From: Candidatus Woesearchaeota archaeon
GTDB lineage: Archaea; Nanobdellota; Nanobdellia; Woesearchaeales; GW2011-AR4
Direction: 5' to 3'
Assembly (NCBI GenBank): GCA_016192955.1
Contig: JACPTD010000037.1
Location: 1 to 33,107, forward strand
Length of the DNA: 33,107 bases
Each line of letters starts with the position of its first letter. Positions within the stretch are counted from its first letter, which is position 1. Both the position numbers and the translations under genes were made by a program. Of this stretch, positions 1 to 33,107 are shown in pieces. The notes under the pieces were generated by a model that saw only the letters and a program-made list of their open reading frames with translations, was not told where the DNA came from and ran no database searches.

Positions 1-156
1 GGAAGATTCTTCGCCCTGCTGGGCTCTGAATGACATGATAGGCTTGACATGGCACTTTGCTCCCTCGTTGCCTGCTATATATGGTTCCATAGCGGGACTC
101 AAGGGGGTTTTGTGGCATTGTATTGATTCTGTGGGGCGGCTTTGCTAGGGGGGTAC

Positions 157-1062
157 ATGTTTAAAATACGCTTTATTTGCGTTATTTTTTTAGTTGTACT
201 TATAAGTGGAGCGGCTCAAGGTTTTTCGATAAAGCAAAGCCGGTTTTTTTATGCTGGGGATGGAGTTTTGGTGCTTGATCGTAAGATTCGGTTTCGGGAT
301 GTGCAAGGGAATTATCTTGAACCAGGGTTAAAGGAAATTCACCGGGCTTTTGGGGCGCCTTGGGCCCTGCCTTATGAAAGGCTTTCGCTGCGTTTCATTG
401 AAATGCTCGATTATTTGCAAGAGCAATTTAATCATGGGGCCTTCTCGATACGCTCGGGGTATCGTAGCCCCAATGCAAATCAGAGCTTGCGAAAAAAAGG
501 CAAACTGGCGGCCATGAGTAGCATGCATATTGAAGGGGCGGCGGCGGATTTATATTTGCAAGGTGCTTCTTCGCAAAAAATATTTGCCACCGTGCGAGAT
601 TGGCAATGTTGTGGGATTGGATATTACGGGTCACAGCATTTTCATCTTGATACGGGCCCGGCGCGCTGGTGGGATCAAAACACCTCGAAAACAGAATCCC
701 AAGCGCCACAAGAAAATGAAAAAATTATCATTCAAACCACCCAAGATATTTATTTTTTGGGTGAAAAAATTGATCTGCAATTTATGCGGGTCACTAATTA
801 TCCGATTGATGTTAATACAACTGTAACGGTAGAGTCAAAAAATAAATCTCTTAAACTTGATTTGCGAAGTGATATGACAAACTTGAATGCTTGTATGACG
901 TTGAAGAATCGATCGGAGGGAAGGCAATTATCTATTCATTTGCCTGAAAAAAAATTGGAAGCTGGGCGATATCAAATCAAAATTACTTTTTGTAATAAGC
1001 GTGATTATGTTCTATATATTTATCTTTATTTCTTTGGTACTCTAATTTTCTATATTCAATGA
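157..1062 (+). CDS. Secreted peptidase M15A / DUF882 (YcbK/MepK-like) zinc-peptidase-like protein with an extra beta-rich C-terminal region
   Basis: Track ORF 142..1062 starts at TTG. The first ATG at 157 gives a signal-like N-terminus, MFKIRFICVIFLVVLISGAAQG. The core SGYRSPNANQ...SSMHIEGAAADLY...GSQHFHLDTGPARWW has the H..D...H ligand pattern typical of DUF882/M15A. The last ~26 codons (985-1062) run antisense through the convergent homing-endonuclease gene, so the real C-terminus is uncertain. Confidence 0.65.
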   Translation: MFKIRFICVIFLVVLISGAAQGFSIKQSRFFYAGDGVLVLDRKIRFRDVQGNYLEPGLKEIHRAFGAPWALPYERLSLRFIEMLDYLQEQFNHGAFSIRSGYRSPNANQSLRKKGKLAAMSSMHIEGAAADLYLQGASSQKIFATVRDWQCCGIGYYGSQHFHLDTGPARWWDQNTSKTESQAPQENEKIIIQTTQDIYFLGEKIDLQFMRVTNYPIDVNTTVTVESKNKSLKLDLRSDMTNLNACMTLKNRSEGRQLSIHLPEKKLEAGRYQIKITFCNKRDYVLYIYLYFFGTLIFYIQ

Positions 1063-1750
1063 CTTTGTCGTTATGCAGTTTAATTTTTGAATAATTTTTT
1101 CCATTCAAATGACCTAACTTATAATACAAACTTGGAACTACGAATGATTTTATCATTTTTAAGAACTTATCAGCCTGTATTTTCGGTAGTATTATTGTAT
1201 AACAGAATGAATTATTTTTGGTCCTTTTATGTATTTGTGAATCAATTCCGAATCTCTTTTTCAACCAATTTTTAATAATGATGTGCTCTGAGTAATTAAA
1301 AGAATCAGTCCCAAAACCACATCTACCATCCCCATAATGGTAATATCCATCATCCATATACCAAATAGCTAAACCTAATACATTAAATTCATTTAGGAAC
1401 TTTTTGGTTATGTTTTTCCTTCTATTTTTGTATAAAACTTTGTGGTAATCTGTTAGTATAGGATTTACTTTCGACCAAATCAATATAGAATCATAAGTTT
1501 TGCATGTTCTTTTATCATAGGTAGAATATTGATAAAACTTAGTATTAAAAATATTTAGGAATTGGTCTTTCCAAATAAGGTATTCTTTTTGTTTTAACCC
1601 ATGAAGTTCATAGTAATATGCATTTTTACCACCTTTGCATATTTTTAAACTTCCGTCCCCAAGCAAGCTACCTAAAAGCACTTGCTTTACATCCTCATCT
1701 ATTTTAAATTCTTCTAATTCCATTTTTTGATTGTTTATATTTGAAATCAT
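983..1750 (-). CDS. Free-standing LAGLIDADG (double-motif) homing endonuclease
   Basis: Two dodecapeptide motifs, LLGSLLGDGSL and LAIWYMDDGYY, lie about 100 aa apart. ATG start at 1750. AT-rich relative to neighbours. Not embedded in an intein or a recognisable intron. Confidence 0.8.
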   Translation of the reverse strand: MISNINNQKMELEEFKIDEDVKQVLLGSLLGDGSLKICKGGKNAYYYELHGLKQKEYLIWKDQFLNIFNTKFYQYSTYDKRTCKTYDSILIWSKVNPILTDYHKVLYKNRRKNITKKFLNEFNVLGLAIWYMDDGYYHYGDGRCGFGTDSFNYSEHIIIKNWLKKRFGIDSQIHKRTKNNSFCYTIILPKIQADKFLKMIKSFVVPSLYYKLGHLNGKNYSKIKLHNDKVIEYRKLEYQRNKDKYIEHNHAYYKK

Positions 1751-1970
1751 TTAAATCACCGAGTTTTATTTGGTTGAAATTACGTAAATGATTTTCAGCT
1801 TTAGCGAAAATCACAATTTGGTAGTTGAAACATTATTTGAGGTGATTAAATGATGGAAAATTATCAAAAAATGAGTAGAATTAGTTTATAAATGTGACGT
1901 GAGGATGTCCAGTGGTAGTTCTATTCAAAAGGAGTAACTTTTTAAATAAAATCCCCTTTATCTGGCATTC

Positions 1971-2831
1971 ATGAAAAGAAAAGATGTGGAGTTTAATGAG
2001 GATTTGATAGATTGTATAAACTTTCTTTTAAGAGAACAAGAGAAATCTTTCTGGTTTTCACAGTATGTTTTCAAAAAGAAGTGGGGAGAAAGTCGAGGCC
2101 AAGAACTTCATACTTTTTTGTCATATAATAACGCTCTTTCTAGAGAAGGAACTAAAATAAGAATAATAATTCCAGAAGGAATAAGATTAAGAGAAGAGGC
2201 ACAATTAAGAATAATTGCTAAAGAACAAAAGGTAATAAGCAAAAAACAAACAGATATTCAGAATAAGCAATATTGGATTAATATAATCTTAATCATAATA
2301 TTCTCTTTACAATTGATATCCACATCATTTATTGGTTGGCAGACAATTAAACTTCAATATAATTTCCCAGATATAATTTTATTTACAAATCCTGACCATA
2401 ATTTTATAAATGTGAATAAAAAAATAGATAAGTTTAATCATTATAGAATTTATGTATTCAATCAAGGTAAAGCACCATGTCTGGACCTAAAGATTAACAA
2501 TATAAAATTTGCAAAAAATATAAACAGGATAATTAGTGCTAAATCAAATAACCCAATTAATGAATTCTTAGGAATTGAACAAGAATATTATACTTTATTG
2601 AATAAAAATTGTTTTTTTGACATAAGGAATAATGAGACTTTTTGTAATCCCTATATAGGTCTTATAAAACCTAATGAGGTTATATCACTTGGAGTAGAAG
2701 TAGATATAGCACATTACGAAAATACTATCCACAGCATAGATAGAAAAATAAATTTTGATATAGAGGCAAACTGTATAGGCAGCAAGTTTAAACTTCCAGT
2801 AACTGTGGTATTAGATACTAGCAAACCATGA
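1971..2831 (+). CDS. Hypothetical protein with one central transmembrane helix (orphan, low GC)
   Basis: Clean 286-aa ORF with an ATG start and a central hydrophobic helix, YWINIILIIIFSLQLISTSFIGW. I recognise no family motif. It belongs to the same low-GC island as the homing endonuclease. Confidence 0.5.
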   Translation: MKRKDVEFNEDLIDCINFLLREQEKSFWFSQYVFKKKWGESRGQELHTFLSYNNALSREGTKIRIIIPEGIRLREEAQLRIIAKEQKVISKKQTDIQNKQYWINIILIIIFSLQLISTSFIGWQTIKLQYNFPDIILFTNPDHNFINVNKKIDKFNHYRIYVFNQGKAPCLDLKINNIKFAKNINRIISAKSNNPINEFLGIEQEYYTLLNKNCFFDIRNNETFCNPYIGLIKPNEVISLGVEVDIAHYENTIHSIDRKINFDIEANCIGSKFKLPVTVVLDTSKP

Positions 2832-2853
2832 TATTTTTAATCTTTTCCTTTAA

Positions 2854-3282
2854 TCATATACTTACCAAAACAGCCCCGCCCACGATCATCAAAGTGCCTA
2901 TTATGATCCTAATCATTTGCGACATGTTTGGAACTTCTTTCAATAAAATTATCCCTAATATCACTGCAATGATGGTGTTGGCATTGTAAATCGGGGCAAG
3001 CTGCGCCACATTGCCTTTGTTTGCTATTGCTACTGCGATTGCAAGAAAGCCGATTGCCCAAATCACTCCCGCAATTAAAGCAAGCAAAGTTGACTTCAAC
3101 TCAAACTGCAAATTCGGCTTTGCAAAATAATAAAACAAAAATACAGTAGAAATTCCGACTCCGAAGATAAGGCTTGCATAAGCCGGATTTAAATTTCCTT
3201 TCTGTATGGCAATTTTAAAAATTACGGTGTTTATTCCAAAACAAATCGCCGCAACAATCCCATAAAAAACCCAGCTTTCCAT
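2854..3282 (-). CDS. Small EamA/DMT-superfamily membrane transporter (single EamA domain)
   Basis: 142 aa, almost entirely hydrophobic, with 4-5 predicted helices and EamA-like spacing (..AICFGINTVIFK..; ..ANTIIAVILGIILLKE..). The start codon lies 1 nt after the transketolase C-subunit stop, so co-transcription is likely. Confidence 0.55.
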   Translation of the reverse strand: MESWVFYGIVAAICFGINTVIFKIAIQKGNLNPAYASLIFGVGISTVFLFYYFAKPNLQFELKSTLLALIAGVIWAIGFLAIAVAIANKGNVAQLAPIYNANTIIAVILGIILLKEVPNMSQMIRIIIGTLMIVGGAVLVSI

Positions 3283-3283
3283 T

Positions 3284-4237
3284 TTATCTCTTTTTATTCA
3301 CAAACTTCATAACTTCTTCCGCAATTGACTCTGAATCCATCCCGTACTTCTTATACAATTCATCAGGCTTTCCTGACTCAGCATATGTGTCTTTCAACCC
3401 AATCCTTTTCATAATGCACGGATAGTTCTCGCCAAGCACCTCAGCAACTGCACCACCTAATCCTCCAACTATGTTGTGATCCTCTGCCGTAACAACACAA
3501 CCGGTTTTTTTTGCCAAATCTATGATTAAATCTGCATCAATAGGCTTTATCGTATGCATGTTGACAACATAAACTTTTATGTCTTCACTTTCAAGAATTT
3601 CAGCTGCCTTCAAAGATTCATGCGCCATTGTGCCAGTCGCGAAAATAACAGCGTCTTTGCCCTGTTTCATAATCTCGCCTTTGCCAATTTCAAAATTGTA
3701 ATCATTACTATGAATCACTGGGAGGGGATTGCGATGCATCCTCATGTAGCTTGGCCCTTTGTAGCCAGCCAATGCAAAAACCATCTTTTCAGCTTCAACA
3801 AAATCACACGGCTGCAAAACAATCATATTCGGCAAAGCCCTGTAAATTGCAATGTCCTCAATTGCCTGTGCGCTTTTCCCGTCTTCACCGGTTGCAATTC
3901 CAGCATGGCTCCCAGCAATCTTAACATTTAACTTGTTCCTTGAAACAACATTTCTCACAAACTCATAAGCCCTTTCGCTGAAAATCGCAAATGTGCTTGC
4001 ATATGGTATTTTGCCGGAAAAAGCCAATCCAGCAGCTGCGCCAATCAGGTTCTGCTCCGCAATTCCCATCGAAAAAAACCTTTCCGGAAACTGCTTTGCG
4101 AAATATTCGCTTCTTGTGCTGTCGCTTAAATCAGCGTCTAGGGCAACAACATTTGGGTTTATTTTGCCCAATTCCAGCAAGGCTTTTCCATAGCCATCTC
4201 GAGTTGCTAATTTTTGTTGTTCCATTTTATTTGGCAT
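3284..4237 (-). CDS. Transketolase, C-terminal (pyrimidine-binding) subunit
   Basis: ATRDGYGKALLELG...VALDADLSDST...FSMGIAEQNLIGAAAGLA...FATGTMAHESL...HTIKPID is the canonical split-transketolase C-subunit pattern. Its ATG overlaps the upstream subunit's stop (TAATG). Confidence 0.9.
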   Translation of the reverse strand: MPNKMEQQKLATRDGYGKALLELGKINPNVVALDADLSDSTRSEYFAKQFPERFFSMGIAEQNLIGAAAGLAFSGKIPYASTFAIFSERAYEFVRNVVSRNKLNVKIAGSHAGIATGEDGKSAQAIEDIAIYRALPNMIVLQPCDFVEAEKMVFALAGYKGPSYMRMHRNPLPVIHSNDYNFEIGKGEIMKQGKDAVIFATGTMAHESLKAAEILESEDIKVYVVNMHTIKPIDADLIIDLAKKTGCVVTAEDHNIVGGLGGAVAEVLGENYPCIMKRIGLKDTYAESGKPDELYKKYGMDSESIAEEVMKFVNKKR

Positions 4238-5082
4238 TATTTAAACTTCTTAACATCAATCTTCTCAATCTCTTCCATTGCTTTTTTATACTCTTCATCA
4301 TTCGGCGCTTTTCCATGAAATTTGTAATTCAATTCCATGAATGAAACCCCTTTGCCCTTGATAGTGTTGGAAACAATGATGGTCGGCTTTTTATTCTTAG
4401 TTTTTGAGGCTTTATCAAGAGCCTTTACAATTTGTGACATATCATGCCCGTTAATGTCAATGACATTCCATCCAAAAGCTTTCCACTTCAATGAAACATT
4501 TCCAATGTCCATAATTTCCTTTGTCTTGCCAGTCTGCTGGACTTGGTTTTTGTCAAGCACTGCAATTAAATTGTCCAGCTTATAGAACGCTGCTGCCATA
4601 GAGGCTTCCCAGACAGCGCCTTCTTGCGCTTCTCCATCGCCGATCATTGCATAAACATTGCAGTTCCTTTTGTCAAGCCTGCAAGCTAGTGCAATTCCAA
4701 GCGCAAAGCAGATTCCTTGGCCAAGAGCGCCGCCAGCAAAATCTACTCCCAGCGTGCTTAGCTCAGGATGCCCTTGCAGCATTCTGCCCATTTTTCTATA
4801 TCCATTTAATTCAGATTTTTGGAAATATCCCTTGTCAGCCAAAACAGCGTATAGTGCAGGGCTGCAGTGGCCTTTGCTCAGGATAAACCTGTCCCTGTCC
4901 TGCCACAGAGGATTTTTTGGATCAATCCTTAATTTGTGGTAATAAAGCCCAACAAGCACGTCTATTGCGCTTAAAGAGCCGCCAGGATGGCCTGACTGGG
5001 CATTGTAAATCATAGAAATAATCTCTTTTCTAAGCTCTTTTGCCTTCTGCTTTAAGCCTAAAACCAATTCCCTTTTCGCCAT
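4237..5082 (-). CDS. Transketolase, N-terminal (thiamine-diphosphate-binding) subunit
   Basis: SGHPGGSLS...LSKGHCSPALYAVL...GALGQG...IGDGEAQEGAVWEA is the TPP-binding motif set of a split transketolase. Confidence 0.9.
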   Translation of the reverse strand: MAKRELVLGLKQKAKELRKEIISMIYNAQSGHPGGSLSAIDVLVGLYYHKLRIDPKNPLWQDRDRFILSKGHCSPALYAVLADKGYFQKSELNGYRKMGRMLQGHPELSTLGVDFAGGALGQGICFALGIALACRLDKRNCNVYAMIGDGEAQEGAVWEASMAAAFYKLDNLIAVLDKNQVQQTGKTKEIMDIGNVSLKWKAFGWNVIDINGHDMSQIVKALDKASKTKNKKPTIIVSNTIKGKGVSFMELNYKFHGKAPNDEEYKKAMEEIEKIDVKKFK

Positions 5083-5201
5083 GTTATCTCTGCAATATTC
5101 TTGGGTAGTATATCAATCCTGCTTTCCATCCAGAATTTGTTTTATTTTTTATACTTTTGCATTGTCAATAATAAAAATAAGAAACAAAGCAAAAAAAAGA
5201 A

Positions 5202-6014
5202 TTATCTCTTTATAACTTCTGTTGCTGGCTTCATATTTTTCCATGCAAGCTCAAACAAATTTTCCAGGGCGCTTGCAAAAAAAGGCGTGTTCACCCATAT
5301 CCCGACATCATAAGTTGGATGTACTTCGTTGTCATCAAGCACCATGAAGATTATTTCCTTTCCGTCAACAATGCAGAACCTTGCCTTTGTGTCTGTGTTT
5401 TTTACTTCTGCAATGCCTTGAAGCTCCTTTAAAGCAGGCAAAGCTTCTTTTGTGATTGGCGCAGCTATCCTTATCTTTACACCTCTTTTCTTTAATCTCT
5501 CAAAGGTTGGCTTAAACCCCTCCACCTTTCTTAAAAATCCTTGAGAAGTTGTCATTAAGGTTACGCTTTCCTCTGCGTTTCTTATTGTCAATTCCAAGTG
5601 ATTATACAAATTATGCCTTCCCCTCAATGAGCCGCTTAAGTCAGCGGGCTCAACAAGCTCAACACCCTGTGTGTGCAAAGTGCTCAATTCATCCACAAGC
5701 TCTGTGTTCTTCAGGTCGCTTAGCTTTTTGATTTCCTCTTTTGCGTTTGTTTCAACGTTTTTCTTCACCCTTTCAACAACCTCTTTTGGAGGGACTGCTA
5801 TGTACTTTATAGGCTTGCCAAGCTTCATTATAACAAAACCTTTCTTTTCAAGCGATTCCAGAACATCATAGCTTCTTGACCTTGGAACGTTTGCTATGTC
5901 GCTCAACTCTCCTGCTGTTGAAACTCCCCTGCTGAGAAGAGCAGTCCAGATTTTAACTTCATAACTATTCAACCCAAAGCCCCTAAGCTGCTTTTCTGTT
6001 TTCTGGGTGAGCAT
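5202..6014 (-). CDS. TrmB-family transcriptional regulator
   Basis: The N-terminal winged helix LRGFGLNSYEVKIWTALLSRGVSTAGELSDIANVPRSRSYDVLESLEKKGFV is followed by a TrmB-like C-terminal domain. Confidence 0.8.
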   Translation of the reverse strand: MLTQKTEKQLRGFGLNSYEVKIWTALLSRGVSTAGELSDIANVPRSRSYDVLESLEKKGFVIMKLGKPIKYIAVPPKEVVERVKKNVETNAKEEIKKLSDLKNTELVDELSTLHTQGVELVEPADLSGSLRGRHNLYNHLELTIRNAEESVTLMTTSQGFLRKVEGFKPTFERLKKRGVKIRIAAPITKEALPALKELQGIAEVKNTDTKARFCIVDGKEIIFMVLDDNEVHPTYDVGIWVNTPFFASALENLFELAWKNMKPATEVIKR

Positions 6015-6088
6015 AATCTTTAGAATGGGTGTGTTGTTTAAAAATGTTTTGTTTTTTATTATTATTAAGTGGTGAAGTGGTATGACTT

Positions 6089-6109
6089 ACCCTGTTGCTT
6101 CCTGTGGAG
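6089..6109 (-). promoter_or_regulatory. Mini-ORB-like element (inverted orientation)
   Basis: accctgttgcttcctgtggag matches the reverse complement of the 6205-6225 element at 14/21 positions. It includes the dyad core TCCtgtGGA and a short C-tract. Confidence 0.4.
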
Positions 6110-6204
6110 ATTCGTGTTTATTGTGTTTGAATTTGTTTGCATATCATTTTTATTTCTATATAGAAAACAAATTAACAAAAAATATAAAAAAACAAACAAC
6201 AAAA

Positions 6205-6225
6205 CTCCATAGGAAATTGGGGGGT
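6205..6225 (+). promoter_or_regulatory. ORB-like origin recognition box with G-string
   Basis: ctccataggaaattggggggt has the dyad core TCCataGGAAA followed by a G6 tract. This is the architecture of archaeal Orc1/Cdc6 binding sites (TCCAnTGGAAA...GGGGG). Confidence 0.5.
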
Positions 6226-6274
6226 AGCACTAATAAAGAAAATATTTAAATACCTACATTTCGTATGGAAAAAT

Positions 6275-7483
6275 ATGGCTGAAAGGGGGTTGGATGTGTT
6301 TTTTGAAGCGTTTTTGAGAAAAGAAAGCGTCTTTTTTGACAAAAGGACACTACAATCCACTTATATCCCAGAAACAATACCCCACAGGGAAGAACAAACC
6401 AAACAGCTTGCTAATATAATTGCCCCTGCCTTAAAAGGAGATAAACCCTCTAATATATTTATTTACGGTAAAACAGGCACAGGAAAAACACTAACAACCA
6501 AATACACAACGAAAAAACTGATAGAGGCAGCAGAGAGAGAAAAAACACCGCTCAATGTAATATACATCAACTGCAAGCTAAAAAGAAGCGCAGACACGGA
6601 GTACAGGCTAATCGCGCAACTGGCAACAGAACTTGGAAAAAGCATACCACCAACCGGTTTGCCAACAGAAGAGGTTTACAAAGCATTTCTAAGGGCATTA
6701 AACAAGCAGGACAAAACACACATACTAATTTTAGATGAGATAGACCAGCTCGTAAGCAAAACAGGAGACAATGTTCTTTACAACCTTACAAGAATAAACG
6801 AAGAGCACACAAAATCACAAATCTCCATAGTGGGAATATCAAACGACATCATGTTTGTGGATAACCTTGACCCAAGGGTTAAATCCTCACTTTCTGAAGA
6901 AGAGATTGTTTTCCCGCCTTACAACGCACTGCAGATACAATCAATATTAAAACAGAGGGCAGAGCTGGCATTCAATAAAGATGTCCTGCAGCAAGGCGTC
7001 ATAGAAAAATGTGCTGCGTACGCCGCCCGCGACCACGGGGATGCAAGAAGGGCACTTGAGCTTTTAAGGGTTGCTGGCGAAGTAGCTGACAGAAAAAATG
7101 ACAAGAAAATCACAACAACCCACATAGACGAGGCAGAAGAAAAAATTGATAGGGACAGGATAATTGATATAGTTGTCACGCAGCCAAAGCAGTACCAGCT
7201 GGTGCTTTATTCTATTCTTTCGCTTCAGCCGCGTAGAAACAAGAGCATATTCACCGGCGAGGTTTATGAGATATATAAATCATTATGCAGCAGAACCAAC
7301 ACAAGCATCCTGACCCAAAGGAGGGTTTCTGACATCATATCGGAATTCGACATGCTCGGGATGGTGAATGCCAAGGTCATATCGAAAGGGAGGTACGGAA
7401 GAACAAGAGACATTTCGATTGAAATACCAGAAACAACACTGCCAAGAATAAGAAGAATATTAGAGGAAAACATAAGAGTCTAA
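6275..7483 (+). CDS. cdc6: Orc1/Cdc6 replication initiator
   Basis: Walker A GKTGTGKT, Walker B ILILDEID, sensor and arginine regions, and a C-terminal winged helix. A TATA-like atatttaaata lies ~25-30 nt upstream of the ATG. Confidence 0.95.
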   Translation: MAERGLDVFFEAFLRKESVFFDKRTLQSTYIPETIPHREEQTKQLANIIAPALKGDKPSNIFIYGKTGTGKTLTTKYTTKKLIEAAEREKTPLNVIYINCKLKRSADTEYRLIAQLATELGKSIPPTGLPTEEVYKAFLRALNKQDKTHILILDEIDQLVSKTGDNVLYNLTRINEEHTKSQISIVGISNDIMFVDNLDPRVKSSLSEEEIVFPPYNALQIQSILKQRAELAFNKDVLQQGVIEKCAAYAARDHGDARRALELLRVAGEVADRKNDKKITTTHIDEAEEKIDRDRIIDIVVTQPKQYQLVLYSILSLQPRRNKSIFTGEVYEIYKSLCSRTNTSILTQRRVSDIISEFDMLGMVNAKVISKGRYGRTRDISIEIPETTLPRIRRILEENIRV

Positions 7484-7484
7484 C

Positions 7485-8984
7485 ATGGAACAGGAGCTTG
7501 TTAAAAAAAAACGAGAAATTATTGATTTTTTTCTGAAGAACGGGGTTTTAATAAGCACAAACCTATTAAATGAAATCAACAATTATGGGAACATCTCCAA
7601 AGTATTTGAACTATTGAAATCAAAAACAATTGATGACCCGCTTGTCATGGATTTGGATTTAAACAAGCTAATAAACGAGGCAAATAGGCAAAACACAGAA
7701 ACAACAAAAGAAGTTCAACACAGAAACCAAGTCAAAGTGACATTTTCTTATAAAGAGGAGCCAAAAAAAAGAGACCCTAGAGACTTTGTTGATTATTTCA
7801 CCAACAGGTACAAGGCACTGGAAAAAATCCTGAAGCAGCATCAGGAGCTTAAAGACACGATCTCAATAAATAAGCTGACAAGCAAAAAAGATAAAGAAAG
7901 CACATCAATAATCGGCATAGTCAGCAGCAAGCAGACAACTAAGAACGGAAATTTGCTTCTTGTGATTGAGGACCCAACAGGGCAAAGGAGAGTCATCATA
8001 AACAAAAACAAATTATCATTATTCAACGAAGCCAAGGACATCGTTTTGGACGAGATTATCGGCGTCACTGGAGTTAATGTGGACACAATCACATTCGCTA
8101 ACAACATAATCTGGCCGGACACGCCTACAAACAGGGAATTAAAGAAGGCTGAAAATGAATCATACGCTTTGTTCTTGTCAGACCTTCATGTTGGATCATC
8201 AAAATTCCTCCCAGATGATTTTGAAAAGTTTCTTAGATGGGTAAATGGAGAGATGGGAAATGAGCAGCAAAGGCATATAGCCAACAATATTGAATATATT
8301 TTTATCGCGGGGGACTTGGTGGATGGATGCGGCATATACCCTGAGCAGGACAAAGAGCTTGCAACAAAAGACATATACGAGCAATACAGGGAATGCGCTG
8401 AATTGTTAAAACAGATACCGCAGCACATACCATTAATCATTTGCCCAGGCAACCATGACGCCTTGAGGATTTCAGAGCCGCAGCCGCCATTGTCGAAAAA
8501 TTTTGCCAGCGCCATGTATGAATTGAACAATGCAATAATGGTTTCAAACCCGTCTTTGATCAACATAAACTCATCAGACAACTTCCCGGGATTTGATGTG
8601 CTGATGTATCATGGATATTCCTTTGACTATTTTGTTGCAGAAGTAGATTCGCTGAGAAACCAGGGAGGGTATGACAGGGCAGACCTTATCATGAAATTCT
8701 TATTGAAGAGAAGGCATCTTGCGCCAACCCATTTGTCAACGCTATACCTTCCAGACACAAAAAAAGACCCGTTGGTTATTGAAAAAGTTCCTGACTTCTT
8801 TTTGAGCGGGCACATACACAAAACAGCGACAACTAACTACAGGAATACAACTTTAATATGCGGAAGCTGCTGGCAAAGCAAAACCATGTTCCAGGAGAAA
8901 GTTGGCCACAATCCCGAGCCAAGCAGGGTCCCAATCGTAAATCTGCAGACAAGAGATATTAAAATACTGAAGTTTGGGCACTAA
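7485..8984 (+). CDS. polB: DNA polymerase II (PolD) small subunit DP1
   Basis: OB-fold region plus calcineurin-type phosphoesterase motifs FLSDLHVGS, IAGDLVDG, CPGNHD and GHIH. It starts 1 nt after the orc1 stop. Confidence 0.93.
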   Translation: MEQELVKKKREIIDFFLKNGVLISTNLLNEINNYGNISKVFELLKSKTIDDPLVMDLDLNKLINEANRQNTETTKEVQHRNQVKVTFSYKEEPKKRDPRDFVDYFTNRYKALEKILKQHQELKDTISINKLTSKKDKESTSIIGIVSSKQTTKNGNLLLVIEDPTGQRRVIINKNKLSLFNEAKDIVLDEIIGVTGVNVDTITFANNIIWPDTPTNRELKKAENESYALFLSDLHVGSSKFLPDDFEKFLRWVNGEMGNEQQRHIANNIEYIFIAGDLVDGCGIYPEQDKELATKDIYEQYRECAELLKQIPQHIPLIICPGNHDALRISEPQPPLSKNFASAMYELNNAIMVSNPSLININSSDNFPGFDVLMYHGYSFDYFVAEVDSLRNQGGYDRADLIMKFLLKRRHLAPTHLSTLYLPDTKKDPLVIEKVPDFFLSGHIHKTATTNYRNTTLICGSCWQSKTMFQEKVGHNPEPSRVPIVNLQTRDIKILKFGH

Positions 8985-8985
8985 A

Positions 8986-10191
8986 ATGCTAACGGAAAAA
9001 TACACAAGAGAGATAATTGAAAAGGTGGAGAATTCTTACGAGATTGCAAACAAGGCAAGGTCAAAGGGATACGACCCTGAAGAAACAGTCAATATCCCGC
9101 TTGCTAAAAACATGGCAGAGCGCGTCGAAGGATTAGTGAGCGTGGCAGCACCGCAAATCATAAACAAAGGCATACCTAACAGGATCAAAGAGCTCGAAAA
9201 TGCCTATGGCAAGTTAGACTGGAGGGTCGCGCTTACAATTTCACTGGAAACCACACAGCAGAAATTCTGCACTTTTGAAACGCAAAAAGAAGCCATAGAA
9301 ACGGGCATAAGGGTAGGATTGGCTTACCTGACGCTCGGCATTGTGGCGTCTCCATTAGAGGGTTTTGTCGGACTGAAGCTTAAAAAAAGAAATGATGGGA
9401 AAGAGTACTTCTCTCTCATGTATTCCGGGCCCATAAGGAGCGCTGGCGGAACTGCCGGGGCTGTAAGTGTCATCATAGCCGATTACATAAGGAAGAGCAC
9501 AGGCTATTATACATACGATCCGTCTGAAAAAGAGATAAGAAGAATGGTTACTGAGCTTTATGATTACCACGAACGGATAACTAACTTGCAGTATCTTCCA
9601 AATGAAAAAGAAATAAGGTTTCTTGTGGCCAATTTGCCGGTCCAGATTGATGGAGACGCATCAGAGGAAATAGAAGTGTCTAACTACAAGGACATTGAAA
9701 GGATAGAAACAAATAAGATAAGGAGCGGGCCATGCCTTGTTATAGGTGAATGCATTGCGCAGAAATCAGCAAAAATATGGCCTCAGATTAAAAAGTGGGG
9801 AAATGATTTTGGGCTTGGGCACTGGAACTTTTTGCAGGAATTTGTGCAATTGCAAAAAGAAACAAAAGCAAAAGACAAATTCAAAATAGTAGGTCCGAGA
9901 AAAGCAGGATATCTAGGATCTTTAGAAAGAGGAGCTTATAATCGAACAACATCAGAGAGCACAAGTGCAATGAACTGTTTTGACACACCCACTAGCTGTT
10001 GGAGGATTCAGGCTAAGGTATGGGAGATGCAGGACATCTGGTTATTCAGCATCTGCAATACACCCTGCAACAATGATAATCTTAAACAAATACATCGCTA
10101 TAGGCACTCAGTTAAAAGTCGAAAGGCCAGGCAAAGCAACAGCAATCACAATTTGCGATTCTATAGAAGGTCCAATAGTAAAACTAAATGA
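8986..10191 (+). CDS. polC: DNA polymerase II (PolD) large subunit DP2, N-terminal fragment (frame 1); recognisable homology ends near 9975
   Basis: The ATG at 8986 lies 1 nt after the DP1 stop (the track's start at 8974 is a TTG). The sequence is DP2 N-terminal-like up to ~KIVGPRKAGYLGSL. The tail from ~9980 to 10191 is out-of-frame reading of the next fragment. Confidence 0.8.
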   Translation: MLTEKYTREIIEKVENSYEIANKARSKGYDPEETVNIPLAKNMAERVEGLVSVAAPQIINKGIPNRIKELENAYGKLDWRVALTISLETTQQKFCTFETQKEAIETGIRVGLAYLTLGIVASPLEGFVGLKLKKRNDGKEYFSLMYSGPIRSAGGTAGAVSVIIADYIRKSTGYYTYDPSEKEIRRMVTELYDYHERITNLQYLPNEKEIRFLVANLPVQIDGDASEEIEVSNYKDIERIETNKIRSGPCLVIGECIAQKSAKIWPQIKKWGNDFGLGHWNFLQEFVQLQKETKAKDKFKIVGPRKAGYLGSLERGAYNRTTSESTSAMNCFDTPTSCWRIQAKVWEMQDIWLFSICNTPCNNDNLKQIHRYRHSVKSRKARQSNSNHNLRFYRRSNSKTK

Positions 10192-12523
10192 CAGCAGTGT
10201 ACTAAAGGTTGACAGCGAGCAAAAAGCAAAAGAAGTCTCAAGCTCCATCAAAGAAATCTTATTTTTAGGAGATATACTGATAAGCTATGGGGATTTTTTC
10301 AACAGAGCGCACACACTTGCTCCAGCCGGATATTGCGAGGAGTGGTGGCTGCTTGAGATCGAAAAAGCTGCGATAAAGTTATTTGGATCGCTTGATTACC
10401 TCAAGCTTTCAGAGCTGACAGGCACAGAGCAAAAACTACTGGAAAACATCTTTAAAGACGGCTTTTTTGAGAAGCCAGATGCAAGAACAGCCATAGCATT
10501 GAGCAAATGCCTTGGAGTTCCACTGCATCCTTACTACACTTATCACTGGAAAACAATATCAAAAGATGAATTTTTTGAACTGCTTAAGTGGCTAAGAGAT
10601 GCCGGCATAGAGTCAGATGGCGCAAGCATTAGCAAGATCATACTCCAAAAGAATGAAGCTGCAAAAAGAGCGCTTGAGCTGATTGGAGCTCCTCACCTTT
10701 TTGTCAATAATGAGTTCACAATAATAGAAAAGCAGGATGCAGAGATAATATGCTCATTATTCAAGCCCGATACAGACTTCTATGAGCAATGCAAAAATTC
10801 TGAAATCGAGGATGTGTTGGAGCTGATAAACTCAATTTCCGGAATAAATCTCAGAGACAAATCAGGGATATTCATCGGTGCGAGGATGGGCAGGCCTGAA
10901 AAGGCGAAGATAAGAAAGCTGGAAGGAGACCCTCATACAATATTTCCTGTTGGAAAGGAAGGGGGCAAGCTCAGGTCGTTCCAAAGCGCCTTTGAAACAG
11001 GAAGCATAGAAGCAGAGTTTCCAACATTTTTCTGCGGCAAGTGCAAAAAAGAGACAATTTTAAGCGTCTGCGAGCAATGTAGCACAAAAACAACAAGAAC
11101 AGGAAACTGCAGCGTATGCGGAATTGTTGAAGATGGGAAATGCAGGCACGGCGCATTTTCCACCTATAAGAATCAGCGCATAGACATTAATTACTATTTC
11201 AGGAGCATACTCCACAAGCTTGATATGCATCAATACCCTGATTTAATCAAGGGAGTAAGGGGAACATCAAATAAAAGCCATATTGTCGAGCATTTTGCAA
11301 AAGGAATCCTGAGGGCCAAGCACGACATATCCGTTAACAGGGACGGCACAACAAGGTATGATATGACACAGCTTCCTATAACCCATTTCAAGCCAAAAGA
11401 AATAGGCACATCAGTGGAAGAGTTAAGAAAACTCGGCTACGACAGCGACATTCATGGCAAAGAATTGACAGACCCGGAGCAAGTCTTGGAATTAAAATCA
11501 CAAGACATCATACTCCCAAAATGTGAAGATGCGCCTGAAGAAGGGGCAGATAAGATACTCTATAATGTAAGCTTGTTTGTTGACGAGCTTCTTGTTTCAT
11601 TATACAGCCTAAAGAAATTTTATAACCTGAAATCCGGAAGAGAGCTGGTCGGGCATTTGGTGGTGGCTTTGGCGCCGCACACGTCAGCAGGCATTGTCGG
11701 CAGGATAATAGGATTTTCCAAAACCCAGGCATTTTATGCCCATCCATTGTTTCACGCAGCTACAAGGCGGGATTGTGACGGCGATGAGGCTTCAGTCACA
11801 CTGCTAATGGACGTGTTGCTGAACTTTTCCAGGCAATTTCTTCCTAATTCAAGGGGAGCAACCCAGGATGCTCCTTTGGTGTTGACATCCAAACTTGTCC
11901 CTACGGAAGTTGATGACATGGTTTTTGATTTGGACGTTGCAAGTAATTACCCGATTGAGTTTTATGAGGCAACGCAGGAATTTGAGCTGCCTTGGAATGT
12001 CAAAATCACAAGGTTTGCAAATATATTAACCTCTGGAGGTGAGTATTCGCCAATCAATTACACTCATCCGGTCAGCAACATAAACTCAGGAGTCAAATGC
12101 TCCTCCTACAAGACAATACCCTCCATGGAGGACAAATTAAAGGGGCAGATGGAGCTTGCCGACAAGATAAGGGCAGTTGATGCAGCAGATGTCGCAAGGC
12201 TTGTCATAGAAAAGCACCTTTTAAGGGACATAAAAGGCAACTTAAGAAGATTTTCAACCCAGGAATTCAGGTGCAGCAGATGCACTGAAAAGTACAGAAG
12301 GCCGCCTTTGGCAGGCAAGTGCCTCGCTTGCGGCAGCAGGCTTATTTTCACGGTCACAGAAGGCTCGATAATAAAGTATCTAGAGCCGGCAATATCGCTT
12401 TCAGAAAAATACAACCTTCCGCCTTATCTCAGGCAGGTATTGGCACTGACAAAAGACAGGGTTGAAGGAGTCTTTGGAAAAGATAAGGATAAGCAGGAAG
12501 GGTTAGGTAGGTGGTTTGGGTAA
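9980..12523 (+). CDS. polC: DNA polymerase II (PolD) large subunit DP2, catalytic C-terminal fragment (frame 2)
   Basis: It begins THPLAVGGFRLRYGRCRTSGYSASAIHPATM..GTQLKVERPGKA, the conserved DP2 core. It also has Zn clusters CGKCKKE..CEQC and CSVCG, and a C-terminal CSRCTEKYRRPPLAGKCLACG. There is no independent ATG or SD, so it continues the upstream fragment through a +1 shift. Confidence 0.9.
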   Translation: MTHPLAVGGFRLRYGRCRTSGYSASAIHPATMIILNKYIAIGTQLKVERPGKATAITICDSIEGPIVKLNDSSVLKVDSEQKAKEVSSSIKEILFLGDILISYGDFFNRAHTLAPAGYCEEWWLLEIEKAAIKLFGSLDYLKLSELTGTEQKLLENIFKDGFFEKPDARTAIALSKCLGVPLHPYYTYHWKTISKDEFFELLKWLRDAGIESDGASISKIILQKNEAAKRALELIGAPHLFVNNEFTIIEKQDAEIICSLFKPDTDFYEQCKNSEIEDVLELINSISGINLRDKSGIFIGARMGRPEKAKIRKLEGDPHTIFPVGKEGGKLRSFQSAFETGSIEAEFPTFFCGKCKKETILSVCEQCSTKTTRTGNCSVCGIVEDGKCRHGAFSTYKNQRIDINYYFRSILHKLDMHQYPDLIKGVRGTSNKSHIVEHFAKGILRAKHDISVNRDGTTRYDMTQLPITHFKPKEIGTSVEELRKLGYDSDIHGKELTDPEQVLELKSQDIILPKCEDAPEEGADKILYNVSLFVDELLVSLYSLKKFYNLKSGRELVGHLVVALAPHTSAGIVGRIIGFSKTQAFYAHPLFHAATRRDCDGDEASVTLLMDVLLNFSRQFLPNSRGATQDAPLVLTSKLVPTEVDDMVFDLDVASNYPIEFYEATQEFELPWNVKITRFANILTSGGEYSPINYTHPVSNINSGVKCSSYKTIPSMEDKLKGQMELADKIRAVDAADVARLVIEKHLLRDIKGNLRRFSTQEFRCSRCTEKYRRPPLAGKCLACGSRLIFTVTEGSIIKYLEPAISLSEKYNLPPYLRQVLALTKDRVEGVFGKDKDKQEGLGRWFG

Positions 12524-12529
12524 TTTTTT
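12524..12529 (+). terminator. T6 tract immediately after the polC stop (archaeal oligo-T terminator candidate)
   Basis: The sequence reads taa|tttttt g. Confidence 0.3.
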
Positions 12530-12600
12530 GTAATTAACCTATACGACATCTTTAGTTTTTCTGTCAGTTACGAAGTTCTGGAAAATTTTGTTCCGAAAAG

Positions 12601-12662
12601 TAAAAAATCGGCGTATAAATGACGGAGTCCCATATCAGTAACAAATTTAAGGGGTTTCGGGC
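12601..12662 (+). repeat. Left terminal inverted repeat (62 bp)
   Basis: Sequence: taaaaaatcggcgtataaatgacggagtcccatatcagtaacaaatttaaggggtttcgggc. Confidence 0.95.
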
Positions 12663-12702
12663 GATATATTTTTAAAGTTTGATGTAGTTCCATTAATTGA
12701 AG

Positions 12703-13311
12703 ATGCAACTGCAAGAAACAATTCAAATTCCAGAAAGAGTGGAACAGGCAATTGGATACGAAGCTTGGACAGCTTTAAGTTGGGCATTACACAATCAATG
12801 GGTTCAGGATTATAAGTGGTTATTTTCTGAAATGACTAAAAGTGATGTCGGTACACCTCGTACTGTTCAAACTATGCTTCATCTTAGTGATTTAATGAGA
12901 GCAACAGGCCAATTTTATACTTTTAGTGAGGAAGCAGATAGACCTAAAAATCAAAAAATAGGAACCCGTGGTTTACTAATGTTCACTCACAGAGTCAAAC
13001 CACATCAAGCTCAGGAATTCTACAAACTTATGGTTGAAGGATACTTATTAGGAACAGATTTTGTAAGTCCTTTATGGGTTATGAAACCAAATGGAAGAGG
13101 GAAATTACAGGATTTAGAACAGACGGGACTTGTTCAAGATGCTCATGGTTTGAATCAATTGGAAGGAGAATTAAGACGATATTGGGCAAGAAAGAACGGA
13201 ATAATTCAACCGCAAGACGCTGTTTTGACTAGAAGAGTAATTGATGATTTTGTGCAAACTTATAAGTTAAATGGACTTTCTGATAGATTGGCAGAGAAAT
13301 TAAACTTGTGA
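12703..13311 (+). CDS. Hypothetical 202-aa Trp-rich protein encoded inside the TIR cassette
   Basis: The track ORF starts at TTG 12697; the first ATG is at 12703. A TATA-like atatatttttaaag lies at 12664-12677. The stop codon is 3 nt before the right repeat. I see no DDE, HUH, Ser/Tyr-recombinase or LAGLIDADG motif. Confidence 0.6.
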   Translation: MQLQETIQIPERVEQAIGYEAWTALSWALHNQWVQDYKWLFSEMTKSDVGTPRTVQTMLHLSDLMRATGQFYTFSEEADRPKNQKIGTRGLLMFTHRVKPHQAQEFYKLMVEGYLLGTDFVSPLWVMKPNGRGKLQDLEQTGLVQDAHGLNQLEGELRRYWARKNGIIQPQDAVLTRRVIDDFVQTYKLNGLSDRLAEKLNL

Positions 13312-13314
13312 TTA

Positions 13315-13376
13315 GCCCGAAACCCCTTAAATTTGTTACTGATATGGGACTCCGTCATTTATACGCCGATTTTTTA
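13315..13376 (-). repeat. Right terminal inverted repeat (62 bp)
   Basis: Exact reverse complement of 12601-12662. Confidence 0.95.
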
Positions 13377-13433
13377 TTGAATATAATCATTGTCAAACAG
13401 GTTAAACGGAAACCCAAGAAAAGAATCAAATCT

Positions 13434-13844
13434 TTATATCTTCGCCTTGACTATGTTCTTTGCGCCGCAGGCTGTGCACTTCATGTAGCTTAAGTCATCA
13501 TCTTTCTCTATCTTTGTGTCTGGCTTGCCGCATTCAAAGCAGAGCACAAACTCGTTTGCGTACTGCCTTACTTTCTCATTTATCCTGGAAGCGGGGACTT
13601 TTGTGCCGAGTATCAAGGCGCCGCTTTTCTTTATCTCGCCTGGAGTGGCAAGCTCCTTCAAGACATATTTGAGCAAATGATCAGAATCCCTTCTTAACAT
13701 TGAGGCTATCTGGAGAAAGTTTGTTATTATCGTCCTGTTGCCCTGTATATGGCCCAGAACTTTAGGTATCTCAAACCTTTCCTTGAGGAAAACAGCCTCT
13801 GGAAGGCTCTTCCTGACATCTTCAAGCATTTTCTTGTATTCCAC
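13434..13844 (-). CDS. eif2b: Translation initiation factor aIF-2 beta subunit
   Basis: eIF2-beta/eIF5-type fold with the C-terminal zinc ribbon CFECGKPDT...CTACGA. It has a GTG start; the alternative ATG is 5 codons in. Confidence 0.85.
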   Translation of the reverse strand: MEYKKMLEDVRKSLPEAVFLKERFEIPKVLGHIQGNRTIITNFLQIASMLRRDSDHLLKYVLKELATPGEIKKSGALILGTKVPASRINEKVRQYANEFVLCFECGKPDTKIEKDDDLSYMKCTACGAKNIVKAKI

Positions 13845-13931
13845 TCAGATAAAGAACCACGCTTAATTTATAAATTTAATCATGGCATTTGATTCAAAAA
13901 ATATATAAATAAAACACATAAGTAAAAAGGG

Positions 13932-14768
13932 ATGGTAGTTGAGTCATTGCTAAACCCGTTCAAAGCCGAAAAAAACCCATGGGAAATGTTCTTTCTTGGT
14001 TTTTTGTACACGCTAATCGGGATATCATTGTCGCTCTGGATATTCAGGAGCGAGGCGAGTCTGGTGATGGTGTTCATGATAACAATAGCAGCCCTGCCTT
14101 TATTCTACAACACAACAAAGCTTGAGGAAAGCAAGGATATGATAATGGACAAAGAAACAGCCATTTTAAGGGAGCACAACAAGGCAATATCCTTTTTAAT
14201 GTACATGTTCATAGGAATCACTGTTGCGTGCGCCTTAAGCTACGCCTTGCTCCCAACACCTATAATAAACAGCCTTTTTGACAAGCAGACAAGCACCATA
14301 CAGACAATCAACAACCAGGTTTCAGGCAATGTAGTCCATAATTTAAGCATATTCGGAAAAATATTCTTCAATACATTTTCAATACTTTTTTCCTTTATTT
14401 ACGGAGCTGGCGCAATCTTTATTTTGGCGTGGAACGCCACAGTCATAGGGGCAGCAATCGGGAATTTTATAAGATCAAACATAAGCAGCTACACAAGCTC
14501 TCTTGGCATGCTCGGGGCAGGGAACTATTTTCATGTGTTTTCCATCGGGCTTTTAAAATACTCTGTTCACGGAATACCTGAAATAGCGGCTTATTTCTAC
14601 GGCGGACTGGCAGGAGGCATACTGTCAGTGGCACTGATAAGAAAGCACTTCAAGTCTGATAAATTCTCGAGGGTGATGGTTGACTTTTCAGAAATGGTTT
14701 TGATAGCAGCAGGATTCCTCATTGCAGCGGCTTTCCTAGAGGTTTATGTCACTCCTATTTTATTCTAA
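13932..14768 (+). CDS. SpoIIM-like (DUF95) integral membrane protein
   Basis: Multi-pass membrane protein with the family-typical segment LKYSVHGIPEIAAYFYGGLAGG. Confidence 0.55.
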   Translation: MVVESLLNPFKAEKNPWEMFFLGFLYTLIGISLSLWIFRSEASLVMVFMITIAALPLFYNTTKLEESKDMIMDKETAILREHNKAISFLMYMFIGITVACALSYALLPTPIINSLFDKQTSTIQTINNQVSGNVVHNLSIFGKIFFNTFSILFSFIYGAGAIFILAWNATVIGAAIGNFIRSNISSYTSSLGMLGAGNYFHVFSIGLLKYSVHGIPEIAAYFYGGLAGGILSVALIRKHFKSDKFSRVMVDFSEMVLIAAGFLIAAAFLEVYVTPILF

Positions 14769-15389
14769 AACCTTCAGCTTGCCGGGCATTACCTCAAATA
14801 TATCGCCGTTTTCCAGAAGCCTGTTGATTACAGCCTCAGCTTTGCTGTTATCTGCTTTTTTTATCAGATCCTCAACAGAGACCCCTTCGCCAGCATCGAG
14901 TTTTTTGATCAATGAATAGATTTCATCGGCAGTTCCAGTGCTGGTATCCTCAACAATTTTATCGGAATTTTTCACCTCAATTCCAATTCCCCTACTTCCA
15001 AGCTCCAGTTTCCTCACATTCATCCATTCAAAATTGTTTATTTTTTTTAGAATCTCTGGAATCAGATATTTCTCATCATTAAAGTCCCTGATTTTGCCAA
15101 CAACCAGAACAGCGTCACCAACTTCTATACTTGAAAAGATATTGATGTTTTCGAAACTCCTCAATTGCATCCTTCCAGTCCCGTCATCTATGACAGCGCT
15201 GCTAAAGCCAGAGCTTTCAGGCTTATACACGACTGTCGCAATAATGTTGACTCTGGAGACGTTTATACCATTCAATTTAATGTAACCTGCTAAAATATCA
15301 TCCCTCACAAAGCTTCCGCTTAATATGTCAGAAATCCTGACTTTATACGCTGTCAGCCTCTGGAATTTTTTCTGTTCTAGCTCTGGCAT
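14760..15389 (-). CDS. RPA32/Stn1-like OB-fold single-stranded-DNA-binding protein with a C-terminal winged helix
   Basis: OB-fold core VNIIATVVYKPE..AVIDDGTGRMQLRSF...VGDAVLVVGKIRDFNDEKYLIPE, then NNFEWMNV (compare NEFTTHILE of eukaryotic RPA32), then a short acidic helical C-terminal domain. Confidence 0.6.
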   Translation of the reverse strand: MPELEQKKFQRLTAYKVRISDILSGSFVRDDILAGYIKLNGINVSRVNIIATVVYKPESSGFSSAVIDDGTGRMQLRSFENINIFSSIEVGDAVLVVGKIRDFNDEKYLIPEILKKINNFEWMNVRKLELGSRGIGIEVKNSDKIVEDTSTGTADEIYSLIKKLDAGEGVSVEDLIKKADNSKAEAVINRLLENGDIFEVMPGKLKVLE

Positions 15390-15547
15390 TTTACGCTAAT
15401 AAAATTTAATCTTTTTAACTCAAATTCCTCTATCACAAATGAGGTAGATATTACCAACTTTATGTCCAAGTCCTACAAATTCATTAAATATTTCTTCTTC
15501 CATTGCATTATTATCTCTAATTTTTAGAGAGTTTATTATTATAGCCC

Positions 15548-16138
15548 TTATGGGATATTCATTATTTTTGTGATTTTCTCTACATCAATCTCTTTTTTTG
15601 GGAGATTTTTATAATCTTTACTTTCTTTAATTTCATCAAAGATTACTTCTTCCCTTATTTTTTGAGCTTCTCTAGACTCTTTTGCTGATACGGTTCTTAA
15701 TTTAATCGGATTAACTATCTCAAAATCGTCTACAATGACTACTTGATATTCTGCTACATAATTTTCAATCCCCTTGCGGACTACAAGAATTTTCTTGAAT
15801 TTTTTAAATTGGATACAGGTATTATGGGTGTTGTGGATATTATATTTTGTTGCTAAATTAGTTGGTATTAAACAATTAATCACTAAATTTGTTTTTCTTA
15901 ATGGAAGATCAAAGAGTAAAAATAGAGAGTACCCTGAATTAATAGATTCTATAATCTCTTTTGTATGTGCTCGAGTATGTGGATTTAAGAAACCAACCAC
16001 CTCCAACTCGTATAAACTACCATATAAATCCTTTTTAGACTCTGCTATATCAACAAGTCTTTTAAAATTATTTTTTTGAACACTTTCGAAACTAGCCAAA
16101 GGTCTTTTTAAATACTCAGAAAATTCTTTTAATTCCAT
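15548..16138 (-). CDS. Hypothetical protein (low-GC orphan lying between mcm and the RPA32-like gene)
   Basis: 196-aa ORF with an ATG start 17 nt downstream of the mcm stop on the same strand. No recognisable motif. Clearly more AT-rich than its neighbours. Confidence 0.45.
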   Translation of the reverse strand: MELKEFSEYLKRPLASFESVQKNNFKRLVDIAESKKDLYGSLYELEVVGFLNPHTRAHTKEIIESINSGYSLFLLFDLPLRKTNLVINCLIPTNLATKYNIHNTHNTCIQFKKFKKILVVRKGIENYVAEYQVVIVDDFEIVNPIKLRTVSAKESREAQKIREEVIFDEIKESKDYKNLPKKEIDVEKITKIMNIP

Positions 16139-16155
16139 GATCTTAAAATACTAAC

Positions 16156-19100
16156 TTATATCCTTGACACAAATCCGCGTCTTGGTTCAAATATATCACC
16201 TGAGCGCTTCAATCTTTCCAAGGCCTCTTCAACATTGTCCTCGTCCAGTCCGCGGTTTTTCGCTTCTGCAACAACATCCTCTATCGGAATTGTCTTGCCA
16301 AGCTTTGATTCAAGCTCTGTTATTATGTCTTTCAAAACCAATATGTGGCTTCTTTGAGAAGCGCCAACACCAGTCGCTATCCTGTCTATGTCTATCTTAC
16401 CTGTTTCTTTGTCAAACCCGACCTGCATTAAGCAGTAATCAAGCAATTCTATGGCCTTTTTTGCATCCTTTCTTGTGACTCTGTCGTCAAGCCTGGCCCT
16501 TGCCGATGCCTCGCTTAGCCTTACCAGAGCTTCCAGCTGCCTTGCGGATATTGGTATTGTCCTTATACTTCCTTCGCCGCCTCCGCTTTTCCTCATTCTT
16601 AAATAAAATTCCTTGATTTCTTCCAAAGCGCCGTCAGTCAGCTTTGGGCTTACTTTCTGCCTTGCATAGGCAATATACTTTCTCAAAATATCTGTTGATA
16701 TTTCGGGTTCTTGGACATCCGGGCTTTGGTGAAGCGTCAGGATGTGCTTTGCCATTTTCTCATCTCTCGCCTCTTCCGGCAGGTCCTTGATTGGGAATAT
16801 AAGATCAAACCTATTGATTAAAGTTGGAGGCAAGTCAATCTGGTCTGCAATTATTCCATACGGATCAAACCTTCCAAATTTCGGGTTGGCCGCCGCCAAT
16901 ACTGTTGTTCTTGCTATCAAAGTTGCCTGGATGTTTGCCTTGCTTATGCTTACTGTGTTATGCAAAACCAAACCCTCGCTAATAAAAGTTCTTGTTGGTT
17001 CAACAGTCACATCATAAACCCATTTTACATTATCATTATTTATTTTCTCAACTTTTTTGACATAAACAAACCTTATATCAGAATAAATCAATTTTAAAAT
17101 ACCACTCATTTTAGCGCGAGCGTTGCTTATTTTTTCTTTCCCGACTTTTTTAACAAGACCCAACAAATGTAAATACCTTTCAGATGATGCTCTCTTTTCA
17201 ATGTTATATACAGTGCCAGCAGCCACGCCTAAACTTTTAGCAAGAATGCTTACTTCAATATTCAGCATTCTCCTAATCTTTCTTGAATCGCCAGAGTTGA
17301 TTAGCCCAAGGCACCTATCTATCTTCTCTTCAATATTTCTTAAATAGTTAATAACAATTTGTTTATGGGCATTGAAGCCTCTTTTTATATTGCTGTAGAA
17401 ATAACCATCGCTTAATCTAAAACTTTTGAGCAGAGAATTTACATCCATTAAAACCCCTCTTGGCAGGACATCCCTTTCATTTTTCCTGCCCTTGCTCAAC
17501 TCGTAGAACTTAGCCAATTTAGGCAACCTTTTATCGTCACTTTCAACAACCCATTCAATGAAAAATTTGAAACTTTCAGTGCCAGTGACGGTAACTTTAT
17601 AATAAGCTTTATCATTTCTCCTTTCCATGTCTATTTTGCTGAGAGTGTCATTCTGAAGCAATAAATCTTGGAAACCTTTCGCTAATTCAAAAGAAGAAGT
17701 TGAATAACCAAACCTTGTGCTATCAACAAAACCATCACCCTTGAAGGCCGCTTTTAAAAATTCCAATTGCAACTCTTTGTCAGCGCACCTTAAAACATTG
17801 TCAACATACTTATTTCTGGCGCCATTAACACTTCCATTGAAATTGGAAAGCATATAGTTGTAAAACGGGACAGAGCAAAGCCTTACAGTTGTTAGGTCTT
17901 TTTTTGCCCTTAATCTTCTATGCGCAAGCTGGACATTTGTATTAATCGTGGAATTGAAAGTCCTTCTAAATAAGGAGGATACATCATCTAATATCAAATG
18001 ATCTGTATTTGACACCCCGACTTCAGCGTATCTGTTTTTTTGGCTATGATAAGCATGACCTTCTGTCGTTATATAGCCAAGAAGCCTTGCAAAGTCGTTA
18101 TTTAGGTGACGCGGGAAGTTAATATTTTTATTGTTGAAATGAGTAAGTTCTGCGTCACTAAGCGTTATCTGCTCATTTTTAGTAGGCAGTTTTCTTGGGG
18201 CAGGCGCCAATAAACCAGTTTTTACACTCTCTGCAGGCATTTCTTGAATTCTTCCATCATAAAAAACAAATACTGGGTGCTCCGGAGTTACTGTTATTGA
18301 TCTTCCATTCGAATAGGTAATTTTAATAAAATTTTCTGGAGCTTTATGCCTGCTTACCATTGCTGCCTTTATCGGGAAAATTTTTTCGAAGTCGGTCGTT
18401 AAGAGCTCAACACCATCTACCTTTAATATCTCGCAGTCTTTTCCTAAGATAAGAGTATCTCTATTGCTCTCTATTAACTCATCCACAAAGTCTCCAATTT
18501 TGAAAACACTTCCATCTGCAAGCATTATATCTGTACTAGGGTGATAACTTTGATTTTCCAGTGCCTCATGCATTGCAGCCCTGTCCTCAGAGCTCATCTT
18601 GTCAAGCTCGTCAACGCAAACAAGGCCGTCGCTGCTTAAAACCATGGCGCCTGCCTCCAAAGCCCATCCCCTCAAGAATTCGTCCCTTACGACAGCAGCT
18701 GTGATGCCTGCAGCACTCACACCCTTTCCGCTCACATACCTTCCCTTAGGGGCGATCTGGGTGATTCTCTTAAGCAAAGCAGATTTTCCTGATCCAGGAT
18801 CTCCACAAAGCAAAATATGCATATCTCCCCTGCTTACTATCTTGTCCATTCTTACCTTTCTTACACCACCCATTAACTGAAGCAGCAGCGCTTCCTTTAT
18901 CTTTTCATAGCCATAGATTGAAGGCGCCATGGAATTCACAAGCTTTTCATATCCCTTTGGGTCGTTGGCTATCTCCAAAATTTCCTTTTCTTCCTCTTCT
19001 GTTATGCTCACCTCATAAAAAGTGTCTTCAGTCGGCTTGATGTAATTAGCTTCAATCATCAAATCAAACCTTGTGGATTTTGCGCCGCTTCTGGAGATTA

Positions 19101-19770
19101 CTGGGACTTCTTTCACAATACCGACAACTTCAACTTTGCTTCCAGGAGATGTTCTTTTCTCACTTAGCGGGCTTACCAAATCATCAGTCAACAAAACATT
19201 AATGCGCTTTGGCTGCTCACCCCCCTCTAGATTTTCAGATGCCTCTTCAAGCACAATTCCCTGGGCATCAACCAAATCCTTGTCAAGCATCACAAATTTT
19301 CCCTTTCTGCCGCAGCCGCATCTTGTCGGCTCTTTGAAAGTGCCTTCCAATTGCAGGACATTCATTATGTTGCCGCACATCGGGCACTCAAATCGCGCAG
19401 AGGTGACCTGAGGCCTGACATCGGATTTCTGCCTTATCAGCCCTTCAACAAAAAGAAGCCTGTTTATGTGCTTGCTTCTTATATCCCTTATCACAATATG
19501 CTGTGTCTGCGGGAGATTGCAAAACCTAATCCTGAAATTTGCCAAGCCATCAACATCAAACTGCTCAATGGCTTTCTCAATAGCCTTTATGGTTTCCTCA
19601 GGCGAATCCAGAAGCTCTGTGGCCAAATCAGGATCGTACTTTGAAAGCTCTGAGAAGTCTATAAGCAGAAATTTACTGCCTTTCCTTGCGTTTTCCAGCA
19701 AAGAATTATAGTAATTGCTGTCTATGAAATCCTGAAACCTCTTTATCTGCTCTATTACGCTAGTTTCCAT
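16156..19770 (-). CDS. mcm: MCM replicative helicase precursor containing one large intein
   Basis: Zn finger CPMCG..CGCG, Walker A GDPGSGKS, Walker B VCVDELDKM, NRFDLIF, and a C-terminal winged helix. HEALENQ and TVSISKANIQATL are separated by 531 aa. The ATG at 19770 is preceded by gaggg 5 nt upstream; the track's start at 19809 is a TTG. Confidence 0.93.
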   Translation of the reverse strand: METSVIEQIKRFQDFIDSNYYNSLLENARKGSKFLLIDFSELSKYDPDLATELLDSPEETIKAIEKAIEQFDVDGLANFRIRFCNLPQTQHIVIRDIRSKHINRLLFVEGLIRQKSDVRPQVTSARFECPMCGNIMNVLQLEGTFKEPTRCGCGRKGKFVMLDKDLVDAQGIVLEEASENLEGGEQPKRINVLLTDDLVSPLSEKRTSPGSKVEVVGIVKEVPVISRSGAKSTRFDLMIEANYIKPTEDTFYEVSITEEEEKEILEIANDPKGYEKLVNSMAPSIYGYEKIKEALLLQLMGGVRKVRMDKIVSRGDMHILLCGDPGSGKSALLKRITQIAPKGRYVSGKGVSAAGITAAVVRDEFLRGWALEAGAMVLSSDGLVCVDELDKMSSEDRAAMHEALENQSYHPSTDIMLADGSVFKIGDFVDELIESNRDTLILGKDCEILKVDGVELLTTDFEKIFPIKAAMVSRHKAPENFIKITYSNGRSITVTPEHPVFVFYDGRIQEMPAESVKTGLLAPAPRKLPTKNEQITLSDAELTHFNNKNINFPRHLNNDFARLLGYITTEGHAYHSQKNRYAEVGVSNTDHLILDDVSSLFRRTFNSTINTNVQLAHRRLRAKKDLTTVRLCSVPFYNYMLSNFNGSVNGARNKYVDNVLRCADKELQLEFLKAAFKGDGFVDSTRFGYSTSSFELAKGFQDLLLQNDTLSKIDMERRNDKAYYKVTVTGTESFKFFIEWVVESDDKRLPKLAKFYELSKGRKNERDVLPRGVLMDVNSLLKSFRLSDGYFYSNIKRGFNAHKQIVINYLRNIEEKIDRCLGLINSGDSRKIRRMLNIEVSILAKSLGVAAGTVYNIEKRASSERYLHLLGLVKKVGKEKISNARAKMSGILKLIYSDIRFVYVKKVEKINNDNVKWVYDVTVEPTRTFISEGLVLHNTVSISKANIQATLIARTTVLAAANPKFGRFDPYGIIADQIDLPPTLINRFDLIFPIKDLPEEARDEKMAKHILTLHQSPDVQEPEISTDILRKYIAYARQKVSPKLTDGALEEIKEFYLRMRKSGGGEGSIRTIPISARQLEALVRLSEASARARLDDRVTRKDAKKAIELLDYCLMQVGFDKETGKIDIDRIATGVGASQRSHILVLKDIITELESKLGKTIPIEDVVAEAKNRGLDEDNVEEALERLKRSGDIFEPRRGFVSRI
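16957..18549 (-). mobile_element. Intein (531 aa) with a LAGLIDADG homing-endonuclease domain, inserted in the MCM ATPase core
   Basis: It starts with Ser (SYHPSTDIMLADGS), ends with VLHN, and the +1 extein residue is Thr. Block B is TVTPEHPV. DOD motifs are ARLLGYITTEGHA and LEFLKAAFKGDGFV. Removing it restores the MCM consensus HEALENQ-TVSISKA. Confidence 0.88.
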
Positions 19771-19835
19771 AATACCCTCTTGTTTTCTATGCTTAAATAG
19801 TTTGCCCAAAGATGTCCAGTGGCAAATACCAAAAA

Positions 19836-19877
19836 TTATAGAGAATTTTGAGCATATATAAAATTGTCAAAGTCCTC
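19836..19877 (-). promoter_or_regulatory. mcm promoter region with a bipartite palindrome GAGAATTTTG-N17-CAAAgTcCTC around an alternating AT (TATA-like) centre
   Basis: It shares a 17-nt identical arm and a 12/14 second arm, in the same register, with the speH upstream region at 25488-25530. Confidence 0.45.
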
Positions 19878-19885
19878 TACAGCGA

Positions 19886-19897
19886 ACAAAATAAAAA
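19886..19897 (-). terminator. Oligo-T tract directly after the tbp stop
   Basis: The minus strand reads tga tttttatttt g. Confidence 0.3.
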
Positions 19898-20452
19898 TCA
19901 AGCCTTGACCTTTTTTAAATTCTCAATCAGCTTGTCAAGCGCTGCATGAACCTCTTTCTCGCTTTTTGTTCCTGTGCAGACAACCTTGCCGTTGCTGAAC
20001 AGCAAAAAGGTCGCTTTTGCAGCAGCAAGCTTATAAACCAAGCCTGGAAACTGCTCTGGCTCGTATTCTGTGTTTTCAAGCTTCATAGCCAAAGTATTAA
20101 GATTCAAGTCCATGCCAACACTTCCAGAAGCCACTATATTCTGGATTTTAATCTCCGGCTTTATTGTTATCTTTACATTAATCTTCTCCAAGCTCTTGAT
20201 TATCTTCTTTATGCTCTCTTCAACCTTATCCATAGACCTGGCTCCTGTGCAGACAACCTTGCCGGAGCTGAATATCAAAGCAGATGTCTTAGGCTCTTTA
20301 ATCCTTATCACAAGCCCTGGAAACTGCTCAGGATTGTATTCCGTATTGCTTAAAGTTGCTGCCATCTTTTCAAGAGGTATATCATGCTTTAATGATGTGC
20401 TAACAACAATATTGACCACTTTTATGTCTCTCTTGGTTTCTTTTTTGACCAT
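19898..20452 (-). CDS. tbp: TATA-box-binding protein
   Basis: Two direct TBP repeats: NIVVSTSL..EYNPEQFPGLVIRIKEPKTSALIFSSGKVVCTGARS and NIVASGSV..EYEPEQFPGLVYKL..ATFLLFSNGKVVCTGTKS. Confidence 0.95.
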   Translation of the reverse strand: MVKKETKRDIKVVNIVVSTSLKHDIPLEKMAATLSNTEYNPEQFPGLVIRIKEPKTSALIFSSGKVVCTGARSMDKVEESIKKIIKSLEKINVKITIKPEIKIQNIVASGSVGMDLNLNTLAMKLENTEYEPEQFPGLVYKLAAAKATFLLFSNGKVVCTGTKSEKEVHAALDKLIENLKKVKA

Positions 20453-20686
20453 ATCAGATTACACCCCCAAAAAACATTTATTTTGATTGACTAAGCCCTA
20501 AAACACCCCCAAACAGCTATTTAGGCTAAAATCAACCTTATTTTGCTATTTTATTTATAAATGCATATAAACCCATTTTATTTATAAATACTTTTGTTTT
20601 TAAATAGGATTATCTGAACCTAAATCTTGGAGAAAATATACCTCCTTTGTTTCGTGTGGAAATCCAGTTTTGCTGATTGTTTATTT

Positions 20687-20729
20687 TAACCCTGCTAAAA
20701 ATACAAATATTTAAATATTAGCAGGGTTA
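20687..20729 (+). promoter_or_regulatory. Perfect 12-bp inverted repeat (taaccctgctaa / ttagcagggtta) bracketing a palindromic TATA-like atatttaaatat, 10 nt upstream of the ATPase ATG
   Basis: Read directly from the sequence: arms at 20687-20698 and 20718-20729, with a 19-nt loop. Confidence 0.35.
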
Positions 20730-20739
20730 TTATTATGCT

Positions 20740-21975
20740 ATGCTATACATTAAAAGAGACATTGAAGATGAGATTAACAAATATCTTAATGCAAGGGAGA
20801 TATTAGCGGTAGTAGGTTCTAGGCAATGCGGCAAAACAACCCTTGTAGAGAATATTTTTGAAAGTCTTAAAAGAAAAGGCAAGAATATAAGCAAAGTAAG
20901 CTTTGACAGCGTGAAAGAGCTCAATCTTTTTGAAAATGACATTGATTCTTTTATTGAGATTTATGTCAAGGGATGTGATTTCTTATTTATTGATGAAATC
21001 CAATACTCGAAAGACAGCGGCAAAAAACTAAAGTATATATATGATAATTTCAACATAAAAATATTTATTTCTGGATCTTCAGCAGCAGAGCTTGCAATAC
21101 AAAGCTTGAAGCATTTAGTTGGAAGAATTTTTGTTTTTACTCTTTACCCTTTCTCTTTTAAAGAGTTTCTGAGAGTGAGAAATCAAAAGCTATTGCCCCT
21201 TTACATTTCAGGAAAGTATAAGAAAGAGGTAGCATCAGAATTAAATAAATACCTCAAAGAATTTATGCTCTACGGCGGATATCCAAGAGTAGCGCTTGCA
21301 AAGAATGAAGAAGAAAAACAGACAATACTAAAAAACATCTATAACACTTATTTACTGAAAGAAATCAGGGAGATACTGGCTTTAAGTGGCGATTATAAGC
21401 TTATTAACCTAATCAAATCGCTTTCACTGCAGATAGGAGGTATTATTAACTATAATGAACTTTCAACAATCACCGGATACCCTTATAAAGAGTTAAAAAA
21501 TTCCCTTAATATTCTTGAGAAGACATTTATATGCAGTCAGATAAAGACCTTCCATACTAATAAAAGGACAGAACTTGTGAAGAGCCCCAAGATATATTTT
21601 TATGACTTAGGCTTTAGAAACATAAGTTTTGATAACTTCAGCAGTGAAAGGGCGGACATGGGCAGAATGTACGAGAACTTTATTTTTTCAGAATTTGTTA
21701 AAAACGATTTTTTGCCAAAATATTGGCATACTAAATCAGGAGCGGAAATTGACTTTATTCTAGAAAAATCAAATAAGATTATCCCTATTGAAGTGAAATC
21801 AACCCTGTCAAAAGAAACATTAACTAAATCATTCTACGCCTTTGTAGAGAAATACAAACCTAAAGGAGGTTATATAGCTTCATTAGACTTTGAGGGTAAA
21901 AAGAGAATTAATGGGTGCGATATTATATTTACCCCCTTACTGAAACTTATTAATCATTTAAAATCAGAGGCTTAG
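20740..21975 (+). CDS. AAA-superfamily ATPase with a DUF4143-type C-terminal domain
   Basis: P-loop VVGSRQCGKTTL and Walker B LFIDEIQ, followed by a C-terminal segment typical of AAA_14/DUF4143 proteins (...YFYDLGFRN...GAEIDFIL...IPIEVK). Confidence 0.75.
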   Translation: MLYIKRDIEDEINKYLNAREILAVVGSRQCGKTTLVENIFESLKRKGKNISKVSFDSVKELNLFENDIDSFIEIYVKGCDFLFIDEIQYSKDSGKKLKYIYDNFNIKIFISGSSAAELAIQSLKHLVGRIFVFTLYPFSFKEFLRVRNQKLLPLYISGKYKKEVASELNKYLKEFMLYGGYPRVALAKNEEEKQTILKNIYNTYLLKEIREILALSGDYKLINLIKSLSLQIGGIINYNELSTITGYPYKELKNSLNILEKTFICSQIKTFHTNKRTELVKSPKIYFYDLGFRNISFDNFSSERADMGRMYENFIFSEFVKNDFLPKYWHTKSGAEIDFILEKSNKIIPIEVKSTLSKETLTKSFYAFVEKYKPKGGYIASLDFEGKKRINGCDIIFTPLLKLINHLKSEA

Positions 21976-21982
21976 AAAGAGC

Positions 21983-22171
21983 ATGATCAGCGATATTGTA
22001 ATCCCAAAAAACAACGAAGCTGAATTCATCGAGATAGCAGCAAAACTCGGCATAAAAAAGCTTTATTTTCTTTACGAGTTTGACGAATATAACAAGGAAA
22101 AAACTGAAAAAAAGCTCTCAAAGAGAATCCGGATTAAACCATATCATATGCGGAATAGCAAGCAAGAATGA
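21983..22171 (+). CDS. RNase P protein component 3 (Rpp30)-like, N-terminal fragment (frame 2)
   Basis: DIVIPKNNEAEFIEIAAKLGIKKLYFLYE resembles the start of the Rpp30 TIM-barrel-like fold. The reading frame is lost in the A6/A7 runs at 22098-22113. Confidence 0.4.
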   Translation: MISDIVIPKNNEAEFIEIAAKLGIKKLYFLYEFDEYNKEKTEKKLSKRIRIKPYHMRNSKQE

Positions 22172-22397
22172 TGTTGCTGTCGGATTTTCTTATAGCTCGC
22201 TGTTAAATAAAAATCCCGTAGATTCCTCGCAATTGATTGGAAGAATGATTCAAAATATAAGATTGTGCCAAAAATATAAAGTTAAAACAGTAATCGGCTC
22301 TTTTTCGGAAAGGCCTTTTGAAATGAGGGCAAGGCACGATATAACAAGCTTGTTCACAATGCTCGGGGCAGGCACAAGCATAGAAAAGAATCTCTGA
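22080..22397 (+). CDS. RNase P protein component 3 (Rpp30)-like, C-terminal fragment (frame 3)
   Basis: LNHIICGIASKNDVAVGFSYSSLL...IQNIRLCQKYKVKTVIGSFSERPFEMRARHDITSLFTMLG resembles the C-terminal half of Rpp30. The joined length of ~135 aa is unusually short. Confidence 0.4.
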   Translation: MTNITRKKLKKSSQRESGLNHIICGIASKNDVAVGFSYSSLLNKNPVDSSQLIGRMIQNIRLCQKYKVKTVIGSFSERPFEMRARHDITSLFTMLGAGTSIEKNL

Positions 22398-22409
22398 CAT
22401 TTAATGCTC

Positions 22410-23483
22410 TTAAAAATTAACCTTAACTCCATTTTCTTTTAACCAAACGCATACAATCCCGATTAAATAACAAAAAATCAGCATAAAAACTATCACAAAA
22501 AAGAGAGCATATAGGCTGTACAAAACTGAATTTTTCAATAACAGCAGCAAATTGTAGCCAACAATCGTATGAAAAATAAAAATCCAAAGCACCCCCTTGC
22601 TAAAAGAACTGATTATTCCATATTTTCTGAATTTTTTTATACCTGAAAAACCAGCGTTAACCAGCGTTATAACAAGCAATGCGAGGCCAAAGCCGCCGAT
22701 TATAGTGAGAGTTGAAGGCTGGAAAATATTTGGACCCCAGAAATTTGTTTGGTCAATATCAACAAAAACTTTATTGTTTAAAACTGCCAAGCCCAAAAAA
22801 AACATTCCAACCAAAAAGAACAGCGCATGCATATGCAGCAGCTTATTTTTGGATCTAAAATACAGGTAATAATTCCCAATCAAGAACCCAAACACGAATA
22901 TGGAGAACCATGGAAAGAATGGCCAGAAATGATCGCCGCTTTGGTTTCCAAAAAGCATTATCATCCAGTATCTGCTTTGATAGTTGCCTAAAATTTCGCG
23001 CAAATATGGAGCCAAAATAAGATTCAGGGCACCAATAACAGCTAACATCAATATTGAGCCCCACCTAATTATTACCACTGCCACGACAAAGCACAACGCT
23101 AAAAACTGCAAAACATCCCAAGCAAACACATCCTCGACGCCAAAAGCCAGATAATTCAGTAAATAACCCAATGATGCTAATATGAAAGCTCTGACAATAA
23201 TGCGCTTATGATATATAGATTTAACTGCTGTTCTCTTATTATCGTCTAAAACCGGCATTAGGTAAAACCTGAGCGAAGCCCCTGCAGCAGCCGGCACTAA
23301 AGCGGTAAAGACTATGATAGAATTCAAAAAAACAAAAAAAAAGTTTTTATTGAAAAACGGATTATCGGTTCCATAGTCTAAATCTATGAACCACCATACA
23401 ACAATATGCTCTATAACTATCAATATAATCCCAACTGCTTTGATGATGTCAAGAGTCAGCCATCTGCCATCAAACTTTTTCAT
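22410..23483 (-). CDS. Polytopic membrane protein, acyltransferase-3 / DUF1624-like
   Basis: The N-terminus RWLTLDIIKAVGIILIVIEH is followed by ~10 hydrophobic helices. The first ATG is at 23483; the track's start at 23504 is a TTG. Confidence 0.45.
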   Translation of the reverse strand: MKKFDGRWLTLDIIKAVGIILIVIEHIVVWWFIDLDYGTDNPFFNKNFFFVFLNSIIVFTALVPAAAGASLRFYLMPVLDDNKRTAVKSIYHKRIIVRAFILASLGYLLNYLAFGVEDVFAWDVLQFLALCFVVAVVIIRWGSILMLAVIGALNLILAPYLREILGNYQSRYWMIMLFGNQSGDHFWPFFPWFSIFVFGFLIGNYYLYFRSKNKLLHMHALFFLVGMFFLGLAVLNNKVFVDIDQTNFWGPNIFQPSTLTIIGGFGLALLVITLVNAGFSGIKKFRKYGIISSFSKGVLWIFIFHTIVGYNLLLLLKNSVLYSLYALFFVIVFMLIFCYLIGIVCVWLKENGVKVNF

Positions 23484-23525
23484 AGTTTCTAATGCCACAC
23501 CCAATAATTACCCCAATCTACGATG

Positions 23526-25118
23526 TTACCTGTCAGCAACGCCCTTGAAATAATAATTGTTCTGCATATACACATGCACTATCGGATTTTCATCAGTTGA
23601 AATCTGTATAGTATTGTTATTAAAGTAATTTTGCAGAAACTTTGGAAATCTGAACAAAAATTCATTGTCTGATGCGGAATACCAAACACCTTCAATATGC
23701 TTATTCCTTGCTATTCTGGGATCAAGGCTTTTGCCTGAGATGATATAGCCGATTGAGCCGCTTGCAGAGCCAGGGAACAAATAAGGAAATGTCTGCGGCA
23801 TTGATGATTTCATGGTCTTGTAAATCGAGGTGAAGCCCTCAAGAAAATAATACGGCGAGTCAGCCTGAGTGACAACTAAGCCGTTTTTTCTCAGAACTCT
23901 TCTGATTTCATCATAAAACTCTTTTGTGTAAAGCGGCGCAACTTCCAGTTTTTTAGGGTCGGGAAGGTCAAGCACAATTATATCGTAAGACTCGTCTGGA
24001 GCCTGTTTAATGAATATTCTTCCGTCCATAATTGCTTTATTAACCCTTTTGTCATCCAATGAGCCCCTATGGACATTCTTTAAGTATTTCTTAGATATCT
24101 CTATAACTTGTTTATCCAGCTCAACATGATCAATTCTTGTAAAATTGAACTTTAGCAACTGGTATAATGCGCCGCCATCTCCGCCACCAATCACCAAAGC
24201 GCTTTCCGGGTTTGGATGTGCAGCTATGGCAGGCAATACAAGGTATTCGTGGTACCTTATTGATTCCTTGTCCGATATCTGTATTTTGCCGTCCAGAAGC
24301 AGCTGATACCCGTAATAAGGTGATTTAAGGATAAGGATGTGCTGAAACGGGCTTATAACAGAAGAAACAGTTTCCGTATAGTAAGTTTCATGGAACAAAG
24401 AGCCAACCGAGTAAAAAGAGTCCAAAAAATTGAGTTTTAATTCATTAAACAAAGGCTGTGAAGCAAATAAAAAAATAAAGCCAGCAGAAAAAATTGCAGA
24501 TATTAGCAATAAAAATATCAGATTTCCTTTTTTGCCTATTCTTGCAGCCAGCCCAAATGTAACTAGGTTTAGAAAACCGCCAAAATACATTGCGCCATGA
24601 AATCCAAGAGCAGGTATAAAAAGAATGCCTGAAAATAAAGCCCCTACAACCCCTCCAAGTGTGTCAGCAAAATAAACAAAGCCGGTTGCACTTTTGCTTC
24701 CAAGCTGCTCGAGTATTTTTACAGCTATTGGGATTTCCATGCCCATCAATGTTGTAGGAACAGTCAATGAGCCGATTATTATCCAAAAAATATGATTGAC
24801 AGATATGCCTGATGATGCAATCTCTGCTATAATGCCAAGGAAAAAGAAGCCAAACAGCGCAACCAAAAGCTCAATCAGCATGAGGACTTTTATAAAAGAT
24901 AGCTTCATTTTAACAATATGGCCGCCGAGCAAAGCGCCAACAGCAAGCCCAAACAAAAATGACGCCAGGACAATTGATGCGGAGATTTCTGTTGCTCCAA
25001 CAATTGTTACAACAACAGAGAGCAAGACAACCTCGTAAAGCAGGCTTGCAAGCCCTGTGGAAAACATTGTAAGAAAAACAATGATGCTGTCGCTGTCAAA
25101 ATAACTTAATTTGTTCAT
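23526..25118 (-). CDS. speE: Spermidine-synthase-like aminopropyltransferase fused to an N-terminal multi-pass membrane domain
   Basis: About 230 aa of transmembrane helices are followed by LVIGGGDGGALYQLL, HVELD and IIVLDLPDP. Its start overlaps the speH stop. Confidence 0.8.
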   Translation of the reverse strand: MNKLSYFDSDSIIVFLTMFSTGLASLLYEVVLLSVVVTIVGATEISASIVLASFLFGLAVGALLGGHIVKMKLSFIKVLMLIELLVALFGFFFLGIIAEIASSGISVNHIFWIIIGSLTVPTTLMGMEIPIAVKILEQLGSKSATGFVYFADTLGGVVGALFSGILFIPALGFHGAMYFGGFLNLVTFGLAARIGKKGNLIFLLLISAIFSAGFIFLFASQPLFNELKLNFLDSFYSVGSLFHETYYTETVSSVISPFQHILILKSPYYGYQLLLDGKIQISDKESIRYHEYLVLPAIAAHPNPESALVIGGGDGGALYQLLKFNFTRIDHVELDKQVIEISKKYLKNVHRGSLDDKRVNKAIMDGRIFIKQAPDESYDIIVLDLPDPKKLEVAPLYTKEFYDEIRRVLRKNGLVVTQADSPYYFLEGFTSIYKTMKSSMPQTFPYLFPGSASGSIGYIISGKSLDPRIARNKHIEGVWYSASDNEFLFRFPKFLQNYFNNNTIQISTDENPIVHVYMQNNYYFKGVADR

Positions 25119-25474
25119 CAATAATCCGCCTTATTAATCCTCTTTACCTTCCCGCTAAACTCCTTTGAAAGAATATCAGCCAAAAGTCTTTCATTTATCT
25201 CCTTGTTGCATGTGAAAATATCAAAAAAAACCTTGCACTCTTCAGGCCATGTATGTATGATAAAATGCGATTGGGAGAGAATAAAGCAGTATGTAATCCC
25301 TTCAGGAGCCTCAAATATATGGCATTTTTCTCCAACTACCTTTAAGCCCATAACCCTGCACACTTTCAAAACAGAATTTTTTATCATATGCGCAGACTTC
25401 AGAAATTCCTGCGAGTCAGTCTCAAGGTACCCCACAAGATGCCACATTTTCATAGAAGCAGCAATTAAAGACAA
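25118..25474 (-). CDS. speH: S-adenosylmethionine decarboxylase proenzyme (small, pyruvoyl-dependent class)
   Basis: The self-processing and active-site segment ILSQSHFIIHTWPEE is present (family consensus ..ESH.s.HTWPE). The start is ambiguous between TTG 25474 and ATG 25453. Confidence 0.8.
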   Translation of the reverse strand: MSLIAASMKMWHLVGYLETDSQEFLKSAHMIKNSVLKVCRVMGLKVVGEKCHIFEAPEGITYCFILSQSHFIIHTWPEECKVFFDIFTCNKEINERLLADILSKEFSGKVKRINKADY

Positions 25475-25487
25475 GTTATTAAACTTT

Positions 25488-25530
25488 ATTATAGAGAATT
25501 TTGAAATATATCAATTTTGTCAAAATTCTC
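25488..25530 (-). promoter_or_regulatory. speH promoter region with the perfect palindrome GAGAATTTTG-N17-CAAAATTCTC around an alternating AT centre
   Basis: Arms at 25494-25503 and 25521-25530 are exact reverse complements. The same element occurs upstream of mcm. Confidence 0.45.
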
Positions 25531-25628
25531 TGTAAGCAATAAATTATGCAACAAACATCATTAGTGGAAACTTTTAAATACTAATATCGAATGAGTGTAA
25601 AGAAGCGTTATAAAAAGAGGTGCCTTAT

Positions 25629-27878
25629 ATGTTAAATCTGGTCAAGTTTCTAAAAATTATGCCCTTATTGTTGATAATCCCCGCTTTGCTCCCGACTTTT
25701 ATCTATGCAGAATCAACTCCTCCACCTCCTCCGCCGCCATGCCCGATACAGAGCGCAGGATGCTATAAAACAGGCGACATAAAAGCAGGCTTTGGCGAAT
25801 TGACCACAGCAGAGTTTGGGCATTTCCTTACTGAAAACAAATGCAAAAAAACCGATCAGTGTGATTGCAGAGGCGTTCCTGATAATGTGCCTCAGGAAGC
25901 TAACCCAGACGATTCAAGCGGGGCGTGCAACTGCATTTCTGGAACTGACTGGAATGCGCGTGGCAGGTGCTGCGGGGATGACGCTGATGATTGCGGCAAA
26001 ATAAGCTCTGGGGTTTTATGCAGCATAGATGCAAATGCAGAAACAGCACAATGGCTTCCTTCAACACCAAATCTTGGCGATATGAGGTATGTTGGCTGCT
26101 CAAGGCTTGAGTACATATCAGATGGAAACGACTGGCTCAAGTGCGATGGCGTGTTTTGGAAAAGGACAATAAGCAGCAGCGAGTACATTTGCATTGGAAG
26201 AGGCAGGGAGTCAATTGTCGAATGCTGCGGAGACAGCTCATGGAAGTCAAGGGTTGACGGCAAAAGGCTTTCAACAGGCCAGTCTGTAACGCCTTCAAGC
26301 CATAGCGGGAATCTAACAATCGCGGATGACAGGACTTATTACTGCAGGTCAGACGGAAAATTTGTCACGGACTTGGACACGCCAAATTCCCGGACAAGCG
26401 ACACTATGCTTAACAACAAAAATAAAAAAACATGCGAAATGGCAGGCTTAAAGTGGACTGGCACAAAATGCTGCAGCGAAGCAGATGATGCAGATGAATA
26501 TTATAACGACCCTGGCGATATTGGGGGCTGCTGGAATAAAAATCTGGTTGTCAGCGTTGATTTTGTCAACGGCACAAATGAAGCTGTTGTGAACTATGAA
26601 GGGGAATTTCATGGGTGCGCGCTTGAGCAGTCAGCAGGCATATCAAGCATACTTGACAGGCACACAGGAGCCACTTTAGTAACAAGCCATCCGCCCTGCT
26701 TCAACGACCCTGAAAACAATTATTACTGCTCGCCTTCCGGAAAATGGCTGCCTACTGACGGCGCTAACAGGTCGCATTCAAGCTCAACGCCACTGGCAAA
26801 CGCAAGCCGGCAATCTGAATGCTGCGCGCCAAATGAATGCTGGGATGGGCAAATGTGCGTGGAAAACCAAAGAGACAACCCATTAGCGCAGCCAACAAAC
26901 AGCAGAAGATGCATTGATGGAGCATGGGAGCAAGCTGAAATCAGGACAAGCGTTGATGGCAGCGCATCCGGCTATTGCCCGGAAAGGATGCAATGCCTTG
27001 TCAATGTCTTCGAAGGCAATGAAACCAGCCAGTGCATCAACAATGGGCAGTATGTTGAAGACAATTTATGCGAGAATGGCCAATGGTCGTCAAGGACAAA
27101 ACTATTGGCTTTGAAATTATTAAAGATGAAAAGCGGGGATTTCACGCTTTTCTGCGATAAAAAGGAGAATACGCTGAACAATCTCCAATACCTCACAGGC
27201 TCAAACGACATAGTTGCAAATGTACTTTCAGATCTGGAAACAAATAATTTCTGCGTTTTAAAGAACGGCAACAGGGTCATTGCAGCCACATCAATAAACA
27301 AAGACCTTGATGATATTCCTGACAACAGCTTAGCCATATTGGGAGTCACAAGCTGCGATAATGCGCTCATTGACGATGGGCAATACCATTCATGCGATTC
27401 AACAAACAAGGCATGGTTCAATAAACAGCTTAAAAGCTTTATCTACAGCGCAGCTGCAATAACAGTGCCACCAGAGCAAAACCAGCTTAACTCATTTGAA
27501 GAGCTTATCTTAAACCCAATAAGAAACATTGTCAACTCTATAAGGAGGCTGATAACAACACCTCCATTTGACGCCTCTTATGTAAGCGGCATCAGGAAAT
27601 TTGACAAGTTATACCTTGAGCAGCGCGGAAGCAGGTCAATCGGCGGCTCAATAGAGGGAAAAGAGCTGAAAAATGCGGTGATAGAATACAAAAACTTTGA
27701 CATAGACATATGCAAGTTTGTCGATGCATTCAATGAGGCAAGAAGAGACTCCTTATCCGGCATTTCATGCAAGAAAGAGGGCAATAATTACTATGTTCTG
27801 GCGCAGGGAAGCAGATTGTCAAATCTCAATCCAGAAGCAATTTGGCAGGATTTAACTTCAAAATTAAGGGTAAAATGA
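25629..27878 (+). CDS. Secreted cysteine-rich protein with a poly-proline linker (unknown family)
   Basis: The ATG at 25629 is preceded by agaggtg. Signal peptide MLNLVKFLKIMPLLLIIPALLPTFIYA, then PPPPPPP. There are many Cys residues, including recurring CCG/CC motifs (RCCGDDADDCG, ECCGDSS, KCCSEADD, ECCAPNEC). Confidence 0.7.
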   Translation: MLNLVKFLKIMPLLLIIPALLPTFIYAESTPPPPPPPCPIQSAGCYKTGDIKAGFGELTTAEFGHFLTENKCKKTDQCDCRGVPDNVPQEANPDDSSGACNCISGTDWNARGRCCGDDADDCGKISSGVLCSIDANAETAQWLPSTPNLGDMRYVGCSRLEYISDGNDWLKCDGVFWKRTISSSEYICIGRGRESIVECCGDSSWKSRVDGKRLSTGQSVTPSSHSGNLTIADDRTYYCRSDGKFVTDLDTPNSRTSDTMLNNKNKKTCEMAGLKWTGTKCCSEADDADEYYNDPGDIGGCWNKNLVVSVDFVNGTNEAVVNYEGEFHGCALEQSAGISSILDRHTGATLVTSHPPCFNDPENNYYCSPSGKWLPTDGANRSHSSSTPLANASRQSECCAPNECWDGQMCVENQRDNPLAQPTNSRRCIDGAWEQAEIRTSVDGSASGYCPERMQCLVNVFEGNETSQCINNGQYVEDNLCENGQWSSRTKLLALKLLKMKSGDFTLFCDKKENTLNNLQYLTGSNDIVANVLSDLETNNFCVLKNGNRVIAATSINKDLDDIPDNSLAILGVTSCDNALIDDGQYHSCDSTNKAWFNKQLKSFIYSAAAITVPPEQNQLNSFEELILNPIRNIVNSIRRLITTPPFDASYVSGIRKFDKLYLEQRGSRSIGGSIEGKELKNAVIEYKNFDIDICKFVDAFNEARRDSLSGISCKKEGNNYYVLAQGSRLSNLNPEAIWQDLTSKLRVK

Positions 27879-29074
27879 AAATCAAATCCATAAAATCCCA
27901 GATTACGATGCTTATGATTGTCGGCTTAGTCCTGTTCACTATTATAAGTTTTGTGTTTTATATCTCAAAATCAACGGTTAAAAAACAAAGCCAGCAAAAC
28001 ATGAAAAAGCTGCAGGAAACTGCAATAGATGCGCAGCCAATAAAAGAATTTGTAGTAAAATGCATTGACAAGCTCTCAAAGGACGCAGTTGTTTTAATCG
28101 GCAAACAAGGGGGCTACACATATTCAAGCCAAGGCGGCACATTAGTGGACTACAGCGCTACTGATGAAGGCTTGTTTTTTGTCAAATACCACAATTTCAA
28201 TGTGGCGTACAACATACTGCCTCCAAGATTTGCTGCACAGCCTTATTTTTCGGAAATTCCCGACTATCCGTGGCCAACTTTTCCTTATAGTGCACCAACC
28301 TCTAATTCAGCCTCTAACACACAAATGTTTGAAGGGTTTTTCGGCATAAATAACATGCCTCCATTAAATTCCTCCCATGGCCCGAACTCAATACAAGAGC
28401 AGATTGGAGCATTTATTGACAAAAACATGGGCAAGTGCCTTGACTTTAATATTTTTGAAAAGCAAGGCATGGGCATAGAAATGAAATCACCAAAAACATC
28501 TGTAAGCATAAACAGCGGCAGCATTTCTGTCAGGTCAAAAATCCCGCTGGCTATATCCAACCAAGCGACAAATGAGCTTACAGAATTGACTGACTTTTCA
28601 GCAAATCTGGACATAAGGCTCGGAGACATTTATTTTTTTGCCAAGGAGCTTATTGAAAATGACATTAAAAATATAAAATTTGACATAGGCGATGCAGCCA
28701 ATAACCGGGATTTTGTGAGCATAAGAGTTGTTGAAAATGCAAAATCCAAAGACGACATAATCATAGTAACTGACGACAAATCCTTAATTTACGGTGCGCC
28801 ATTTGAGTATATATTCGCCAGGCGAAACAGGGCGCCAGCACTGCATTACATCAGAAGGGACACTTTAAGCTTTCAGCATAACCGCCAGATAACCCAAAAT
28901 GATCTGCTGCAGGGCGCGGAATTAAAAGCAGACGACCCTGATGAGGACAGATATACATTCAAAATAACTCCAGAGCTGCCAAAAACACTGAACATACCGC
29001 AAATCAGGTTTAAAGTTGAGGTCAGCGACGGAAGCCTTTCGGATTACCAAATCATAAATGTTAACAGGATATGA
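27875..29074 (+). CDS. Membrane-anchored or pilin-like protein with a class III (type IV pilin-like) signal-peptide candidate
   Basis: The ATG at 27875 overlaps the upstream stop (ATGA). The N-terminus is MKIKSIKS|QITMLMIVGLVLFTIISFVFYI: basic residues, a small residue, Gln, then a hydrophobic helix. The rest looks soluble. Confidence 0.6.
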   Translation: MKIKSIKSQITMLMIVGLVLFTIISFVFYISKSTVKKQSQQNMKKLQETAIDAQPIKEFVVKCIDKLSKDAVVLIGKQGGYTYSSQGGTLVDYSATDEGLFFVKYHNFNVAYNILPPRFAAQPYFSEIPDYPWPTFPYSAPTSNSASNTQMFEGFFGINNMPPLNSSHGPNSIQEQIGAFIDKNMGKCLDFNIFEKQGMGIEMKSPKTSVSINSGSISVRSKIPLAISNQATNELTELTDFSANLDIRLGDIYFFAKELIENDIKNIKFDIGDAANNRDFVSIRVVENAKSKDDIIIVTDDKSLIYGAPFEYIFARRNRAPALHYIRRDTLSFQHNRQITQNDLLQGAELKADDPDEDRYTFKITPELPKTLNIPQIRFKVEVSDGSLSDYQIINVNRI

Positions 29075-32000
29075 CAAGCATAAAAAAAGAGGCGATATTT
29101 GCATTATTTTTGACACTTATCGCAGTTAACTCCATAAATGCCTTAGCCGACGAGCTCGGATGCTGCAGCAACACAGGCTCAGGCCTTTTGGCGTGCTCTG
29201 CAGACAGATTAATCTATAGGGATGCGGAATGCTGCCCAAGCCCTGAAACAAATTTCCCAAATTATTACAGGTCAGAGCAAAATGTCAATGCGCCTGCAAA
29301 TGCAAATGAATGCAAAACAAGCTTCTTTTTCACAAACAGGGAATGCTCAAGCGTGGCAGCATGCGCCTTAGGCTGCTGCTGCTCTGAATTGGGAGGAACC
29401 ATCAAGCCAGAAGCGCAGTGCAGCGGCACCGGCTCGACATTTTACAGGGGGCAGACAAACTGCAACTCGGTTTGCCAAGCTCCTGAATGCAATGACAACA
29501 TAGACAATGACAATAACGGATGCGCTGATTTTGAGAACGGCGACTTAGGGTGCGCAAGCCCTGCTGATGCAGATGAATCAGGCGGAAGCTGCGCCAGCCA
29601 GGGGGCAGGATGCAACAACCCAAACTACGCGCCTAAACTGAGCAACCTTCAGATAACGCCTTTAAAAGGCCAGAGGAAATTCTTATTAAGATGGCAGGAC
29701 GAATGCGGCCAGACAGCATCATCTTACAACATTTTAAGATGCAAAAACACAGGATGCACTAATTTTGAGCTTGCAGGAACTACAAATACAAACTCGTTTG
29801 AAGACGCTTCGCAAGAGCTGGAGTTTGATGTTACATACACCTATCAGATCAAGGCAAGATACATCCTGCAAACAGCATTGCCAACAATAACAAAAACAGC
29901 TACGCTGGGCAACATCCAATGCTTAGGCAGGATGTCTTCAGACAATTTTTGCATACACGAGCTAAACAAAGCATATTCCTGCGACGCATCCAACAAGCTT
30001 GTTCCAGAAGGGACATCCTGCTCGTCAAATCAAATCTGCATAATCAGCAACAATAATCCATCATGCATAAGCAAGGTTAACTGCAATTATAACAATGCCA
30101 ACCCATTTGGATTATTCTACACAATTGAAGGCTGCGAAAACGGAAGATACTGCTTCTACGACAGGTCAGCATCAATAGTGAATTCCTGCTTTAGCTGCAA
30201 CCCGTCAATGTCGTGTTATGATTATAAGACAGAAGAGTCATGCACAAGGGACAATTGCAGGATTGGCAGCTGCAGATGGAAGAACCTTGCAAACCAGCTT
30301 GGAACAGGGGTATGCGCAGGCACAAAAGAATATAACTGCCAATGGTGCACAAGCAAGGGCACAAGCTCCTCGGAGAATTTAAGGGCATTTAACGAGGTTT
30401 TTGATTTCTGCACAAAGGAAAAGTCAAATGCGCTGTCAGAAGCGGCATTCAAGTGCTATTTCCGCGACGGAACTTCAAAAAATTGCGATCAGGTCGTTTG
30501 CAGGGACTACAAGCCAGAGGAATGCCCAGCAGCTTTGATAAGCCACGATGAAAACAACAAAATAAATAGTCCTTCATCAGATGACTGCGGCATAAAAGTA
30601 TGCCAGAAAATTAATAATGAATGCGTCAAAAATTCAGACGGCGACAGCTCAGCAGACTGCGCAACTGCATTGTGCGAGAGCGATTACTTCGCCCCAAATG
30701 CAACCCTTATCCCAATAATAAACAGGGGACTAGTAGACAAGCTAATTGTGCAAATATACGACAAAACAAGCAGTAACAGCTCATTTATATTAAAAACATC
30801 TTCAGATTACTCCACATTCTTGTGCGTGGAGCCCTGCGGCTTGCAAGGACATCCATATTCCGTTTCAACACCAAGCAGGACAATGATAGTAAGCAATCTT
30901 AACATTTTTGACGGCGGCAACGGAAACAGGCTCTTAACCCTGAATGAGGGAGCAAATATCATAAGGTACTATTCCCAGGATCCGGCTAAAAACATAGGAG
31001 AAGTCAGAAAGGCGGCAATAGAAGCCCACAGCAGAGTGGATGGCCCAAAGATTTTCTCAATAAACATAAGCGGGGCATCAAGTCAGCAAGGGAAGTTCTA
31101 CACAAGCAACCAAAAGCCAACAATTGAAATTGAATTTTTCGAGCCTGCTATAGTGACCTTTTCAAGGATTATAAGCAGGGACGGAACCAGGCTGGCAAGC
31201 CTTCAGGCCAGCAGCCAGACAAATAAAAAGTTCAGCTTTGCAATTGAGCAGCCTTTGCCCCTTGGAGAATACATATTTGAGCTACACGCCAAGAATAACG
31301 ACAACATTTTCATGAACCCACCTTTGTCCCAGCCAATAGTTATTGATAACAACATGCCAACTTTAAGCATAGTGCCTTTAAACGGAACTGTAATCAACAA
31401 TACGCAAGTTGTAATCAGCCTCACGTTTGACAAGGAAGCAAACCTTGACACAGTAAAATTAAATTCAGAGGACATAAAGGGGCTATTCTCAACATCAGAC
31501 AACAAAATTTTCACATCAACAACAAGCCTTCAGGACGGGAACAAGCAGCTTGAGGTGACAGCAAGGGATTTTGCAGGCAACCAGGTAACTGGCTCTGCAT
31601 CATTCATTGTTGACGCAAACCCGACCACTATAAATCTTATAAGCCCGAGATTCGGGACATCGCCTAATTTTATTTTTGATGTTTTAGTTGAGACTGACAA
31701 CAACGCAGAATGCAGGCTCAGCATTGACAACAACTTTGAGTTCGAGTTTATGGACAGGTTCGCAACCACAGGCGCAACATCGCATACCATAACAAATTTC
31801 AACAAAATAGCGTTAGGAGACACAAATACCCACAAGCTGAATGTAAGATGCCGGGCTCAGAGAGGGTTCTCATTTGCTTCCTTTGATATAAGCGTTGATC
31901 CAACACCGCCGCAGCTAAAAAATGCGTTTGCATTCCCTAACCCGATTGTTGAAAAGCCGTCAGCAACAAAACTAACTGTGGAATCAAATGAGCCGGTCAT

Positions 32001-33107
32001 ATGCAAGTACAGCAGCGCTTCAAGAAATTTTGAAAGCATGGAAGGGAAATTTGAGGGATTTGACAATGGCACCTTTAAAATCATAAATAAGCATGAAATA
32101 ATACTGGAAAACGAGGGCAACTTTTTGTATTTTATAGCCTGCAAAAACAAGGCAGAGCTGAATTCAGAGACAAAAGACATTCCCTTTAGGGTTGATTTGA
32201 CGATTCCAATATCAATCATCTCACACACGCCTGAATTTTTCAGCTCAACAAACGCAGTGCTCGCTGTTGAAACAAACAAGAAATCCCAATGCAAATTTTC
32301 TGAAACTGACAGCACAGCCCAGAATGGGGAAATATTCGGCGGGGCAGGATACAGCCACACAAGACAAATGGCATTGGCTCCGGGAAAGCATACCTTTTAC
32401 ATAGTATGCAAAGACCAATTTCTGCAGAGATTTTCCGATGTTGCGCCTGTGACATTTACCATAGATGTCACTCCTCCGATAATCCTGTCGGTTGATGACA
32501 GCAGCACGCTTGCAGGCAATCCGGAATTCACATGGAGCACAGATACTTTGAGAGTAAAGTGGAACAGCATAGAAAACGAATCAAGGATAAGCTCGCATTT
32601 GTATTCTGTTATAGAATCTGGAACATCAAGAATTGTACTGAACTCAACCCAAAGCCTGCTGAATAATGAATGGGTGATTGCAACAAAGGCAAACGGCACC
32701 AGCTTGGGGCTGCTCAATGGCAACAGGTACTTCTTCAGGCTCAAGGCGCAAAACGTGGCAGGATTGTCCAGCAACATAAGCGAGAGTGACGGAATAACAA
32801 TTGACACAGCGCTTAAGCCGGTAAACTGCACAAACGGCATAAAAGACGAAAAGGAAACCGATATAGACTGCGGCTCCGGATGCGATTTATGCGTGACAGG
32901 AAAGAAATGCGCCATCAACACCGACTGCAGGACAAATTTCTGCAATAACGGAATATGCTCCGCTCCAAAATGCGATGATAATGTCAGGAACCAGGAAGAG
33001 AGCGATGCAGACTGCGGCGGCCCATGCAAAAAGTGCCAGGACAACCAGGTTTGCGGCAACAATAATGACTGTGAAAGCGGATTCTGCAGCTTTGGATTCT
33101 GCAAGCC
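29071..33107 (+). CDS. Giant secreted adhesin-like protein, 5' partial (more than 1345 codons, runs off the window)
   Basis: It is absent from the ORF track because it has no stop in the window. I read frame 1 from ATG 29071 codon by codon and found no stop through 33107. Signal peptide MTSIKKEAIFALFLTLIAVNSINA. Also present are CC-containing Cys-rich modules, the motif ECNDNIDNDNNGCAD, FN3-like and Ig-like segments, and two tandem ~47-aa repeats at 32827-33107 containing E[TS]D.DCG..C..C. Confidence 0.8.
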   Translation, partial: MTSIKKEAIFALFLTLIAVNSINALADELGCCSNTGSGLLACSADRLIYRDAECCPSPETNFPNYYRSEQNVNAPANANECKTSFFFTNRECSSVAACALGCCCSELGGTIKPEAQCSGTGSTFYRGQTNCNSVCQAPECNDNIDNDNNGCADFENGDLGCASPADADESGGSCASQGAGCNNPNYAPKLSNLQITPLKGQRKFLLRWQDECGQTASSYNILRCKNTGCTNFELAGTTNTNSFEDASQELEFDVTYTYQIKARYILQTALPTITKTATLGNIQCLGRMSSDNFCIHELNKAYSCDASNKLVPEGTSCSSNQICIISNNNPSCISKVNCNYNNANPFGLFYTIEGCENGRYCFYDRSASIVNSCFSCNPSMSCYDYKTEESCTRDNCRIGSCRWKNLANQLGTGVCAGTKEYNCQWCTSKGTSSSENLRAFNEVFDFCTKEKSNALSEAAFKCYFRDGTSKNCDQVVCRDYKPEECPAALISHDENNKINSPSSDDCGIKVCQKINNECVKNSDGDSSADCATALCESDYFAPNATLIPIINRGLVDKLIVQIYDKTSSNSSFILKTSSDYSTFLCVEPCGLQGHPYSVSTPSRTMIVSNLNIFDGGNGNRLLTLNEGANIIRYYSQDPAKNIGEVRKAAIEAHSRVDGPKIFSINISGASSQQGKFYTSNQKPTIEIEFFEPAIVTFSRIISRDGTRLASLQASSQTNKKFSFAIEQPLPLGEYIFELHAKNNDNIFMNPPLSQPIVIDNNMPTLSIVPLNGTVINNTQVVISLTFDKEANLDTVKLNSEDIKGLFSTSDNKIFTSTTSLQDGNKQLEVTARDFAGNQVTGSASFIVDANPTTINLISPRFGTSPNFIFDVLVETDNNAECRLSIDNNFEFEFMDRFATTGATSHTITNFNKIALGDTNTHKLNVRCRAQRGFSFASFDISVDPTPPQLKNAFAFPNPIVEKPSATKLTVESNEPVICKYSSASRNFESMEGKFEGFDNGTFKIINKHEIILENEGNFLYFIACKNKAELNSETKDIPFRVDLTIPISIISHTPEFFSSTNAVLAVETNKKSQCKFSETDSTAQNGEIFGGAGYSHTRQMALAPGKHTFYIVCKDQFLQRFSDVAPVTFTIDVTPPIILSVDDSSTLAGNPEFTWSTDTLRVKWNSIENESRISSHLYSVIESGTSRIVLNSTQSLLNNEWVIATKANGTSLGLLNGNRYFFRLKAQNVAGLSSNISESDGITIDTALKPVNCTNGIKDEKETDIDCGSGCDLCVTGKKCAINTDCRTNFCNNGICSAPKCDDNVRNQEESDADCGGPCKKCQDNQVCGNNNDCESGFCSFGFCK

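Follow-up and report, generated by a model that had tools for sequence, protein, structure and literature searches.

A putative mobile gene cassette with two-part inverted ends in Woesearchaeales-type DPANN archaea

The window analyzed here, a stretch of 33,107 nucleotides from a Candidatus Woesearchaeota contig (JACPTD010000037.1), contains a 776-bp segment that we interpret, with a probability of about 0.58, as a discrete and self-contained mobile gene cassette of Woesearchaeales-type DPANN archaea that encodes no recognizable transposase. Its inverted ends are two-part, with TAAAAAATCGGC as the outer and AAGGGGTTTCGGGC as the inner block, and a BRE/TATA-like putative promoter adjoins the left inner block. 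It would move by recombination at these blocks, which would serve as cis sites. The evidence comes from the window itself, from a locus (L054) in an independent assembly (Logan SRR22388050) whose protein is 66% identical to that of the window, and from more distant homologous loci such as L016 and L037.

Anatomy of the cassette

The segment is delimited by an inverted repeat of 62 nt (12601-12662 versus 13315-13376) that is 100% complementary (62/62), with 652 nt between the arms. The match breaks sharply at the outer ends (G at 12600 versus T at 13377), exactly as described in the initial annotation. The 33-kb window has no other inverted repeat that approaches it in length, the runner-up being 40 nt at 70%, and the 62-mer occurs in the window as the two arms only, even with up to 3 mismatches allowed. 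There were no matches in 100 shuffles, in agreement with the earlier view that the repeat did not arise by chance. The features of the cassette and its immediate surroundings are as follows.

12601-13376, + strand: the entire 776-bp cassette, with the inverted repeat as its bounds; the similarity to L054 (992-1708) shares both exact limits.
12601-12662, no strand: left arm, 62-nt perfect inverted repeat matched base by base; no self-fold (z +1.2).
12601-12612, no strand: left outer end block TAAAAAATCGGC; 12/12 at both L054 ends (992-1003 and 1697-1708), with the similar GAGAAAACGGC at both L037 ends.
12649-12662, no strand: left inner block AAGGGGTTTCGGGC, abutting the promoter box on its upstream side; 14/14 in L054, with covariation between arms.
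12663-12677, + strand: BRE/TATA-like putative promoter box GATATATTTTTAAAG, about 26 nt 5' of the ATG.
12703-13311, + strand: ORF of 202 aa plus stop, from an uncharacterized DPANN-restricted protein family; GC3 0.238.
13315-13376, no strand: right arm, with inner block GCCCGAAACCCCTT at 13315-13328 and outer block GCCGATTTTTTA at 13365-13376, the latter ending in a T6 run.
12524-12600, no strand: intergenic DNA from the PolD stop to the cassette, host side or target, without similarity to the L054 flanks or to the gaps of relatives.
13377-13433, no strand: intergenic DNA from the cassette to the aIF2β stop; its first ~14 nt (reverse complement GATTATATTCAA) are weakly like the flank beside an outer block in L054 and L037.

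The interior was correctly described at the outset: a TATA-like tract is followed by an ATG at 12703 that opens an ORF of 202 codons, and only 3 nt separate the TGA stop (13309-13311) from the right arm. The latter is collinear with the 61-nt right arm of L054. At each outer end of the cassette a T6 run (13370-13375 on the right), a putative archaeal terminator signal, reads outwards; such runs would stop transcripts leaving the unit and would thereby insulate the cassette. The GC content of the cassette is 0.362, versus 0.435 to 0.445 in the flanking genes. No hairpin was found inside a single arm, the arms being without structure of their own, and no Rfam match, tRNA, or known RNA target was found.

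No direct repeat that could represent a target-site duplication was seen in the flanks of the window, L054, or L037, which agrees with the initial annotation as far as direct repeats are concerned. Overlooked at first was the possibility that the 62 nt conceal a palindromic TA duplication, since the repeat both starts and finishes with TA in the window; this holds for L054 as well, but not for L037.

The same unit in another genomic context

In L054, the homologous gene sits between a 299-aa ORF and XPG/FEN-1. Its left end consists of TAAAAAATCGGC (992-1003), a 10-nt spacer, and AAGGGGTTTCGGGC (1014-1027), followed by the promoter box GATAGGTTTTTAAAG. At its right end the stop codon is followed, after 3 nt, by a 61-nt arm (1648-1708) made up of GCCCGAAACCCCTT, 35 nt, and GCCGATTTTTTA. 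Global alignment of the window with L054 gave 70 to 80% nucleotide identity across the cassette, and the similarity is bounded exactly by TAAAAAATCGGC on one side and GCCGATTTTTTA on the other. Identity drops abruptly at window position 13376 (L054 position 1708), and on the left nothing is shared beyond TAAAAAATCGGC. As read from the aligned sequences, the same unit with the same boundaries is thus present in another genomic context, both boundaries being defined to the nucleotide by this one pair of loci.

Comparison of the arms of the two loci revealed that the outer block is identical at 12/12 positions and the inner block at 14/14, versus about 67% identity (by our count on this alignment) in the 36-nt middle of the long arm. 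This indicates that the blocks, and not the whole 62 nt, are the constrained parts; the arm middle appears to evolve at a roughly neutral rate. The genes of the window and L054 differ with a dS of 0.49 and a relatively high dN/dS of 0.43, and their third codon positions are 70% identical.

Insertion between PolD and aIF2β

The cassette is flanked by the genes for the PolD large subunit DP2 (PF24844/PF24846), on the + strand with its stop at 12521-12523, and for aIF2β (PF01873), on the − strand with its stop at 13434-13436, which confirms its reported location in a convergent gap. In three relatives (L042, L043, and L044) with an aIF2β 88 to 90% identical to that of the window, the order TBP-MCM-OB-SpoIIM-aIF2β-(gap)-PolD DP2-DP1 is kept. 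The gap in L043 (GCA_030697845.1) is empty, at 27 nt, while those of L042 and L044 hold unrelated ORFs, one of 207 aa in L042 and one of 144 aa, for a membrane protein, in L044. The ORFans in the gap differ even among strains whose aIF2β sequences are the same (P0125, 86% identical to that of the window), being of 202 aa, of 306 and 239 aa, or of 49 and 122 aa. None of these is related to the window ORF, and no flanking repeats comparable to those of the window were found around them.

This insertion polymorphism, with relatives that have either no ORF or other ORFs in the gap, indicates that the cassette arrived by insertion into the convergent PolD-aIF2β gap and marks the gap as a hypervariable spot in the lineage of the window. 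A cassette conserved at the same locus in all relatives, which had been put forward as an argument against mobility, is not what was observed. Together with the identical ends in L054, the empty or otherwise occupied gaps bear out the view of a discrete, inserted, repeat-delimited unit. Since unrelated ORFans without repeats occupy the gap in other strains, the site also accepts DNA by other routes.

The cassette gene is compositionally foreign, as judged from its GC3 of 0.238 compared with 0.43 to 0.56 in four neighbors (PolD, 0.449; aIF2β, 0.562; SpoIIM, 0.498; OB-fold gene, 0.429). Other residents of this region are an MCM intein, a free-standing LAGLIDADG ORF, and a further low-GC ORFan. 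The window ORFs of 110 aa or more gave no match to a transposase or integrase domain; neither a serine nor a tyrosine invertase was found in or beside the segment, and the window holds no integrase or integron array. An exact look-up of the aIF2β retrieved no contigs of the same species on record.

Conservation of the end blocks in distant homologues

In L016, L017, L018, and L025, which encode proteins 41% identical to that of the window, AAAAAGTTTCGGGC is found upstream of the gene, followed by GATATGTTTTTAAAG, and GCCCGAAACTTTTT is found 12 nt after the stop. In L037 (39% amino acid identity), GAGAAAACGGC, 18 nt, and GATTTTGGGC lie upstream of the promoter box, and GCCCAAAATC lies 8 nt after the stop, followed after 15 nt by GCCGTTTTCTC, which is the two-block layout of the window. 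The inner-block variants AAAAAGTTTCGGGC and GATTTTGGGC each have a complementary partner after the stop, and T-runs follow directly after the right inner block in both L016 and L037.

In the window, L054, L016, and L037, the gene is preceded by the pattern TTTYGGGCGATAnnTTTTTAAAG, which was found nowhere else in the DNA examined. The promoter box is the only perfect match in the window, and promoters of this genome do not generally take this form. Among the fetched loci, the 12-mer TTTYGGGCGATA occurs solely upstream of this gene, and GCCCRAAAY was met elsewhere at about the chance rate only and in no case flanked a family gene as an inverted pair. When the promoter-proximal and stop-proximal zones of 26 distinct loci were compared with shuffles, four (window, L054, L016, and L037) were significant (p ≤ 0.003), and the p-values of the remaining loci look uniform.

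The arm pairs of these four lineages differ between lineages and are complementary within each. At 6 of the 16 arm positions both sides have changed with complementarity kept, a covariation score that was reached in 1 of 500 shuffles. As the proteins of L016 and L037 share only 32% identity, conservation is stronger in the non-coding ends and the promoter than in the protein; the window and L016 are likewise nearly identical in their promoter and inner-block region, with proteins at 41%. Homologues at approximately 40% identity therefore keep the inner-block repeat and the promoter with compensating changes, which argues that the end blocks are functional and under selection.

In 22 of the 26 testable family loci there is no flanking repeat, and the ORF is intact with all invariant residues. 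Long repeats were rejected as a general trait of the family, flanking-repeat scores being at the null level in 40 other loci (L001-L041). An 11-nt repeat of the L024 lineage, considered as a second example, was rejected as a boundary given that the similarity with L021 stops right after the stop codon. Whole-arm similarity to other loci rose above shuffles in L054 alone. Extra copies of the arms or blocks and solo TIR pairs, which the initial annotation had proposed to look for, were found neither in the window nor in ~350 kb of related loci nor in IMG/VR (11-mers, nhmmer arm model, and exact scans); six IMG/VR matches to a 17-mer proved to be unrelated coding DNA at about the chance rate.

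Origin of the perfect arms

The arms are unequal in L054 (36 and 61 nt) and measure 39 and 36 nt in L037. The initial annotation had taken long perfect TIRs to be the native ends of the element, which is contradicted by the relatives, whose unequal arms share only the 12-nt outer and the 14-nt inner block. On this comparison, the native ends did not consist of a perfect repeat as long as 62 bp. The neutral 36-nt arm middle shows no differences between the two arms of the window, whereas separate evolution of the arms after the split from L054 should have left roughly a dozen (estimated from dS). The perfect 62-mer is probably the product of a recent, lineage-specific homogenization of two unequal arms, in which gene conversion or a template switch would have copied one arm onto the other. 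Exchange between inverted arms would also flip the interior now and then.

A flank motif, TTAxxxTCAA, gives a weak signal: it adjoins the outer block 3' of the gene in the window and L037, and 5' of the gene in L054. A better match to the L054 flank is found 62 nt upstream of the left arm of L037, which contradicts the orientation given by the motif. Being weak and mutually contradictory, the flank motifs were rejected as proof of inversion or of a target preference. The orientation is the same in all four assemblies of the L016 locus that were compared.

The encoded protein

The 202-aa protein has 43 homologues of 34 to 68% identity, the named ones belonging to Candidatus Woesearchaeota, and an exhaustive profile search of 1.84 billion proteins gave 106 representatives at E ≤ 1e-3, nearly all of them stand-alone proteins of 150 to 220 aa. 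The family is restricted to DPANN archaea. Its alignment (A1) contains 11 invariant residues, including Y114, D119, S122, D146, and R159, and three strong motifs, WTALSWAL..GWVQDYKW, EGYLLGTDFVS, and DEHGxNQLEGELRRYW. The protein had been called Trp-rich, which is true in part, as 6 W in 202 residues make it only moderately rich; its net charge is about 0 (by our count of the sequence). The AlphaFold2 model is confident (pLDDT 91.8, pTM 0.89) and mostly helical with a small hairpin.

The lack of a recombinase signature, noted initially from the sequence, was corroborated by family and fold searches. Pfam gave no convincing match for any of the 39 family members tested; with the 202-aa protein, NCBIfam, PADLOC, and PDB sequence searches gave no match, and the sole match in PHROGs was to a PHROG of unknown function at E 0.024. 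The protein has no LAGLIDADG, HNH, GIY-YIG, or PD-(D/E)xK nuclease domain. A hidden nuclease or recombinase fold had been envisaged; Foldseek with the model returned nothing below E 2 in the PDB nor below E 0.3 in BFVD, and the model matches no RNase-H/DDE, HUH, serine or tyrosine recombinase, or nuclease fold. The profile search also matched two giant ankyrin/STAND proteins through residues 16-93, which was read as a repeat-like resemblance and not as homology. An origin from a virus or plasmid was rejected, as no relative was found in IMG/VR or in the phage and plasmid collections. No description of such an element or protein family was found in the libraries and papers searched.

The genomic neighborhoods of the family all differ (EamA transporter, DNA ligase/S6e, ASCH, PGK/hydrogenase, VWA proteins, XPG), and the gene is always alone in its neighborhood, with one copy per contig or MAG.

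Possible mode of mobilization and alternative explanations

The absence of a recombinase fold, the approximately neutral charge, the intact homologues without repeats, and the single copy per MAG lead us to prefer slightly, and tentatively, that the gene is cargo moved in trans over self-mobilization. That the 202-aa protein is itself the recombinase that binds the ends seems unlikely. In the corresponding picture, which we also regard as improbable, the segment is an autonomous IS-like element, and its protein is a new transposase or recombinase that binds the inner blocks, thereby also controlling its own promoter, and cleaves the DNA at the outer blocks. The anatomy is classical in this respect, with the left repeat abutting the promoter, a single ORF as the sole gene of the unit, and the right repeat 3 nt after the stop, all within 776 bp. 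The end blocks and the strongest protein motifs are both highly conserved, the ends co-vary with lineage, there is no other recombinase nearby, and the invariant Y114, D119, S122, D146, and R159 could be catalytic. The inner block that touches the promoter recalls the autoregulation by the transposase at the left end that occurs in many IS elements. Nevertheless, a confidently modeled protein (pLDDT 91.8) matches no recombinase or nuclease fold, none of the 39 members matches a known family, and the net charge of about 0 is unlike that of DNA-binding transposases. Unlike decaying IS copies, the 22 of 26 loci without a repeat retain the ORF with all of its invariant residues, and there is one copy per genome or contig, all of which weakens the earlier suggestion that the ORF is an unrecognized transposase. 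It is likewise doubtful that the protein is the first of a new class of DNA recombinases or transposases, one whose fold is new and mostly helical and whose invariant residues include Y, S, D, D, and R. Such a protein would recognize the two-part ends, repress its own promoter through the inner block, and move an element of 0.7 to 0.8 kb among DPANN genomes, and the homologues without repeats would be domesticated copies.

Somewhat less probable again is that the segment has no mobility through its ends, the repeats being expression signals of an accessory gene, namely a site for an upstream factor and mirrored outward oligo-T terminators. The gene would then have come by horizontal transfer and illegitimate or flank-homology recombination, and the 62-nt identity would have come from a template switch at a short palindromic pair. 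The fusion of the inner block to the conserved BRE/TATA box, the outward T6 run at both outer ends, and the T-runs right after the right inner block of L016 and L037 are all consistent with this, as are the lack of repeats in most homologues and the repeat-less, unrelated ORFans that fill the same gap in other strains. It leaves unexplained, however, why the similarity between the window and L054 stops at identical nucleotides at both ends in two contexts, and why four lineages should repeat the promoter-side site in mirrored form 3 to 12 nt past the stop, with compensating changes. An invertible segment, in which recombination between the arms flips promoter and gene (a Hin/hix-type switch or a homologous flip-flop), is highly improbable. 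Two identical 62-nt inverted arms are a substrate for recombination, their zero divergence implies ongoing exchange, and the weak TTAxxxTCAA motif changes sides between the window and L037, on the one hand, and L054, on the other; but the better L037 match contradicts this motif and no invertase was found. Moreover, the promoter is internal and the neighbors present convergent 3' ends, so that a flip would switch nothing, and inversion alone does not account for the insertion and the differing contexts. The least probable reading is an assembly or amplification artefact, such as a fold-back or chimeric join. The contig comes from a metagenome assembly, and a duplication artefact would yield perfect arm identity. 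This is very unlikely, because homologous inverted blocks occur at the same positions relative to promoter and stop in the independent assemblies L054, L016-L018/L025, and L037. In addition, the interior is unique, both outer junctions run into the expected syntenic genes, and a fold-back would not regain the aIF2β flank after 62 nt.

Significance

To our knowledge, DPANN archaea have very small genomes with few recognized mobile elements, and their gene gain is poorly understood. A mobile cassette of the kind preferred here, a compact and precisely delimited unit with its own promoter and terminators in a replication/translation cluster, offers a concrete and testable vehicle for DPANN gene flow. 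Ends that are better conserved than the protein that travels with them point to an unrecognized protein-DNA recognition system. If the encoded protein is the recognition factor, it would represent a new recombinase class; if it is not, an unrecognized trans-acting mobilization system would be present in these archaea. With some 100 representatives, a novel fold modeled with confidence, and a dN/dS that is relatively high (0.43 between the window and L054), the family is a defined target for functional study.

Comparison with known systems

The Salmonella H segment (hin, hix), Gin/Cin systems, and invertons resemble the cassette in being segments of about 1 kb flanked by inverted repeats with one gene of about 200 aa, and the identical arms of the cassette imply recombination. 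Inverted repeats do flank the segment here, but it has no serine or tyrosine invertase, its internal promoter and 3'-end neighbors mean that nothing is switched, and its contexts vary. Integron cassettes (attC) are also single-gene mobile units, with core sequences that complement each other on either side of the gene in an array, and GTTTCGGGC/GCCCGAAAC is loosely reminiscent of GTTRRRY/RYYYAAC. The core is, however, off consensus, there is no self-folding attC downstream, the gene has its own promoter, and the window contains no integrase or array; a promoterless ORF with a self-pairing attC, accompanied by IntI and an array, is thus not what is found here. Free-standing homing endonuclease genes and other selfish ORFs are similarly lodged between conserved replication and translation genes, and the ORFs in the gap vary by strain. 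Homing genes are defined by a nuclease domain, whereas the cassette protein has neither a nuclease motif nor such a fold, and homing genes are not known to have conserved inverted-repeat bounds.

Non-autonomous TIR elements (MITE-derived, Pack-type, and integron mobilization units flanked by MITE copies) share with the cassette inverted ends without a recognizable internal transposase, and a passenger gene with its own expression signals; the enzyme would act in trans. In contrast to these, no multicopy family of the cassette ends and no autonomous partner were found, and the ends are tied to one gene family across proteins 32 to 40% identical, unlike opportunistic capture. MITEs proper are short, non-coding, and present in many copies with a cognate autonomous element, whereas the cassette encodes a conserved 202-aa protein.

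Small insertion sequences, such as the 768-bp IS1 with its terminal inverted repeats, differ from the cassette in several respects. The cassette protein has no DDE, DEDD, HUH, serine, or tyrosine signature or fold and matches no recognized catalytic class of transposase; each end comprises two blocks, an outer one of 12 nt and an inner one of 14 nt, set apart by a spacer that varies from 10 to 36 nt; the window arms are 62 nt long and perfect, with no visible target duplication; and there is one copy per genome, with the ORF intact where the ends are gone. The likeness is nevertheless extensive. Terminal inverted repeats are present at both ends of the unit (62/62 in the window; the 12-nt and 14-nt blocks in L054), a single ORF fills the interior of a unit of about 0.8 kb, the promoter abuts the left end and the stop the right end, and the cassette is found at different genomic sites, with insertion polymorphism relative to related genomes. 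By this comparison, the cassette appears to work most like a small TIR element.

Variability of the gap between PolD and aIF2β

The gap between the PolD DP2 and aIF2β genes, in which the 776-bp cassette of the window lies, is hypervariable. The loci of relatives that were compared carry the following fill in this position:

L042, 5441-6064
L044, 4929-5363
L045, 3475-4083
L046, 3527-5141
L050, 1711-2319

The ORFans found in the gap are unrelated between strains, including strains whose aIF2β proteins are identical. Judged by eye, the N-terminus of the L042 gap ORF is rich in Cys and a D...E.K-like motif is present; a Pfam search with this ORF returned no match.

Repeats and sequence similarities around the cassette and its homologues

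Directly outside the outer end blocks, the 12-nt conserved sequences at the extremities of the cassette arms, short, weak similarities were observed (TTAxxxTCAA and TTAAWTGGTTGTTATGCTC), and these do not agree with one another:

window 13377-13390, reverse complement
L054 (same unit, other context) 978-991
L037 (locus with a family homologue) 960-973, reverse complement, and 229-248

These might reflect a preference for certain targets, an end that is longer and asymmetric, or an inversion. The 64%-identical homologue in L001 has no flanking repeat. Upstream of this gene, at L001 4910-4945, pieces of the arm seen in the window are retained (TATCAGTAA...GGGATTTCG), a match that alone is not significant and that would fit a decayed left end.

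Other repeats flank family genes elsewhere. The 61%-identical copy in L019 has an 11-nt direct repeat, ATAGCCAAAAA, before its start (2987-2997) and after its stop (3553-3563), and displays an apparent frameshift in an A-run near the start (start region 3009-3040). In the L024 lineage, which also comprises L023 and L004, the family gene is flanked by a GC-rich inverted repeat of 11 nt, TTCCGCAACCA/TGGTTGCGGAA, placed in L024 at -119 relative to the start and +53 relative to the stop (0/200 shuffles). The similarity between L024 and L021 ends just after the stop codon, and therefore this repeat was ruled out as a unit boundary.

Other ORFs and interrupted genes of the window

The following features were identified in the window:

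983-1750, minus strand, free-standing LAGLIDADG_2 endonuclease ORF (E 1e-29)
8974-12523, plus strand, PolD DP2 large-subunit gene, frameshift within 9855-9977
15548-16138, minus strand, 196-aa ORF between the OB-fold gene and MCM
16156-19809, minus strand, MCM, interrupted by an insertion at 16963-18546

The 196-aa ORF (GC 0.284, GC3 0.218; no match in a Pfam search) looks like a second foreign insertion into the same gene cluster. In L042 and L044 the OB-fold gene adjoins MCM. MCM itself has 1217 aa, versus 673 aa in relatives, and its insertion of approximately 528 aa is presumably an intein. An intein with LAGLIDADG is present in PolD of the relatives L042 and L053. The LAGLIDADG_2 ORF and an M15-peptidase-like ORF (142-1062) overlap at the end of the latter.

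In an alignment to one relative's DP2, the frameshift divides the PolD large-subunit gene into two parts, with 9049-9855 (frame 1) corresponding to residues 23-291 and 9977-12520 (frame 2) to residues 321-1169. The split may stem from a sequencing error, mark the gene as a pseudogene or represent a programmed shift. At 29100-31850 (∼2.7 kb) all ORFs have at most 103 aa; tandem repeats and notable direct repeats are absent from this region, and a search of Rfam gave no match.

Resemblance of the family protein to ankyrin repeats

The Pfam Ank model was reached by no family member. The family profile weakly matched two giant ankyrin-repeat STAND/NACHT proteins (E 1e-8 and 2e-5), via many repeated stretches, over family residues 16-93 (window 12748-12981), and WTALSWALHNGWVQDYKWL in the family protein has an ankyrin-repeat-like reading.
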